DNA of 63,635 nt, counting the filler, from Limisphaerales bacterium (GTDB lineage: Bacteria > Verrucomicrobiota > Verrucomicrobiia > Limisphaerales > SIBE01), in NCBI GenBank assembly GCA_044225505.1. It is 3 parts of 3 records of this genome, joined end to end, with 100 filler letters (N's around TTAATTAATTAA, not from the genome) between each part and the next. Parts side by side here need not be neighbours in the genome. Positions count along the whole stretch, not along the records: positions 45,107 to 63,635 come from JBGAIN010000159.1; 2 more parts are not named here. One strand, 5' to 3'. The notes beneath the pieces were generated by a model that was not told where the DNA came from, ran no database searches, and was given only the letters and a program-made list of their open reading frames with translations. Shown here one piece after another: positions 1-63,635 of the stretch (its first letter is position 1; the number at the start of each line of letters is the position of its first letter). Both the position numbers and the translations under genes were made by a program.

Positions 1-1
1 C

Positions 2-1486
2 TTCAGCCCGCTCGCGGCAGCGGTCGTCGCTGCAACCTTGCGCTCCGAACGCCTCCTTCGCTGGTGGACCTTGCTCTTTAGTCTAGCGGTCGCGGGCTTC
101 TCTTTGCCTCTCTATTTTCGGTTCAATACCACGACGGCCGACTTTCAATTTGTCGAGCGCGTCCCGTGGGTGCCTTGGTTGCGCATCCAGTGGGATGTGG
201 GTTTGGATGGAATCAGCCTCCTACTGGTCTTGCTGACGACGCTGATCATGCCCCTCTGCGTGCTTTGTTCGTGGCAATACATTCAAAAGCGGATCAAAGA
301 ATTCATGATCTGCCTGCTCGTGATGGAATCCGCCATGATTGGCGTGTTCTCCGCTCTGGATTTCATCCTCTTCTTTATCTTCTGGGAAGCGATGCTCATT
401 CCGATGGCCCTGTTGATCGGGATCTGGGGCGGCCCCCGCAAAGTCTACGCAGCACTCAAGTTCTTCATCTACACAATGGCGGGATCTGTCCTGCTCCTGG
501 TGGCAATCATTGCCCTATTCATGCAGGCCGGAACATTTCATATCCCGGATTTGATGGGCCGCGCCTACAACCAGAACTTCCAATGCTGGGTGTTTCTGGC
601 TTTCGCGATTTCTTTCGCCATCAAAGTGCCAATGTTTCCATTTCATACGTGGCTGCCCGCAGCCCACGTCGAAGCTCCGACTGCGGGCAGTGTCATTCTG
701 GCAAGCATCCTCCTGAAAATGGGAACCTACGGCTTTCTTCGTTTCTGCCTGCCGATCACACCCTACGCAGCGCACGTGTTCATGCCCTGGATGTTGGGCC
801 TATCCGTCGTCGCCATCGTTTACGGCGGGTTCACCGCGCTGGCGCAGAGCGATCTAAAAAAGCTTGTTGCCTACTCCAGTGTGGGGCACATGGGATTCGC
901 CACATTGGGAATATTCGTACTTAACCGAGCCGGCCTAGAAGGCTCCATCCTGGTCATGATCAATCACGGTGTCACCACTGGCGCGCTGTTCATCGGCGTG
1001 GGGATTATTTACGAGAGATTGCATACGCGCGACCTGCAGCAGAGCGCGGGACTCGGTAAATTTATGCCGGTCTTCGCAGCGTTCTTCGGTATCTTTGCCC
1101 TCTCCTCGCTCGCGTTTCCAGGAACAAATAGTTTCATCGGAGAATTTCTCGTCCTCACCGGCGGATTCAGCTGGGCCACCGATCTGGCGCAGACTTGGTC
1201 GACTCGGCTGATGATCCTGATCGTGCCCGGAATTGTCCTGGCGGCGGCCTATAACCTCCGAATGCTGCAGCGAGTGGCTTACGGTGGCACAGAGAACCCC
1301 AAACATACCGGCATTTTAGATCTTGGCTTTCGCGAAGTAGCAACGCTGACACCGCTACTGGTGTTTGTGCTTTGGATCGGACTAAATCCGCAACCGTTCA
1401 CGCGGGTGTTGCACACCAGTGTTGACCATTTGCTCACTCAAGTGCAAACCGCCCACGCTGGCACTTATGCCACAACGAAACCGTGA
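2..1486 (+). CDS. nuoM: NADH-quinone oxidoreductase subunit M (5' end probably outside the window)
   Basis: Hydrophobic ORF with LDGISLLLVLLTT, FFIFWEAMLIPM, KVPMFPFHTWLPAAHVEAPT and LKKLVAYSSVGHMG; the frame is open back to the window start. Confidence 0.92.
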   Translation, partial: FSPLAAAVVAATLRSERLLRWWTLLFSLAVAGFSLPLYFRFNTTTADFQFVERVPWVPWLRIQWDVGLDGISLLLVLLTTLIMPLCVLCSWQYIQKRIKEFMICLLVMESAMIGVFSALDFILFFIFWEAMLIPMALLIGIWGGPRKVYAALKFFIYTMAGSVLLLVAIIALFMQAGTFHIPDLMGRAYNQNFQCWVFLAFAISFAIKVPMFPFHTWLPAAHVEAPTAGSVILASILLKMGTYGFLRFCLPITPYAAHVFMPWMLGLSVVAIVYGGFTALAQSDLKKLVAYSSVGHMGFATLGIFVLNRAGLEGSILVMINHGVTTGALFIGVGIIYERLHTRDLQQSAGLGKFMPVFAAFFGIFALSSLAFPGTNSFIGEFLVLTGGFSWATDLAQTWSTRLMILIVPGIVLAAAYNLRMLQRVAYGGTENPKHTGILDLGFREVATLTPLLVFVLWIGLNPQPFTRVLHTSVDHLLTQVQTAHAGTYATTKP

Positions 1487-1639
1487 CATCCCTGGCGCAG
1501 GCTGGAAGAGGCTCGCGCTGAGCCGCCGCCGCGCGAAGATGCGCGAACCGCGCGAGGAAACCGCTTTTGGGGGAGTGTCAGGAGCCTCGCGTCGGCTTAG
1601 GCCCCAGCTCCGGTGTCACGTTTGAGCAAACTTTGGACT

Positions 1640-3106
1640 ATGGCTTTTTTACCTGAATTGATTCTGGCAGCGGGAGCTCTTGTGCTCTTCATCATTTGCC
1701 TAGGCGAGAGCCAGGCGCGACGAGGGAGATGGGCCGCGACCGGCTTAGCTGGGGCCGTGTTGATCGCGGCAGTCGCAAGCCTCGGACAGCAAGCGGTCCT
1801 CTTTGACGGTGCCTACCGTGTAGACGCCTTTTCCCAATGGCTCAAACTAACTTTCGCTTTTGGATTCCTGCTCATTGTTCTCCTGAATGGCGACCTTCCC
1901 GACATCCAACGAGATGTCAAACCGGAATACCACCTCTTTTTGACGGTCAGCGTGTTGGGCCTGAACACGCTCGTGAGCAGTATCGACCTCGTCACGCTCA
2001 CGATTGGGTTGGAACTCACTTCGTTCCCTCTCTATTTCCTCGTGGCCATGCGCCGAGAACGGAATGGGCAACGGGTCCAGATGGAATCGGCGATAAAATA
2101 TGTAATCTTCGGGATTACGGCCACCGGGACCATGCTTTTTGGGATGAGCTACCTTTACGGACTGACTGGAACCACCTCGCTGCCATTGCTGATGGCGCGT
2201 CTTCAGCCCGCAGTGCATTCGCCATTGGGCATCGCAGGGTTGACTCTGACCTTTGCCGGGTTGCTCTATAAACATGCCGCGTTTCCCTTTCATTTCTGGA
2301 CCCCAGACGTTTACCAGGGCGCTTCCAACGAAACCACTAGCTTCATTGCCTCACTGCCCAAGATCGGCGCCGTCGCCGTCTTGGTGCGTTTAGTCTCCCT
2401 CGCGACACCTGAGAATCAGACCGTGGCACTGCTCCTGACCTGCCTGGCAGCGTGCTCGATGTTTTACGGGAATTTCATCGCACTCATGCAAAAGGACCTC
2501 AAGCGCCTCTTGGGTTTTTCCGGTATTGCCCACGCTGGGTACGCGCTGATCGGTTTTGTGACCCTGGACAACGCCGGATTCACCGCCGCTCTCTACTATA
2601 TCGTCGCTTACTTCTTTATGGTGCTCGCCTGTCTGGTGGTGGTGTCCAATGTCACCACCGACGGAGCCAATGCCATGATGGAAGATCTCGCCGGCCTTCA
2701 TCGACGCTCGCCGTTGCTCGCCCTGACGTTGGTGGTCGGAGTTTTCGCGCTGGCTGGCGTTCCACCGTTCGCTGGATTCATGGGAAAGCTGAGTTTGCTC
2801 AAAGCCGCGCTTGCCAAAGGCCACTTGGCCTTGGTGATCATCGCTGTGGTCAACTCGGCCATCGCTGTTTACTATTATCTCTGCATGATCCGCGAGGCCT
2901 GTTTTCGTGATGACGGTCCTCGGCCCGCCTTGGTCCTGAGCGGCTCGACTCAGGCGGTTTGCGTTCTGCTCATCGCTGGCATTCTCATTCTGGGCGTCGC
3001 TCCTCAATCGGTCTTTGACACCATTTCCGCATCTTACGCAGGCATGCACCTTCCTCTGCCCACGGCCACTGCCGCCACTGGAACAATTCCAACTCCTCTA
3101 TTCTAA
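1640..3106 (+). CDS. nuoN: NADH-quinone oxidoreductase subunit N
   Basis: FPFHFWTPDVYQGA, LKRLLGFSGIAHAGY and LAGVPPFAGFMGK motifs; follows nuoM; ATG 1640 preferred. Confidence 0.9.
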   Translation: MAFLPELILAAGALVLFIICLGESQARRGRWAATGLAGAVLIAAVASLGQQAVLFDGAYRVDAFSQWLKLTFAFGFLLIVLLNGDLPDIQRDVKPEYHLFLTVSVLGLNTLVSSIDLVTLTIGLELTSFPLYFLVAMRRERNGQRVQMESAIKYVIFGITATGTMLFGMSYLYGLTGTTSLPLLMARLQPAVHSPLGIAGLTLTFAGLLYKHAAFPFHFWTPDVYQGASNETTSFIASLPKIGAVAVLVRLVSLATPENQTVALLLTCLAACSMFYGNFIALMQKDLKRLLGFSGIAHAGYALIGFVTLDNAGFTAALYYIVAYFFMVLACLVVVSNVTTDGANAMMEDLAGLHRRSPLLALTLVVGVFALAGVPPFAGFMGKLSLLKAALAKGHLALVIIAVVNSAIAVYYYLCMIREACFRDDGPRPALVLSGSTQAVCVLLIAGILILGVAPQSVFDTISASYAGMHLPLPTATAATGTIPTPLF

Positions 3107-3107
3107 C

Positions 3108-4970
3108 ATGGACAACGGCTGCGCTGATCCCAATGGTCGACGACAACTTCTTGAAGTCCGGGAATCAACGGTCCGGTTCGTCGGCGATTCCGGCGACGGT
3201 ATGCAATTGGTCGGCAGTCAATTTGCCGATCTAGCTTCCCTTTCCGGATCGGCCATCCGAACGATTCCGGATTTTCCTTCCGAGATTCGTGCTCCGGCAG
3301 GAACCCTCGCCGGCGTTAGCGGATACCAATTGAACTTCGGCGACGAAGACATCACCACCCCAGGAGACAACCCATTCGTCTTGGTAGCAATGAATCCGGC
3401 CGCGCTCAAGGTTAGCCTGCCAGACGTGCAAGCGGGCGGGATCATCATTGCCAACGTCGACGAATTTACTCCGGCCAATCTGGCGAAGGCCAAATATGCC
3501 GCCAATCCTCTGGAGGATGGAAGCCTCGTCGGGTATCGCGTGATTCCTGTGGGTATGAGTCAGCTCACAGACGAAGCAACCCGGCCGTCCGGATTGCCAG
3601 GGGTCGAAAGAGCTCGCTGCAAGAACTTTTTCGCCCTCGGAATGGTCCTTTGGCTTTATGACCAGCCGATGCAACCGTTGCTTGAGTGGCTCATGAAGAA
3701 GTTTCTCAAGTCGCCTGCGGTCATGGCTGCCAATGGTGCCAGCTTGCGAGCCGGCTATAATTTTGCCAACACCACCGAGTTGTTCCGCGTCCACTTTCAT
3801 GTCGCCCCGGCGCAACTCGCCAAAGGCCGGTATCGCCGAGTTACTGGAAACGAGGCCATGGCTCTGGGGCTCATCGCGGCTTCATGCCGTGCGGAACGAC
3901 CCATCGTCTATGCCAGCTATCCCATCACGCCCGCGAGTGAGATTCTTCACGAACTCTCCGCCCGGAAGGAGTTTGACGTAAGGGTTTTGCAGTGCGAAGA
4001 CGAAATTGCCGCCTGTTGCGCCGCTATTGGCGCCTCCTTCGCTGGCGCCATCGGTATGACCGGTACGAGCGGCCCTGGGCTCGCCTTGAAAACCGAAGCT
4101 CTAGGCTTGGCGGTGATGACAGAGCTTCCGCTCGTGGTGGTAAATGTCCAGCGCGCCGGTCCCAGCACGGGTATGCCCACCAAGACCGAGCAAAGCGATT
4201 TACTAATGGCTCTCTACGGCCGTCATGGAGAAGCCCCGCTTGCAGTTTTGGCGGCGGCCACCCCCGCTGACTGCTTTACAACCGCGATTGAAGCCGTGCG
4301 AATCGCGACCCGCTACATGACGCCGGTGATCGTTCTGTCCGACAGCTTTCTGGCGAATAGCGCGGAAGCGCTCGCGATCCCGAACGTCGACGCTTTGCCG
4401 GACTTGCGGGTGGCCTCGCCAACCAGTCAGACCAAGGATTTTGCGCCCTACAGCCGTCATCCACAAACGCTGGCGCGTCCGTGGGCTGCTCCAGGAACCG
4501 AAGGTTTGGAACATCGCATTGGCGGGCTGGAGAAACAGGATATCACGGGCATTGTCTCGTACGATTCCGACAACCATCGGCACATGGTTGAGCTGCGCGC
4601 CCGAAAGATCGCGCGCATTGCCGACGACGTTCCGCCTGCCACGGTCCTCGGAGAACCCAAAGGCGACCTTCTGGTCGTCGGTTGGGGCAGCACGCACGGC
4701 GCCATTACAGCAGCGGTCAAGCAAGCTCGCGACGAAGGGCACGCCGTCTCGCACGTGCATCTTCGCTATCTCAACCCACTCCCCCGGAATCTGGGCGAGC
4801 TTCTGCGCAATTTCCGCCATGTTTTGGTTCCCGAAAACAACCTCGGTCAGCTGGCGACCGTCCTGCGCAGCCAGTTTCCGACGGAAATTACCTCGCTGCC
4901 GAAAGTCGAAGGGCGACCCTTTCTAATTCGCGAAATCCGTAACGCAATCGAAGGCATTATCCGAAAATGA
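3108..4970 (+). CDS. korA: 2-oxoacid:ferredoxin oxidoreductase alpha subunit (gamma-alpha fusion)
   Basis: GDSGDGMQ, YPITPASEI, QCEDEIAA, TSGPGLALK, QRAGPSTGMPTKTEQ motifs. Confidence 0.9.
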   Translation: MDNGCADPNGRRQLLEVRESTVRFVGDSGDGMQLVGSQFADLASLSGSAIRTIPDFPSEIRAPAGTLAGVSGYQLNFGDEDITTPGDNPFVLVAMNPAALKVSLPDVQAGGIIIANVDEFTPANLAKAKYAANPLEDGSLVGYRVIPVGMSQLTDEATRPSGLPGVERARCKNFFALGMVLWLYDQPMQPLLEWLMKKFLKSPAVMAANGASLRAGYNFANTTELFRVHFHVAPAQLAKGRYRRVTGNEAMALGLIAASCRAERPIVYASYPITPASEILHELSARKEFDVRVLQCEDEIAACCAAIGASFAGAIGMTGTSGPGLALKTEALGLAVMTELPLVVVNVQRAGPSTGMPTKTEQSDLLMALYGRHGEAPLAVLAAATPADCFTTAIEAVRIATRYMTPVIVLSDSFLANSAEALAIPNVDALPDLRVASPTSQTKDFAPYSRHPQTLARPWAAPGTEGLEHRIGGLEKQDITGIVSYDSDNHRHMVELRARKIARIADDVPPATVLGEPKGDLLVVGWGSTHGAITAAVKQARDEGHAVSHVHLRYLNPLPRNLGELLRNFRHVLVPENNLGQLATVLRSQFPTEITSLPKVEGRPFLIREIRNAIEGIIRK

Positions 4971-6010
4971 GCGCATCTACCACCCCTGCCCCAGCGAACG
5001 TCCCGTTGGAAGCTCCTCGTTCGTTCACACGCCGCGACTTCCAGTCCGCCCAGGAAGTCCGCTGGTGTCCAGGCTGCGGCGACTACGCCATTCTTGCGCA
5101 AGTACAGAAAGTTCTCGCGGGCTTGGGAATCCCTCGGCACCAGCACGTTTTTGTTTCGGGCATCGGCTGTTCGTCGCGGTTTCCCTATTACATGAATACC
5201 TACGGGTTTCACACGATCCATGGGCGCGCCCCGGCGATCGCGACGGGAGTGAAATGCGCGAATCCGGAGCTGACGGTGTGGGTGATCACCGGGGATGGAG
5301 ATGGTCTGTCCATTGGCACCAATCACCTTATCCACGCCTTGCGGCGCAACGTGAATCTCAAGGTCCTTCTGTTCAACAATCGGATTTACGGGCTGACCAA
5401 AGGGCAATATTCGCCGACCTCCGAGTTCGGTAAGCGAACCAAGTCGAGCCCGCTTGGCACAATCGAGGAACCCATCGGACCGGTGCAGATCGCGCTAGCC
5501 GCGCAGGCAAGTTTCGTGGCTCGGGCGCTTTACGCCGATCCGATCCACCTGGGCCAAATCCTCGATGCCGCCGCCCGGCATAAGGGAGCGGCCTTCGTCG
5601 AGATCCTGCAAAACTGCAAAGTCTTCAATGAAGACGCGTTCACTTCGCTGGCGACACGCGCACAAGCGGCCGAAACTCGGATTATGCTGGAAAACGGCAA
5701 GCCGATCGTGTTCGGTGCCAACGGACACAAGGGGCTGGCCGTTCGGAATATGGATCCAGTCATCGTCGACGCTAGCTCAGCCGCCGATGTGTTAGTTCAT
5801 AATACTCACACGAACTCGCCCGCTTTGGCGTCGCTCCTGGCTGAACTCGATCCCCCCCAGTTTCCGACGGCGCTGGGAATCTTCCGCCAGGTGGAGAGGC
5901 CGGTCTATGATCAACTCTTAACCGAGCAGATCCAGTATGCGGTCCAGAAACGGGGCAAGGGCGATTTGCGTGCGCTGCTCAACGCGGGAACCACCTGGTC
6001 CGTCGATTAG
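4967..6010 (+). CDS. korB: 2-oxoacid:ferredoxin oxidoreductase beta subunit
   Basis: WCPGCGD, SGIGCSSR and the TPP-binding GDGDG...NN motif; overlaps the alpha stop codon. Confidence 0.9.
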   Translation: MSASTTPAPANVPLEAPRSFTRRDFQSAQEVRWCPGCGDYAILAQVQKVLAGLGIPRHQHVFVSGIGCSSRFPYYMNTYGFHTIHGRAPAIATGVKCANPELTVWVITGDGDGLSIGTNHLIHALRRNVNLKVLLFNNRIYGLTKGQYSPTSEFGKRTKSSPLGTIEEPIGPVQIALAAQASFVARALYADPIHLGQILDAAARHKGAAFVEILQNCKVFNEDAFTSLATRAQAAETRIMLENGKPIVFGANGHKGLAVRNMDPVIVDASSAADVLVHNTHTNSPALASLLAELDPPQFPTALGIFRQVERPVYDQLLTEQIQYAVQKRGKGDLRALLNAGTTWSVD

Positions 6011-6017
6011 AATCCTT

Positions 6018-7496
6018 ATGCCTGTTAAGGCTCCAGACCGAGCAGAGGCCAACTTGGCCATCTACAGTCTGGACCTGGCCAATCCCGGGGAACCGAAAGA
6101 CACGACTGCCCCCAAGGAAAGGGAATGGCTCGAGCCGCTCTGGCGGCAGAATGCGGTCTGGTTTTGTCAGTTGCGTTGGATTGTGGTCGGAGTGCTCAGT
6201 CTCGCCAGTCTTGTCGGTTGTATGCCGCAGGTTTTGCATCGATTGGGCTGGGTGATTTCGCCGACACTGCCATTGGCCGCGGCGCTTATTCTGACCGCTC
6301 TCAACCTTGCCTTTGGCCGCCTGGCTCGAGCCGATGACACCATGGCGCCGCGTGTCCCGGTGCGTGTCCTTCTCTGGGCGCAAATTGTGACCGACCTCTT
6401 CGTTCTCACCGGCGTAATTCATTGGATCGGTCATGGGTTGACCGCTGCACCTTTCATGTATCTGTTTCATGTCATTCTCGCCTGTGTGTTTTTCTCCCCA
6501 GGCGAAAGTCTGGCGGTGCTGGGCTTGGCGGCGGCGCTGTATCTCGTTTCCGAAGTATCGCACGCTTTCGGGTTATGGAACCAGGGATCGGGACTGCTCG
6601 CGGAGGGAATTCCTCCCTCAGCGGCACCTGGGCTTTCTCGCTTGCCCGAGTTTCTCGTGCCGACGCTACTCATTTGGATCGTCATTTGGTATTTGGTTTC
6701 GCGTCTGGCCAGCAAGCTTCGCTCACGGGACCGGGAATTGTTCGTTACGAACTACCGGTTGCGTGCCAGCATCGAGGAGCGAACGCAGCACATGCTACAA
6801 ACGACGCATCAACTCAAAGCGCCGTTTGCTGCGATTCACGCTCAAAGTCAGTTACTTCTAGGGGAGTACTGCGGCGTCCTTCCGGCCGCAGCCAAAGATT
6901 CCGTCGAGCGAATCTCGGCGCGGTGCCTGGTTCTGGCACGACAGATCCAGGAGATGCTGCAACTGGCTAACCTTCGGTCTCATGGCCAGACGCCTCCTTC
7001 CCGCCGCCGGATCGAGCTCAATGAGTTGCTTGAAGAGTCCATGGCGCGGGTTGAACCGGCCGCGCGCCAGCGCGGTGTGCAATTCCAGAAAGAAATCCAA
7101 CCGGTCACGGTGGAAGGAGTGCAGGACCACCTTACGATGCTGCTGGACAACCTGCTGGTGAATGCCGTGAACTACTCCTATACCAACGGCCGCGTCCAAG
7201 TGACTTGTTGCAGTCCGCTTTCCGGCCGGGCGATCGTGACAATTCGCGACGAAGGAATTGGCATTCCGAAAGAAAAACTGCCGCGTATTTTCGATGATTA
7301 CTATCGCACAGAAGAAGCCGTGGAGCACAACCGCAGTTCGACCGGGCTTGGACTGGCGATCGTGCGGCAGGTTGCCCGGAAGGATGGTGTGCCCGTTACC
7401 GTGGAAAGTGCGCCAGGCTGGGGCACCCGCTTCACGGTTACCGTCCCAGCAGGACCAGAGATCGCCTTCGCCCGACCACTTAACAAAAACAACTAA
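6018..7496 (+). CDS. Membrane-bound sensor histidine kinase
   Basis: Several TM segments, THQLKAP H-box, NLLVNAVNY N-box, DEGIGI and GLGL G-boxes. Confidence 0.88.
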   Translation: MPVKAPDRAEANLAIYSLDLANPGEPKDTTAPKEREWLEPLWRQNAVWFCQLRWIVVGVLSLASLVGCMPQVLHRLGWVISPTLPLAAALILTALNLAFGRLARADDTMAPRVPVRVLLWAQIVTDLFVLTGVIHWIGHGLTAAPFMYLFHVILACVFFSPGESLAVLGLAAALYLVSEVSHAFGLWNQGSGLLAEGIPPSAAPGLSRLPEFLVPTLLIWIVIWYLVSRLASKLRSRDRELFVTNYRLRASIEERTQHMLQTTHQLKAPFAAIHAQSQLLLGEYCGVLPAAAKDSVERISARCLVLARQIQEMLQLANLRSHGQTPPSRRRIELNELLEESMARVEPAARQRGVQFQKEIQPVTVEGVQDHLTMLLDNLLVNAVNYSYTNGRVQVTCCSPLSGRAIVTIRDEGIGIPKEKLPRIFDDYYRTEEAVEHNRSSTGLGLAIVRQVARKDGVPVTVESAPGWGTRFTVTVPAGPEIAFARPLNKNN

Positions 7497-7499
7497 CCT

Positions 7500-7904
7500 A
7501 TGGCCTACTTGCTCGTCGTTGATGATGATCCGGACTTCGCAGCTTCCGTCTCTACCGTGTGTCAAAGCTTGGGGCACGAAGTCTTGACCGTTCATACACC
7601 CGCCGCCGCTTTGACTCAGGTGGATCAACGTCGCCCCGACGGGATTCTCCTCGATGTGATTTTTCCGGAAAACCCAAGTGCCGGGTTCCAACTGGCGCGA
7701 GAATTCCGGCGTCGCTTGGGTAGCATCCCCATCCTGCTGCTGACCGCGGTAAACCAACAGTTCCCGCTCGGTTTCAGTGGCCAAGACATCGACCCGAAAT
7801 GGCTCCCGATTACTGATTTTCTCGAAAAGCCGGTCGACTTTGCCGTCCTTCGGGAAAAAGTCACACATCTGCTCGATCCCAAACCCACATCCTGCACCGG
7901 CTGA
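7500..7904 (+). CDS. Single-domain response regulator receiver
   Basis: LVVDDD, ILLDV, LLTA and FLEKP receiver motifs. Confidence 0.88.
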   Translation: MAYLLVVDDDPDFAASVSTVCQSLGHEVLTVHTPAAALTQVDQRRPDGILLDVIFPENPSAGFQLAREFRRRLGSIPILLLTAVNQQFPLGFSGQDIDPKWLPITDFLEKPVDFAVLREKVTHLLDPKPTSCTG

Positions 7905-7954
7905 ACTGATCCTCATGCCTTTCGTTCCGGGCATGGCCAAACTCCCCTCCAGCC

Positions 7955-9430
7955 ATGAACACCAAACATGAAGACCTAACGCACGAACTCCGACCGGAAA
8001 CGCGCAGCAAATTCGCCTGGTTTTTGCTCGACCGCCAGGACCCGCCGAAACGCTCCGCCAAAGAGCGTGTCGCGGATTTCCTGGAAATTACGTCTGGACT
8101 GGACGAGACCACGGCTCGCGAGCAAGCAAGCCGTTGCATCCAATGTCCAGAACCGATGTGCCGTAAAGGCTGCCCGCTCGCCAACCGCATCCCAGAATGG
8201 ATGGCTCTCACGGCGGAGGGGCACTTCCTCGAGGCAGCTGAAATCTCCAATCTAACGAGCAACATGCCCGAAGTCTGCTCGCGAATTTGTCCCCAAGAGC
8301 GGCTCTGTGAAGGGTCCTGCATTCTCAACGGCAAATCCGAACCGGTCTCTATCGGTGCCCTGGAACGTTTTATTAACGAATATGCCTTTGCCCATGGAGC
8401 TCTGCACGGAGTCCGAGTGCTGCCGAACGGTTTCCGAGCCGCGGTGATTGGGTCGGGTCCGGGAGGTTTGGCGTGTGCCGACGAACTCGCCAAACTCGGC
8501 TACACGGTGACGGTCTATGAAGCTCAAGTTCTGCCCGGAGGTCTTCTCGTCAACGGCATTCCTGCGTTCAAACTGGAGAAGACAATTGTCGGTCGCAGGA
8601 TGGAGCTCCTGAAGGAACGAGGCGTCGAGTTTCGCGTCGGTATCAAGGTGGGGCGAGACATCGCTCTTCGAGAGTTACTCGAGCAGTATGACGCGGTCTT
8701 TTTGGGCTTCGGCGCCCTGCAAGCGAAAGCATTGGACGTTCCTGGCGCACATTTAGCCTCGGTCTACCAAGGGCTGCCATTTCTCATTCAAAAAAACGTC
8801 CCAGGGGCTCTGGAAAGCCCGCCAATCGACGTTACCGGCCGCCGCGTGGTGGTCCTAGGGGGTGGTGACACGGCCATGGATTGCTTACGCACTGCCATCC
8901 GTTGCGGTGCCGCTGAAGCAGTCTGCCTGTACCGGCGCGACCTCGCTAACATGCCGGGCAGCCGCAAAGAATACCAATCGGCGCTGGAGGAGGGGGCGCA
9001 ATTCAAGTTTCTGACCTGCCCAATCTCCGTGCACGGCGACAGTGCGGGGCATGTGTCCCACGTCCGTTGCGTCCGCATGGAACTCGGCGCCCCAGACAAT
9101 ACCGGACGGCGCAAACCGGTTGCGGTCCCTGGCTCCGAATTTGACCAACCCGCCGACGTGCTGCTGATAGCGTATGGGTTCGACCCCGTGCCGTTCCCGC
9201 CGGAGAGTGACCTTGGCCAGATCAAATCCGCCGAGTGGGGCGGCGTCATCGTCGATGAAAACCAAATGACGAGTGTCCCCGGAGTTTTCGCAGGGGGCGA
9301 TCTTGTGCGCGGCCCCAGCTTGGTGGTTCATGCTGTGCGAGACGGGAGGAAAGCCGCGCGGGCGATTCACAAATACTTGGGAGACCGCAAACCGAAGCGG
9401 CCGGTGATTGTGGAATCGGTTCCGGAATGA
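7955..9430 (+). CDS. GltD/SudA/NfnB-like NAD(P)H-dependent Fe-S flavoprotein
   Basis: RCIQCPEPMCRKGCP, CSRICPQERLCEGSC, GSGPGG, GGGDTAMD and FAGGD; no gltB nearby. Confidence 0.85.
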   Translation: MNTKHEDLTHELRPETRSKFAWFLLDRQDPPKRSAKERVADFLEITSGLDETTAREQASRCIQCPEPMCRKGCPLANRIPEWMALTAEGHFLEAAEISNLTSNMPEVCSRICPQERLCEGSCILNGKSEPVSIGALERFINEYAFAHGALHGVRVLPNGFRAAVIGSGPGGLACADELAKLGYTVTVYEAQVLPGGLLVNGIPAFKLEKTIVGRRMELLKERGVEFRVGIKVGRDIALRELLEQYDAVFLGFGALQAKALDVPGAHLASVYQGLPFLIQKNVPGALESPPIDVTGRRVVVLGGGDTAMDCLRTAIRCGAAEAVCLYRRDLANMPGSRKEYQSALEEGAQFKFLTCPISVHGDSAGHVSHVRCVRMELGAPDNTGRRKPVAVPGSEFDQPADVLLIAYGFDPVPFPPESDLGQIKSAEWGGVIVDENQMTSVPGVFAGGDLVRGPSLVVHAVRDGRKAARAIHKYLGDRKPKRPVIVESVPE

Positions 9431-9540
9431 CGCCAACGCTGGGCCGCGAAGAGCGCGGCACCATCCGGCGGTCAGACCTCGGGCCATCGCGCCCGAGGGA
9501 GATCTGCCGCAGTGTCTCTGTTGATCCCACGAGAGCGGGA

Positions 9541-10713
9541 TCACAGCAGAGCATTCCACGACTCGAGCAGGATCGATCCGCTTGGAAGGACGAGGTAGAA
9601 CCTTAGGAAGCCGAAGACCGAATCCGCTTGCATTTGGTAAGTTCCAAAGGCCTGCCCATTTTTTCGAACTTCCCCGGAAGCTTTCCAATAGGTGTCGATG
9701 CTAGAAGGTTTTCCTTCCTTGAACGACTTCTGCTTAGTCACTCCCACCCATTGATAAGTGTCCGCTCCAAGAGTGAGCGTATTGTTGATCCAATCCTGGT
9801 CGGCCGAGGCAGATTCGGTGCGTGAACCGCCACCAAGATCTGTCCGAGTGACAATCATCTCAAACCGGCGGCGCTGATCCACAGTCAATTGCATTTGGGG
9901 AGCTGTGAGCGTGCCCGTCATGCGATAGTCGTTCAGGTAGGAAGAGCCGCTGGTGTCGATCTCGAACCGATAGTCGCCATTGAGCGCCAAATCAGCCGCG
10001 TAGGTCACATTGCTGATCGTGATTGAACCCCGAACGCTCGCGCGAAAGCTCGGCGAACCAGTCCCCACGTCTGAGGTAAAGGTCATGTCTCCGACACCAG
10101 GCGAGACCACGCGGTAGTCAAAGTTGTGATTGCGCTGCAAGAAGGTCGCAGCGTCGACCGAAAAATCGCCCTGCATACGTGTAACGTAAAAAGAAAGATT
10201 TGTTCCCGTGACAAACCGCACCGTTAATCGATCGGCTGGCGAAGGGGCATAGCTCCAAACCGCGCCTTGCTGAGTCAGTGTGCCCGTGCTCACGAGCTGT
10301 TGGCCGTTTGCGCCCAACTGACTGGCGAGAAAGACCGCGTTGGCGCAAATCTCACCACTTTGTTCCCCCAACTGCGCGGCCGCTTTGGGGAGGTTGTCCC
10401 CGTTGAGAAGCAGGCTCGGCCCGGGCGCATTGGTCTTCGAACTCGCTGCCAAGCGGTAAAACTGTTGCGGATGGTTTGCTGCTTCCGGGTCTGACCATTC
10501 CATCGCACCCAAGATCGCATCCAAATTGGTTCGTGCTCGCCATGGCCCGGACGCGAGATGGGCCGACTGAACTTCGTAAACGCGCTCGGCTTCGGCCGTC
10601 CAGCGGACGGTCAATCGGTCCTTCTCGCGCGCGGCGGTCGAGATCCGGATTTCGTTAGCGTGAACGCTAAGAAAAAAGCCAACGCCCAAACCTAGCAGGA
10701 CCCAACATTTCAT
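9541..10713 (-). CDS. Secreted hypothetical protein
   Basis: 390-aa ORF with a signal peptide, followed by a YEVQS..L...W...FYRL domain. Confidence 0.7.
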   Translation of the reverse strand: MKCWVLLGLGVGFFLSVHANEIRISTAAREKDRLTVRWTAEAERVYEVQSAHLASGPWRARTNLDAILGAMEWSDPEAANHPQQFYRLAASSKTNAPGPSLLLNGDNLPKAAAQLGEQSGEICANAVFLASQLGANGQQLVSTGTLTQQGAVWSYAPSPADRLTVRFVTGTNLSFYVTRMQGDFSVDAATFLQRNHNFDYRVVSPGVGDMTFTSDVGTGSPSFRASVRGSITISNVTYAADLALNGDYRFEIDTSGSSYLNDYRMTGTLTAPQMQLTVDQRRRFEMIVTRTDLGGGSRTESASADQDWINNTLTLGADTYQWVGVTKQKSFKEGKPSSIDTYWKASGEVRKNGQAFGTYQMQADSVFGFLRFYLVLPSGSILLESWNALL

Positions 10714-10859
10714 ATCGCAGGATAGAGCCCACGGACATCGCCAGCCTACCTATTTGGACCGTCGCTGTCGAGCTTCTGCGTTTCGGCCAACGGGATCGTG
10801 CGGCCGGTTGAACGCCACCGGCGCGGCCTTCCACATCGGACGGAGAGTTGCCGTTCGAA

Positions 10860-10888
10860 TTGACTTTTGGTATTGGAAAAGTTAAGAC
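10860..10888 (+). promoter_or_regulatory. Putative sigma70 promoter of the M4 peptidase gene
   Basis: TTGACT-N17-TAAGAC, about 40 nt before ATG 10928. Confidence 0.4.
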
Positions 10889-10927
10889 TCTCTTTCGTCC
10901 GCTGGGCAGCAACCACCTTGTAGCGCT

Positions 10928-13900
10928 ATGAAGCCGTATCATTTTATCCTTCGCTCACGTCAATCCCCACTTCTCGTTTGCCGGCTGCTGATCCTGAGCC
11001 TGTGCGCGAGTGGGCTCGTCCCACTATTGGCGATTGATCCGTCGCCGTTGTCGTCGGATGAGATTGGGCTTACCCCTCCGCCCAAGACGGCCCCATCGCC
11101 CGCGCTCGGCGCGTCCGACCAGGAAGGCTCAACCGCGTCAGCGATCGGCGCCAAACTCCGCGGATTCTTGCCCTACCAAGTCGTCAACGCCGGCCGGGCT
11201 GGTGTTCTCAACGTCAAGGATCGCCAACAAAAGGCGATTCAGTTGCTCCACGACAAGGCGGGCGATGATGTCAAAATCCATCTGCGTCCAGGACAACAGA
11301 CCGTGATGCAGATTCGCGGTGCGTCGTTGGAGAAAGCGGCCCAAGTCGCCAAGGCGAACGTGGAAGAGCGGAACACAGCGACCGCCCGGAACTTTCTGAG
11401 GTCGAATCGCGATTTGTTGCGGATTGACGATCCCGACAATGAATGGGCGCTTCAAAAGCAAGAACGGGACGAATTGGGGCACGACCACCTGAAGTTCGAG
11501 CAGATCTACCGGGGGATCCCAGTTTGGCCAACCGGCCTTGGCGTGCATGTCGGCGGCGATGGCGCTGTCTACCTCGTTGATGGGGCCTATATCGCCACGC
11601 CAAACACCCTCGCGACAGAGCCAACCCTCGCCGCGGCCGGGGCCCAAGCTCAGGCCATTTCCGGGTTGGACCATGGAGAAACGGCCGAAGTCGGGCCTGC
11701 GCAGTTGATCGTCTACGCCCCTTTGGAGAAAGCGCCTCGGCTCGCTTGGAAGCTGAGTGTGACGGTGGACGCCATGCACTCCTGGATCACCGTCGTCGAC
11801 GCTACCGACGGCACGGTTCTCAATCGGATCAGCCAGGTCATGGATGCCAATGTCGCCGCGTCCTCGACCGATCTTCTCGGAAAAACCCGCGCGATTAACG
11901 TGTGGGCCCAGGACAACAAGTTTTACATGTTCGATACCAGCAAACAAATGTTCAAAGCTGGCACAGACCCATTTCAGCACGATACAGCGGGGGTCATTCG
12001 TGTCTTGGACGGTGAGGATAAATCCACCGATGAAGTGTTGAAATCAGCCGCTCTGGTCTCGACCGTCAACTCCAGCACCTGGCTGCCCGACGCCGTCAGC
12101 GCCGCCTTCAATTTTTCCATTACCTACGACTATTTCCTCCAACATCACAGTCGCAATTCGCTCGACGGCAAAGGGGGCAGTATCCTCGCGATCGTCCGCG
12201 TGGCCGATCAACAGCACAACGCCGCTTGGATCGGCCAGTACGGCTTGATGGTGTTTGGACATGATATCCCGCTGGCCGCGGGACTCGATGTGATCGGCCA
12301 CGAGCTAACGCACGGCGTCACAGAAAAGACCGCCGGACTCATTTACCAGGATCAGCCAGGCGCTTTAAACGAGTCGATGTCGGACATCTTCGGCGAAATG
12401 GTGGAAACCAGCCGAGACGGACAACCAGACTGGCTCATGGGCGACGAGATCGATTTCGTCATCCGCAACTTCAAGAACCCCGGCGCGATCACGAGGGACG
12501 GTATCGGATCGTACCCGTCTAAAATGAGTGAGTTTAAGCACCTCTCGCCGGACAACGATCATGGCGGAGTGCATATCAACAGCAGCATTATCAATCACGC
12601 GTTCTATCTATTGGCTGAAGGGTTGAATGGAGCGCTCGGCCTGATCGACGCCGAGAAGATTTTTTATCGCTGCCTGACCCAACATTTGCAGAATCAATCC
12701 CAGTTCATCGACGCGCGCCTGGGTTGCATCGCCGCGGCCGAAGCGCTTTACGGAGCGGATTCCATCCAAGCCAAGAAAGTTGTGGAAGCGTTCGATGCCG
12801 TTGAGATTTTCGCGACTCCTTCGACTCCGGAGCCTTCTCCTATTCCGACCGTGCAAGGAGCCGACTCGACCTTGCTGATCGCATTTGATCCGAGCTTTTT
12901 TGAACTGGCCCTCGGCCGGCGGGAAGCCGCGCTGGGGGATCCAGTGGACGGCGTCGCTCTGGTAGAATCGGTCAAAGAAGCGCGTCCGGCCGTGTCAGGC
13001 GACGGGTCCTTCGCCATGTTTGTGGACTCGGCGAATGATCTCTGCGGCGTCAATACCGCGGACTCCAGGAGTTTGCAGTGTCTCGGCTTTCGAGGTTTGG
13101 TTCACTCGGTCGCCCTGTCGCCCAACGGACTACTGGCTGCGTTCGTGTTGCGAGACCCGGCCACCGGACAACCCCAGAATCAAATCAACGTTTTCAACCT
13201 GGGCAATAACTCGACCAAGACTTACAAACTCCTCTCTCCCATTGCCGATGGCACCGCTGTGGATGACGTTCTCTATGCTGATTCCATGGTGTTTACCTCC
13301 GATAGCAAGCGGCTCATTTACGATGCCGTGGCGCAGCTTCGCTTTGCGGGCGGTCAACCCGTCCAGCGCTGGAGCATCTTCGCCATCGATCTTGCCACCG
13401 ATATTTCCAGCGTCATCTTGCCGCCGCAAGAGGGCATGGACACGGGCAATCCCAACATGGGTCGAGCTGGGAATCGCTTCCTGACATTCGATGCGCAAGA
13501 TGTTAAAACAGGGGTTTCGAGCATCGTTAACTTGGATCTCTTTACCGGCAATGCTGCTGTTGTCGGTTCCGCGGGCAAAGGACTGGGCTACCCCTGTTTT
13601 ACGGGTGACGAAAGTGCCGTTGTTTATTCCGCGCAAGATCCGTCCGCGGCCTTCACCGGATCCTCCCTGGTCAAACAGAATCTGGGTTCGGATCGGCTGA
13701 CGACTGAGGGGCAACCGAGCCTCTGGTATTCCGACGCGAGTCTTGGGGTCATCTATCGGCGCGGCACGTTCGTTAGTACGAACGCGCCACCTCAGGTGCA
13801 GCTGATCAGCCCGGTGAATGGGACGTCGTTCCCAATCCCAGGGAGCTTCACCCTCGAAGCGACAGCGGCAGACCCTGACGGGCAGATCGCCAAGATCGAA

Positions 13901-14305
13901 TTCTATGACGGCGCGGACAAACTCGTCGAAGATACAACCGCTCCGTACCGGTTCACGGTGAACTTCGACCAAACGGTTCAGCCCCACCAGTTCCGTTTGA
14001 TCGCGCGGGCCATCGATAATCTCGGTGCGGCCACGGATTCAGCCGCCGTGACCGTGACGATTGGTGGTGGCGGCCAGCCAGGGGGCAACGAAATTCAAGT
14101 CACGGCGGCACGGCTCTCCGGACAGACGATCCGGTTAACGGTGAAGGCTGCGGCCGGAGACTATGTTATCCAGCAGTCGACGAATCTAAAGACGTGGGCG
14201 GATATCTACCCCGTCACGGTCGGGGCCGGAGGCACAGGGAGCGTGGATGATTCGGGCGGGCCAGCGAATAATGCCTATCTGTTCTATCGAATTCAAAAGA
14301 AGTAA
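10928..14305 (+). CDS. Secreted M4 (thermolysin-like) metallopeptidase with FTP/PepSY propeptide, beta-propeller, Ig-like and C-terminal FYR domain
   Basis: HELTH, GALNESMSD and GGVHINSSI catalytic motifs; signal peptide; C-terminal TNAPPQVQLISP...DPDGQIAKIEFY Ig-like domain. Confidence 0.9.
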   Translation: MKPYHFILRSRQSPLLVCRLLILSLCASGLVPLLAIDPSPLSSDEIGLTPPPKTAPSPALGASDQEGSTASAIGAKLRGFLPYQVVNAGRAGVLNVKDRQQKAIQLLHDKAGDDVKIHLRPGQQTVMQIRGASLEKAAQVAKANVEERNTATARNFLRSNRDLLRIDDPDNEWALQKQERDELGHDHLKFEQIYRGIPVWPTGLGVHVGGDGAVYLVDGAYIATPNTLATEPTLAAAGAQAQAISGLDHGETAEVGPAQLIVYAPLEKAPRLAWKLSVTVDAMHSWITVVDATDGTVLNRISQVMDANVAASSTDLLGKTRAINVWAQDNKFYMFDTSKQMFKAGTDPFQHDTAGVIRVLDGEDKSTDEVLKSAALVSTVNSSTWLPDAVSAAFNFSITYDYFLQHHSRNSLDGKGGSILAIVRVADQQHNAAWIGQYGLMVFGHDIPLAAGLDVIGHELTHGVTEKTAGLIYQDQPGALNESMSDIFGEMVETSRDGQPDWLMGDEIDFVIRNFKNPGAITRDGIGSYPSKMSEFKHLSPDNDHGGVHINSSIINHAFYLLAEGLNGALGLIDAEKIFYRCLTQHLQNQSQFIDARLGCIAAAEALYGADSIQAKKVVEAFDAVEIFATPSTPEPSPIPTVQGADSTLLIAFDPSFFELALGRREAALGDPVDGVALVESVKEARPAVSGDGSFAMFVDSANDLCGVNTADSRSLQCLGFRGLVHSVALSPNGLLAAFVLRDPATGQPQNQINVFNLGNNSTKTYKLLSPIADGTAVDDVLYADSMVFTSDSKRLIYDAVAQLRFAGGQPVQRWSIFAIDLATDISSVILPPQEGMDTGNPNMGRAGNRFLTFDAQDVKTGVSSIVNLDLFTGNAAVVGSAGKGLGYPCFTGDESAVVYSAQDPSAAFTGSSLVKQNLGSDRLTTEGQPSLWYSDASLGVIYRRGTFVSTNAPPQVQLISPVNGTSFPIPGSFTLEATAADPDGQIAKIEFYDGADKLVEDTTAPYRFTVNFDQTVQPHQFRLIARAIDNLGAATDSAAVTVTIGGGGQPGGNEIQVTAARLSGQTIRLTVKAAAGDYVIQQSTNLKTWADIYPVTVGAGGTGSVDDSGGPANNAYLFYRIQKK

Positions 14306-14329
14306 GCCAACCCGCCGTCCGGCCGCCGC

Positions 14330-16258
14330 TCACTCGAGCAGGTGCTGCCGCAAAAAGAGGATCGTGGCCAGGAACTGAACGTCTGCGTTCGGTTTCTTGG
14401 CAAATCCATGCCCTTCGTCTTTGGCGAGAAGGTACCAAACCGGCGTTTGTTGCGCTCGGAGCGCTTTTACCATTTGTTCAGATTCCCCCACGGGCACACG
14501 AGGATCGTTCTGACCTTGCACCACGAGTAACGGCTGGCGAATTTTCGACACATTGTTGACCGGGGAGATTCGTTCCAGGAATTGGCGCATGGCCTCGTCC
14601 CGCTCGTCCCCATACTCTGCACGCCGCAGATCCCGTCGGTACTCCTGAGTGTTCTTTAGAAACGTGAGAAAGTTGGAGATGCCCACCACGTCTACGCCGC
14701 ACCGCAACCGTTCCCCAAACTCGACGAGGCTGGCCAAAACCATATAGCCACCGTAGCTCCCCCCCACCACCGCGACTCGCTCCGCGTTAAGTCGCGCATC
14801 TGCCTTTACCCAATCCAGAATCACGCCGATATCGCGCACCGAATCCAAACGCTGCATCCCATTGTCGAGGCCAAGGAAGGTTTTGCCATAGCCAGCGGAA
14901 CCCCGGACGTTGGGAAAGATCAGCGCGATGCCCAACTCGTTGATAAGATAATTGTTGCGGGCCTGAAAGATAGGTCGAGCTTGTGATTCCGGGCCGCCAT
15001 GGATGTTCACGATGGCAGGACGTTTCCCGGGAAAACGCGACGCGTCCGGCCGATAGACAAACGCCGAGATTTGCACCCCGCCCGCGCCGGTCAACTGGAC
15101 CAGTTCCGGCTCCACAAAGCGTTCCGGATTCAAGCCACCCGTTTCGCTCTCGGTCCAACGTTGCAACCGCCAGGCTGTCCCGTCGAACCGGACGACATAG
15201 GCATCGCTCGGGGATCGCGCTGAGGCTAAGGTAAAGGCCAACGATTTGCCGTCCTCATGCCATTTCAACCCGGTCAGCACCCCAGCCGGCACCTCCGCCA
15301 GTGCTTGCACTCCCTCAGTCGCCGTTTCTAAAAGCCGCAGTTTACTCACCCCACCTTCATTGGTGATGATGGCGATTTGACGGCCATCGGGAGACACTTC
15401 GAACTCGCTGACATCCCACGAGCCCAGCCCTTGGAAGAAGCGCCATTCTTTAGTCGCGAGGTTCAATTGAGCCAAACGCAGAAATTCCGAGTCTTTGTCC
15501 GTCGTGACGTAGATGGAATGGCCATCGCGGGCAAATCGGGCCTGGGCATGCGAGACGCGCGGACCAGTGCCGACCGGAGTGAGCAACTCCTTGCTGCCTT
15601 TCGAAACATCCACCAGGTAAAGGCGACTCTCATTGATCGAGAGATACTCTTGCACCACCCATTGCGAGTCGTCTGGAGACCAATCCTCCACTGACCATCC
15701 CCCACCCTCGACCGGCAGGACCAGGCGCGTCGTCTCCGCCTTCTCCGGGGCGACCACGTAAAGATCGTTGTCGCGACCATTGCGGCGCGTCGACGTGTAT
15801 GCCAGCAACCGCCCCGCGTGCGACCACTTCATGCCGGTATTCCGGGACTTTCCATCCGTGAGCAACGTCGTTTGTCCATCGCCTACATCGTAGCGATAGA
15901 GCTGATAAAACTCACCGCCGCCAACGTCTTGGGAAAACACGATGCAATCGCCTGTCCCAGGTCGAAAGGACGCATCGCCGACCGGTTCGGACGAGAACGT
16001 CAGTTGCCGTCGCGCTCCGCCGGGCATGCGCACGAGGTGTAATTGGGCCGTGTCCGCAAAGCGCGTGGTGATCAGCATTTCGCGCCGCGTTGGATGCCAC
16101 CCGCGAAAGACCGCCGCCCGGGATTCCAAATAGGGCACGACCGAAGCACGGAGCGACTGTGGAACGGCCGGAATGCCATCGAGAACGAGGTTTTCCGGCA
16201 CGCCGGCGTGGGCGATCGCGACGCTGGTCAACGACGCCCAGAGCGCTGTTTTCAGCAT
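14330..16258 (-). CDS. S9 prolyl oligopeptidase-family serine peptidase
   Basis: N-terminal propeller, IHGGPE, GGSYGG, NDPRVP and DEGHGF (catalytic triad). Confidence 0.9.
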   Translation of the reverse strand: MLKTALWASLTSVAIAHAGVPENLVLDGIPAVPQSLRASVVPYLESRAAVFRGWHPTRREMLITTRFADTAQLHLVRMPGGARRQLTFSSEPVGDASFRPGTGDCIVFSQDVGGGEFYQLYRYDVGDGQTTLLTDGKSRNTGMKWSHAGRLLAYTSTRRNGRDNDLYVVAPEKAETTRLVLPVEGGGWSVEDWSPDDSQWVVQEYLSINESRLYLVDVSKGSKELLTPVGTGPRVSHAQARFARDGHSIYVTTDKDSEFLRLAQLNLATKEWRFFQGLGSWDVSEFEVSPDGRQIAIITNEGGVSKLRLLETATEGVQALAEVPAGVLTGLKWHEDGKSLAFTLASARSPSDAYVVRFDGTAWRLQRWTESETGGLNPERFVEPELVQLTGAGGVQISAFVYRPDASRFPGKRPAIVNIHGGPESQARPIFQARNNYLINELGIALIFPNVRGSAGYGKTFLGLDNGMQRLDSVRDIGVILDWVKADARLNAERVAVVGGSYGGYMVLASLVEFGERLRCGVDVVGISNFLTFLKNTQEYRRDLRRAEYGDERDEAMRQFLERISPVNNVSKIRQPLLVVQGQNDPRVPVGESEQMVKALRAQQTPVWYLLAKDEGHGFAKKPNADVQFLATILFLRQHLLE

Positions 16259-16269
16259 AAAGGAACGTA

Positions 16270-16722
16270 TCAGGCCGCTTTTGAAATGTGGGTCGGAGGA
16301 CAATTGCGCCGCAGCCAATAATCCGCCAGGGAGCCGACCAGATCGCGAAGCTCATCCACCGTGCTTGGCTTCACCAGATAGGAATTCGCCCCCAAACGGT
16401 AGGCAGTATCGATATCCATGGAATCTCCGGACGAGGTCAATACGATCACCAGCATGGTCTGAAACCGAGATTCACGCCGGATCCAGCGCAAAACCTCATG
16501 TCCCGTGACGTAGGGCAATTTTAGATCCAGCAGCACCAGGTTCGGGATGGGGAATTTCTGACGATCTCCGAACTCCTCTTCACCGTTTAAATAGGCAATG
16601 GCCTTGGCGCCATGATCCACGACGTGCATCGGACTGGTAACGCCTGCCCGTTTTTTAGCCTGCTCCATCAAGAAGACGTCGTCTTCGTTGTCTTCAACTA
16701 GCAGTATATGCCTGTTCATCAT
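16270..16722 (-). CDS. Single-domain response regulator (Rcp1-like)
   Basis: ILLVEDNEDD, LLDLKLP, LTSS and GANSYLVKP. Confidence 0.88.
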   Translation of the reverse strand: MMNRHILLVEDNEDDVFLMEQAKKRAGVTSPMHVVDHGAKAIAYLNGEEEFGDRQKFPIPNLVLLDLKLPYVTGHEVLRWIRRESRFQTMLVIVLTSSGDSMDIDTAYRLGANSYLVKPSTVDELRDLVGSLADYWLRRNCPPTHISKAA

Positions 16723-16916
16723 CAATCTGCCTTGTCTGACTGAAACTCCTGAGGCTCTGGCGAGCCCCACGGGACCTCCCCTACGCGACTCAACGGCGCC
16801 AGCCCTTCATTGCGCAGGTCCGCGAATATACCTGTCCGTCCTAATTCTGCAATCCTCCCCCAACTCTGGCTTCGGACTTTCCCTCGAACTGGACCCTCTG
16901 CTAGCGTCCGCCTGCC

Positions 16917-18506
16917 GTGGTCAAACCCGTTGAAGCATTTGTCCTCTTGCTTTGTGCCGTCATCGGCGTGGTTCTCCTGGGCCAGAAGCTCAAGGTGCCC
17001 TACCCCATCGCGCTCGTCCTGGGCGGGCTTTGCATCAGTATTGTCCCGGGCTTGCCCGAGTTCGCCATCGATCCAGAACTCGTCTTCCTTTTCTTCCTTC
17101 CCCCGTTGCTTTACGCCGCGGCCTGGACCACCTCCTGGCACGATCTCAAAGACAACCTCCGGCCCATCGTGCTCCTCGCGGTCGGCCTCGTCCTATTTAC
17201 CACCTTGGCAACGGGACTCGTCATTCACGCCTTTATCCCGGCGCTCCCCTTGGCGGTCGCCTTCTGTTTCGGAGCCATCGTTTCACCGCCTGATGCCGTG
17301 GCCGCCACCGCCATCGCACAACAGATGAATCTCCCCAAACGCATCGTCACCGTGCTCGAGGGAGAAAGCCTGGTCAACGACGCCACGGGCCTGGTAGCCC
17401 TCCGTTTTGCTCTGGCCGCCGCGGCGTCCGGCCAGTTTTCGTTGGGATCAGCAACCGTCGAATTTGTCTGGGTCGCGACGGGAGGCATTGCCGTTGGCAT
17501 CGGCGTGGGGATTGGCGTGGCCGCCGTCATGCGCGTGCTTCAAAACGAATCGTTGGTTATCACCGTCTCCTTAGTTGCTCCTTATATCGCTTACCTTCCC
17601 GCCGAACGGATGCATGTCTCGGGCGTGCTCGCGGCCGTCGCGGCGGGCGTTTATGGCGGTTGGAAAGGCCCGGAACTTATCCACGCCACAACGCGTTTAA
17701 ATGCCCTGGCGGTATGGGGAATTCTCGTCTTCCTCTTCAACTGCGTCCTCTTCATCTTGATAGGTCTCCAACTGCCCCGCGTTTTTAACCAGCTTGAATC
17801 CTATTCCACCGGGCAATTAATCGCCTTCGGCGCCATCGCCAGTGCCGTGGTCATTCTCATCCGCCCAGTTTGGGTGTTCCCCGGCACCTGGCTCCCCCGT
17901 GTGCTCAGCCGGCGCTTGCGGGCCAGAGATCCCATGCCGCCGTGGCAGCACGTTTCGATCGTTGCGTGGAGCGGCATGCGCGGTGTCGTCTCCCTGGCAG
18001 CTGCCCTCGGTTTGCCGATGACGCTGGGCAATGGAACTCCCTTTCCGGGCCGGGATCTGGTCATCTTTCTCACCTTTTGCGTCGTGCTCGCGACTTTAGT
18101 GTTTCAAGGGTTGACCTTGCCTTGGGTCATCCGTCGGCTCGGAGTGCGAAACCGGTCCAATGACTCCGAGGAACGCGAGGTCCGATTGAAACTCGCGCAT
18201 GCTGGGCTGGCTCGACTCAACGAACGACGCCAGGCCGGTCAAGTCACCGAATCCGCTATGCAGCGTGTGGCCGGCGTTTATCAGGAGCGCGTCCATCACC
18301 TCAACGATCAACTCGCCGACACCCTCGGGTGGAGTCCCGATCGGCAACAGCTCATTGAAACACGCCGCTTGCGCCTGGACGCACTCGACGCCGAGCGCCA
18401 GGAATTGATTGCCCTCCGGCGCCAACACCACGTCGACGAACACCTGATGCGGCAGATAGAACGCGAGATCGATCTGGAAGAAACCCGATTGCGCACCGGA
18501 CTGTAA
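16917..18506 (+). CDS. CPA1-family Na+/H+ antiporter
   Basis: SPPDAVA, LEGESLVNDATGLV and WSGMRGVVSLAAAL; C-terminal EIDLEE. Confidence 0.9.
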   Translation: MVKPVEAFVLLLCAVIGVVLLGQKLKVPYPIALVLGGLCISIVPGLPEFAIDPELVFLFFLPPLLYAAAWTTSWHDLKDNLRPIVLLAVGLVLFTTLATGLVIHAFIPALPLAVAFCFGAIVSPPDAVAATAIAQQMNLPKRIVTVLEGESLVNDATGLVALRFALAAAASGQFSLGSATVEFVWVATGGIAVGIGVGIGVAAVMRVLQNESLVITVSLVAPYIAYLPAERMHVSGVLAAVAAGVYGGWKGPELIHATTRLNALAVWGILVFLFNCVLFILIGLQLPRVFNQLESYSTGQLIAFGAIASAVVILIRPVWVFPGTWLPRVLSRRLRARDPMPPWQHVSIVAWSGMRGVVSLAAALGLPMTLGNGTPFPGRDLVIFLTFCVVLATLVFQGLTLPWVIRRLGVRNRSNDSEEREVRLKLAHAGLARLNERRQAGQVTESAMQRVAGVYQERVHHLNDQLADTLGWSPDRQQLIETRRLRLDALDAERQELIALRRQHHVDEHLMRQIEREIDLEETRLRTGL

Positions 18507-19098
18507 GCGAGGCGCGATTTGGCGCTTGGTCTAGCGGTTCTGGCCTTGCAGATCGAGGGGGGCTTGGGGTTGGCCTGGCCTTGGCTTTGCTCCTCCCGTC
18601 GGAGGGGCTGCGCGTGGTCCCTCGCTGTGTTCAGTGGGATAGAAGCTGTTCCCTCCGTTCTGGGACAGGCGTTTGGCGTCCCGGCAGGGACGTCGTGGTA
18701 TTCGCCCGGCACCTCCAGTGCTGGGATTCCGCGCGAAGAGTCAAAGTCCCGACGGAACGGCTGAACCTCCTCGAATCCCAGAAGTAACGTGTTTTCGGAG
18801 GGTCGGCCGCCCGTTTCGAGGCTAATCGTCATGGGTCGCTGGATCTCGGCGCTAAAGCGTCCGAGCTATTCTCATTCATGCCTCCGGCATGGCCGTCTTG
18901 GCTAGGGGATGCGGGCGAGAGACTTAAACGGTTGCCTTGTGCGGGATCCAACTCCAATGAAAAAAACGAAAAACCCCGTGTATTTGTCTAAATGACTGTG
19001 GACGAACGATCTGGAGATGCGAAGAACGCCCTCTGCGAGGCCCGGCGCGATTCCGGACAGATTGAGAGTCCACCGCGGACCCCCTTCCTCTCCGTCGC

Positions 19099-19142
19099 GT
19101 GATCCTCCAGTGATCCTCCAGTGATCCTCCAGTGATCCTCCA
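19099..19142. repeat. Intergenic tandem repeat (GTGATCCTCCA)x4
   Basis: Four exact 11-bp copies read directly from the sequence. Confidence 0.95.
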
Positions 19143-19321
19143 GTGGCCTGAGTAGGATCGGACTGAGATCCCAGCGATGACTGAGCAAGCATGTCCGAAC
19201 GGCTCGCCCTGGATTCGGGTCGTTCTAGCGATTGTCGGTCAACCCCTGACGAATGTCTTCAACCTGCGCCTGGTGCGTCGCATAAGGCCCTGCAGACCAA
19301 CATGAGGCGAACGCTGAACGC

Positions 19322-22143
19322 TTATCCGGATAACGGCACGAGATAGAGGTGCTTTTGCGACCAATCTCGCCGGATCTCCACCCGGAGCTGCCCCTCACCA
19401 ATCCGAGCGGGCACCTCAGCCCCTGCTCTCCAATCCGACCGCCCCTCAAACATCAGCCGCCCAGCCCGAATGTCCGCCCCCAAAGGAATCGTGACAGTCC
19501 CTTCCCCGTCCAGCCACAGTTCCATGCGCGCGCCGTTTGGCACCTGCCGCGCTTCCGTCACCGGCGCCCAGGCCAGGAAAGCGAGCGGTCGGTCACAAAA
19601 CCGGTGTTGGCGCTCGCCCACGCGAATCCCTGTGCACTCGTACCCTCCAAAGGCGCGCAGTTCATTGCTTGCCCCCAGTCGAAAGGCGACGATCCGAGTT
19701 CCTTCATAGGTGACGACGTGACCATTCACTTGGAAATTGCGGAGCTCCAACCGATCGGACGGCAACGGATTGGCTTTGAGGATCTCTGCGTCTTGCTGAG
19801 GGTTGCGGTGGAAACCACCGGGCCAACTCTCTACGTGATGTCGGTAATGCGCCGCAATGGCCGTTGTTCCATTGGGGAAGCGGGTGCACAAGTAGGGCGA
19901 CTCTCGGGAGACGATGGTCGGATTATCGGTAACCACGGCATCCGTTCGGCTGGTTGGGTAAGAACCCAAGGCTTTCAAGACCTCATACCACGTCCGCACT
20001 TCGTGACCCAGGGACGCGGCCTGGTCATCCCGCGGACGAAAGCCCAGATACGTCCGCGACCCCTTTCCCGTAGTGAGCGTGCGCACCCCGACGACCTCGG
20101 TTCCGGCCCGGGCGATCACTTCGACTCCTTCAATCGGCCGCAGCGGATAAACCCAATCCACCAAAAAGTCGGTCAGAACGGACTGAGAGGGCACCGTCCG
20201 GAGAGAGTTTGCGAAGTCAATTTGCCGGCCTGCCGCCATCACTCCGTCGGCGGGGTGCGTCCACCCAGCCACGCCAAACATGGTTTGCCAACGCCGGAGA
20301 ATTGAGGCGCCGCCAAAATCCAGGCGGGGCGCAGGTCCAGACCAGACGACAATCCCACCGCGATTGCTAAATTCCTCCAACAGTGGAAGCAGTCCTGGCG
20401 GAGGCAACGTTTCAAAGAGGGCGACAACCGTCTGGAAGCGGCGTCCGGCCAACTCCAACTTGCCATCCAGGGTGATACGGCCTCGTTCCAATAATTTCTC
20501 GGCGGTGACGTAATTGGCGTATCCGTATTGGACCATCCAGGAACCAAAGCGCTCTTCCGCGGCGACGAGGGACATCGGGTAAAGCATCAACACTTCAATG
20601 TCCCGATGTTGGCATTCCTCGATCGCTTGAAAACCTGGCGTCGCGGCCGCGCCATACGCATCGGCCAGCGCTTGATGCCGAGCGGCAGCCGCGTCGGGCA
20701 ATCCCCACGCGGCAGCGTAGGCGTTGGGAGTAGCATTGAGAATTCCTGTGGAGCAGGCCAAGGCCAATCCGTAATAGTTGCGATCGGACCAACCCCCTTC
20801 CGCGTGGTCGTTCCCTCCGCCGGTCAGGAAGTCATTCCAGCGAAAGTAATCACTGCAAGCGGCGGCGGCCTGCTGCACGGTATTCGACCAAAGGAAATTC
20901 GGAGTATACTCGTATTGCTGCGGAGGATGGGGGCTGTTCCCTGCATTCCAAAAATCAATCGTCGGGCTTTGCGCCCAGGTCGCGTGGGCTCGAGATTCCA
21001 ACGGTTGAGCGTAGAGATCTTCGGCAAAGCGTTTGGCGTTCACGAAGAGGTCGACCACGGTCCGCTCGAGCAGTTCGTAGTAGCGCCGGCGCAGAAGCGC
21101 GGTTCGTTGGACGTCGTCGGCGCTTCCGCCAAGAACGTGTTGGGCGGCCAAGCGTGCTTCCAACGTCGGCAAGAACGCGTGCTGGCCGTAACAGAAATAG
21201 ACCAGGTACTTTTCGAACTCCTGGTACTCGCTGCCGTAGAGGTCCGCGTAGCGTTCGATCATCGACTTGGTCAGGTATCGCACGTTGAACTGTCCCTCAT
21301 CATGGTGACTGCCATAGCCCCAATCCTGTTGGATGTGCATCTCGTCCGCGTAGAGACCATTCAGCTGAACTCCCGCATCGTGATAGCGTTTGAGCAGATC
21401 CCGCAGAAAAGACGGCGCTTGCGGACTGAAATAGTCCATCTCCGGCGTTGCATAGGAAACGACCACCAAGACCCTGTCCAACGGCCCAAGATGCGTGTCT
21501 CCATGCCCGCTGATACGAAGCCGCCGTTGCCGCGCATTCGGCTCGTCCGGTCCCAGGGAATCTGTCGTCAACAGCTCATGGAGTTCGGTGATTTCGTTCG
21601 GATCGACTCGATAGAAGGAGGAACCGCCCACACGCTGTTCCCGAAAGGCGAACGCCTGAACTCCCTGGCGGGTCAAAGCGATGGTGCCTTTATTGTTGGT
21701 CCAACGACGCTGTTCCCAAAGCGCCACTTCGAAACGGCCGGTCGCAGGATTGCGCCAGCCTTCCCGATATTGAACCCAGCGCCCGCGTTCGCCAGTGCTC
21801 TTGACGTAACCTGTGCCCACCTCCAGAGGGCTCAACAAGCTCAATTCCAAGCCTAATCCATACTGCTGCAAGACTTGGCTGATCCGGCGGATGCGCTGGA
21901 TGTATTCATCCTGATCCGGCGTCAAGGCCCGCGGTTTGCCTCCCTGACCAGCGCGATACTGCGACCAGAACTCGTCGAACGCCAGGATCACCGTCTTGGC
22001 TCCAGCCGTCCGAGCCTGTTCACAGACCTGGCGCAAGGTCGTGCGGTAAGGCGTGGAACTAAGGCTCAAATCGATCTCAGCCTCTGGATTCTGCAGGGCT
22101 TCCAGCTGTTGGTCGCTCACCAAGATGATGCTGCTCTTCGGCA
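19322..22143 (-). CDS. Large hypothetical protein, possibly glycoside-hydrolase-like; 5' end cut by the gap
   Basis: Open frame of more than 930 codons running into the N gap; YADE motif and GATase-like region. Confidence 0.6.
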
Positions 22144-22243
22144 NNNNNNNNNNNNNNNNNNNNNNNNNNNNNNNNNNNNNNNNNNNNTTAATTAATTAAN
22201 NNNNNNNNNNNNNNNNNNNNNNNNNNNNNNNNNNNNNNNNNNN
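22144..22243. other. Artificial contig-join linker
   Basis: N44-TTAATTAATTAA-N44, which puts stops in all six frames. Confidence 0.97.
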
Positions 22244-22521
22244 CTTGCAGTAAAACTCCGGTGCGAGACGACCGAACCTGCTGACGATTCCAGGCTCCAA
22301 TTGAGCGTGCTCGATGAGGTCAACGCGTCGAAGTAAAAGAGTTCACGGTGGTCCACGCGAAAAGTGAATCGGTCGCGTTCTCCAGGCACGGAGATGCTTC
22401 CAGCCAAATCGATGTCTGCACCTAATTGCGCGTACAGATCTGTGAGTGAGGACGCGAGCACGGCCGCAGCAAGGCAATGCCAATTGAACCGGCGTAGCAC
22501 AGAGAGCGAGAGCATCATCAT
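22244..22521 (-). CDS. N-terminus of a secreted protein (PPC-like repeat), truncated by the gap
   Basis: Signal peptide followed by GSISVPGERDRFTF...FYFDALT. Confidence 0.6.
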
Positions 22522-22581
22522 TATCACCGGACACGCTGGAATTAGTCGGTCCTGGTAGCCGACAGTTTTAGAAGGACGCGC

Positions 22582-22610
22582 ATGAAACGAACATGAAACC
22601 GAGATGAAAT
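22582..22610. promoter_or_regulatory. Three ATGAAA(C/T) direct repeats at 11-bp period; putative OmpR-family binding site
   Basis: Copies start at 22582, 22593 and 22604, upstream of the gene starting at 22521. Confidence 0.65.
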
Positions 22611-22684
22611 CGCTTTCATCTTCGGCCGGAATGAACCATTGGCAGGCGGTCGGGCCAGGGGGACTGTCGAAACGATCCCACGGC

Positions 22685-24181
22685 TTACGCCTGCGGGATT
22701 CGGATTGTGAAGGTAGCACCAGTTCCAACCACACTCTCAACATCGACCCGTCCCCCATGCTGCTCGACGATCGACTTGACGATGGGAAGTCCAAGTCCCG
22801 CGCCCCGGTGAGGCTGTGACGGGGGACCGTCAATACGATAGAAACGATCAAAAATACGTTCCAGATGTGCCGCAGCGATCCCAGCTCCGTGATCGGTCAC
22901 GCTTACCTGAGCCTCCGTTCCCCTGCTCTGCACTAATAACGTCACGGTCTCACCCTTTGGTGAAAAATGAATGGCATTTTCAACCAAGTTCGCGATGGCT
23001 CGCTCCAATGCCGTCGCATCGCCCGACACCGAACAGGGCTCCTTGATCCTGAGTTCCAGATCGACATGACCCTCGAGGGCAAGCTGGCGCAGACGTTGAC
23101 AGACGCGCTCGGCGACGACCACCAAATCTACCTTCCTCTTGGCCGTCATCGGCTGTTGCGTATCCACCCATGCCAGCATCAGCATATTGTCGACCAAGCG
23201 AGAAAGACGTTCCAACTCCTCCTTGCTGCTCTGCAAGACTTCGCGATACTCCATCGCATTTCGTTCTCGACGTAGAATAACGTCAATTTCCCCACGGAGA
23301 ATTGTCAGCGGTGTCCGGATTTCGTGCGAAGCATCGGCGACGAATTGTTGCTGGGTGGCATAGGCCTTCTCCACTCGATCCAAAAGTGCATTGAACGCGT
23401 CCACGATTTGAGCGAGCTCGGCGTCTGCGGCCGGAGCCACCAAACGTTGCGGCGAATGCCCCGTCAATTCAACACTCCGTGCACTGTGGCAGAGATGATC
23501 AAATTGCCGTCGCCACTGGTTCAGAACCACGAGCACCGAAGCATTCGACAAGCCTACGAGCAGGCACCCGCCTGCGACAAACCACCAGAATGCCGCGCGA
23601 ATCCGTACCCCCTTATCTTCCAAGGAACAGGCGACCTGCAGAAGCCCAGGCTTGCCTTGGGCCGTTTCCCGCGGCCCTAGCGACGTGGTTAGCACTCGAA
23701 CCCGTGGATTTCCTGACGTTCGCACGGTTTCCAGGATCGTGCCACCTCCTGATTTTGCCAACTCGAGCGCCGTTCTTGAAAGCGGCACTGTGCCGCCGAG
23801 CGGCCCGGACTTCCCCAGGATTACCCCGTTCGTGTCATACCACTGGAAGGTGAATAGCGTCGCGGGCAGCCGAGTGACCTGTTCCTGAAGGGCCACCGCG
23901 GCCGTTTGAGAGAGGAATTCCAGGATCACCGCTTGTTCCCGAAGCTGGACGTCGAGATCCCGCGCGACATTGAGCCGGATCAAGAAGTAAAGCGGTAGCG
24001 TGATCGCCGCGTAGATCGCGATTATCACCGACGAAACCGCCACCAGCAGCCGAGCCCGCAACGAGAATCGGAATGAACTCCGAGCTCCGCCAGCCTCAGG
24101 ATGCAACCTGCCCGATCGGCTCAAGCGCGAACGCGGCATAATTGAAGCCGCTTCGGCAGAAGAGCGATGATCGTCACGCAT
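22685..24181 (-). CDS. CusS/CzcS-like HAMP sensor histidine kinase
   Basis: Two TM segments, FVADASHEIRTPL, NLVENAI, DHGAGI and GAGLGL. Confidence 0.88.
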   Translation of the reverse strand: MRDDHRSSAEAASIMPRSRLSRSGRLHPEAGGARSSFRFSLRARLLVAVSSVIIAIYAAITLPLYFLIRLNVARDLDVQLREQAVILEFLSQTAAVALQEQVTRLPATLFTFQWYDTNGVILGKSGPLGGTVPLSRTALELAKSGGGTILETVRTSGNPRVRVLTTSLGPRETAQGKPGLLQVACSLEDKGVRIRAAFWWFVAGGCLLVGLSNASVLVVLNQWRRQFDHLCHSARSVELTGHSPQRLVAPAADAELAQIVDAFNALLDRVEKAYATQQQFVADASHEIRTPLTILRGEIDVILRRERNAMEYREVLQSSKEELERLSRLVDNMLMLAWVDTQQPMTAKRKVDLVVVAERVCQRLRQLALEGHVDLELRIKEPCSVSGDATALERAIANLVENAIHFSPKGETVTLLVQSRGTEAQVSVTDHGAGIAAAHLERIFDRFYRIDGPPSQPHRGAGLGLPIVKSIVEQHGGRVDVESVVGTGATFTIRIPQA

Positions 24182-24207
24182 GGCTCATCCGAAGCTAACA
24201 AGCCAAC

Positions 24208-24247
24208 GTGAAATTGAAATGAAACGAAGATGAAATTCAGATGAAAC
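24208..24247. promoter_or_regulatory. Four RTGAAA(C/T) direct repeats at 11-bp period; putative OmpR-family binding site
   Basis: Copies start at 24208, 24219, 24230 and 24241, between the regulator and kinase genes. Confidence 0.65.
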
Positions 24248-24283
24248 ACCACGAGCTCCCATGCGCCGTAAATCGCTTGAACC

Positions 24284-24967
24284 TTACCTCGTCAGCTCAC
24301 CCGTTTTAAAAACGTAGCCAACCCCGCGCAGCGTGTGGATTAACGGCGTTTCAAAATCGCGATCCACCTTCTCCCGCAAATGATAGACCGTGACATCGAT
24401 GACATTGCTGAACGAATCAAAATTCTCGTCCCACACATGTTCCGCCAGTTCGGTCCGCGTTACGACTTCACCTTTGCGCCGCATTAGGTATTCCAACACT
24501 CCCAATTCCTTCGGCGTGAGCACGATCTCTTTCCCACCGCGCATGACAGAACGGGTCTTAAAGTTCAAGGCCACGTCGGCAACCTGCAAAACACTCGGCG
24601 GATCGAGCGGATCACGACGCAGCAACGCTCGCACTCGTGCCAGGAATTCAGCGAAGGCAAAGGGTTTTACCAAGTAATCGTCGGCACCCAGATCGAGCCC
24701 CCGGACTCGATCCCCAACGCTATCACGGGCCGTCAGCATCAAAATCCGACTGCGTTCACGCGAAGCCCGAAGGTCCCGCAGGACTTGGAATCCATCCTTC
24801 TTCGGCAAAACTACGTCGAGCACAATCAGGTCGTAAGAGTTGCTGCTCGCAAGGAAGAGCGCCTCTTCGCCATCGCGCGCAACGTCGACGGAAAAACACT
24901 CCTCCCGCAGGCCCCGCGTAAGGAAGCGGGCCACTTTTTCTTCATCTTCAACCACCAGAATGCGCAT
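24284..24967 (-). CDS. OmpR/CusR-like response regulator
   Basis: MRILVVEDE, GLDLGADDYLVKPF and LIHTLRGVGY. Confidence 0.92.
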   Translation of the reverse strand: MRILVVEDEEKVARFLTRGLREECFSVDVARDGEEALFLASSNSYDLIVLDVVLPKKDGFQVLRDLRASRERSRILMLTARDSVGDRVRGLDLGADDYLVKPFAFAEFLARVRALLRRDPLDPPSVLQVADVALNFKTRSVMRGGKEIVLTPKELGVLEYLMRRKGEVVTRTELAEHVWDENFDSFSNVIDVTVYHLREKVDRDFETPLIHTLRGVGYVFKTGELTR

Positions 24968-25246
24968 CGGTATCGTCCTGGGCGAGCACCTATCTGCCGG
25001 TCGGTAACTCTACGGGTACAGCTCAGCCGCTTGGACGCAAAATCTACCGTGCGGTGTCCTCTTCCGCCAATTCTTTATTGAAAAGGACGATCGGGTAAAC
25101 GCCAGGAGCGAACGACGCGCCGCGTCCGGTGAGAATGCAGGGTGTTTCACCGATTCCAGCCCGGTGACCGAGCGGGCCCTTCGGAACAACCATGACCGAA
25201 TATGCCGATCTTTCGTGGCGCGCCTGGCTTGGCCCGATCCGTCCGC

Positions 25247-26332
25247 CTAACCGAGTTTTTCAGGCACTTCCTTCATCGGCCCCATCCAACGCAACTCCCT
25301 TTCGATATCGTCGTGCATCCGGTATTTCCGTGTCACGTCGGCCAACTTGGCGCCACGGATATCGATTCGCGAGAGATCATCCTGCCCCACCCCAGCGCGA
25401 CCGCAGAATCCGAGGTACCCAACCCAGTCAGCCCGGATGCCCATGGCTTCGACCCCAACCCGATCGGCTGCGACATAATCTGTCGACGCAATGGCCAGGC
25501 GTGACGGCACCAAAACACCACTGGCCGGCCCGTTACCTTCCATTCCTTCCCATCCGTCGATGACCGTCGCCCCCCAGCATGGCTGGAGTTTCTGGGCTGT
25601 CATCGTAATTCCTACATGAGTCTGCCGAACGCCTCCATGATAGAGACGCTTGTCATTCCATCGGTCCGGGTCTTTCCGAGCACTATGAAGCGGAGCGCCC
25701 AAGCACATGTTCTTCAGTGAAAGCGTCGCCACGACCGTGTTGTGAGTCTTCAAGATTGCGCAACAAATGACATAAGCGTCCGGATCCAGCAAACGGGCGG
25801 CCAATCGCACCGGCACCATGTGCAAATCGCCATCCAATATCGCGTGGTTTACCGCTCTACCCTCTTCGTTCAGATCTACCAAACTGACGGAAAGGGGTTT
25901 GTGCTCCGTGCAAACCTTATCGTAACCGAAATGATCGAAACCCTCCGTGGTATAACCCGCGGACGACTCTGCAATAACTACGGGTCCAGTAAACCGCGGT
26001 TCCAGGAAATCGAGGATCCCGTGAAGCGCATCCGCGTGAGTCGACGCCAGTTGATTGCTCGTGCTCACAATGTTCGGTTTGATGACAACGTGCTTCTTGG
26101 TCTTGAGAACGGGTAAAATCTGGTCCTCGACCGCTGCCAAGGCATCACGAATATTCTCGCGTCGGCTCTGGCCCTTAACGAGAGAGACCACCGCGCGGCG
26201 CCCCTCACCGCCAATGGCCAACCCCTTTTCCGCGGCACGGTCCTGTCCGCGCAGGAAAGTTGCCGATGCCGTCAGCGTGGCGGCGGTCCAGAGAAAACTG
26301 CGACGATTGACTTTGTGAGACTGGGGTTTCAT
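25247..26332 (-). CDS. Tat-exported DUF362-family protein
   Basis: NRRSFL signal; VVIKPN, LKTH...TLSLKN and MEGNGP. Confidence 0.8.
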   Translation of the reverse strand: MKPQSHKVNRRSFLWTAATLTASATFLRGQDRAAEKGLAIGGEGRRAVVSLVKGQSRRENIRDALAAVEDQILPVLKTKKHVVIKPNIVSTSNQLASTHADALHGILDFLEPRFTGPVVIAESSAGYTTEGFDHFGYDKVCTEHKPLSVSLVDLNEEGRAVNHAILDGDLHMVPVRLAARLLDPDAYVICCAILKTHNTVVATLSLKNMCLGAPLHSARKDPDRWNDKRLYHGGVRQTHVGITMTAQKLQPCWGATVIDGWEGMEGNGPASGVLVPSRLAIASTDYVAADRVGVEAMGIRADWVGYLGFCGRAGVGQDDLSRIDIRGAKLADVTRKYRMHDDIERELRWMGPMKEVPEKLG

Positions 26333-26592
26333 ACGATATTCAAACAGTGGTTGCACAGCGCGTTGAACAATCTGGCCAGGCGATCGTTAGCGCTATCGTA
26401 TCCGTTTCGGTGCGAAGCCGCATCCATTTCACAGCATTCCCAAAACCCGCGTTGAGCGCAAGGTTAATTAAGCCTATCTAACTTGACTTTGCTCCGGAAT
26501 TAGACTGCTCTGAAAACGGCAGGGCGCGATAAACCGTGTCCGCTTCATTCCAGTGACATCGGCATCGCCGTTTGCTATCCTGAGCTGACTCT

Positions 26593-27378
26593 ATGAATCG
26601 ACGACAATTTATTACCGTCTCCGGCACTGCCGGCGTTGCCTCCATGGCCTCCACACCCGCCATCAACGCAGCGGAATCCTTATCCGGGCGTGAATACTAC
26701 GAGCTCCGGCTTTTCATCGTAGACACGGACAGTCAAAGAAAAGAGGTCGATACGTTCCTCAAAGAGGCCGCTGTTCCCGCCTTGAACCGACTTGGGATAA
26801 AGCCGGTAGGTGTATTTTATCCCGAGAAGGGAATCAGCCCTGTCTACGTTCTCTTACGCCATAAGACGATCGAGTCGTTTGTAACTTACATGAGTCAATT
26901 GGCCGCCGACGACGAGTTCATCTCCAAGGCCGAATCTTTTATCGATGCTCCCGCGAGCGCGCCCGCTTTCAAACGCATGGAAACCTCCCTCATGCTGGCC
27001 TTTGAAGGCATGCCGAAATTGGAGGTTCCCGTAAGCGGTGCTTCGCGGGTGTTCCAGCTTCGCACCTACGAAAGCCCAAGCGCCAAAACGAATCTGAAGA
27101 AAATCGAGATGTTTAACGAAGCCGGGGAAATTAAACTGTTCCGCGAGGTTGGACTCAATCCCGTCTTCTTCGGACAAACGCTCGCCGGGACCAAACTCCC
27201 GAACCTGACCTATATGCTCGCCTTCAAGGACAAGGACGAACAGAAAGCGGCCTGGGGGCGATTCGGTTCCCATCCAGACTGGAAACGATTGAGCGGCATG
27301 GCGGAATACAGCGACAAGGCCATTCTGAGCGGCATCACCAACCTGCAGTTGGTCCCGGCGGACTATTCTCAGGTTTAA
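26593..27378 (+). CDS. Tat-exported NIPSNAP-family protein
   Basis: MNRRQFI signal; YYELR and FQLRTYES...KKIEMFN domains; ends PADYSQV. Confidence 0.85.
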   Translation: MNRRQFITVSGTAGVASMASTPAINAAESLSGREYYELRLFIVDTDSQRKEVDTFLKEAAVPALNRLGIKPVGVFYPEKGISPVYVLLRHKTIESFVTYMSQLAADDEFISKAESFIDAPASAPAFKRMETSLMLAFEGMPKLEVPVSGASRVFQLRTYESPSAKTNLKKIEMFNEAGEIKLFREVGLNPVFFGQTLAGTKLPNLTYMLAFKDKDEQKAAWGRFGSHPDWKRLSGMAEYSDKAILSGITNLQLVPADYSQV

Positions 27379-27596
27379 TCCGCTGACGACTATGTCCAAC
27401 GACGTCCGGGCTCGCGAATAGCCCGGGCGCTGGCCGTCGTTCCAAACAGCAAGTCCACAGACGCGTTTCATGCTCCCGATGATGCGCTTCGGTCTCTCCA
27501 TCGAAGCGCCTTAGTTGCCCGTTACCTTGACTCACCTCGGAACCGCCCGACTTTGGAGTGGCAAACTTCGTGAAACGAAACATTCAATCTTGGACG

Positions 27597-28949
27597 ATGA
27601 ACAAGGCAGCTTGTGTGATCTTCGCTGCCCTCCTGGCGCTGGTGCAGTCGCCAAACACTATGGCGGCCGAAACGGCCCACAAACCGTCGAGTCCTACCCT
27701 TCCCAGCCCAGCCCGCACGGTGAGCCGGGACGATGTGCTCTCGATCCAAAACGGACGCTTCTTCTTGGACGGAAAACCATTTGCCGAAATCAGCTTCAAC
27801 AAGTTTGACCTTTTCTGGCAGCTCTACGACCAGCTCCGCGCGGGACAAGCGTTGACGGAGGAGAACCCGATGGTCCGGGCTCAAGATCAGGCGCTGCGCG
27901 ACCTTCACGAGCTCGGTTTTCGAACCATTCGTATCTTCGCCTTGCCTTGGGGTCCAGAAGGCCCGGCGTCCTATGCCGACCCTGAAAAGCGCGTCTCGCT
28001 CTATGCCGCCTTGGAGAAGACCCTGCAATTGTGTGAAGCCCACGAAATGCGGGTGGCCTGGTCTCTCGGCGCTGGCACATTCACCGATACCAAGCTCGAT
28101 CCTCAGAAAGGCTGGCTTTACGGGAAAGAACAACAACGAGAGCTGGTGGCCAATCCCGAATCCCGGGGCCGCAAACTCCTTTACCGGTATATCGACGAGA
28201 CGGTCTCGCGATTTCGCCATCGCAAGAGCGTGCTGCTCTGGGAAATATCCAACGAAGTGACTCTCCAGGCCGATATCGGTGACGAGCATCGCGTTTACAA
28301 TGGAGAGCGTATGCCCACCCTCAAGGAGGTCGCGCGGTTTTTCGATGATGTCGCGCAGCGCATTAAGCTCGTCGATCCTTTGCGGCTGGTGACTTCAGGT
28401 GGCTCGAACATGCGGGATAGCCAATGGCACTTGTACCTTGGCCAAGGTTGGAAACGGGACAGTTTTGAAGAGCAGTTCAAGTGTTTCGAGCTGCTCTACC
28501 GCAATTCCGCAATCGATATCATCGACATCCATTCTTACCCCAATACCCAGCCAGGTTACCTCATCTCCGATGACCGCGGGCAAGAGATGTGGTTAGAGAA
28601 CAAGGGCTACATGGTGATCGCGCGTCGTCTCGGAAAACCCCTCATGATTGGTGAACTTGGTCTTCAGCCAGCTCCAAAAACCGATCAGAAGCTCTGGTCG
28701 ACGACCCCGAACTACTTCGATAGCTACGAAGATGCCGCCAGCGCCAAGCCGTGGCTGGTCAGGACCCTCGAGAGTGTGGTGGACGCCGGAGTTCCTCTCA
28801 CTTACTGGTGGTGCTATCAAGCAGATCGCGCGGACGATGCAAGCAATCGCCAACGGCTCGACCTTGAACGGAATCGAAATCCCGAGCTCATCGCTTGCAT
28901 CGTTGCGGCCAATCGGCGTTTGCAAGCCCTCCAGGCCACATTTAAATAG
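27597..28949 (+). CDS. Secreted GH5/clan GH-A-like glycoside hydrolase
   Basis: WEISNE acid/base motif, DIHSY and KPLMIGELG nucleophile. Confidence 0.75.
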   Translation: MNKAACVIFAALLALVQSPNTMAAETAHKPSSPTLPSPARTVSRDDVLSIQNGRFFLDGKPFAEISFNKFDLFWQLYDQLRAGQALTEENPMVRAQDQALRDLHELGFRTIRIFALPWGPEGPASYADPEKRVSLYAALEKTLQLCEAHEMRVAWSLGAGTFTDTKLDPQKGWLYGKEQQRELVANPESRGRKLLYRYIDETVSRFRHRKSVLLWEISNEVTLQADIGDEHRVYNGERMPTLKEVARFFDDVAQRIKLVDPLRLVTSGGSNMRDSQWHLYLGQGWKRDSFEEQFKCFELLYRNSAIDIIDIHSYPNTQPGYLISDDRGQEMWLENKGYMVIARRLGKPLMIGELGLQPAPKTDQKLWSTTPNYFDSYEDAASAKPWLVRTLESVVDAGVPLTYWWCYQADRADDASNRQRLDLERNRNPELIACIVAANRRLQALQATFK

Positions 28950-28964
28950 ACCAAAAGCGATCGC

Positions 28965-30392
28965 TCAAAGCGATTGCGCGTCCTTCAAGACCTTGGCCAA
29001 GCACTGCCGCACGCGTTCGACACGTTGAGCCTCGCCCAGACCGGAGCGCATTCTCTCAAATCGACTCTGGAGCCGCCCCAATTCTGCGGTATAGGTCTGG
29101 CGCTGCTCGGAGCTCAACCGGTCTCGAAGATAAACGGCTGGACCAGGACGGTCGCTGATCAGCGGCTCCAAGGAGATCGTGCCGCACTCGTTCGGCGGCA
29201 GATGTCGCATATAGGCCTCCTCAGCATCGAGAAAGAATTGAGCCAAGGCGTCTCGCGCGGCGCTATCCCGCGGTTGATACAAACTATCCACGGCCGACGC
29301 GACGTGCTCTCGAAGCGGCGCTTCCGGATCCCGCAGCGTTCGTCCCGCAACGTGCCAGGTCACTTCACTGCTCGGATTTGCGAGAATGTGGAAAAAGAAT
29401 TCGCAGGCGTTCCCGCCATCAGCGCGGAGCTGGCGAAGGTGCTGGTAGACCCTTTGACAAGTGGGCAGGAACCAACGATCCCGCTCCCAATGCTGCGGCG
29501 GTTCCACGACCGGTCCCCCGGTGGTGCCAAGCGGGCAACGCAACGCCGCGATGAATTCGCGACGGTATCTCGCCCCGCCCCAGCGCACACTATCGTTGTG
29601 ATCGATCATGTAGTCCAACGAACGACTCAGACCCACCAGCGTCTCTTTGTCCTGCGGCTTGCCAAAACTCACGCCCCAGTTGCTCATGCCAACGATCTTT
29701 CCCGGCCACCGAGCCCGGATCGTCTCAGCCGTCCGCGTGAGCAAGCGGGCATGATATTCCACATCACCGAACTCCCGACAGCGGGAGCACCGGCAACGCC
29801 CCTGATCCGCGGATTGCATCGAGACGCCGTCGATGGGAAAGCGGGTGAAAACAAACTCGAGCACGCGCTCCATCATCGCGTGCGCCTCTGGCTCGCTGGC
29901 GCACATGGCGTTGGCATTGCCTCCAGAAAGCTTGGGATGGGCTTTGATAATCTCCGCAAAACCCCAACTGTACGTTCCCAAACCGCTTATAACTTTAATC
30001 CCCTGGGCGTGAGCATCGGCGATCAACTTTTCCACCAAACGCCCGCGGTCGGGCGGAACGGCCTGCGTCAGATCAACGGGCCAATTGTTAGCCGTGTAAA
30101 GCCCCCAAATAACGATCTCGTTGAAGCCAACCTGCCCCATTCTCGCAAAAGTCTCGCGATAATCCTGGAGTAGCCCTTCGTCCAACCGCATGGAGGGCCA
30201 AGGCGTGTTTCGATCTGGTTCACTCGCCAGGTCGGTAATCCAGCCATTGAGCGCCCGGTGCTGGAAGCCCGAGCTCCCAGGCGCCCCCGCGAACGACGAC
30301 GAAACCGCCGTGGCCAGCGCCAGGCTGGTCGCACCGAGAAACTCCCGGCGCGACCAAGCTATAGACGATGTCGGTTTCATGATCCCATCCAT
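28965..30392 (-). CDS. Tat-exported hypothetical protein (TIM-barrel-like)
   Basis: SRREFL signal; 475-aa ORF with DQGRCRCSRC. Confidence 0.65.
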   Translation of the reverse strand: MDGIMKPTSSIAWSRREFLGATSLALATAVSSSFAGAPGSSGFQHRALNGWITDLASEPDRNTPWPSMRLDEGLLQDYRETFARMGQVGFNEIVIWGLYTANNWPVDLTQAVPPDRGRLVEKLIADAHAQGIKVISGLGTYSWGFAEIIKAHPKLSGGNANAMCASEPEAHAMMERVLEFVFTRFPIDGVSMQSADQGRCRCSRCREFGDVEYHARLLTRTAETIRARWPGKIVGMSNWGVSFGKPQDKETLVGLSRSLDYMIDHNDSVRWGGARYRREFIAALRCPLGTTGGPVVEPPQHWERDRWFLPTCQRVYQHLRQLRADGGNACEFFFHILANPSSEVTWHVAGRTLRDPEAPLREHVASAVDSLYQPRDSAARDALAQFFLDAEEAYMRHLPPNECGTISLEPLISDRPGPAVYLRDRLSSEQRQTYTAELGRLQSRFERMRSGLGEAQRVERVRQCLAKVLKDAQSL

Positions 30393-30438
30393 GCCTCACT
30401 TATGCTGCCCGTGTCCGCAGAACGGCCCGCGTCGTAAG

Positions 30439-31857
30439 CTAAAACTCACCCTCTACCTCAACGACCGTGGCAATTGGGTCGGGCGCCACGCCAGGCAACG
30501 CGATTTCCAAACTGGAATCGGTGGTTGCTGTTTTCAAAACGGCTCCGTCGTTCTCTGCTAAGAATCGGGCTCGGACATTGGCTATCCGCGATTTTGTCGG
30601 CAGGACGAGTTTGCCGTCGCTCGGCCAATCGAACACGTGCAGATAAAGGCGTCCGGGCTTCGCCGTGATTCGCCCCCAGGCCACAGGGCCGAGCGGGTTA
30701 CTGGACGTGGCATAGATAGACGTTCCGTTCTTCTTCATCCACCCGCCAATGGCACGCATGGATTTGAGACTCGGTTCCGGAACGCTCCCGTCTCCCTTGG
30801 GCCCGATATTCAAGAGGTAATTGCCCCCTTTGCTAGTGACATCGATGAGATTCCTGATCAGTTCCTGATCTGATTTCCAAGCATGGTCATGGTCGCTATA
30901 GCCCCAGGTGGTGTTCAGCGTCATGCACGTCTCCCAATCCACTCCGGGCATGCCCGTCGCTGGAATGTGCTGCTCCGGCGTGATGAAATCTCCGTATTTA
31001 GATTCCAGTCTCGGTAAGTATCCTTCGGTTGACATACTCGCCCAGCCGGCTTCCGGATTTCGAAAAAGCCGATTGTTCATGATGATCTGCGGCTGATGTT
31101 CTCGGGCCAATTGAAGCAGATCAAAGGCGCGCCACGCTTCCTGTCCTTGAAAATCCTGCGAGCTGTAATCCCACCAAAGGATATCGATCGGACCGTAATT
31201 CGAGACGAGCTCCTCCACTTGCCACCGGAGAAACGCCTGGTACTTTCGATGATCGCGCTCTCCGTTCGGGTAAGGTTTCCCCTTGAGCGGATGAGGTAAT
31301 TGCTGCGACCGGGCGTAAGCGTACTGGTCATGATGCCAATCGATGACCGAATGATAGAACCCTACCCGCAAGCCTTCGGCGCGCACGGCCTCCACGATCT
31401 CCTTGACCAGGTCCCGCTGTAAGACTGAGCCCGCATCGTAATCCGTCGCTTTGGAATCGTGCAGGGCAAACCCTTCATGATGCTTGGTCGTGAAAACGAC
31501 ATACCGACAGCCCGCCTCTCTCGCCAGACGCGCCCATTCTCGAGCAAAGCCGGGCTCCGGCCGAAACAGCGGCAGAGCCGCCTTGGCATAGGTTTCGGTC
31601 TCTGCCTGGACGTTATTCTGAATCCATTCCATGCCACCTTGTGTCCCCACCGCTTTGCCGTTCCAAGTGCCAGCCAGCCCGGAATAGAGGCCCCAATGGA
31701 CAAACATTCCAAATCGCGCCTCGCGCCACCAGCGCATGCGCGCGTCGCGCTGCGCCGGCGTTTCACTGGCTTCGGTTTGGGCACGTGCGACCCCATTGAC
31801 CATGGCAACGAGCGCGCTGCCCAGCAGCAGCAGGACGAGCATTCGGGATGTTCTCAT
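30439..31857 (-). CDS. Alpha-L-fucosidase (GH29)
   Basis: RFGMFVHWGLYS, TTKHHEGF, ILWWD, WETCMT and KGGNYLLNIGP. Confidence 0.92.
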   Translation of the reverse strand: MRTSRMLVLLLLGSALVAMVNGVARAQTEASETPAQRDARMRWWREARFGMFVHWGLYSGLAGTWNGKAVGTQGGMEWIQNNVQAETETYAKAALPLFRPEPGFAREWARLAREAGCRYVVFTTKHHEGFALHDSKATDYDAGSVLQRDLVKEIVEAVRAEGLRVGFYHSVIDWHHDQYAYARSQQLPHPLKGKPYPNGERDHRKYQAFLRWQVEELVSNYGPIDILWWDYSSQDFQGQEAWRAFDLLQLAREHQPQIIMNNRLFRNPEAGWASMSTEGYLPRLESKYGDFITPEQHIPATGMPGVDWETCMTLNTTWGYSDHDHAWKSDQELIRNLIDVTSKGGNYLLNIGPKGDGSVPEPSLKSMRAIGGWMKKNGTSIYATSSNPLGPVAWGRITAKPGRLYLHVFDWPSDGKLVLPTKSRIANVRARFLAENDGAVLKTATTDSSLEIALPGVAPDPIATVVEVEGEF

Positions 31858-32058
31858 GACGGCTGGATGTTACCGGCTTTGCGCGGTTTCGCAACGTTTA
31901 GGCTCGATCCCTGACAGCCTCAAATCCTCCCAGGCGCCTCTCACGCACCTTGCGGGCGTGCGAATGCCTTCGCCGCGAAAATGCAGGAGCTTAAGCGGTC
32001 ACCATCGTAGATCCGAATCCGCTCGTCAGAAGCCCTCGCGCTGCCCACCCTAATCCTC

Positions 32059-33177
32059 ATGAATCTGGCCTACTGCCTCGTCCTGCTGATTCTCTGCGCC
32101 GGAACTGCTCTCCCTCAGAACGCCGCGCGGGCCGCGGTGGCCTCCGATGAGCGGTCACGCCCTTTCTACCTCGGATTCACGCGCTGGCCGTCAGATCTCA
32201 CTCTGGCCGGCGTGCAGGGAGCCCAGGATTTTGCCCACGCCCACGGAGATATTGTGTCCGTCATGTTTATTGGGGGTATTCCCTGGCCCGAAGCGCTCGA
32301 TGCCAAACCGTTCTCGCGCGATGTCGAGTCCAACCTGGCGTATCGCCCTCCCGTCGGGAAGAAGATCTTCCTCTCCATCTCGCCACTGGATCAGGACCGC
32401 AAGAATCTAGCGCCGTATTGGGGCGAGAAAGATAACCAACCGCTGCCAAAGGCTTGGAAGGATTTCGCGCTCAACAGTCCCGAAGTGAAACGGGCATTTC
32501 TTAATTTCGCGACGCGATCGGTCGATGCCCTGCGTCCGGCCTACCTTGCCATTGGGATAGAACTGAACGTTCTTCTTTCCAAGAATCCGGTAAGATGGAC
32601 GGAACTCAAGGATCTCTATCGCAGCACCCATGCCGCTCTCAAGCAGCGTTATCCAGCCCTCCCGATCTGCTTTACCACAGAAATTCTGCACTATAAGAAG
32701 CTCGCCGCGGAAGCCCGACACGCTGATCAAGAGCGCGAAGTCGCCGATCTGATGCAACAGAGCGATCTCTTCGCCATGAGCTTTTACCCGCACATGAGCT
32801 ACGACGTGCCTCGCCCGGTCCCGGGCGATTTCCTCGACTTTGCCAGGCGCTTTGACAAGCCAATCGCCGTTTCCGAGTCTGGCATGACATCCCAGGACGT
32901 CGCGCTCAAAGCGTTTGGCCTCACGCTGCATGGGTCCGAGGCCGAGCAACAGCAGTTCACCGAACTACTCCTGCAAGTCGCAACCCGCGACCGCTACGCG
33001 TTTGTCATCAATTTCGCGACCACGGACTTCGAACGGCTTTGTGCCAAACTGCCAGCGCCGACCGATGATGTAGCTCGGATTTGGGCTTTCACAGGCCTCC
33101 AGACGGGCGACGCCAAAGCGAAACCGGCGTTGCGTGTCTGGGATGATTACCTAAACCTCCCATACCGAAGACCGTAA
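32059..33177 (+). CDS. Secreted glycoside-hydrolase-like protein (GH53/GH-A-like)
   Basis: Signal peptide; LAIGIELN, MSFYP and KPIAVSESG. Confidence 0.6.
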   Translation: MNLAYCLVLLILCAGTALPQNAARAAVASDERSRPFYLGFTRWPSDLTLAGVQGAQDFAHAHGDIVSVMFIGGIPWPEALDAKPFSRDVESNLAYRPPVGKKIFLSISPLDQDRKNLAPYWGEKDNQPLPKAWKDFALNSPEVKRAFLNFATRSVDALRPAYLAIGIELNVLLSKNPVRWTELKDLYRSTHAALKQRYPALPICFTTEILHYKKLAAEARHADQEREVADLMQQSDLFAMSFYPHMSYDVPRPVPGDFLDFARRFDKPIAVSESGMTSQDVALKAFGLTLHGSEAEQQQFTELLLQVATRDRYAFVINFATTDFERLCAKLPAPTDDVARIWAFTGLQTGDAKAKPALRVWDDYLNLPYRRP

Positions 33178-33468
33178 CCCGCGGCTTGAAAGCTACTCGT
33201 TTCCTGTTGGAGAGGCCGTGGATTGACGATTGCCGACGGCAGTGCAAATGCACCTGATGACGCGCGGCCCTATGCGTGCCCAAGGCCACGGGCAGCCGCG
33301 CTGGCCCGCCAGCTGCGCGTAAGCTCCTTTATCCCCTCGACCGAACGACTCAAACTGTGATTTGGAGTAAGCAACTCGCGGAACTTTGGCCGTCCCTCTC
33401 CTAACGCTGCCCGAGCGTGCGTAAGAGGCGCAGGCCGTCTCTTCCAGGTGCGCCGGAAAGCCTAAGTC

Positions 33469-33508
33469 TTGACATACATAGCACTGCCATGCATAGTAGC
33501 TCTATGTC
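33469..33508 (+). promoter_or_regulatory. Sigma70 promoter overlapped by two PadR-type operators
   Basis: TTGACA-N17-CATAGT; imperfect palindromes TACATAG-N5-CCATGCA and TGCATAG-N5-CTATGTC. Confidence 0.6.
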
Positions 33509-33552
33509 CAAGCCGCCTTCCACCCAGCCTTTCCCTCGACTCGAGCCGGTTC

Positions 33553-33939
33553 ATGGAACTTAACAAAGAACTCATCGCCGCCTCTTCCAACCCGATCGTC
33601 CTGGCCATCCTCGCCGAACGCGATAGCTACGGTTACGCTATCCTCCAGCGCGTTCGCGAGCTCTCCGCGGGACGCATGGAATGGACCGATGGAATGCTCT
33701 ATCCGGTCCTGCATCGACTCGAGCGCCTCGGCCACATCGAAGCCCGCTGGGAAATCGCCGATAGCGGACGCCGACGCAAGTACTACCAGATCACCCCCAA
33801 CGGCCGGGCCCGCCTCGCCGATGAGCGCGAGCAGTGGCAAACTGTAAACTCGGCGCTGCAAAGCATCTGGCAGGCGCTGGCACTCCCTGGTCCGATACCC
33901 TCCGGAATGTCACCCGCGCTCGAGCCGAATAAAGCCTGA
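33553..33939 (+). CDS. PadR-family transcriptional regulator
   Basis: DSYGYAI, GMLYPVLHRLE and RRRKYY. Confidence 0.9.
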   Translation: MELNKELIAASSNPIVLAILAERDSYGYAILQRVRELSAGRMEWTDGMLYPVLHRLERLGHIEARWEIADSGRRRKYYQITPNGRARLADEREQWQTVNSALQSIWQALALPGPIPSGMSPALEPNKA

Positions 33940-33940
33940 T

Positions 33941-35323
33941 ATGCAACCTTCCACTCACGCCGGTTTCCTTGAGGAGCAGATCGACCAATGGCGCAGTTAT
34001 CTCCGGCGCCGGCAGGCCATCCATTCGGTCGACGTCGCAGAATTGGAAGACCATCTGCGAGAACTGGTCGCGGCCCTGGTCGGTGCGGGTCTGAGCGACG
34101 ACGAAGCTTTCCTGGTCGCCGTGAAGCGGATCGGCAATCTCGACGCTCTCTCCCGGGAGTTCGCCCGAGAGCACTCGGATCGTTTATGGAAGCAGCTCGT
34201 GCTCATGCCATCGGAGCCCGATGCGCCGCAAGCCCCAAAGCGAAGCGATGCCTGGGTCGCCTTCTTTCTCGCCGTGGCCGCGGCGATCCTGGTCAAACTG
34301 CCGACGCTCTTTGGGGTGGAGCTGAACGAGCACCACGAGGAAGACCTTGGTTTCTATGTTCGCAACGGCAGTTTCTTTGTCTTGCCGCTCCTGACGGGCT
34401 ACTTTGTTTGGAAACGGCGCCTCGATCTGCGCGCCGTTGGGTGGATCGCCACGCTTTTTGTCGCGGCGGCTGTATTCGCGAACATCTATCCGTTCACCAG
34501 ACAAGGCTTCACCCAGACTCTGACTGCGTTGCACCTGCCCATCGCGCTCTGGCTCACCGTGGGCGTCGCTTACACGGGCAGCCGCTGGAAAGAGTCTGCG
34601 GGCCGTATGGATTTCATCCGATTTTCCGGCGAGCTCTTCATTTACTACGTTCTGATCGCACTCGGTGGAGGCGTGTTCACAGGCTTTCTCGCAGCGATCT
34701 TCCGCTCGATCGGGATCAATGTGGGGCCCTTCATTGGATTCTGGCTGCTGCCATGCGGAGCCGCGGGCGCGGTGCTCATCGCCTCGTGGCTCGTCGAAGC
34801 CAAGCAAAGCGTGATCGAAAACATGGCGCCGGTTTTGACACGCCTGTTCACACCGATGTTTGCTGCCATGCTCATCATCTTCCTGGGAACCCTGGTCGTT
34901 ACCGGCCGAGGCATCGACATTGAGCGAAACCTGCTCATCGCGTTTGATTTGCTCTTAACCGTGGTGCTTGGGCTTTTGCTCTACTCGCTTTCCGCGCGTG
35001 ATCCGCAATTGCCGCCGCGAGCCTTTGATGTCGTCCAGGTTGTGCTCATCACCAGCGCCTTGTTGGCGGACGGAGTCGCACTCTGGGCCATCGCGTCGCG
35101 GATTAACGAATTCGGACTCACCCCAAACCGCGTGGCCGCCCTGGGGGAAAACGCCATTCTCCTCGTCAATCTCGCGTGGTCCGCTGTGCTCTATGTTCGT
35201 TTTCTGAGCGGCCGCGGATCGTTTCGCTCGCTCGAAAAGTGGCAGACGGATTATCTGCCGGTCTACGGTGCGTGGGCGGCCATCGTTGTGATCCTCTTCC
35301 CGCCGCTGTTCGGGTACCAGTAA
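33941..35323 (+). CDS. PadR-associated multi-TM membrane protein with permease-prefix domain
   Basis: ELEDHLRE...GLSDDEAFLVAVKRIG N-terminus followed by about 11 TM segments. Confidence 0.8.
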   Translation: MQPSTHAGFLEEQIDQWRSYLRRRQAIHSVDVAELEDHLRELVAALVGAGLSDDEAFLVAVKRIGNLDALSREFAREHSDRLWKQLVLMPSEPDAPQAPKRSDAWVAFFLAVAAAILVKLPTLFGVELNEHHEEDLGFYVRNGSFFVLPLLTGYFVWKRRLDLRAVGWIATLFVAAAVFANIYPFTRQGFTQTLTALHLPIALWLTVGVAYTGSRWKESAGRMDFIRFSGELFIYYVLIALGGGVFTGFLAAIFRSIGINVGPFIGFWLLPCGAAGAVLIASWLVEAKQSVIENMAPVLTRLFTPMFAAMLIIFLGTLVVTGRGIDIERNLLIAFDLLLTVVLGLLLYSLSARDPQLPPRAFDVVQVVLITSALLADGVALWAIASRINEFGLTPNRVAALGENAILLVNLAWSAVLYVRFLSGRGSFRSLEKWQTDYLPVYGAWAAIVVILFPPLFGYQ

Positions 35324-35488
35324 CGTTCAGGATGTTCCAGGGGATGATTTTTGTTCTCAAGTGGATTGTTTCAGACACCAGATTGCCCATACTGAGTTTT
35401 GATTCATGTTCGAAACACCCAATCGCTCTCCTCAAGTTTCTCAGGTTCTCAATTTCCAGTATTCCGCGGCGCCTCGTCACCCAATGAG

Positions 35489-36838
35489 ATGAAACGATTT
35501 CTCTCCCCCTGTTCGTATGTCTTTGCTTTCACGCTCGCCACAGTTTCAGCCGCTTCGACGTTCCCGCTCCAGATCAGCGAGAACCGTCGGCACTTAGTCG
35601 ATCAGCAAGGCACGCCTTTTCTCTACCATGCCGACACGCCGTGGATGCTTTTCACCAAGCTCACCGAAGCGGAAGCGAGGGAATACATCGATCGGCGGAA
35701 GGCGCAAGGCTTCACCGCGCTTCAGGTCATGCTCACAGGCTTCCTGGGCCTGACAAATCGAGCGGGAGAACTGCCCTTTGTCGGCCGGCCTCCGGAACAG
35801 GATTTCGCCCGGCCGAACGAGCCGTTTTTTGCTCACGTGGACCGCGTCGTGGCCGAAGCGCACCGCCAGAGAATGTTGCTCGCGATCGCGCCCGCGTGGT
35901 CGGGGTGTTGCGGCGAAGGCTGGGCTGGCCAGGAGAAGGACGGCGCGCTCAAGCCGCTCAATGCAAATGGCGTCGAGAAATCACGTGAGCTCGGTCGCTG
36001 GCTGGGCAAACGCTACGCAAAATTCGACAATGTGATGTGGATCCTGGGTGGCGACAACGATCCCGATAATGCCCGCTTCGAAATCCGCGCCCTCGGACTT
36101 GGCTTGAAAGACGCGGCGCCGCACCAGCTCATCACGTATCACGCCGCCTCGACCCATTCGAGCACCGATGTCTGGCCTGCGGACGAGCGTTGGCTGGATG
36201 TGTCGATGGTCTATACCTATTTCCGTGGCTTCAATAAAGCGTGGAACAAGAATCAGCCGGACGTCTACGAAGTGAGTCACGCCGAGTTTGCAAAGATCCC
36301 GATGCGCCCGTTCTTCCTTGGCGAATCGACCTATGAAGGTGAGCACGGCGCCTGGGGCAGCCCGGTGCAGGCACGAAAGCAGGCCTATTGGTGTCTGCTC
36401 GGTGGCGGCTCTGGCCACGCTTACGGTTCGCCGAACTGGAACATGCCCGCGAACTGGCGCGACGTGCTCGAACTCCCGGGCGCGAACAGCCTGAAGCACC
36501 TTCGCTCCTTGCTGGAATCTCGTGCGTGGTGGAAGCTCGTTCCCGACACAAACAATCTCGTGGCAGTCGAAGGCCGCGGGCCTTTCGCCACGAACGATTC
36601 TGCCGTCACGGCGCTCGCCAACGATGGTTCCTTCGCCCTCAGTTACCTTCCATCCAAGCGCGCTCTCACGATCGACCTGACCAAGGTTTCCGGCGCACGG
36701 GTCGTCGCTTCGTGGTTCAATCCGCGGACCGGCGAGACCACGCGCATCGCCGAGTTCACCGACAAGCAGCGCCATTCGTTCGAACCACTCGGCGATGGAG
36801 ACTGGGTGTTGGTCCTGGATAACTCAGCAAATCACTGA
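35489..36838 (+). CDS. DUF4038/apiosidase-like (GH140-like) hydrolase with C-terminal collagen-binding-like domain
   Basis: GTPFLYHADTPW, WILGGD, LGESTYE and WFNPRTG...GDWVLVL. Confidence 0.78.
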   Translation: MKRFLSPCSYVFAFTLATVSAASTFPLQISENRRHLVDQQGTPFLYHADTPWMLFTKLTEAEAREYIDRRKAQGFTALQVMLTGFLGLTNRAGELPFVGRPPEQDFARPNEPFFAHVDRVVAEAHRQRMLLAIAPAWSGCCGEGWAGQEKDGALKPLNANGVEKSRELGRWLGKRYAKFDNVMWILGGDNDPDNARFEIRALGLGLKDAAPHQLITYHAASTHSSTDVWPADERWLDVSMVYTYFRGFNKAWNKNQPDVYEVSHAEFAKIPMRPFFLGESTYEGEHGAWGSPVQARKQAYWCLLGGGSGHAYGSPNWNMPANWRDVLELPGANSLKHLRSLLESRAWWKLVPDTNNLVAVEGRGPFATNDSAVTALANDGSFALSYLPSKRALTIDLTKVSGARVVASWFNPRTGETTRIAEFTDKQRHSFEPLGDGDWVLVLDNSANH

Positions 36839-37264
36839 CTCTCCATTCCGACGAGCACCCAGCTAGAACACAGAAAAACAAGAGAAAAGAACAATCGCTG
36901 ATCATGGCGTTGACCAGCTCCGCAAAGAAATGGGTTGGCCCGTCCCACGAGTCGCGGCTTACCAAGATGCCTCATCTCCTTGCAGCCCCAAAACGGTCTC
37001 GAAAATTGAGCGCAAGGTCAAATCTTGACGTTAACGAAATCACAAGCAACTAAGCCACAGCCTCGTTTCTGCGACACTGTACTCCAAAGGGGCGCTTTAC
37101 TCCAAAGGGGCTCTCCGCTTTGACCGTTTCCGCGTATTCCGCGGTTCTATCGCTCGGCATTGTATCGGCCCCGCTCGGCCACAATGCGCTCGAATTGGAC
37201 CTTGGGATAATGACCGAAGCTCACCTGTAAGCCGAGCTTGAGCTGCGTTGCCTTCTTGTGGGGG

Positions 37265-37544
37265 GCAATGGGGTCGCGTCTCAATGTTTGACAGTTTCCA
37301 CTGCAGATCTCTAACGAGACGCTACCGCTCGGGGTTCCCGCGCGCCCTGCCAAGCCGGCAATTCCGCCACCCCGCCCAGAAACCGGTGCCGATCCGCGTC
37401 GTCCATTACAACGGTCCTCCTCGATGCCCCCGATTCATAACGTGATACCACGCACCCGGCACGTCCACGCGCAACGCTCTGGCCATTCCTCCAGCATCCA
37501 AGCGCCACACCGTTCCGTCCACTCTTTAGATACGCCCCCATTGC
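37265..37544 (-). mobile_element. Internally deleted REP-associated tyrosine transposase (RAYT/Y1) mini-element
   Basis: MARALRVDVPGAWYHVMNRG from 37486, then a stop and frameshift; bounded by inverted GCAATGGGGTCGCGTCTCAA / GCAATGGGGGCGTATCTAAA. Confidence 0.75.
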
Positions 37545-37631
37545 TTTCGTCCGCCCCATTTACTGCAAATCATCATTGCTAAAGGCTGGCTCGGAGTGCT
37601 TAGCTCATGAATCAACTGGAAAGAGGTGAAT

Positions 37632-38837
37632 ATGAACTTGCCCAACTGGATCACTCCCTTTTGCTCTCACCGCCCTGCTCGCGACATGGAGCGTCCCTGC
37701 CGAAGCTGGATTGGCGGCCTGGTTAAAATTCGACGACAGCTTAGCCGACCAAACCGGACACCACGACGGCTCTAGTAAGGGCTCTCCCACCTATGACGCC
37801 GGCAAAGACGGCAACGCCCTCGTCTTCACCACTGCTGACGACACCGTGGAACTCGCCAACCCGCAAACCCTCGACTTGGGAAAAGACTTCAGCGTGTCCG
37901 CCTGGGTCCAAACCACCCACGGCGGCGAGGAGGTCATCCTTACCGGGGCGACCCCGCGCATTTTGTATCGCCCGCACTCCAGTTGAACGGCCAGGGCTCG
38001 AAGTTCTTCCTTTACGGCGCTGACCAGGGAAGTTTCGGAGCCAGTTACACCGGCATCAGCCTGAACGACGGCGACTGGCATCACCTCGCTGTAACCTATT
38101 CCGCCACCGCAACCCCTCATCTCACTCTATACCTGGACGGACAACCCGAGCGGCCAGGTGACCCGGGCACCTTCTTCGCCGGCGACTTTGTGATCAAATC
38201 CAACGCCCCCAATAGTGTCATCCGGATCGGTGGACGCGACTCGGACAGCCCCGATTACCATTTCCGCGGCATGATCGATAACGTCCAGATTTATGATCGA
38301 TCCCTGACGACTGAACAAGTGCAGTTCCTTTTCGCCAATCCCGGCTCAGAAGCACAGGCGCCCGCCATTCCGGTGATCTTGACTCAACCCGCTGCGAATC
38401 AATCCGTCACGTTAGGTGGCACCGTGAGTTTTACGGTGGTCGCGGAGGCGCGAACTCCGTTGAGCTATCAATGGTGGTTCAACGACGCGGCCCTCGACGG
38501 CCAGACCAACGCCACCCTGGTCTTGACCAATGTGCCGCTCCGAGCCGCGGGGCTCTACACGGTGGCTGTGACCAGCGCCGCGGGCAGCGTGGTCAGTGAG
38601 CCCGCCAGCTTAACGGTGGGCGGTGCGCCCGAATTGAGTTTGCACCTTTACGCTGGCGTTTCCATCACCGGAACTCCCGGATTGAGCTACCGCATTGAGT
38701 ATCAGGACGCGCTATCTTCATCGCCGAATTGGTCCGTCTTAACGAACCTAACTTTATCGGCAAGCCCTTACCTGATCTTTGACCTGGGATCCACGAACGC
38801 CCCGAAACGCTACTACCGTGCCGTGGTCAATCCCTAA
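37632..38837 (+). pseudogene. Secreted LamG + Ig + FYR-domain protein with two frameshifts
   Basis: Signal peptide, WLKFDD...GKDGNAL, DGDWHHLAVTY and FRGMIDNVQIYDRSL are spread over shifted frames (breaks near 37660 and 37941). Confidence 0.7.
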
Positions 38838-39248
38838 CCCTACCGCGTTGGGCCGACCAAGGGGACGGTGCCTCTCTGAGTTGTCGGTCGGTTGCTAAAG
38901 CGTTGGAGTCGGACCGCCGGGCTCAGTCAACTGTCGCCCAGGCATTCCACTTAATCTCAGCAGCTTGCGGAGAAAAGAACTTTATGGAACACGCTTGGCG
39001 GCGTTTTTCGAGCCTCCTTTCTGCCCGTAAGCCGCCGCGGATTCCTTCAACATTCGCCTGACGTCACTCTCCTCGCTGATCACCATCTCGTGCTGTGACA
39101 GGATAAGCGGCTTGATCTTCCCGGCAGCCCCGGCACTTCCGCCAGGCCGCAGAGTTGTCCAGCCAGCCGTATGCCCGGCTCCTAAAGAAGAAAAAATGGC
39201 CGCTACGGTTTTTCAGCAGAATCGATTCTTTAGATACGACCCCATTGC

Positions 39249-39992
39249 CTATTCACAGGCGTCAAGCCCGATGTGGTCGACAAAGTATACTGGATTGTCG
39301 TTCGCATACTGGTAGAGGTTGGGTCCTCCGGTTCCCTCTAAAGGATCTCTCAGGACCCACCGCCCAACTGCCGGACTGTATTGCCTAAACAGAGTTAGAT
39401 ACAAGGCACTCGCTGAGTGGTAAAAGTGCCCGGTGAATCCAAAATCTGCGTCCAGGTCGCCGGATACCTTCGTTCGCCGGCCGTATGGATCATATGCGTA
39501 TCGCGCGCGCACGGTTCCCGAACCGTCGGTCATCTCTCGAATGGATCCTAAATGATCGGTGGCAAAGAACAGGTTGGTCCCCGCAACGCGCTCGCCCTCA
39601 GCAAAGAAGTGCCTCGTCACCGAATCGCCAGCCGCGTTCCGCTCTTCACTGAGTTCGGTCCCCACCCAGAGATACCGCTGATCGCTCTGCACCACGCCGT
39701 TGCTCTTCTCGACAATCCTCACCCGCCGCCCCAAGCCGTCATAGGTGAACTCCGAACGGTTTGTCCCGATGTTCACTGCCACCAACCGATTCTCCGCATC
39801 CCACTCATACGTGTTGGTCGCGGTGGACGAAATCACCGACGCCAGGTTCCCATTCAGATCATAGCCGAAGGTCTCTGTGACCGCGCTGTTCGTCACTACG
39901 ATCTGGTGTCGATTGGTCCGGGCATTGGCGCTGTAGTCGGTCGCAAGCACGTCCACCACGTTCGTGCCTGTGAGCGTGTCGGCATAGCCCAT
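39249..39992 (-). pseudogene. Orphan RHS core fragment with no toxin tip
   Basis: YD repeats and DHLGS...YDPYG...DP...DHIGL, then an immediate stop; near-identical to the copies at 42490-43050 and 44665-45006. Confidence 0.85.
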
Positions 39993-40004
39993 GCCTGCGG
40001 TGTT

Positions 40005-40233
40005 GGGGTCAGTCCCGCAGATACGCATGTCCGGTGTTCGGCAAAAGTTTCTCACGATTATTTGTGCCACTCGGACACATCCGGCGGCGTAGCCAGCCGC
40101 GCCCATCATCAAGGACGCACTGTGGTAAATAGCTCCCTGATATTGCAGCCTCAGCTTTCTCGCCATGCCAAGAACCTGCCCCTGCCTTACCTCAAGCGTC
40201 AAGACCTATATTGCATTATGCGGGCCTGACCCC
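40005..40233 (-). mobile_element. 229-bp MITE-like RAYT derivative
   Basis: Terminal inverted repeats GGGGTCAGTCCCGCA / GGGGTCAGGCCCGCA enclosing MARKLRLQYQGAIYH. Confidence 0.75.
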
Positions 40234-40239
40234 TTCGAC

Positions 40240-41010
40240 TGCCGTCGTTGAAGCATGACCGCAAAGCGGCCAAGACCAGCCACGTGATTGCGACCAAAGC
40301 GCTGGGTTGTAAGCTGGCCAAAGCGGCTCGGTACGTGATGGCAGGAACTGCGACTATGACCAGAGCCGGATGTTTCCAGGAACTGGCCAACAAAACGATG
40401 AACCAAGTAAATTTGAAGCAGCCGCCAGCCAGGCAAGGGGTTGGACCACCGAGCTCTTGGGACTGATTGGAGGTGGCTGCTCTCCTTGTTGATTTATGTG
40501 GGTGCAGCTTGGCACGCTTGCAAGCGATTCGACCGTGTCACAGAGTCACAAAACGGCTGGGACCTCGGCAGCCGCCAGCAGTTTGGGAACCATAGCTCTA
40601 TGGCACTGAATGAACGCGGCCCGCATTGAAAAGTTCTCTGGTCCCCACCGCTGGTGGGATGGGCCTGAACGTGGGGAACGCGCTTGCCAAAACGAGCGCG
40701 CGTGGTAAAGGAACAGTTGACCAACAAACCGAGCCGGAGGAGGATGGGTGCGGAGACGTCCCGTCCGCTCCTTTCGGTTCGAAAGTTTGTGTCCTGTCCT
40801 CTGGTCACCCTGACCCGCGCTAGATCCAGATGGCTGACTGAACGGATCGCCTTCTCGAGCTCCGGCTCGAGAACATCCGATTCATGCAACGAGAACGCAG
40901 GTTCGTGTCTGCTGGCAGAGTTCGGGTCGGAAAAGCTGCGGCAAAACCGTTTTGAAAAAATCGGATAGATAACGTTTTTTCTTGTTGACCAGGGCCCTAA
41001 TGGCTGACCG
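40240..41010 (+). mobile_element. IS110-family remnant: transposase C-terminus plus downstream non-coding region (right end approximate)
   Basis: DRKAAKTSHVIATKALGCKLAKAARYVM, a frameshift, then NCDYDQSRMFP; followed by a structured region containing GACTGATTGG. Confidence 0.6.
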
Positions 41011-41044
41011 CTTCGACCGCACTCACGGTTTTTGTGATCCAAAG

Positions 41045-41866
41045 TCAATTAACCTGAATTTTTCTTAGAGTGATCTGCGCGACCGCGTTTCCCTGAGCTG
41101 CTGCGGCTGTGAGCCACACTTTTCCAGTATCAAGGTTCATTTCAGCGATGAATCCTACACAGTGCATGATTCCTAAGGTGCTTTGAGCATTGGGGTTCCC
41201 CAGGTTGGCTGCCTCGCGGAGTAACTCGAGGGATTTTGAAAAATCTTGGGGCACTCCGAAACCATCAGAATAAACTACCGCGAGCAAGTACTTCGCACTG
41301 CAATCTCCAGCGTCCGCCTCAGTTTTCAATCCCATTGCGAACGCTTTCTGCGAAGTTTCGTCAATCGGAGGGTTCAAATTGTGCCGCCTAAGCCAATCAG
41401 CAAACGCCGCTTCGTGTTGAGCATTTAAATCCTCTATCGAAATAGCCGTATCTGATGTGGCCGCCGGAGACGACACGCTACTAACGTGAAATATCTCCAA
41501 TTGCAGCTCACCATCGAAACAGTCAATCGAAAAACAAGAATGCAAAACTCGCTGGCACAGCAATAGCTTTTCAAGCGCTCCACCGCCGGGCAAATCTTTA
41601 AAGGTAGATTCCAGCACTGGCAGCTCTCGCGACGATCGAACGACGATGTCTTTAAGGAGCCATAGAATTATTACACTCTGTCGAATGTTCTTGGAGTGCA
41701 TTAGTTCCGAAAGCAGGAAATTTTGTGTCCATTCGGAATCTTGAGCAAGAGCGATGTGGGCAGCATTTCGCAAACGCCCGGTCAAGGGTGCCGAGAAAAA
41801 TCGAATTCTCGAGAGCCGCAGTAAGCATAGCAGCCTTATTCTATATTGATTACTCCCCAATGCCAT
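41045..41866 (-). CDS. Sel1-repeat protein, putative immunity protein
   Basis: Two Sel1 repeats (AKYLLAVVYSDGFGVPQD, AQSTLG); the start overlaps the end of the RHS tip gene; visibly more AT-rich than its neighbours. Confidence 0.7.
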   Translation of the reverse strand: MALGSNQYRIRLLCLLRLSRIRFFSAPLTGRLRNAAHIALAQDSEWTQNFLLSELMHSKNIRQSVIILWLLKDIVVRSSRELPVLESTFKDLPGGGALEKLLLCQRVLHSCFSIDCFDGELQLEIFHVSSVSSPAATSDTAISIEDLNAQHEAAFADWLRRHNLNPPIDETSQKAFAMGLKTEADAGDCSAKYLLAVVYSDGFGVPQDFSKSLELLREAANLGNPNAQSTLGIMHCVGFIAEMNLDTGKVWLTAAAAQGNAVAQITLRKIQVN

Positions 41867-43710
41867 AGCATCTGTCCGTGAACGGTTGAAAAACGGCTTG
41901 AACTTTTTCGTCCCAGCTAGTCCCAGGTTGGAGAAAAACGTTGCTACGGCCGAGTGCCCTCCCGGCCGCATATCCACCTGCCCCCGCGAGTCCTATTAGT
42001 CCCGCACGGCTGGCTAGACCCAATTCTCCAGCTACGTATGCCGCCCGGAGCTTTACCGCTCGAATAGAAGCTCCTTGAGCCGCCTCAGCCGCGCTCGGGA
42101 GAAGAGCTCTGAAGTGATTTAGCCGATTAATGAGGTCGAGCCGCCTAGACGCAGAGGTTAGATCGTAGAGTGTACTCGGGCCTTTGGATCCACCAATTTG
42201 ATCGGGAGGTGGCAACCGCGAGATCGCGTTCTCAAGAAACGCCTTGGCCGCTAACATCGCGAGATACGCATTTCGCGCGTTTTTTGCCGCAACTTCCGCA
42301 GAGTTCACGTCCTCCCACGTGGGACATAGTCCTGACAGATCGTTTGAGCGTATCGGGCTATTGTGCGCGTATGCAAAGAGGTTTAAACCGCCGTCTTCCT
42401 CGATCGGATCCCTATTTAGCCACCTCCCCAGATCGGCGTGATATCCACGAAAGAGTGCCAAGTGCAGTCCGCTGGCGGCAGCGTAGTAATGCCCGGTGAA
42501 TCCAAAATCTGCCTCCAGGTCGCCGGAAACCTTCGTTCGCCGGCCATACGGATCATATGCGTATCGCGCGCGCACGGTTCCCGAACCGTCGGTCATCTCT
42601 CGAATGGATCCTAAATGATCGGTGGCAAAGAACAGGTTGGTTCCCGCAACGCGCTCGCCCTCAGCAAAGAACTGCCTGGTCACCGAATCGCCAGCCGCGT
42701 TCCGCTCTTCACTGAGTTCGGTCCCCACCCAGAGATACCGCTGATCGCTCTGCACCACGCCATTGCTCCGCTCGACAATCCTCACCCGCCGCCCCAAGCC
42801 GTCATACGTGAACTCCGAACGGTTCGTCCCGATGTTCACTGCCACCAACCGGTTCTCCGCATCCCACTCATAGGTGTTGGTCGCGGTGGACGAAATCACG
42901 GACGCCAGGTTTCCATTCAGATCATAGCCGAAGGCCTCCGTGACCGCGCTGTTCGTCACTACGACCTGGTATCGATTGGTCCGGGCATTGGCGCTGTAGT
43001 CGGTCGCAAGCACGTCCACCACGTTCGTGCCTGTGAGCGTGTCGGCATAGCCCACGAAGTTCGTGGTCCGAGTGTCCATCACCGCAGGCTGACCACCCAC
43101 GGTCACCGTCCCCAGTTCGTTCAAGCGCCCGCTCAACCGGATCGGACCTCCTCCCGCCCGCGCCACGAGCTGGTTCAAGTTATTGTGTGTGGCACTCCGC
43201 ACGCCCAGGTTTATCTGTTCGCTCGTCCGGTTTCCCGCCGCGTCATAGGCATACCCATATTGCTTGAGGATCGCCTGAGTCAAGCTGTCCTGCACCGTGA
43301 CGCCCAGCAACTGATCTGCCCGGTCATACTCCAGCGCGTGCACTTCCGGCGTCTGAGTGTCCGCTTGCTGCGTCCAGGTCTGAATTTGCCCTTCGGCATC
43401 GTAGGTGTAATCGAACTTCGAGATCGTCCCGTTGGTGGCGTTCTTATGCCAGATCGTCTGCAAACGCAGGTCATTGGTCACGCCGTCATAGCTAAAGCTG
43501 CGGCTCTGCCCATTGGGATAGCTCGTTACACTCAACCGTTCCGTCGCATTCACGTAACTGTTGGTAAAGCCTCCCAGGACATTGGTCACCGTCGTGACAC
43601 GGCCCAAGGCATCATAGCTGACATTCACGGCCACGCCGTTGATGGCGCGACTCGTCACCCGGCCCAAGACGTCGTAGCTGTAGCTGATCACGTCATTGGC
43701 TAGAGGCCCG
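41850..43710 (-). CDS. 5'-truncated RHS core with an Ala/Gly-rich helical toxin tip
   Basis: YD repeats and RWLNRDPIEEDGGLNLFAY...DLSGL, followed by a unique tip of about 160 aa. Confidence 0.85.
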
Positions 43711-43761
43711 TAGAAGGAATTATCTCTAATTCCTGACCCCACCGACACCTCACTCTGACTT

Positions 43762-44223
43762 TCAGTTTGTTTGTGGACCGGAATTAACATGTTTCGTAGC
43801 CGCATCTATTACCACAAGACAACTTGCGGACTTAAGCCAAGTGTACCTGACATCCTTTCGTTTGGCTATGCAGACCAATTCCGGTACGCAAATCACCACA
43901 TTACTTTGGGTAAACCTGAATTCAAATTCAGTATTTGTGAAGTGCAATGCCCTACTTCTAAGTGAGTCGTGTATTAAAGGACAGAAGTAAACACTTCCAA
44001 CCTCAGGTAGCAGTCGAGCGCCGACTAGTTCATTTACCGTTGCTGGCAGGCGATTACTCTGGGTGTTAAAGCCCACAACAGCCTCTGAGAGCCTGAACAA
44101 GTGGCTTTTCGTTGTTAGAGACACAATCACCGTCGGTTTGATGATGTAATACCAGGCGCCAAAAGACAGGCTGAGGACAGCCAGCGCAGTGACGACTGTG
44201 ACTCTTGTACGTAACGATGCCAT
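43762..44223 (-). CDS. Putative membrane-anchored immunity protein
   Basis: 153 aa with an N-terminal TM segment, AT-rich, directly downstream of an RHS tip. Confidence 0.6.
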   Translation of the reverse strand: MASLRTRVTVVTALAVLSLSFGAWYYIIKPTVIVSLTTKSHLFRLSEAVVGFNTQSNRLPATVNELVGARLLPEVGSVYFCPLIHDSLRSRALHFTNTEFEFRFTQSNVVICVPELVCIAKRKDVRYTWLKSASCLVVIDAATKHVNSGPQTN

Positions 44224-44247
44224 CTGGTTTTTAGAGCGTTAGAGTAA

Positions 44248-45006
44248 TCACTTGATTGTTGTGCACGGAAGTGAGTTCTTGCTGACCAGCGATACAGGTG
44301 GCCTAGCGGCGGCGATCCGGTCCGTCAATCCACTCGCAGTCCACGTTCCACTCGGGCCAGTGGCTTTGAACGACGGGCCCACACCTTTGCTCAAGACTTC
44401 CGAGCAATAGGGCGCGCAGTATGGATAGATCTGATCGCTCCTGTTTTGCCGTATGAAGTCAGCCATGATTTTATCTGCTGTAGGAGGCGTCTTGATCCAA
44501 TATAGGCGGGCACTTTCGTCAGGCCTAGGCATTAGGCGGCTGATCTTCGGGGGGTCGACATTGCCATATCGAGCAGAACCTACGATGTAAGTCCCGTCAG
44601 GTAGTTGAACGTAAACATCAGCATGATCAAGAAATCCTACCGGGCCACCGCCTGTAGTCACCACGACACAGGCGTCAAGCCCGATGTGGTCGACAAAGTA
44701 TACTGGATTGTCGTTCGCATACTGGTAGAGGTTGGGTCCTCCGGTTCCCTCTAAAGGATCTCTCAGGACCCACCGCCCAACCGCCGGACTGTATTGCCTA
44801 AACAGAGTTAGATACAAGGCACTCGCTGAGTGGTAAAAGTGCCCGGTGAATCCAAAATCGGCCTCGAGATCGCCGGATACCTTCGTTCGCCGGCCGTATA
44901 GATCATATGCGTATCTCGCGCTCACGGTTCCCGAACCGTCGGTCATCTCTCGAACGGACCCTAAGTGATCTGTGGCAAAGAACAGGTTGGTCCCCGCAAC
45001 GCGCTC
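44248..45006 (-). CDS. RHS C-terminus with a putative permuted papain-like toxin tip; 5' end cut by the gap
   Basis: DHIGL core end, then a tip with FLDHADVY...YPYCAPYC. Confidence 0.8.
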   Translation of the reverse strand, partial: ERVAGTNLFFATDHLGSVREMTDGSGTVSARYAYDLYGRRTKVSGDLEADFGFTGHFYHSASALYLTLFRQYSPAVGRWVLRDPLEGTGGPNLYQYANDNPVYFVDHIGLDACVVVTTGGGPVGFLDHADVYVQLPDGTYIVGSARYGNVDPPKISRLMPRPDESARLYWIKTPPTADKIMADFIRQNRSDQIYPYCAPYCSEVLSKGVGPSFKATGPSGTWTASGLTDRIAAARPPVSLVSKNSLPCTTIK

Positions 45007-45106
45007 NNNNNNNNNNNNNNNNNNNNNNNNNNNNNNNNNNNNNNNNNNNNTTAATTAATTAANNNNNNNNNNNNNNNNNNNNNNNNNNNNNNNNNNNNNN
45101 NNNNNN
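45007..45106. other. Artificial contig-join linker
   Basis: N44-TTAATTAATTAA-N44. Confidence 0.97.
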
Positions 45107-45847
45107 ATTTCCGGTCCCGTCAAACGCCAGTCCCTGCGGATAGCTGTTCACGCTGGCGAACAAAGAGCCGGTTCCGTCAGTCGTGATCTTTCGAATCGTC
45201 GCATTGCTCGCATTGGCCACGTAAAGATTGCCGGCACTGTCGAAGGCGAGGCCTTGGGGAACGCTCAAGCCGTTGGCGGCGAAAAGCGATCCGGCACCGT
45301 CCGGTGTGAACTTCTGGATCGTATCGTTAAAATGATTGGCCGCGTAAAGGTTGCCGGCACGATCGAACGCGAGTCCATTCGGACCACTCAGGCCGGTGGT
45401 GGCGAAGACCGAACCGGTCCCGTTGGCGGTGAATTTCAGGATCGTGTTATTATTGAAGTTCGCCACGAAGAGATTGCCCGCGCCATCAAAGGCGAGGCCG
45501 GATGGGCCGCTCAGGCCGCTTGACGCGAAAATGTCGCCCACACCATCGGGCGCAAATTTCCGAATTGTGTGATTGCCCGGACTGGAGACGTAGAGCACAT
45601 CAAGGCGCTCGGGAGGGATGCGCCAGAATCCGCTGTCCAGCGTGTAGCCGCCGCCGGTCATGGTCGCGCCCGCGACCGGCTGGTCTATGGTGCCGCTGAG
45701 GGAATAACCCCCATTCGTGCTCGTGCCGCCGCCACCGGTAATGGTGAACCAGTCAATGGAATATTCCTGTGCGGAAACAGTCGTGGCCGCGGTGGCTGCC
45801 AATAAGACTCGGCCCAATCCGAGGAATGTTGTGATGAATCTGTTCAC
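45107..45847 (-). CDS. Secreted NHL-repeat protein, 3' end truncated
   Basis: Signal peptide, YSIDWFTITGGGGTS domain and repeated GLSGP.GLAFD.AGNL.VAN. Confidence 0.8.
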
Positions 45848-45900
45848 ATGCTTTGCCGTGTGAAGTTCGAGGCCATCCTTCGGTATCGAGTTGAAGCGCG

Positions 45901-47514
45901 TCAGAAGACAATCAGCATGAAATCAGATGAATTTGTATCATCTGGATTGTCGGCTGCAAACGTGAACACTTCCACGACATTGTTGGCGTTGTCAGGAATG
46001 CGATAATTTATTCCTCGATTGTAGGTGGTATCGCCGGGATCAGGATTGGAGTCGTATGCCACGGAGACTGACAGAAAACGACCTGAGACCGGGAAGGGAA
46101 ATGTGATTCGATAAACGCCGTATCCGACTTGAGCGGCGGTGAACCCACAACCTTCGGTTGATGCGCCCGTAACGCCGTTGTAGCACCGGATGATTTGCCC
46201 GAAGCCATCCACGTTGAGCATGGCCTTGGCGAAGCCTCCCTTGTCAAAAGGCTGCGTCGCGGACCCTTGGGCATGCACGGCTGGACCTGCGGCGCTCTGG
46301 GCGTAGACCCCGACGCCACCCGTAGCCGTGGCGTTTCCATAGACGGCGGCGGTATTGGCCGCACTGGTTTCGGCGTGGAGTTTCGCCACCGGAGCCGTTG
46401 TGCCGATGCCGACCCTGCCGCTGGTCGTGATAGCAATGCCGTTGGCTGAAGCCGGTGGACCGGCCGAATTGGCGGCCAGCAGTTTCAGCGTGTCGCCATC
46501 AAATCGGATATCGGCGCGCTTGGTCCCACTGCCACTGATCGTCATGCCGGTTTCAGTATTCGGGGTGTGGAACTCGATAAAACCGCCGCCGGTTCCTCCT
46601 GGTTCCAAAAGCGTGGAGCCTTTGACATCCAGTCGGATGCCCGCCGCCGGGGTGGCCGTGCCGATGCCAACATTACCGGAGGTTGTAATGGCGACGCCAT
46701 TAGTCGACGACGGCGGGCCGGCGGAATCGGCCGCCAACAGTTTCAGGGTGCTGCCGTCGAACCGGATATCCGCACGCTTGTCGCCATCACCATTGATGGT
46801 CATTCCGGTTTCAGAATTCGGACTGTGGAACCCGATGAATCCGCCTCCGCTTCCTCCCGGCTCAAAGAGCGTTGCCCCCGCAACGTGCAATCGGTTTCCC
46901 GAAAAAGGAGCGGCCGTACCAATTCCGACGCTGCCCGCGTTGTAATAGGCATTGCTGCCGTTGAGCGACCATACATTGCTCCCGGCAACTCCGGAGTCAC
47001 GCCAGGTCAGATTCCCGCTGTCGTAGGAAAGGAATTGCCCAGGCGTGGGCGGAATGCCGCCGGTGTTCAACTGGCTTGCGGCCACGCTGCCGCTGGCCAC
47101 CGTTGCGGCGGTCTCCGCGCGGATCGAGTAGGGCGAGGACGTGACCTCCTGCCGCGGGATCAACGGCACAAGAGCAGCGGCACCGACCGGACGCACCGCG
47201 ATGTCCAGCCAGCGGGTCGGGCCGGTGAATACATCCGCGCCAAAATCAATTCGGGTTGCAAATAAACCATTGGAGATGTTGACGGGCTGGAGGGAGAGCG
47301 GACTGCCCACGATGGCGCCGCCGGTGGCGGCGTCATAGAGGGTAAACCGCATTTCATACGCGCCGTTCACAGGCACGCCGTTGAGATTCAGCCGGCCATT
47401 GTAGGTGAACGCCGTGGTTTGCGCACGCGCCAAACTCACAACTCCCAGGAGAATGAGCGCCACCCACAACGCAGGTTGGTTTCGCCGGGGCTGTGATTGG
47501 GAGAGTGGGTTCAT
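45901..47514 (-). CDS. Secreted fibre/adhesin-like protein
   Basis: QTTAFTYNGRL N-domain, three GxVGIGT motifs and an internal duplication. Confidence 0.7.
   Translation of the reverse strand: MNPLSQSQPRRNQPALWVALILLGVVSLARAQTTAFTYNGRLNLNGVPVNGAYEMRFTLYDAATGGAIVGSPLSLQPVNISNGLFATRIDFGADVFTGPTRWLDIAVRPVGAAALVPLIPRQEVTSSPYSIRAETAATVASGSVAASQLNTGGIPPTPGQFLSYDSGNLTWRDSGVAGSNVWSLNGSNAYYNAGSVGIGTAAPFSGNRLHVAGATLFEPGGSGGGFIGFHSPNSETGMTINGDGDKRADIRFDGSTLKLLAADSAGPPSSTNGVAITTSGNVGIGTATPAAGIRLDVKGSTLLEPGGTGGGFIEFHTPNTETGMTISGSGTKRADIRFDGDTLKLLAANSAGPPASANGIAITTSGRVGIGTTAPVAKLHAETSAANTAAVYGNATATGGVGVYAQSAAGPAVHAQGSATQPFDKGGFAKAMLNVDGFGQIIRCYNGVTGASTEGCGFTAAQVGYGVYRITFPFPVSGRFLSVSVAYDSNPDPGDTTYNRGINYRIPDNANNVVEVFTFAADNPDDTNSSDFMLIVF
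46420..46935 (-). repeat. Intragenic 258-bp (86-aa) tandem duplication
   Basis: GxVGIGT codons recur at 46935, 46677 and 46419; the two repeats share EPGG.GGGFI.FH.PN.ETGMTI.G.G.KRADIRFDG.TLKLLAA. Confidence 0.9.
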
Positions 47515-47651
47515 AGCAATAAACGTGATTTCGCGGGTTGTGGAGGCGTGGCGCTCGGTCCGACATGCGCCAAATCCCGGCGAAAAGGCTCACGCGATTT
47601 ATTTTTATTCTGTGCGCGTGATGAGCCTTTTTCTGGTTGAATGGCGCATAC

Positions 47652-50600
47652 ATGGGCGATGAACCGACTGCCATGACGCCCGCTCCTTCTGAACAATCGG
47701 TGTTCGCGGAAGCGATCCTGCTTCCTACCCCCGAAGCCCGCGCTGTCCATCTCGATTCCGCCTGTGGAACGGACGCCGCACTACGCCAGCGAGTCGAGGC
47801 GTTGCTCCGGGCCGCGGAGAAGGCCGGAGATTTTCTGGAAGAACCGCCGACGGGCTTGAGCAGCGGTCCCGGCTCAACCTTGCAAATGCAAGAACTCAGC
47901 GAACAGCCCGGCGACAAAATCGGCCGCTACAAATTGCTCCAGCAAATCGGTGAAGGTGGGTGTGGTGTGGTTTACATGGCCGAGCAGGAAGAACCCGTGC
48001 GCCGCCGCGTGGCACTAAAGGTCATCAAGCTCGGCATGGATACCAAATCGGTCATCGCGCGCTTTGAAGCCGAGCGACAGGCGCTGGCGTTGATGGATCA
48101 TCCGAACATCGCTAAGGTCCTCGATGCCGGGGCGACCGAAACGGGCCGGCCGTATTTCGTAATGGAACTGGTGCGCGGCATGAGAATCACCGATTACTGC
48201 GATCAGAATAATCTCTCCACGGATGAACGGCTGAAGCTTTTCATCGAAGTTTGTCGTGCCCTCCAACACGCTCACCAAAAGGGGATCATCCACCGCGACA
48301 TTAAACCGTCGAACATCCTCGTGACTCGGGACGAGCGCGCCGCCGTCCCCAAGGTGATTGATTTCGGCATCGCCAAGGCCACCACCGCCCAGCGCCTGAC
48401 GAACAAGACGGTCTTCACCGCGTTCGAGCAATTCATCGGCACGCCGGCCTACATGAGTCCTGAGCAGGCGATGATGACGAGCCTGGACATTGACACGCGC
48501 ACGGACATTTACGCGCTCGGCGTGCTGCTCTACGAATTGCTCACCGGCCGCACACCGTTTGACGCAAACGAGTTGATGGCGGTTGGACTGGACGCCATGC
48601 GCCGGACCATCTGCGAAAAGGAACCGGCGCGGCCTTCGACCCGGTTGAGCACCTTGCTGGCTGCTGATCTCACGACCGTGGCCAGTCACCGCCAGGCGGA
48701 ACCCGGCCGGTTGGGCACGCTGTTGCGGGGCGATTTGGACTGGATCGTCATGAAGTGTCTGGAAAAAGACCGCACGCGCCGTTACGAGACCGCCAATGGT
48801 TTGGCGGCGGACATCCGTCGACATCTTGGCAATGAGATTGTCATGGCGCGTCCGCCCAGCAACTGGTATCGGCTCCAAAAATGGATACGGCGAAACCGTC
48901 TCGCGTTTGCCGCGGGCAGCGCGGCGATGGTGACGATCATGGCCGTGCTCGTCATTCTCATTGTCAGCAACGTTCGGATTCGGCACGAGACAGAGGCGAA
49001 GAATGCCGCGTGGTCAGCGGCACAGGCGAGCGAGCGTCAGGCCAGGGAGCAACTCTTTATGTCGTTGCGAAGCCAGGCCCAAGTGCGCCGTTACAGCAGA
49101 CAGATGGGGCAGCGACTTGAAAGTCTGGCCGCACTGGAACAGGCCGCCCAGATTCGGATGGCTCCCGAGTTGAGAGACGAGGCCATTGCAGCGCTGGCGT
49201 TGGCGGACGTAAGCGGCGGACCTCGTTTGCCGGTGTCGCAAACAAACTGCCTCGCACTGGCTCTCGATGCGACGGGACGGCGTTATGCGGTGCTGGATCG
49301 CCAGGGGATGGTCAAGGTGCGCAACGTGGCGGACCATCAGCAGGTTCGCCGGTTTGATGCCGGTCGCTCCGTAAAGCCAGGTTACGCCCGCCTCGCATTC
49401 AGTCCAGACGGCAGGTTTCTCGTCAGTGAGGGCGATGAACAAGAGACGTTTGTGTGGTCGCTGGAAAATGGGGAAACGGTATTGAAGGATGCGGCCCGCG
49501 GGGCGGGCGCCCCGACGTTCAGCGCCGACAGCCGGTTTCTGGCGCTCGCCTCATCTGAGGATGTAATTTGTTTTGATCTGGCGAAAGGACTTCAGGTGAA
49601 CCGGTGGCGTGCCGCCGGACGCATTCACTTCCTGCAATTCAGTCCGACGGATCAAAACGTCGCGGTCAGCTACAAGCAGGGACCGTGGGTTTCAATTTAT
49701 GCCGCAAAGGAAGGCCGGCTTCTTACAGAACTAAATGTGGGAACAGGTGGGAACATGCTCACGAGCTGGCACCCGGACGGCAAACAGCTTGCCGTGGGCA
49801 GCACCGCTCAGGGGATTCAGATTTGGAACGTGGAGGAACAACGCCTCGTCGCGCGGCTGGAAAGCCACGCCGACGAAGTGAACTTTCTAACTTACCATCC
49901 GTCTGGCAACTGGCTCGCCTCGTGGACGTGGGACGCGGAAGTTTGCATCTGGGATCCGGCGACGCGCCGGCAGGCGATGCAGATCCCGTTGAAGGCCGAG
50001 TTGGAATTCAGCCGGGATGGGCGCTGGCTCGGTTACTTCTGGGCTAGCGAGGACTGTGCTCAATTGTTGGAGTTTCTCGCGCCACAGGAATACTTCACGT
50101 TGCAGGAAAATCCACCGCCCGGCACGGAAGTGTACAACGCCAGCGCGGTCAGCCCGGATGATCGTTTCCTTGCGGTCGCGATGGATGACGGGGTGCAGGT
50201 GTGGAGTTTGCACACGCGCCGCGCGCTCACGAAGCTGCCGTGCGGCAATGCGGAATCGGTCACGTTCGACGCCAACGGTCGCGGCCTATGGGTCTGCAGT
50301 GCGATGAACGGGCTGCAACACTGGACATTTCAATCGGCTGCCACGAACGGCTCAATCCCGGACGTCCGGCGAATCGAATTGCCCTTTGCTCCGGTTCGCT
50401 TCGCGTCGTTCCATAACGCTCAAACACTCGCCATCGCCAGTGACGACACAGGCCAGAGCGCATGGTTGGACACGGCCACAGATTCGATACTCCGCGCGTC
50501 GTACGAACACCCGAACGCACACTCGATCGCCTTAAGTTCAGACGGTGAATGGCTGGCCACCAGCGGGTGGCACTCTGATCGTTGCCGACTTTGGAATGTC

Positions 50601-51137
50601 GGGACCGGCAGGCTGGCGAAGGATTGGATTGTCGGAACGGAGACGACCGTTGAATTCACGCCGGACAGCCGCGAGTTACTGGTGTCGCGCGGTAGCGACT
50701 TTCTCTTCTTGAGTGTCCAGACGCTCGAAATCAGCCGAAGACTTGCACGGAAAACCGGGCTGTTCGTCGGCGACGTGGCTTTCACTCGCGATGGCAAGAT
50801 GATGGCGATGGAAATGGCGCAGGCGGAGATTCACCTCAAGGAAACTGCGACCGGTAGCACCGTGGCGAAACTGAAAGACCCTTTCAGAGATCGGTCCAGC
50901 ATGGTATTGTTCACGCATGATGGGACAAAACTGATCGCCTTCTCCAATGTCGCCTCCGCGATTCACATCTGGGATTTACGCGCCATCCGCGCTCGTTTGA
51001 AACCAATGGGATTGGACTGGAACTGGGCTGAATTTCCTGTCGCATCGGTCGAGTCGCAGTTCTTTAAAAAAGGCGCCTCGCTCGGCAGGGAGATTGCCGT
51101 CTCCCTGATCACCAATACATCCGCCGGCATGCCATGA
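47652..51137 (+). CDS. Hanks-type Ser/Thr kinase with TM segment and WD40 repeats
   Basis: GEGGCGVVY, VALK, HRDIKPSN, DFG and GTPAYMSPE; C-terminal WD40 repeats. Confidence 0.93.
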   Translation: MGDEPTAMTPAPSEQSVFAEAILLPTPEARAVHLDSACGTDAALRQRVEALLRAAEKAGDFLEEPPTGLSSGPGSTLQMQELSEQPGDKIGRYKLLQQIGEGGCGVVYMAEQEEPVRRRVALKVIKLGMDTKSVIARFEAERQALALMDHPNIAKVLDAGATETGRPYFVMELVRGMRITDYCDQNNLSTDERLKLFIEVCRALQHAHQKGIIHRDIKPSNILVTRDERAAVPKVIDFGIAKATTAQRLTNKTVFTAFEQFIGTPAYMSPEQAMMTSLDIDTRTDIYALGVLLYELLTGRTPFDANELMAVGLDAMRRTICEKEPARPSTRLSTLLAADLTTVASHRQAEPGRLGTLLRGDLDWIVMKCLEKDRTRRYETANGLAADIRRHLGNEIVMARPPSNWYRLQKWIRRNRLAFAAGSAAMVTIMAVLVILIVSNVRIRHETEAKNAAWSAAQASERQAREQLFMSLRSQAQVRRYSRQMGQRLESLAALEQAAQIRMAPELRDEAIAALALADVSGGPRLPVSQTNCLALALDATGRRYAVLDRQGMVKVRNVADHQQVRRFDAGRSVKPGYARLAFSPDGRFLVSEGDEQETFVWSLENGETVLKDAARGAGAPTFSADSRFLALASSEDVICFDLAKGLQVNRWRAAGRIHFLQFSPTDQNVAVSYKQGPWVSIYAAKEGRLLTELNVGTGGNMLTSWHPDGKQLAVGSTAQGIQIWNVEEQRLVARLESHADEVNFLTYHPSGNWLASWTWDAEVCIWDPATRRQAMQIPLKAELEFSRDGRWLGYFWASEDCAQLLEFLAPQEYFTLQENPPPGTEVYNASAVSPDDRFLAVAMDDGVQVWSLHTRRALTKLPCGNAESVTFDANGRGLWVCSAMNGLQHWTFQSAATNGSIPDVRRIELPFAPVRFASFHNAQTLAIASDDTGQSAWLDTATDSILRASYEHPNAHSIALSSDGEWLATSGWHSDRCRLWNVGTGRLAKDWIVGTETTVEFTPDSRELLVSRGSDFLFLSVQTLEISRRLARKTGLFVGDVAFTRDGKMMAMEMAQAEIHLKETATGSTVAKLKDPFRDRSSMVLFTHDGTKLIAFSNVASAIHIWDLRAIRARLKPMGLDWNWAEFPVASVESQFFKKGASLGREIAVSLITNTSAGMP

Positions 51138-51721
51138 GCGACGTCACACGGATTCTCACCGCCATCGAGCAGGGCGACGCCAAGGCGACCGACGAATTAC
51201 TTCCGCTGGTTTACAACGAACTGCGCCGCCTGGCCGCGCACAAGATGGCTGGCGAACGCGCGGGCCATACTTTGCAACCCACCGCCCTCGTCCACGAGGC
51301 GTGGCTGAAGCTCGTGGATTCGCCAAATCAATCTTGGCATAACCGTGCGCACTTCTTCGGTGCCGCCGCCGAGGCGATGCGCCGCATCCTTATCGCTCGT
51401 GCCCGCCGCAAACAAACCCAACGCCGCGGACAGCGGGCGGAACATCTGGACGTGGATGAACTCGAAATCGCCAGCCCTGCTCCCGCCGACCAGTTGCTCG
51501 CGCTGAACGAGGCCCTTGATCGTTTCGCCAAACTCGAACCCCAGCAAGCCGAACTGGTCAAGCTGCGCTACTTCGTCGGTCTGAGGATTGACGAAGCCGC
51601 CGAGATTCTAGGCATCTCGCAGGCCACCGCCAAGCGTTGGTGGGCCTACGCGCGAGCGTGGTTGTTCGACCAAATTCAGTCCCCATCGGCGGGCATTCCC
51701 GTGCGCAGGGTGGGGGAATGA
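51134..51721 (+). CDS. Kinase-associated ECF sigma factor (PVC type)
   Basis: LLPLVYNELRRLA, HTLQPTALVHEAWLKL and AMRRILI; overlaps the kinase stop codon. Confidence 0.9.
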   Translation: MSDVTRILTAIEQGDAKATDELLPLVYNELRRLAAHKMAGERAGHTLQPTALVHEAWLKLVDSPNQSWHNRAHFFGAAAEAMRRILIARARRKQTQRRGQRAEHLDVDELEIASPAPADQLLALNEALDRFAKLEPQQAELVKLRYFVGLRIDEAAEILGISQATAKRWWAYARAWLFDQIQSPSAGIPVRRVGE

Positions 51722-51723
51722 TC

Positions 51724-51753
51724 ACGAGGGTTCGATTCCATTCACCCGCTCCA
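51724..51753 (+). other. tRNA-Gly-like 3' fragment; probable att duplication
   Basis: ACGAGGGTTCGATTCCATTCACCCGCTCCA gives a T arm, acceptor 3' strand and CCA, with no 5' half upstream. Confidence 0.7.
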
Positions 51754-51956
51754 CTGGATATTCAAGTACTTACGTAGCCAGTTTCCCTTAATCTCCCGGG
51801 CCGCCGCTTTCCGACCTGCTTCGCGCCTTTCAGGCTTTACCAATTTCAGGGCCAATTTAGCGGACTGGCAACCCCTTTGTGAAGCTCAGTTTGTGGCCGG
51901 GTAACCGTCACTTTCTCACTTTCGAAGCTATCGAGCCGCATTCGCGCAACCGCGCA

Positions 51957-54900
51957 TCAGGCAAGAGCTCTCAACTCCAGTTGCACCGGGAGCCATTCGG
52001 TTTGGCATTCGATCGGAAGCTGGGTGATTGCGGTAGTCACCGGCGATGAGCAGATGCTGGCCAGCGCTGGCCAGCTGCGGAGAAGTGCTACCACGTCCTT
52101 GAGGAACGCACTGACTCTTTCAGACGAGTCGCTCGAATCTGCATTGAGCCTCCAGGCCCCATCAATAAGCGCTGCCCCAATTCGTGTTGAGTCAATCGGT
52201 TGGCTCGGCGCAAGTTCGACCTTCGGCGAAGCTCCGAGCTTGGCTAGTGCGATCAGTTCTGAACGAAGTTTCGCCTTCACGGTCGTTTCGCCGAGTTGGG
52301 CAGCCACCTGACATGTTGCCATGATTAACTCCGGCAGCTTCGCGTTCGTCGTAAATTCGCGAGCAAGGGCCAACGTCGAGAGCGTACGACTAAGGATTTC
52401 CCGCCCGCCGGTACTGAACGTTCCGGATCCTCCCAGAAACTCGACCAACCCCCAAAGGCTTGCGTCCCCAGGGTCACGGGCCAAGCGGCCGATTGCGCTT
52501 TGGAGATCACAGAACTGTTCCAGTGAGGAACACATGGCGATGGCATCGGGGCCCAGTAGCCGGGGAAGGAAGTTTTCGCGCGGCACCGCCAGAAACGAAT
52601 TCAGCCCATTAGAGTAGCGAGTGACCGGTTTCAAGAATGGTAAGCTTCCAATCTTTGTTTCCGAAACTAAAGTCGTAGACAATGCTTCTCGTACCCCACT
52701 TCCCATGATCACGGCTTCGGTAGTACCCTCGAAAAGGAAGCCCATGCCCCGTACCAGAAGGTCACCAGGATCGACATTTCGAGGGTGGCAAATGTCTCGT
52801 GGCCAGGAGCGGTGCACCCCCACATCTGCCTCGAGTTCCTGACTGTTGTCCGAGAACCAAGCCGTCATGTCTGCAGATGTGCCATGCGGGAGGATTGACT
52901 GTAACTGCCCGGCGTGGCTCCAGAGGGTCGCCAGACGGACCGCCATGGGCCAAGAGCAAAAATCTGGTCTCCATCCGAGTTGCATGCTTGCCCATCGCAG
53001 AATCGCTGAGAACTCCGCGGCCTCTGCTCCACCACGCTTGGGGTCGCAAAGATACGAAACGAATTCACGTACTCGCTCAGTAACCTCAAGCTTCGAGGAC
53101 GAACGAAGCCAAAGTCGCCCCAGGTGTAGGCGTTGAACAAAGCTGGTCATCTCGCTGGCCAGCTCGCCGAGAAGCGCAGCCGCCGTCGCGCTGTCTTGCG
53201 AATCAAACTGCTTCTCCACCAGCATCGGTAGCGCAGTAGGTAAGCACGAGAGTCGCCGGATTGTCTCCTGCAATCCTTCACTTCGCAGTAAATCGGCGGC
53301 GGTTGAGTCGCGAATGGAATTGGTTTCCGAGGAGCCTGTCCGGAGGCGCAGGAAACGCGGAAGACTTTCAATGCTTTTCGGGACGAGCTCGCTGATTGAG
53401 ATCATCCGCTTCCGCTCGAATGCGGATCGCAGTCCGGCATAGTAGTTTGCCATCGATTCGCTTTGATATTCCTCCAGCAGTTTCACACGCACGATTGGCT
53501 GAGTCGTACGGATGATCCTATCGATCGCTGCTTCGCGTTCTGCCGCATTTAAGTCGAACCACTCGGGATGAGCACGCAGCAGACGCGCCTTTTCGTCGAC
53601 ATGTTTGTCAAACAAAGGCAACATTTCTATCTCTGTCAAACCGTGCTTGAGAATACGAAGCGTTGTTGAAGTCGACCCTCTGGAAAAGCGCAATTTTCCT
53701 TTGCCGTCGATTGATTCTAGAGTGGCGCCTCCGTCCTTTGCCGCCCGCGCGACAGCAGCCCAGAACTTGTCATCATTAAAACTCATTCCTGCCATTTCGA
53801 TTCCCGACCGTTGGACCGAGATTCCATATTCCTGGAATCTCTCGTCGGGAAGCTCAAGGGCGGCCCTGATCTTGTCCGGAAGATCCAAAATCAATTCTCC
53901 TACCAGGAGTCGTATACCCATCTCCTCTGAGCTCTTTTCGCCGTGCCTCGAGCGAGCATCTTGGATCCACTGATCTGCACTCCGGAGAGTGTCCGCAAAA
54001 AATCCAGCTGCAATCCTGGCCAGAGCTGGCATTTTGGCAGAAAGCGGGTTCAGTAGCCGCTCGGTAATCCAGCGAAAGAACCTCTGGCGTCGTTCGGTGC
54101 GGCTCTCGCGTGGACCGCTGAAGCGCAAGCCTTGGGAATAAAAGAGGCCAAGTGTGAGGCCTAGCGAGTGGAGATCCGTCTCAGCGCCCTGACGCGACTT
54201 GTAACACTGGCGCAGGACGCGGAAATCTAGGAACAGACTATTCAGGACCCAGTCCGCACGCGCCTCAGCTTCCTCAAGCGTGGCTGTGCCAGTCCAGAGT
54301 GCCAGCAGAGCTTCGGTAGCGGTGCGGGTAAACGCGAGCGGCAGCGCCATCTCCCGTAAGGTCCATTCGCCAGATGAATTCGCGGCCGCTTCCTGAAGTA
54401 AGTCACAGTCCAGTAACATGCTCGCTGTGGCCCGTCGGACCGCACGAAGCGCCGGCGTCTCCTCCACCATATGGTTCTGTATGTGCGCTCGGGAGAGATG
54501 GTAAAGAATCTCGTCGTCTGTCAAAGGTAGATAGCGGGCGTTCGCTGCCCGGAGGCGGAGAATCCAGGCGTAGTAGTTGGCTTCACTTAAAAGCCCTGTT
54601 GTTCGTAAATGCGCAAAGAGATCCACTAAACCCGCAAGCGGGGACCGGCCCGTGGACTGATACGCTTGTAAGAAGCGATCGTCACAACAGACGATTGATC
54701 CGACGGTCTCGCCAAAGTCGATCGTATCGTAAAGACAAAGTTCCTCCAGGCTGACACCCTCGGCTCCGGTTTCTGGCACCGGGCGTGTTCGGAAATGCGT
54801 TCGATACTTTCCGGAGTTCTGACCGCGGGATAGTCGGTCTAGGAGGTCCCCGATCTGCTCCATCAGCTTCCGGTTTGCTAGGTCCGACTCGAGTTCGCGC

Positions 54901-57320
54901 TTTAGACCTGAGACCTCTGAACTTCCGATGAAGACCTCACAGTGAGCTGCCAGATGACGAAGGCAATCTTTGGATGCCAAATCCTCGGCGACGCCGTGCT
55001 CGAGGTAAACAAACATCCCCTTCCGCAATAGTGGCGGTGTGGAAGCGAGTACATTTTTTTCGCCCCCCCGCTGCAGATGAGTGTCCGGAAGTAGACCAGC
55101 CACGTTCATTGCATCCGTTAGTGCAGTTTCCGAGCAAACAAATTTGAAATCTTCGGTTGGCAGGGAGACCGGTCGCGGTGGATGCCGGTTGCTGATCAGC
55201 GGAAAATGGTCCACGAGCAATCCCCTGTTACCGCGAACCCACTCGAGGATCCCACACCACTCGTCGCCCATTAGATCCTGCAGACGATGACCGGTGATCG
55301 AACTTACTTCCGGATGATACTGCTTTACCTTTCCCCCATCGAGCAGCGCCAGGACGGCTTGCTGGGCGGCGAGCCGATTGGGTTGACGATGCGTGAGTTG
55401 CTCAAGCTCCAGAGTCAATGCAGCTGTTACGTGGTCGGACACTACGATTTCATCGAATATTTGCTCGATCACATCCAGAAAGCCGATCGCGTGGCAGAGA
55501 AAGACACTGGTCACGTCCAAATAGATTGTCTTCTCGCCTGCCGGTATTGCAGCGGGCATCTGGGCGGCCCTGAGTCCGTGCCGGATCAACAGTGGTGGGC
55601 AGAGACGAGGATAATCATGTGCAGAATTGCGAATCGCAGTCTCGACGATCAGGCGCCCAAGGCCTGTTCGGATACGACCCGGGAGAATATGAATCGGCAC
55701 TAAGCCTTTCGAGTAAAGCTCGAGAAGTTTTTCAGTTCCCGCATGGGATTCGCGGATGAACTCAATCATCTCCTCTATCGACAGTGCCTTAATTGGCGCC
55801 TCCCCGGATTGGGCCATGGCCGGGATCTCCTCCAGAAGATCAACGGCTCTTGATTCGACACCGAGTGCGAACGACTGAAGAGCGGCTTGGGTCTTTAGCA
55901 CTGGGTCCTCTCCAATGCTGTTCACTGCTTTCTCCCACAGCTTTGCAGCAAGTGCCGGATCTCTGAGGCGTACGACTGGGGCCACCTGGAGCAGGAAACT
56001 TGCAGGGACATCAGTCAATTCTAGCAGTTTGCGAGCGGTCACTGCACTGCCGATTAGATCCCCTTTCGCCTGCTGCAGCGAAAAAAGACGGCCGATGTTG
56101 GGAAAGTTAGGCTTCTCTAGGACGAGTTTCTCAAGCTCGCCGATCGCCAAGGGAACTCTCCCAAGGCGTCGCAAACACTCCGCCCGCAGCCTACGCAGAT
56201 CAGCCGCCAATTTCCCGCCGGAGCAAAGCCCATCGTGCGTATCCAGCAGGGAAAGCGTCAAATCGAAATTGTTATTATTAAAGCTGCCCTGAACCGCCAA
56301 ACGCAACGCACTCTCCGTTCGGATCTCCACGACCAGCCGCTTCGAATGTTCGGCTATGAACGCCCAGTCAGCAGCCTGAGCCTTTGCCTCACAGCAGCTC
56401 AGCAGGAGAGCCGGTTCTCCCGTCACTGCGAATGCCTGTTCCAGATGAGCCGCTATAGAACGAGGATCCTGAGAGCTTCGCGGGTTCGATCGAACCACGG
56501 CTGATTCCAACGCTACCCTACGGTGAACGTCCGGTTCATCCGCGAGTAGTGCACTTGCTTCCTCGACGCGACCAAGTGCCGCGAGACATTGAATTTTGTG
56601 CGTCCGCCATGCGCAAATTGCGTCCCAACGACTGAAGCTACCTTTAGTCTCCGCTAAAATGGCCTCTGCTGCTCCGAATTGATCACTCGTTCCAAGCGCG
56701 ATGAGCAGGGCCTCTACCTTCTCTCGATCAGTCGTGCCTTTGGCAATGCCTTCGCGCAGTTTTTCTATCGAGGACCTTCGGTTAAACTCGTAGTCCCGTT
56801 CACACGCCCAAACAATGGCGGGAGCGTAATCCGGCGAGTCAGACAGGATCGACTGGGCCAGACTCTGAGCATTCTCTTGATCCAGATCGTTGGCAAGGCA
56901 GGCAAGCTCCCAAACACGTAGTGAATTGCGATCTTGTCTGAGAGCAAGCGCCAGCAGTTCGCGGAACCTTGCCGCGGCCGAAGCGCGTCTCGCTGCGCTT
57001 TCGGGATCACGCTTAACAAAGCTCCAGGGTGGTGGAATCGGCCAGCTGAGGTGACTCCATGCGGGGAAAGCTGTTGAAACCGTGCTGGCATAATCCACAA
57101 TCGCGGCGGTGAGGCGCAGGCCAAAGTGGTTTGGCTTAGACCGGAGCTCTTGCTTAACCAACTCCCGCGCCTCGTCTGGCCTTCTCATCAGCAGCATGGC
57201 CAAGGCTTTCGAGTGCGCGGTCTCTGCCGTCGGAGTAAAGTGCGGCGGTGGCGTAGCAACGCGCGCCAAGACTTCTTCGGGACGCCCAAGTTCAAGCAAA
57301 AGTTGAAGCGTTAATCCCAC
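51957..57320 (-). CDS. Large TPR-like/PIN-like protein (C-terminal part of a split gene)
   Basis: Helical repeats, then IYLDVTSVFL...IFDEIVVS, VYLEHGV and IVCCDDRFL PIN-like motifs. Confidence 0.7.
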   Translation of the reverse strand: MGLTLQLLLELGRPEEVLARVATPPPHFTPTAETAHSKALAMLLMRRPDEARELVKQELRSKPNHFGLRLTAAIVDYASTVSTAFPAWSHLSWPIPPPWSFVKRDPESAARRASAAARFRELLALALRQDRNSLRVWELACLANDLDQENAQSLAQSILSDSPDYAPAIVWACERDYEFNRRSSIEKLREGIAKGTTDREKVEALLIALGTSDQFGAAEAILAETKGSFSRWDAICAWRTHKIQCLAALGRVEEASALLADEPDVHRRVALESAVVRSNPRSSQDPRSIAAHLEQAFAVTGEPALLLSCCEAKAQAADWAFIAEHSKRLVVEIRTESALRLAVQGSFNNNNFDLTLSLLDTHDGLCSGGKLAADLRRLRAECLRRLGRVPLAIGELEKLVLEKPNFPNIGRLFSLQQAKGDLIGSAVTARKLLELTDVPASFLLQVAPVVRLRDPALAAKLWEKAVNSIGEDPVLKTQAALQSFALGVESRAVDLLEEIPAMAQSGEAPIKALSIEEMIEFIRESHAGTEKLLELYSKGLVPIHILPGRIRTGLGRLIVETAIRNSAHDYPRLCPPLLIRHGLRAAQMPAAIPAGEKTIYLDVTSVFLCHAIGFLDVIEQIFDEIVVSDHVTAALTLELEQLTHRQPNRLAAQQAVLALLDGGKVKQYHPEVSSITGHRLQDLMGDEWCGILEWVRGNRGLLVDHFPLISNRHPPRPVSLPTEDFKFVCSETALTDAMNVAGLLPDTHLQRGGEKNVLASTPPLLRKGMFVYLEHGVAEDLASKDCLRHLAAHCEVFIGSSEVSGLKRELESDLANRKLMEQIGDLLDRLSRGQNSGKYRTHFRTRPVPETGAEGVSLEELCLYDTIDFGETVGSIVCCDDRFLQAYQSTGRSPLAGLVDLFAHLRTTGLLSEANYYAWILRLRAANARYLPLTDDEILYHLSRAHIQNHMVEETPALRAVRRATASMLLDCDLLQEAAANSSGEWTLREMALPLAFTRTATEALLALWTGTATLEEAEARADWVLNSLFLDFRVLRQCYKSRQGAETDLHSLGLTLGLFYSQGLRFSGPRESRTERRQRFFRWITERLLNPLSAKMPALARIAAGFFADTLRSADQWIQDARSRHGEKSSEEMGIRLLVGELILDLPDKIRAALELPDERFQEYGISVQRSGIEMAGMSFNDDKFWAAVARAAKDGGATLESIDGKGKLRFSRGSTSTTLRILKHGLTEIEMLPLFDKHVDEKARLLRAHPEWFDLNAAEREAAIDRIIRTTQPIVRVKLLEEYQSESMANYYAGLRSAFERKRMISISELVPKSIESLPRFLRLRTGSSETNSIRDSTAADLLRSEGLQETIRRLSCLPTALPMLVEKQFDSQDSATAAALLGELASEMTSFVQRLHLGRLWLRSSSKLEVTERVREFVSYLCDPKRGGAEAAEFSAILRWASMQLGWRPDFCSWPMAVRLATLWSHAGQLQSILPHGTSADMTAWFSDNSQELEADVGVHRSWPRDICHPRNVDPGDLLVRGMGFLFEGTTEAVIMGSGVREALSTTLVSETKIGSLPFLKPVTRYSNGLNSFLAVPRENFLPRLLGPDAIAMCSSLEQFCDLQSAIGRLARDPGDASLWGLVEFLGGSGTFSTGGREILSRTLSTLALAREFTTNAKLPELIMATCQVAAQLGETTVKAKLRSELIALAKLGASPKVELAPSQPIDSTRIGAALIDGAWRLNADSSDSSERVSAFLKDVVALLRSWPALASICSSPVTTAITQLPIECQTEWLPVQLELRALA

Positions 57321-58237
57321 TCTTCCACGGTGCCCGGCACGGAAAGGAATTCGAGTGCAGCCTCCAACGTCGTAGAGTGCTTGAGAATCAAAGCTTCGAG
57401 CGCGCGTGTGTTTGCGGAAGGACAGAGTGCCTTCGCTGTCTCTAGCAGCTGCTGGGCAGTCGAAACATCGTCCAAGACATTCAGCGTGAGACTTGCCCGA
57501 ATTCGCACCGCTTTCGCACGGATGATATCGGGCATGTCCTGCCAGGCCGCCGTCAGTTGCAGCGCGACAACCCGTTCGAGGGCTTCAACTCCCTTTCCTT
57601 CTGCGGCCAACTCGCGGACCCGGTCAAGATCTCTATTCCGCTCCTCGGCCAGCTCCGTCATGAGTAATCCTTGGCGTCGGATGACCGACCCCAGTCCCGC
57701 TATTGTCGCAGAGTCGGCCTGTTTACCTTGTGGACCGCAGATCTCGTTAACCCAGAATTCACTTTGGGTATGAGCCCAAACTACCTCGCGGTGTGGGCGA
57801 AGCTGGCGCTGCAACTTCCGCGCATCCCAAGCCTCGTATGCGATCCCGAGTTGCTCAAAGCGTTCAATCTCGATAAGAACCTGGTCCTGAACTTTCGTAT
57901 CATCCGTCGGGCATGCCGCGAACGGTATAAAGCGCTTCAGGCGCCTCTCCTTCCAATGGTCTAGGTGTTTGAGGAATTCGTCCGACGCCTCCTGGACCTT
58001 TGATGCAGTGACGTCACCTTCCCAGCATTTGCATTGGCCAACGTCAATCCCGGAGCCATCTGCAAAAATCGCGAGGATATCAATACCCTTTTGAGCTTGG
58101 CCGTTCCTACCGTAGACCTGGCTATCCGAATACTTCGTATCTTGGTCCAGAAGCTCGGCGCATAGCGCCTGGAACTTGAACACTCCAAGTTCGTAGAACC
58201 TTGGCGGCACACTGGAATTCAGCCCAGGTGAAATCAT
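57311..58237 (-). CDS. PD-(D/E)XK restriction-endonuclease-like domain protein (N-terminal part of a split gene)
   Basis: FQALCAELL...YGRNGQAQKGIDI...GQCK; ATG at 58237. Confidence 0.7.
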   Translation of the reverse strand: MISPGLNSSVPPRFYELGVFKFQALCAELLDQDTKYSDSQVYGRNGQAQKGIDILAIFADGSGIDVGQCKCWEGDVTASKVQEASDEFLKHLDHWKERRLKRFIPFAACPTDDTKVQDQVLIEIERFEQLGIAYEAWDARKLQRQLRPHREVVWAHTQSEFWVNEICGPQGKQADSATIAGLGSVIRRQGLLMTELAEERNRDLDRVRELAAEGKGVEALERVVALQLTAAWQDMPDIIRAKAVRIRASLTLNVLDDVSTAQQLLETAKALCPSANTRALEALILKHSTTLEAALEFLSVPGTVEEWD

Positions 58238-58597
58238 GTATCGAGGGCGGCCTTTGGTAATCGGAGGCAAACCCTCTCCGCTGCAACGCTGACGAACAAA
58301 ACAACAGCACGGGAAATCCTCATGACCCTTTCGTCTGATTTCGTCTGAGCACGGCGACACGTTAGCGAATTGCGGGGTAGAATGGAAGCTTGTTGGGTGC
58401 TCAGCGGCTTTTGAATTACTGCCGACCATCGCGTAGTTGGAACCACGTCGTTAACCTGACTGGTCGGACGGCAACACGGCTGGAGCGTGTTGCGGATGCC
58501 GAGAGCTTCGTTGCAGGCTTCAAACGGGCTGAGAGAACCTATTGGCAAGCAAACTGACCGCGAAGCAGGGCTCGCGTCAGGTGGGCCGCCGAGCTTC

Positions 58598-58906
58598 TCA
58601 CGATTGAACTTCTTCCGCGAGGTCACCTTCGGAGCGCTGCTTTTCAGTTTCCGCGCGTGAGCGGAGCGAGGCCAGTTTGTTGGTGTCGCCAAACCAGGTG
58701 ACAGCACCGCAGCGGGTGCACATCCGTGCCGTCGTTTCCACGTTGTTGTCCTTCAAAGTCCAGAATTTCGTCTTCTTCGGAACGAAGTAGACCAAGCCGG
58801 CTCCACGGACTTTGCCTTCGACCAACTCGTCGTGGTGGCAGATTGACGCGGTTAATGCGACATCGTTTGCGAGGGGTCGCGTAGCCATCACTTCGACCAC
58901 CCTCAA
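58598..58906 (-). CDS. Small hypothetical zinc-ribbon-like protein
   Basis: ARMCTRCG; lies directly after rtcB; start uncertain. Confidence 0.45.
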   Translation of the reverse strand: MRVVEVMATRPLANDVALTASICHHDELVEGKVRGAGLVYFVPKKTKFWTLKDNNVETTARMCTRCGAVTWFGDTNKLASLRSRAETEKQRSEGDLAEEVQS

Positions 58907-58922
58907 ATCCTTCCCGCGAGAA

Positions 58923-60434
58923 TCACGCTGCGCCCTTTAGACTGTCGTCCGAGTCCTTGATGACGAAGCGGGCGCGGAGGCGTGCAACTTCGCTGGCAAG
59001 GCCGGCGAGCCGCACGGAATTCAACACTTCGTTGAAATCCTTATAGGCCGCTGGTGCTTCGTCCTTCGGATAGGTGCGACAGTTGGTCAAGATGTCGTGT
59101 GCCGCAAACTCATCATCCACCGTCTTTTGATCGAGTTCGCGGATGGCGGCTTTGCGACCCTTGGCCCGGCCCGCACCATGGTTCACGCTGTAGCAACTTT
59201 TGTCTGCACCCGGATCCGCGACCATGACGCAGGATCCGGCAGTTGGGTTACCGGGCAATAAGATCGGATGGCCAGTTTCGTAGAATGGCGTGTTCTTCAG
59301 CGCGAAGTGCTTCGCCGGGAAAGCACGGGTCGCACCTTTGCGATGCACCCAGCATTCCTGGTTATTCACGATTTCGCGGCGCGCGATGTTGTGGCTAATG
59401 AAATACACAAGCTTGCCGCGGGTGCCAGGAATGATTTCCTGGAACGCTTCGAGCACAAGCACGTTGATGAGCATGTGGTTCACGGTCGCGAAGTTCGCGC
59501 CGAGCGACATGTCGTCGATGTAGTTGTCGGCCTCCGGAGTTCCGAGTGGGGCATAGACCAATTCGCGATCGTTGCCAGGCAAGGGAATGCTCCATGCGGC
59601 AAACTTCTCCTGCAAGGCGCGGAACTGGTCATTGGCCAGCGCATAGCCAAAGCCGCGCGAACCGCAGTGAGAGAGAAACGCGGTGCAGCCATCGCGCAGA
59701 CCGAAAACCTCGGCAGCGCGGCGAGCACGGTCGTTATCCGCTATCTGGACGGCTTCGCATTCGCCAAAATGATTGCCACCACCGTACGAGCCAAGCTGGC
59801 GAATCTTCTCCTCGAACTTCGGAAACCTGCCGGCGCTGATCAGCACGTCAAGCCGGGCGGCGAGATCGTCGCGCTGCCCGCTGTGGCCAAGATGGAAAGC
59901 GTCTTCGCAGTGCTCCGCCCATTCGGGTGGGATGCCAAGTTCAAGACATACACCTTCCGATGCGCCTTCAATCGCCACCCGGCGACCGAGTTCAGCGTTC
60001 ACGTTGCGGCCCTTCTTTACATTGCGCTGGCCTTTTCCCGCGCCAGTCGGCGTCCGTTCCACGATGGCATTGATGAGCGCGCGGCGAACGGTTTTGTCCG
60101 CCACGGCATCCACGGGGAGATCGAGTTGGAGCAGGCTCATGGAGCATTTGATGTCCACGCCGACCGGCCCGGGATAAATGTGCGTCGGCGAAACCAGCAC
60201 ACAACCCACAGGTGCACCGTAGCCAGCGTGCGCATCAGGATTGAGCACGAGATCGGTCACGCCAGGTGCGCCGCGCGAGTTCAAAGCTTGTTCGATGCAC
60301 TTGGCATCAAAGGCATCGCGGATCGCTGCCGTGCCGATGACGGTGATGGGTTTGCCCTTATCGCCCGGGGCGGGGATGAAGCCGGTGGCTTCGCCCGTGG
60401 GCTGGATGACCGGCGGCGTTGCTTCTGCATTCAT
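58923..60434 (-). CDS. rtcB: RtcB RNA ligase
   Basis: PDAHAGYGAPVG, GVDIKC, GGGNHF, HCGSRG, HRKGAT, HGAGR and DEAPAAYK. Confidence 0.93.
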   Translation of the reverse strand: MNAEATPPVIQPTGEATGFIPAPGDKGKPITVIGTAAIRDAFDAKCIEQALNSRGAPGVTDLVLNPDAHAGYGAPVGCVLVSPTHIYPGPVGVDIKCSMSLLQLDLPVDAVADKTVRRALINAIVERTPTGAGKGQRNVKKGRNVNAELGRRVAIEGASEGVCLELGIPPEWAEHCEDAFHLGHSGQRDDLAARLDVLISAGRFPKFEEKIRQLGSYGGGNHFGECEAVQIADNDRARRAAEVFGLRDGCTAFLSHCGSRGFGYALANDQFRALQEKFAAWSIPLPGNDRELVYAPLGTPEADNYIDDMSLGANFATVNHMLINVLVLEAFQEIIPGTRGKLVYFISHNIARREIVNNQECWVHRKGATRAFPAKHFALKNTPFYETGHPILLPGNPTAGSCVMVADPGADKSCYSVNHGAGRAKGRKAAIRELDQKTVDDEFAAHDILTNCRTYPKDEAPAAYKDFNEVLNSVRLAGLASEVARLRARFVIKDSDDSLKGAA

Positions 60435-60468
60435 AATGCTGCTTTCCGAATTGTTTCCCAAATAGACA

Positions 60469-60579
60469 GCGCGACAAGTTTTTGTCGAAACAATCGCTCT
60501 ACCACTGAGCTACGGCCTCATTCATTGAGACCGACGGGAGTCGAACCCGCGACCGATGTAGTTCCAACCGCATTCGCGC
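60469..60579 (-). ncRNA. Y-RNA-like unit F (YrlA-like: T arm, closed acceptor stem, D arm)
   Basis: GCGCGAATGC..GGAACTACAT-[GCGGGTTCGACTCCCGT, acceptor hairpin, TAGCTCAGTGGTAGAGC]-TTGTCGCGC. Confidence 0.8.
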
Positions 60580-60611
60580 CGAAATCATTTAACCGACGAC
60601 CAACTAAAAAG

Positions 60612-60742
60612 CGCGACGACAAGGTTTGGAGAAACATTTCCGCTGCTCTATCCACTGAGCTACTCCAACCTTTAGAAGGTCGGAGGCCGGATTTGAACCG
60701 GCGACCGTCGGATTACATGTAGTTACTCCGGCATTCGTCGCG
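60612..60742 (-). ncRNA. Y-RNA-like unit E (tRNA permuted in the anticodon loop)
   Basis: Same clamp; GCCGGTTCAAATCCGGC T arm, 10-bp acceptor hairpin, D arm and CGGA/TCCG anticodon stem. Confidence 0.8.
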
Positions 60743-60748
60743 AAAGAC

Positions 60749-60881
60749 TGTGACGACAAAATTGATGAAACGTATTAACGCGCTCTACCGCTGAGCTACG
60801 ATCCCATCTGGTGGAATCGGTGGGACTCGAACCCACGACCTCGTCCTCTTTAAGGATGTAGTTCCATCGGCATTCGTCACA
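60749..60881 (-). ncRNA. Y-RNA-like unit D (complete permuted tRNA with ACCA)
   Basis: Same clamp; anticodon loop, variable loop, T arm, CGATTCC-ACCA-gat-GGGATCG and D arm. Confidence 0.82.
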
Positions 60882-60892
60882 AAATCCCGAAA

Positions 60893-60993
60893 ATGGCGAC
60901 AAGGGTTGACGCGAATTCTCAACCAGCCTTGCAGCTGATCGGGCGGAATTTGAATCCGCTGGTTGCCAATGTATTCCCGTCTGCATTCGCCAT
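60893..60993 (-). ncRNA. Y-RNA-like unit C (T arm and acceptor hairpin only)
   Basis: ATGGCGAATGC...GCGGATTCAAATTCCGC...TTGTCGCCAT. Confidence 0.72.
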
Positions 60994-61005
60994 AACATTT
61001 CAAGA

Positions 61006-61136
61006 AGCAGCGCGACAAATAGGTGCAGGACAGTTTTTCTGAGCTATTCCGTTTGCACGGAACCGGGATACGAACCCGGGGCCTCCCGGCTAGGTCGGGC
61101 GCTCTACCATGTAGTCCTGCGGGCATTCCCGCCGCT
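61006..61136 (-). ncRNA. Y-RNA-like unit B (tRNA permuted in the D loop)
   Basis: The insert starts GGTAGAGC and ends TAGCTCAG, with anticodon-like, T and acceptor arms in between. Confidence 0.78.
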
Positions 61137-61170
61137 CCAAATCTCTCAAAGATCCATCACTGTCGAAACA

Positions 61171-61230
61171 GGCCGACAAATTTGTGCCGAGACTTTACAG
61201 TTGGGATGTAGTCCCAGGCGGCATTCGGCC
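61171..61230 (-). ncRNA. Y-RNA-like unit A (clamp only, 60 nt)
   Basis: GGCCGAATGCCG..GGGACTACAT...TTGTCGGCC with no tRNA module. Confidence 0.68.
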
Positions 61231-61299
61231 CGCAAAATCATTTTCCGCTCAGACCGGCCACGCCCGAATGGACGTGGCCGGGCACACTTCCCTGATCGC

Positions 61300-62853
61300 T
61301 CACAATGGGAGCGATTCAATCTCACCAACCCAGTGATCGGCGCCGAGCCGGCTCTCGGCGAACGCCGCGACGACCTGGAACACCTGGTCGGAAAATCCGC
61401 CAATGTTCAAAACGTCCTCGCGTTCCGCGGCTTGCACGGTGGCGTACGGCTGGATGTCGATGCAGACCAACCGTGCCTGCGGATTGAACCGCTTGAACAC
61501 GGACCACTGCCGCATCGTTTCCGTCCCGCGACCACCCTTGGCGTCCACCCACGACTCGTTGTCGGAAACGAACACCACCAAGTCGCCTTTCGCCTGCTTC
61601 TGGTTCAACCATGCGAGCGGCGCACTACAGTTGGTTCCGCCCCCGCCGATCGCAGCCAGCTTTTGCGCATTGGTCATCACACTGTCTCGACTGTTCAACG
61701 CTACGCTCACCACGTCCGACTCAAACGGAATCACTTCCGCCTGCGGGTTCTGGCGCAAGATGGAAGCCGCGACCAAGGCCGCCACATCTATGCACCGCAC
61801 GGCGGTCGTCGCACCAGCGCGTTGCCCCGTCACGGCCGTGCTCATCGAACCGGACACGTCCGGGCAGACATACACCTTGCCGGCGATTCGCGGCACGTTC
61901 GCCGTCGCCACTTCCATGGCGTCCTGGAGGGCATCGCGAATCAAGTTCGGCACATCGCCACCCGCCGCCTTGAACGCCATCAACAACTGATACGGAAACA
62001 CCCGGGCGCGCTTCACGGCGTCCGCGCTGGCAAGCCGGTTGGCGATTAATTTCACCATCGCCTCGTTCTCGAACACTCCATGCCGGGCAAAGGTGTTCAA
62101 GTTCATGCGCGTCATCTGCCAGGGCGCATTCTTGGCAATCGCAGTCCACTCGGCCTTTCCGAGATCCAACGCCGTTAACATCTGGAACGCGACATCCGGA
62201 ACGACATCGCGCTGGCCAGCCTTGAACGCCTCAAACTGTTTCACGATCTCCGGTAACGATTCCGCCTGGTGCGGACGACCGAGCAAATAGCCGTAAAGCG
62301 CTTCGCGGGTCGGGTTCCCCGGCTTCGGATGAACCATCTTCACGAGGTCTGCCAAGGAAGGTGCATTTCCCACCGACGCCCGGAACAACTGTTCATCCGT
62401 CCGGGATTCGAGCCAGCGCTGCACGAGTTTCTTGGAGACCGTGCCGAGGGACTTGCGGCCCACGACACCTGAACGCAACACCTGCACGAAGTTGCGGAGC
62501 ATCTTGCCGTCGTCGAGCACCCGGTCGAACACGGTACGGAGCAGTTGCGTATCCTTCACCGACAAAGCCGCGCACAACACCGCTGGCATATCCTTCATGA
62601 AACCCTTCTCCCGGGAATACACAGCGGTCTTGGCGATGAAGTCGGCATCCACCTCCTTGGCCAAGCTCAACACCTTCTGGAGTTGATCATCCGCCGAGGC
62701 GTAGAAAGTTGAGTTTAAGCAACCGGTCGCTGCATACTGGGCGAGCGCGTGCTTGGACGACAACGCGTAAGCCGGTCCACCGGCCTCGTTGGTGGTATCA
62801 GCCTTCGGGACCGACGCTCCCCGCAAGGATTGGAACAAAGTCTTGTTTGCCAT
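61300..62853 (-). CDS. rsr: Ro60/Rsr TROVE-vWA RNA-binding protein
   Basis: NEAGGPAY, WQMTRMNLNTFARHG, RVFPYQL, MIDAS motif DVSGSM and VSDNESW. Confidence 0.92.
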   Translation of the reverse strand: MANKTLFQSLRGASVPKADTTNEAGGPAYALSSKHALAQYAATGCLNSTFYASADDQLQKVLSLAKEVDADFIAKTAVYSREKGFMKDMPAVLCAALSVKDTQLLRTVFDRVLDDGKMLRNFVQVLRSGVVGRKSLGTVSKKLVQRWLESRTDEQLFRASVGNAPSLADLVKMVHPKPGNPTREALYGYLLGRPHQAESLPEIVKQFEAFKAGQRDVVPDVAFQMLTALDLGKAEWTAIAKNAPWQMTRMNLNTFARHGVFENEAMVKLIANRLASADAVKRARVFPYQLLMAFKAAGGDVPNLIRDALQDAMEVATANVPRIAGKVYVCPDVSGSMSTAVTGQRAGATTAVRCIDVAALVAASILRQNPQAEVIPFESDVVSVALNSRDSVMTNAQKLAAIGGGGTNCSAPLAWLNQKQAKGDLVVFVSDNESWVDAKGGRGTETMRQWSVFKRFNPQARLVCIDIQPYATVQAAEREDVLNIGGFSDQVFQVVAAFAESRLGADHWVGEIESLPL

Positions 62854-62886
62854 AATCGTCTCTTTCGTTCTGCTGCCATCTCCTAT

Positions 62887-62902
62887 TGCAGCCGCTGTGC
62901 CA
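62887..62902 (-). promoter_or_regulatory. Sigma54 -24/-12 promoter of the Ro60-Y RNA-rtcB operon
   Basis: TGGCAC-AGCGG-CTGCA, 33 nt upstream of the ATG and divergent from rtcR. Confidence 0.8.
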
Positions 62903-63037
62903 GGCTGAAAATGGCAGGGAATGACTCGCATAAAACGCAATGGATACAGGCCAACGCTCGCGATTCTAAGGTTCAGAGTGATTCAGTTTGCCAAGCACTG
63001 GGACTAGCGGATAGGCTAAATCACAGGAATAACCGCT

Positions 63038-63635
63038 ATGATACCTAGGAAACGGGTGGTGTTCGGCTTGCTCGGCAGCGTTCTGGACTCCGGGTTTCAC
63101 GAAGAACGGTGGAAACGATGGCGTCCCACCATTTCCCTGTGCAAACACGCCGAGCTGCCCATCGATCGCTTCGAACTGATTTACGATCCCAAGTTCACCG
63201 ATACCGCCAGAGCGATCATGGCCGATATCCCTCGGGTCTGCCCTGCCACCGTAGTCAAAGGTACGCCGCAACCGTTAGTCGACCCCTGGGATTTTGAAGA
63301 GGTCTATGCCGCCCTGTATGAATTCGCGCGCGGTTACGATTTCAAGCCCGAGACGGAAGACTATCTTGTCCATATCACGACCGGTTCCCACGTGCAGCAG
63401 ATTTGCTTGTTTCTGCTAACTGAATCGCGGCATTTCCCGGCCCGCTTGGTCCAGACCTCGCCGGCCGACAACAAACGCCGGGGACCGGAAGGCAAGTTTG
63501 CCATCATTGACCTTGATCTTTCCAAGTATGACCGGCTGGCCGCCCGCTTTGGCAAGGAACAGAAGGAGGCGCGCTCGTTTCTCAAGTCCGGCATCGCCAC
63601 GCGCAATAGGCAGTTCAACCGACTGATCGAACAAA
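63038..63635 (+). CDS. rtcR: RtcR sigma54 activator (CARF N-domain), partial
   Basis: Translated by hand: MIPRKRVVFGLLGSVLD...RWKRWRPTISLC...DPWDFEEVY...HITTGSHVQQIC...LKSGIATRN. Confidence 0.92.
   Translation, partial: MIPRKRVVFGLLGSVLDSGFHEERWKRWRPTISLCKHAELPIDRFELIYDPKFTDTARAIMADIPRVCPATVVKGTPQPLVDPWDFEEVYAALYEFARGYDFKPETEDYLVHITTGSHVQQICLFLLTESRHFPARLVQTSPADNKRRGPEGKFAIIDLDLSKYDRLAARFGKEQKEARSFLKSGIATRNRQFNRLIEQ

Follow-up and report, generated by a model that had tools for sequence, protein, structure and literature searches.

Six Y RNA-like units on a common Ro60 handle, one with its tRNA module opened in the D loop, between rsr and rtcB of a Limisphaerales bacterium

In bacteria, Y RNAs link Rsr, the Ro60 protein, to PNPase and are processed from polycistronic precursors (PMC4201824; here and below, statements on published work refer to the parts of the sources covered). 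The locus analysed here raises the question of why one Ro60 gene should be followed by six small-RNA units that share a stem and differ in what the stem carries. The window, by which we mean the whole stretch of 63,635 nucleotides that was analysed, is composed of three contigs joined, with the rsr-rtcB locus at the end of contig C266. The units, named A to F, lie on the minus strand between the rsr stop codon and rtcB, separated by spacers of 4–32 nt (Table 1).

Table 1. Positions of the operon genes, the six units and their parts in the window.
Feature	Position	Strand	Basis
rtcR, divergent, N-terminal 199 aa, cut by contig end	63038..63635	+	NCBIfam NF038308, E 2.5e-65, profile positions 2-195/530
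sigma54 (-24/-12) promoter-like site, 34 nt before rsr start	62888..62902	-	pattern match
rsr (Ro60), 517 aa	61300..62853	-	Pfam vWA_Ro60 E 5.6e-20, TROVE E 5.3e-08, each above its cut-off
Unit A, short hairpin capping the handle, tRNA module absent (YrlB/Yrn2-like)	61168-61233	-	14 chosen homologues
Unit B, tRNA module opened in D loop	61007-61135	-	own covariance model, 42 distinct homologues
B, D-loop 3' half and D-stem 3' strand	61101-61108	-	
B, anticodon-position arm	61085-61099	-	
B, T arm	61063-61079	-	
B, capped acceptor, 6 bp	61047-61062	-	
B, U8-A9, D-stem 5' strand, A14-G15	61039-61046	-	
Unit C, handle followed directly by GG, then T arm and a single long hairpin	60891-60995	-	YrlA 33.7 bits
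Unit D, YrlA opened in anticodon-stem 5' strand, 7-nt anticodon loop kept	60748-60882	-	YrlA 62.8 bits
D, anticodon loop, triplet AAA	60847-60853	-	
Unit E, YrlA, anticodon stem kept, handle replaces loop	60611-60743	-	YrlA 68.7 bits
Unit F, YrlA without anticodon arm, 7-bp acceptor	60466-60582	-	YrlA 81.8 bits
rtcB RNA ligase, 503 aa	58923..60434	-	Pfam RtcB E 6.6e-97

The genes surrounding the array show the arrangement of an RtcR-controlled RNA repair operon, with a divergent rtcR, a sigma54 site and rtcB, and the Pfam and NCBIfam matches, together with the promoter-like site, support the Ro60/RtcB/RtcR/sigma54 context given in a preliminary description of this DNA. The rtcA cyclase gene expected in such an operon was not found by PF01137 in the 95%-complete genome, in a search whose controls were positive in 5/14. 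The Ro60 protein also matches NCBIfam Rsr (E 5.8e-25), under that family's 900-bit cut-off, and the rest of an RtcR-like frame is read on contig C318, the start of which overlaps the window end at 96%. Taken alone the sigma54 site is weak, because 0.73 matches of this type are expected by chance in the window against the one found; its position is conserved, however, with a like site 34–37 nt before rsr in 20 of the 39 related loci examined and within 400 nt upstream in 26. Among the best 80 of 449 Ro60 loci retrieved from genomes, RtcR lies within 4 kb of Ro60 in 41 and RtcB in 35. The layout of divergent rtcR, sigma54 site, rsr, Y RNAs and rtcB is that of the Salmonella rtcR/rsr-yrlBA-rtcBA operon, from which the window differs in having six Y RNAs rather than two and in the rtcA gene, which was not found (PMC7790460). 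Directly after rtcB is a 102-aa ORF with a CxxC motif and no Pfam match (58598-58906, minus strand), and further downstream are a 1787-aa ORF and a 372-aa ORF, the latter of restriction-nuclease type by eye (51957-58429, minus strand). Elsewhere in the window, contig C245 (39254-45006) contains stretches of 340–565 nt repeated at ~96% identity.

The handle common to the units is composed of GAAUGC, 4–9 nt and RA(C/A)UACAU before the insert and UUGUCG after it, and a search of both strands of the genome (9,036,838 bases) gave six matches, all within the array. The flanks of each unit pair with each other at 5–7 of 7 positions, and in a Watson-Crick cross matrix of all flanks the unit's own partner is best for four of the six and tied for A and F, in agreement with the earlier proposal of a common clamp with individual outer stems. 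Folding z-scores range from -1.4 to -3.3. A long stem formed by the 5' and 3' ends, a trait of bacterial Y RNAs, is present in all six units, and the motif GNCGAAN(0-1)G is exact in A, C, D and E, lacks its first G in F, and lacks its first G and its C in B. Bacterial Y RNAs fall in a size class of 80–220 nt, and unit A, at 66 nt, is below this range. The anatomy of the inserts proposed previously also stands: A has none, B is a tRNA module opened in the D loop, C is a T arm with a hairpin, D has a nicked anticodon stem, E has the stem without its loop, and F is without the anticodon arm.

The units were also considered as tRNA genes or as tmRNA, and both were rejected: ARAGORN found no tRNA gene in the window, no tRNA model matched at its cut-off, and the tmRNA and tRNA models gave partial matches below cut-off. 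Since the T arms fit several host tRNAs about equally (13–16 of 17 positions), no source tRNA was assigned to any unit. Four metatranscriptome runs contained 6–7% of the words searched, and among the contigs assembled from relatives some overlap B-C (215 nt, 7 differences), D (over 153 nt, with 2 differences) or D-E in part. Coverage extends to rsr, rtcB and rtcR as well, and the short matches are for the most part tRNA-like pieces of other organisms. As such contigs show neither ends nor strand and come with no DNA control, we draw no inference from them on expression of the units.

In units D, E and F the T arm stands 5' of the D arm with a loop-closed acceptor between them, which is the order of YrlA, and the three differ only in the amount of anticodon arm that is kept. 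They lie 418–834 nt downstream of the rsr stop on the same strand, within the 4 kb used as the limit. Against the Rfam YrlA model (RF02553, gathering cut-off 69 bits) F is above the cut-off, and E (E 1.7e-14) and D (E 8.2e-13) are just below it with full-length matches; they also agree with YrlA in the handle motif, in beginning with the T arm and ending with the D arm around a capped acceptor, in keeping the Levitt pair and in having rsr and rtcB as neighbours. The preliminary description had the tRNA modules permuted at different sites. Because D, E and F all follow the YrlA order, the array contains two wirings of the tRNA module, this one and the D-loop-opened one of B, and not five. The circularly permuted module of YrlA and the differently orientated one of Yrn1 are already in print, from different species (PMC4201824), and size differences in the acceptor, anticodon-stem and variable regions of YrlA were noted with the Salmonella structure (bioRxiv 10.1101/312249). 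The view that known loci have one or two Y RNAs was likewise superseded, since two or three YrlA per locus are tabulated for Verrucomicrobia and Planctomycetes, with three in Pedosphaera parvula and Rhodopirellula baltica and two in Chthoniobacter flavus (Table S1, Chen 2014; PMC4201824). The bacterial Y RNA literature also describes several small RNAs beside the Deinococcus rsr gene.

A set of 170 distinct units in YrlA order, reduced to 158 by dropping 12 that were misparsed, was used to examine these structures. The Levitt pair is G-C in 104 and A-U in 47 of the 158. An acceptor of at least 7 bp is found in 56/59 D-class and 33/37 F-class units, and in the E length class 4–5 of the 5 anticodon-stem pairs are formed in 50/59 units. 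Of the 158 units, 48 have a 20-nt piece before the T stem and were selected by this length only; among them the proposed anticodon-stem pairs are formed in 48 (27:43), 48 (28:42), 41 (29:41), 48 (30:40) and 47 (31:39) units, each with several pair types, and the proposed register gave 137 of 144 pairs versus 13–56 in shifted registers. The 27 distinct loops have a pyrimidine at 32 and U33 in 27/27, a purine at 37 in 25/27 and A or C at 38 in 27/27. This pairing and loop pattern identify the D hairpin as an anticodon arm with a nick in the 5' strand, as the preliminary description had it; in the window unit the 7-bp acceptor is followed by ACCA. The triplet takes 20 values among the 48 units, and 13 of these 20 are ordinary bacterial anticodons by a general list of such triplets, where chance alone would give 69%. 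In entropy the triplet does not exceed the loop capping the acceptor, and AAA, the triplet in the window, is absent among the host's 46 predicted tRNAs. Such drift, with real anticodons no commoner than chance, argues against a decoy tuned to a particular toxin.

This hairpin is called the variable arm ('V') in Chen 2014 and in the structure preprint (PMC4201824; bioRxiv 10.1101/312249). We read the D-type form by eye in 4 of the 11 rows of the Chen 2014 alignment, M. smegmatis included, so the form itself is old; relative to the literature covered, reading it as an anticodon stem-loop is new. The C. flavus entries in Table S1 of Chen 2014 are E- and D-type units, and a degenerate B-like unit of its locus (L031) is absent from that table.

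Unit B is wired differently. Its insert runs from the 3' half of the D loop through the anticodon-position arm, the T arm and the capped acceptor to the 5' half of the D stem, so that, unlike in YrlA, the handle divides the D arm in two and the anticodon-position arm stands between D and T. The existing YrlA model covers D, E and F, which are YrlA, but not B, which scores 19.7 bits (E 0.6) and lacks the T-before-D order. Five divergent B units gave 27.5–34.7 bits or were unlisted with the same model. With a model built from 15 B units, 16 of the 80 genome loci contain a match of 92–146 bits, although 14 of these 16 are training rows; the next match has 59 bits.

Homologues support this architecture. 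The alignment holds 43 matches from 42 chosen sources (42 distinct), with two damaged units, duplicates and L153 left out. Over these 42 homologues, 96.5% of 1545 cells are paired and both sides change in 30 of 37 pairs, which agrees with the covariation expected by the preliminary description; none of 500 shuffles reached as high a value, and slid registers were 32–48% paired. Changes on both sides occur in 6/6 pairs of the anticodon-position arm, 6/6 of the acceptor and 4/5 of the T stem. The D stem is nearly invariant, with such changes in 2/4 pairs and in one sequence each. Since the alignment was fitted to the proposed structure and many of its rows are close kin, the evidence from covariation is strong where the helices vary and thin in the D stem. 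Outside the model, the tertiary Levitt pair 15:48, which links the end of the module (15) with its middle (48), is G-C in 31, A-U in 5 and otherwise in 6 of the 42 units, and U8 and A14 are present in 42/42 and 41/42. The loop of the anticodon-position arm is ~2–9 nt long and in 0/42 units is a 7-nt YU..R loop. T-loop position 58 is U in 22/42 and A in 16/42, and this U in place of A58 suggests that the tRNA elbow of B may be imperfect. In 26 of 39 distinct B units, the window unit included, G replaces the conserved C of the Ro60-binding motif (GGAAUG versus CGAAUG), which counts against standard Ro60 binding.

Among described RNAs, Deinococcus radiodurans Yrn1 is like B in having D-loop features, an anticodon-like arm and the T arm after the 5' handle strand (PMC4201824). 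As judged from its published model rather than its sequence, Yrn1 lacks both a separate capped acceptor and a full D arm and has a metazoan-type handle, whereas B has a capped acceptor and a D stem completed by a 3' strand.

B-like units occur beyond the close relatives of the window. A B-specific pattern gave 73 metagenome stretches, of which 35, without the 3' half, were dropped as chance; of the 38 handle units retained, 35 have Ro60 within 1.5 kb. The form adjoins Ro60 proteins only ~60–70% identical to that of the window, in Verrucomicrobiota and one Planctomycetota record. A whole-genome search with the B model, in which only 22 candidates were scored per genome, gave no match in 150 genomes of the phylum; none was found in the 12 other genomes of the family or in 50,697 phage records. 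Viral contigs gave 2 + 2 + 2 stretches with three patterns, all judged to be chance. B units together with a hairpin unit lie inside arrays of 8–11 tRNA genes at L094:1410-1622 and L119:100-224, and these stretches of 2.0 and 1.2 kb contain no Ro60; this placement of the two B units fits an origin from tandem tRNA genes. In L123 (identical to L151) nine handle units form one array, two of them D-loop-opened.

Of the remaining units, C carries 17 of 28 consensus pairs with both-side changes among 16 chosen homologues, its T arm covarying and its hairpin variable. The insert begins with GG in 64/79 T-arm-only units versus 2/59 D, 10/62 E and 4/91 hairpin units (GG is also found in 23/37 F units, there derived from the variable loop), and the first words of T-arm-only inserts are D-loop-like (GGCAA in 27, GGUAA in 14). 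On account of this GG and these words, C is probably a reduced D-loop-opened unit, that is, a reduced B. Unit A shows both-side changes in 6 of 21 pairs among its homologues; it has no Rfam match at E<=1 and does not reach the 97-bit cut-off of YrlB (RF02565), on which its copy in L018 scores 17.3 bits. The likeness of these units to YrlB, Yrn2 and the M. smegmatis YrlB with a T arm is one of layout only, with no match at the family cut-off.

Comparison of related loci shows how such arrays vary. The closest Ro60 proteins in this set of 80 are 82–93% identical, mostly from Verrucomicrobiota records, Pedosphaera among them. Over the genome loci and metagenome stretches the handle detector called 474 units, a figure that contains duplicates and a few false calls, and the number of units per locus ranges from 1 to 9. 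Of the 80 genome loci, 75 have handle units (in one of them probably a false call) and 21 have at least 5, contig ends truncating many of the loci. The order A-B-C-D-E-F recurs in 5/80 (L006, L007, L009, L010, L016), and L018 and L011 have it with one extra or swapped unit; recurrence of the order indicates that the units are maintained separately. Close relatives have lost single units (L014 is without B and C, L015 without B, L019 without C), so no unit is indispensable, and the absence of Ro60 from all 12 other genomes of the family makes the operon accessory. A quick Ro60 tree, with 21 of 77 inner branches open, displays unit content only and orders no events. Two further units (L119:246-330 region, minus strand, and L085:5960-6080) have the native tRNA order of whole D arm, anticodon-position arm and T arm, with the handle replacing the acceptor stem, and represent a third wiring on the same handle. 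Acidobacterial loci (L042, L045, L046, L054, L060, L063, L067, L068, L075, L077, L083, L085) have, as the last unit or the one before it, a GAGC/GCUC stem around two hairpins with no recognisable T loop, possibly eroded D-loop-opened units. Another conserved insert, not tRNA-like, is found at L011:5727-5857, L018:4053-4183, L087:1346 and L141:1355, with no Rfam match in L018.

The reading that we favour, and hold to be reasonably probable, is that RtcR induces a transcript from which the six RNAs are released by cutting, and that these use their common stem to bind Ro60, serving as tethers or gates by which the tRNA shape is presented in different orientations. To the observed anatomy, conservation, covariation and context of the array it adds induction, processing, Ro60 binding and tethering by analogy with work in Salmonella, Mycobacterium and Deinococcus. 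tRNA fragments activate the rtcR operon, and RtcR binds 5' tRNA fragments with a cyclic phosphate (PMC7790460); here, damaged tRNA would activate RtcR to yield one operon transcript, from which the six small RNAs would be cut. Each would bind the Ro60 ring by the same 5'/3' stem while carrying a different module, and the modules would imitate tRNA shape and not one particular tRNA, shape over identity being suggested by the lack of an anticodon-type loop in 42 B units and by the 20 triplets of the 48 D units. In D, E and F the handle would sit on the anticodon arm, leaving elbow and acceptor arm free. The M. smegmatis YrlA is cleaved by RNase P and receives CCA, an acceptor stem of at least 7 bp being the feature tied to this cleavage (PMC4201824), and D and F, with 7-bp acceptors, may be opened in the same way. 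In B the handle would sit on the D loop beside the elbow, with both arms free and each closed by an arbitrary loop; C would be a stripped B and A a bare handle. The set would work as interchangeable tethers or gates through which Ro60, in RNA repair and decay, gains different partners or takes up different orientations. More tentatively, and with considerable doubt, the Ro60 handle could be a portable tag that tRNA has received at more than one site (in the anticodon stem, the anticodon loop and the D loop here, with native order in L119 and L085), the arrays keeping grafts that show different tRNA faces to different enzymes; B would then be a separate, undescribed Y RNA family offering both arms and masking the elbow, and D a complete tRNA with an anticodon loop and possibly a CCA end, tethered to Ro60.

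Other explanations must be set against these. The array might be directed at tRNA-cutting nucleases, with every unit a decoy or competitive inhibitor for an enzyme of its own; the decoy idea is already in print, as Hughes 2020 suggested YrlA as a competitive inhibitor of an anticodon nuclease (PMC7790460). The operon responds to tRNA cleavage, the D loops keep a real anticodon-loop signature, and the drift of the D triplet could reflect an arms race; however, five of the six units have no anticodon loop, the triplet is neither conserved nor enriched for real anticodons, and the SOS nuclease did not cut Salmonella YrlA, itself an RNA without the loop (PMC7790460). The decoys for different tRNA-cutting toxins of the preliminary description are weakened by these results, and we regard a decoy panel as unlikely. 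The anticodon loop could instead make D a built-in sensor or substrate, cut like a tRNA, the nicked RNA on Ro60 then serving as RtcR ligand or RtcB substrate to tune operon feedback. D has every tRNA arm, the U-turn loop signature and a 7-bp acceptor, and the ligand would resemble the fragments that RtcR binds; this explanation leaves A, B, C, E and F unaccounted for, several loci are without a D unit, and we give it very little credence.

A duplication series, in which one or two units work and the others are redundant copies drifting in structure and stabilised by the handle, would accommodate the variable number of units per locus, the loss of single units in close relatives and the accessory nature of the operon. 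Against it, compensatory changes preserve a separate structure in each unit type, and B occurs beside the ~60–70% identical Ro60 proteins of two phyla; we hold a duplication series to be improbable.

The literature covered comprises parts of PMC4201824, bioRxiv 10.1101/312249, PMC7790460, PMC10159003, PMC10424219, PMC12135203, PMC8394870, PMC7824862 and PMC11472068, in which no description of a D-loop-opened Y RNA was found; within this coverage the novelty of the form is provisional. Since it is missed by Rfam and by tRNA finders, genomes are credited with too few Y RNAs. If the 'V' hairpin is read as an anticodon arm, a direct prediction follows for the YrlA of M. smegmatis, which is already in laboratory use. 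The array, with variants on one handle that retain or lack the anticodon loop, D arm or elbow, is a natural deletion series for finding the partner of the tRNA-like module in bacterial Y RNAs.

Follow-up and report, generated by a model that had tools for sequence, protein, structure and literature searches.

A predicted YrlA-class Y RNA with an anticodon-arm look-alike in the rsr-rtcB operon of a Limisphaerales bacterium

The rsr-rtcB locus and its array of Y RNA units

The window, which is the whole stretch of 63,635 nucleotides that was analysed, comes from a Limisphaerales bacterium and consists of three contigs set one after another. The genome comprises 9.0 Mb in 342 contigs and is 95% complete. 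An 18.5-kb contig carries the locus discussed here, with rsr (the Ro60 orthologue), the RNA ligase gene rtcB and the N-terminal part of the regulator gene rtcR (Table 1). The rsr ORF ends at 61300 and is followed on the same strand by an array of tandem Y RNA units, an arrangement also found in relatives. Most relatives align with the listed rsr ORF only from residue 25-30 on, and the true start probably lies about 25-30 codons inside it. The start of rtcB is likely the ATG near 60435. The motif TGGCAC-N5-CTGCA ahead of rsr is presumably a sigma-54-like promoter; a stricter sigma-54 pattern, TGGC-N7-TTGC, had no match in the rsr leader. Scanned for promoters and terminators, the operon showed no terminator-like or sigma-70-like site inside the array. 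Just downstream of rtcB lies a large ORF with a double-PIN-associated domain.

An Rfam scan by E-value between rsr and rtcB returned five YrlA matches and one weak YrlB-like match, with unit F alone passing the curated threshold. The order A-B-C-D-E-F is also present in Pedosphaera-like MAGs at Rsr-anchored loci, where Rsr is 82-94% identical. An orthologue of unit D was identified in 12 Rsr-anchored genome loci and about 28 metagenome contigs. Among 40 relatives' genomes, a close DNA match was obtained in one only (G009), where E and F are kept and D is reduced to its 3' part.

YrlA RNAs have been defined by the motif GNCGAAN0-1G, proposed for Rsr recognition, together with T, D and acceptor-like stem-loops, according to the parts of Chen et al. 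2014 (PMC4201824) considered here. Unit D matches the RF02553 model over its full length in a local search (62.8 bits, E 1e-13), below the gathering score of 69. This shortfall accompanies a 14-nt insertion absent from the model, which corresponds to the hairpin described below. The T arm lies 5' of the D arm, with the acceptor-like stem-loop between them, as in other YrlA RNAs. Judged from its sequence, unit D is a YrlA-class Y RNA and a new member of the family.

Table 1. Features of the rsr-rtcB locus and of unit D, in coordinates of the window
Feature	Position	Strand	Basis or remark
rtcR, N-terminal part, divergent from rsr	63038..63634	+	Pfam RtcR 2e-78
TGGCAC-N5-CTGCA motif upstream of rsr	62887..62902	-	spotted by eye
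rsr (Ro60 orthologue)	61300..62940	-	Pfam vWA_Ro60 6e-20, TROVE 6e-8
Whole array, six tandem Y RNA units A-F between rsr and rtcB, opposite rtcR	60465..61230	-	Rfam E-value scan
Unit A, YrlB-like	61171-61230	-	Rfam 15.5 bits
Unit B	61006-61133	-	Rfam 19.7 bits
Unit C	60890-60993	-	Rfam 33.7 bits
Unit D, fourth of six	60749..60881 (Rfam match 60747-60880)	-	RF02553 62.8 bits, E 1e-13, whole model
Unit E	60610-60741	-	Rfam 68.7 bits
Unit F	60465-60580	-	Rfam 81.8 bits
rtcB RNA ligase ORF	58923..60461	-	Pfam RtcB 7e-97
Unit D: GACGAAUG, matches GNCGAAN0-1G	60871..60878	-	read from sequence; invariant in 35-row alignment
Unit D: terminal stem, predicted Ro-binding, 5' strand	60874..60880	-	pairs with 60750-60756
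Unit D: terminal stem, predicted Ro-binding, 3' strand	60750..60756	-	pairs with 60874-60880
Unit D: second helix, 5' strand (partner 60764-60771)	60861..60868	-	8 pairs, 99.6% of cells paired, zero both-side changes
Unit D: anticodon-arm look-alike hairpin, CC, loop UUAAAGA, GG (tRNA positions 30-40)	60845..60855	-	
Unit D: ACG (positions 41-43), pairs with CGU 60778-60780 (positions 27-29)	60842..60844	-	
Unit D: T arm GUGGG UUCGAGU CCCAC	60820..60836	-	Rfam alignment; both-side change in 2/5 pairs
Unit D: 7-bp acceptor-like stem with G3:U70, loop ACCAGAU 60806-60812	60799..60819	-	both-side change in 5/7 pairs
Unit D: D arm GCUC AGCGGUA GAGC	60782..60796	-	Rfam alignment and structure alignment
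Re-read tRNA 5' half (acceptor 5' strand, D arm, G26, CGU)	60805..60778	-	
Re-read tRNA 3' half (CC, UUAAAGA, GGACG, AGGUC, T arm, acceptor 3' strand, ACCA)	60855..60809	-	
Linker GAU between acceptor strands	60808..60806	-	

The tRNA-shaped module and its anticodon-arm look-alike

An earlier note on this DNA had rejoined the two halves of unit D into a complete 75-nt tRNA with encoded CCA and an AAA anticodon. The letters and the cloverleaf are correct and lie on the minus strand. When the halves were joined by a script, ARAGORN reported a 75-nt tRNA-Phe(aaa) with stems of 7/4/5/5 bp, so that the check proposed in the note came out positive; on the unrearranged window it called no tRNA. In a control with arbitrary joins, a tRNA was called in 228/348 joins of unit D, 155/348 of unit E and 241/348 of unit F. 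The call on joined unit D carries little weight, because most arbitrary joins were also called tRNA. The reason is that all three units share tRNA-like acceptor, D and T arms, the features by which YrlA is defined. As the note had described, the anticodon stem is interrupted by the Ro stem between positions 29 and 30, and unit D can be read as a circularly permuted, nearly complete tRNA-like fold. The minimum free energy fold of the hairpin favours a 5-bp hairpin with an AAA triloop. Since the loops CUCAUAA and CUUACAA of orthologues are unable to form a triloop hairpin, the 7-nt loop is taken as the common form.

The pattern used to collect orthologues from metagenomes was anchored at the unit's 3' side and thereby placed no condition on the hairpin or CCA. 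The pattern scan gave at least 120 stretches, mostly chance matches in coding sequence, and at least 28 of them passed a filter for the Y RNA frame. A handful of units of a second clade, ending in CGTCGG, were removed by the first version of this filter. The refined search, including the genome loci and the window, yielded at least 41 D-type units, 35 of them distinct. Their alignment comprises 25 close sequences (clade 1) and 10 of the second clade, and its rows are related sequences rather than independent events. On this alignment 99.9% of 1221 cells are paired. Both-side changes occur in 9 of 35 pairs: five in the acceptor stem, two in the T stem and two in the terminal stem, for which six pairs were counted with all cells paired. 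The covariation score is 0.242 versus 0.134 in shuffled alignments (reached by 0/500), and slid partners give at most 0.086. The ACG/CGU helix is 100% paired and nearly invariant, a figure partly forced by the search patterns. Within the clade, CC/GG and ACG/CGU are left without covariation support because they are invariant and partly forced in this way.

The arm was also examined across a broader set of YrlA-type units beside rsr, collected from the window and 80 loci, of which 86 units were parsed. Units were accepted by a T arm, a 7-nt acceptor pair, a D arm and an upstream GAAUG motif. In the test applied, the 2-3 nt after the D arm and the 3-2 nt before the loop had to pair with the five letters preceding a 4-5-nt variable loop, the loop sequence itself being unconstrained. 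An unrestricted search for split stems had proved too permissive and was replaced by this loop-length test. A split 5-bp stem with a 7-nt loop is present in 38 of the 86 units versus 7.8 +/- 2.5 in shuffled units (maximum 14), and other loop lengths stay at background. All 38 loops have U33, 37 have a pyrimidine at position 32, 37 a purine at position 37 and 31 an A at position 38; positions 34-36 can be any base. The signature holds in 27 units of other lineages, by record titles Acidobacteriota, Verrucomicrobiales and alpha- and beta-proteobacteria, in which both strands of 27-29/41-43 differ yet stay complementary. It is that of an anticodon loop with a free triplet, and the split stem with its 7-nt loop is a real feature of the class. 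The 5-bp anticodon stem, U33 and purine 37 singled out in the earlier note are thus borne out as a look-alike arm kept class-wide. A large subclass of bacterial Y RNAs copies the whole tRNA, anticodon loop included.

This arm has been described differently. Published accounts, as far as the parts considered extend, present the hairpin as a variable arm (Chen et al. 2014) or YrlA as lacking an anticodon loop (10.1101/312249). A literature search encountered no text that names the YrlA hairpin an anticodon arm, in the parts of the sources covered, PMC4201824 and 10.1101/312249 among them.

The CCA and the anticodon letters were counted in the 25 distinct close orthologues among the matches listed. 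The letters following the acceptor 3' strand are AACA in 13, GACA in 4, AUCA in 3, AGCA in 2, ACCA in 2 and GUUA in 1. The two ACCA carriers are the window copy and one other locus (L034). Position 74 takes all four bases, and C75 and A76 are nearly fixed. Read against these orthologues, the CCA encoded in the window is a single sample from a loop position that varies freely. The 7-nt loops are UUAAAGA in 17, CUCAUAA in 2, CUUACAA in 2, and UUCAUAA, UUAAUGA, UUAAGGA and UUAAACA in one each. All 25 keep a 7-nt loop with U33, and positions 34, 36 and 37 vary. The resulting triplets are AAA in 18 (one of them in a loop with C37), CAU in 3, UAC in 2, AAU in 1 and AAG in 1. As anticodons they would correspond to Phe, Met, Val, Ile and Leu on one acceptor stem. 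Homologues, to which the earlier note had turned for conservation of the CCA and the anticodon arm, give a divided answer: the arm look-alike is conserved, but the CCA (2 of 25) and the anticodon letters are not. Because relatives keep neither CCA nor anticodon, unit D is regarded as a tRNA look-alike, not a spare tRNA gene.

The acceptor stem has its own signature. The 3:70 pair is U.G in 28 of 35 rows, with all 25 close orthologues among them, and C-G in 7 of 35. A pyrimidine precedes the acceptor at position -1 in all 25 close orthologues. Among 27 units with G3:U70, belonging to several phyla, the loop begins with A (22), any base, C (23) and A (25). G3:U70 is the identity element by which AlaRS recognises alanine tRNAs. 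A decoding product of unit D would mis-insert, because it would combine G3:U70 with the anticodon AAA. The host genome already contains 46 tRNAs, including tRNA-Phe(GAA), and CCA is encoded in almost every one of its tRNA genes.

Possible roles of unit D

Unit D is most probably an Rsr-bound YrlA Y RNA whose tRNA-shaped module, with a copy of the anticodon arm at its three-way junction, engages a tRNA-binding partner of the Rsr/RtcB system. By analogy with the family, it would probably be co-transcribed with rsr and rtcB from an RtcR/sigma-54 promoter. Rsr would then hold it through the terminal stem and the GNCGAAN0-1G motif. The module would most likely recruit or occupy a tRNA-binding factor for the Rsr/RtcB repair machinery. 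Because the anticodon triplet and the first C of CCA drift freely, unit D seems to mimic the shape of tRNA without decoding. The strict anticodon-loop signature and the conservation of G3:U70 suggest a function beyond generic shape mimicry.

An additional step may be considered within this framework. RNase P may open the acceptor loop of unit D, with the CCA then being repaired, as in Mycobacterium smegmatis YrlA. We regard this as a serious though not the expected outcome, since the 7-bp acceptor stem is common to unit D and the M. smegmatis RNA and a pyrimidine is present at -1.

A more elaborate alternative is a two-piece Y RNA. In this case RNase P would cut 5' of G1, the 3' end would be trimmed and rebuilt to CCA, the two pieces would stay paired on Rsr, and AlaRS would charge the G3:U70/A73 acceptor, in the manner of two-piece tmRNA. 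The precedent is M. smegmatis YrlA with its 7-bp acceptor: RNase P cleaves it, it gains CA, and its authors, in the portion of the paper considered here, raised aminoacylation as a possibility. Inspected by eye, its row in the seed alignment shows a comparable hairpin whose loop has 7 nt. In the 25 close orthologues, the 7-bp stem and the pyrimidine at -1 are constant, and G3:U70 is retained in every one while the adjoining pairs covary. The A, any, C, A start of the loop in the 27 G3:U70 units points in the same direction, as do weak Rfam matches to the tmRNA 3' end and to permuted tmRNA. RCCA is the sequence that contacts RNase P. The freedom of position 74 counts against selection for this contact. 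Salmonella YrlA and Yrn1 were uncut in the experiments of Chen et al. 2014 considered here, and for unit D the ends and the charging are purely inferred. In addition, G3:U70 may have been inherited from a tRNA-Ala-like ancestor, for which the identities of 78% to Ala and 81% to Lys are undecisive. On balance, the two-piece form is improbable.

Another proposal concerns the anticodon-arm look-alike itself, which could act as a bait for the anticodon nucleases by which tRNAs are damaged. Once nicked, the Y RNA would carry a 2',3'-cyclic phosphate end and feed the activation of RtcR or, on Rsr, serve RtcB as substrate or cofactor. Positions that are invariant in anticodon loops are kept while the middle triplet varies between relatives, and the ORF downstream of rtcB carries a double-PIN-associated domain. 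Moreover, the operon is switched on by nicked cyclic-phosphate tRNAs, as reported in the parts of Chen and Wolin 2023 (PMC10159003) considered here. Against this, the proposal is purely inferential; units E and F and Salmonella YrlA are without the loop, yet belong to the same operon type; and a free middle triplet is equally expected from neutral drift. A bait of this kind is therefore highly improbable.

Elements of the last two proposals could be combined for the whole anticodon-arm class of YrlA. It would then work as a sentinel that, once its loop has been nicked by anticodon nucleases, becomes an Rsr-held RtcR ligand or RtcB substrate, and whose G3:U70 acceptor loop RNase P may open to leave a CCA end chargeable with alanine. 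This combination is unlikely. If it were true, the Y RNA would be an active participant in the sensing of tRNA damage and not a passive scaffold. Since tRNAs with a nicked anticodon loop induce the operon, a YrlA with a copy of that loop and an alanine-type acceptor offers a concrete handle on the job of YrlA.

The earlier note had proposed a back-up tRNA. In that model unit D would be the gene of a permuted tRNA: once the clamp had been cut out, RtcB would ligate position 29 to position 30, and after opening of the acceptor loop the resulting AAA tRNA, induced by stress, would take part in translation. This idea for YrlA had already been published as speculation, to judge from the parts of Wang et al. 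2018 (10.1101/312249) considered here. The joined halves do form a canonical cloverleaf with encoded CCA, and RtcB is encoded 300 nt downstream of unit D. The reading founders on the orthologues, in which CCA is present in only 2 of 25, the anticodon is unconserved and G3:U70, present in 25 of 25, together with an AAA anticodon would cause mis-insertion. A34 is rare in bacterial tRNAs, which also counts against it, as does the tRNA-Phe(GAA) already available. No homologue of the splicing endonuclease EndA was found in the 95%-complete genome: a search with PF01974 (tRNA splicing endonuclease) gave 0 matches, with a control matching 4 archaea. An unrelated nuclease might conceivably serve instead. 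No bulge-helix-bulge could be drawn by eye at the junction of unit D. The Ro-binding motif and the stems are conserved as in other Y RNAs.

RNA libraries add a little to this picture. The assembled contigs of four libraries, with small shares of the sampled words, were compared with unit D; they leave the ends, strand and level unreadable, and gaps in their coverage are uninformative. A 169-nt contig (X1) spans 60732-60884 and differs from the window at two sites, one being the change of ACCA to AACA, and a 247-nt contig (X3) spans 60681-60908. Both derive from relatives, have AACA instead of ACCA and may reflect DNA carry-over. Because they are contiguous, the unit D of relatives occurs unrearranged in RNA libraries of two studies. 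Most 20-25-nt matches and apparent joints in the contigs were real tRNAs or Y RNAs of other organisms. The predicted 60778-to-60855 junction was encountered in none of the assembled contigs of the four libraries, which drop rare forms, and this is weak evidence against a spliced product. A permuted gene with a translating product is scarcely credible for unit D, and a decoding tRNA from it is, on the sequence evidence, very unlikely.

The fallback of the earlier note, a recent conversion of a tRNA into a Y RNA, does not hold either, with the unit kept in relatives whose Rsr is 82-94% identical. The best match among the tRNAs of the genome is Lys(UUU) at 80%, which equals the median best match between the genome's own tRNAs (0.79). 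Recent conversion was rejected because the unit is old and this match equals the background. Without the anticodon arm, the tRNA body is 81% identical to tRNA-Lys and 78% to tRNA-Ala, so that no donor tRNA can be named. A model in which YrlA originated from dimeric tRNA transcripts is cited in Wang et al. 2018 (10.1101/312249). Such a dimeric or tandem-tRNA origin agrees with the A-N-C-A left over between the two acceptor strands and with the anticodon arm having been kept.

Comparison with known systems

The closest known counterpart is M. smegmatis YrlA, as described in the parts of PMC4201824 considered here. RNase P cleaves this RNA both in vitro and in vivo, addition of CA completes a CCA end, and both halves stay in Rsr immunoprecipitates. 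It has in common with unit D the Ro-binding terminal stem, the permuted tRNA-like module and the 7-bp acceptor stem. Immediately 5' of the T arm it also shares, as judged by eye, a short hairpin whose 7-nt loop reads pyrimidine-U...AA. In the seed alignment of the same paper, the rows of M. smegmatis, Gordonia, Streptosporangium and a mycobacteriophage display, by eye, a 3-bp hairpin with a 7-nt loop, which the consensus structure line leaves unmarked. Unlike unit D, M. smegmatis YrlA is encoded upstream of rsr, outside the control of RtcR. Its acceptor loop has 4 nt and encodes only the first C, and its row, inspected by eye, has no G3:U70.

Salmonella YrlA belongs to the same covariance-model family and, like unit D, is encoded in an rsr-Y RNA-rtcB operon under RtcR. 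The T-before-D order and the nucleotides of tertiary contacts are common to both. According to the parts of Wang et al. 2018 (10.1101/312249) considered here, the Salmonella domain folds into the L-shape of tRNA, and the expected effector is a tRNA-binding protein. It differs in that its acceptor stem has 6 bp and its anticodon stem is continuous and kinked, the authors describing it as lacking the anticodon loop, and its operon contains two Y RNAs versus six in that of unit D. Compared by sequence, the module of unit D is more complete, with a predicted 7-bp looped acceptor, D and T arms, a 5-nt variable loop and the anticodon-arm look-alike. The "V" stem-loop of YrlA is described by Chen et al. 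2014, in the parts considered, as the counterpart of the tRNA variable arm. In the class of unit D, by contrast, a split 5-bp stem and a 7-nt loop with U33 and R37 are followed by a normal 4-5-nt variable loop, which fits an anticodon arm.

Permuted tRNA genes of red algae and some archaea resemble unit D in that the 3' half comes first, the acceptor loop is closed and the ends pair in the anticodon region (cited in 10.1101/312249). Their products, however, function in translation, with anticodons preserved and with processing by a splicing endonuclease and a ligase. For unit D, the PF01974 search found no endonuclease homologue in the 95%-complete genome, the anticodon and CCA are not conserved, and a Ro-binding module is conserved instead. 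Two-piece tmRNA (RF04321) shares with unit D a T arm, an acceptor 3' strand with ACCA, a short linker and a GGG start with G3:U70, although the match reaches 25.4 bits (E 0.006) against a gathering score of 47. Unlike tmRNA, unit D has no mRNA-like or pseudoknot part, and only the T arm, acceptor and CCA match (20.4 and 25.4 bits). The host's own tmRNA was located by ARAGORN on another contig (C86).

In the parts of Chen and Wolin 2023 (PMC10159003) considered here, nicked tRNAs ending in a cyclic phosphate are the ligands of RtcR, and tRNA repair has been proposed as the role of the operon.

A possible different permutation point in unit B

Unit B, another of the six tandem Y RNA genes between rsr and rtcB, has orthologues in relatives (loci L026-L049 and L081). 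In it, GGUAGAGC, comprising the end of the D loop and the 3' strand of the D stem, stands ahead of a hairpin, a variable loop, a T arm and an acceptor stem that is short and capped, after which UAGCUCAG is located. The unit resembles a tRNA mimic whose permutation point differs from that of unit D, the YrlA-class unit with a permuted tRNA-like module. Because of the order of the arms between GGUAGAGC and UAGCUCAG, the D loop seems to be the entry point of the Ro stem, the predicted Rsr-binding terminal stem. The loop of the "anticodon" hairpin ranges from 4 to 7 nt among relatives, GAAA being one example, and is therefore not anticodon-like.

Coordinates of Y RNA units and of the large ORF
Feature	Location	Strand	Remark
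Unit B	window 61006-61133	-	Rfam YrlA score only 19.7 bits
Unit F	window 60465-60580	-	
1787-aa ORF	window 51957-57320	-	same strand as rtcB and downstream of it, after two small ORFs, both unassigned
Unit E orthologue	L021 1349-1547 (G009)	-	
Seventh unit	L033 4745-4869; L038 4056-4180; L081 2617-2741		125 nt; between units A and B
YrlA units with GGG.../...UCC acceptor stem	L046 and L047 ~5042-5130; L090 ~4810; L093, L095 and L100 ~4880-4960		

Apparent paralogy and changes in the array

Units D and F look like paralogues. In several relatives (L029, L032-L039), F orthologues carry an acceptor stem with G3:U70 nearly identical to that of unit D, and share with it an A-N-C-A-G-A-Y acceptor loop. 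The window's own unit F has diverged, with loop AAUGAAU and G4:U69. In the same-family genome G009, the unit E orthologue has a 66-nt insertion within the T loop, and unit D is reduced to its 3' terminal strand. Some relatives have a seventh unit, in which the Ro-binding ends are present and recognisable tRNA-like arms absent.

Beside the repair operon, the 1787-aa ORF contains an HTH_upstream_double_PIN domain (1.7e-9) and a weak PIN-TPR-GreABC match, and may encode a large PIN-type RNase-associated protein.

Alanine-like acceptors and a proposed tRNA origin

The GGG.../...UCC stem with G3:U70, followed by A/G-N-C-A, is common to YrlA units of Verrucomicrobiales, a deltaproteobacterial MAG and Rhizobiales-type records, with ACCA in L095 and GCCA in L090. 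This distribution suggests that an alanine-tRNA-like acceptor subclass of YrlA is widespread. In the YrlA seed alignment of Chen 2014 (supplementary text 2, PMC4201824), the Chondromyces row begins, by eye, with an apparently whole tRNA in normal order (D arm, anticodon arm, T arm, CCA), after which a second D arm comes. As far as this row goes, the arrangement looks like that predicted by the dimeric-tRNA origin model, in which YrlA RNAs arose from tandem tRNA transcripts (cited in Wang 2018, 10.1101/312249).
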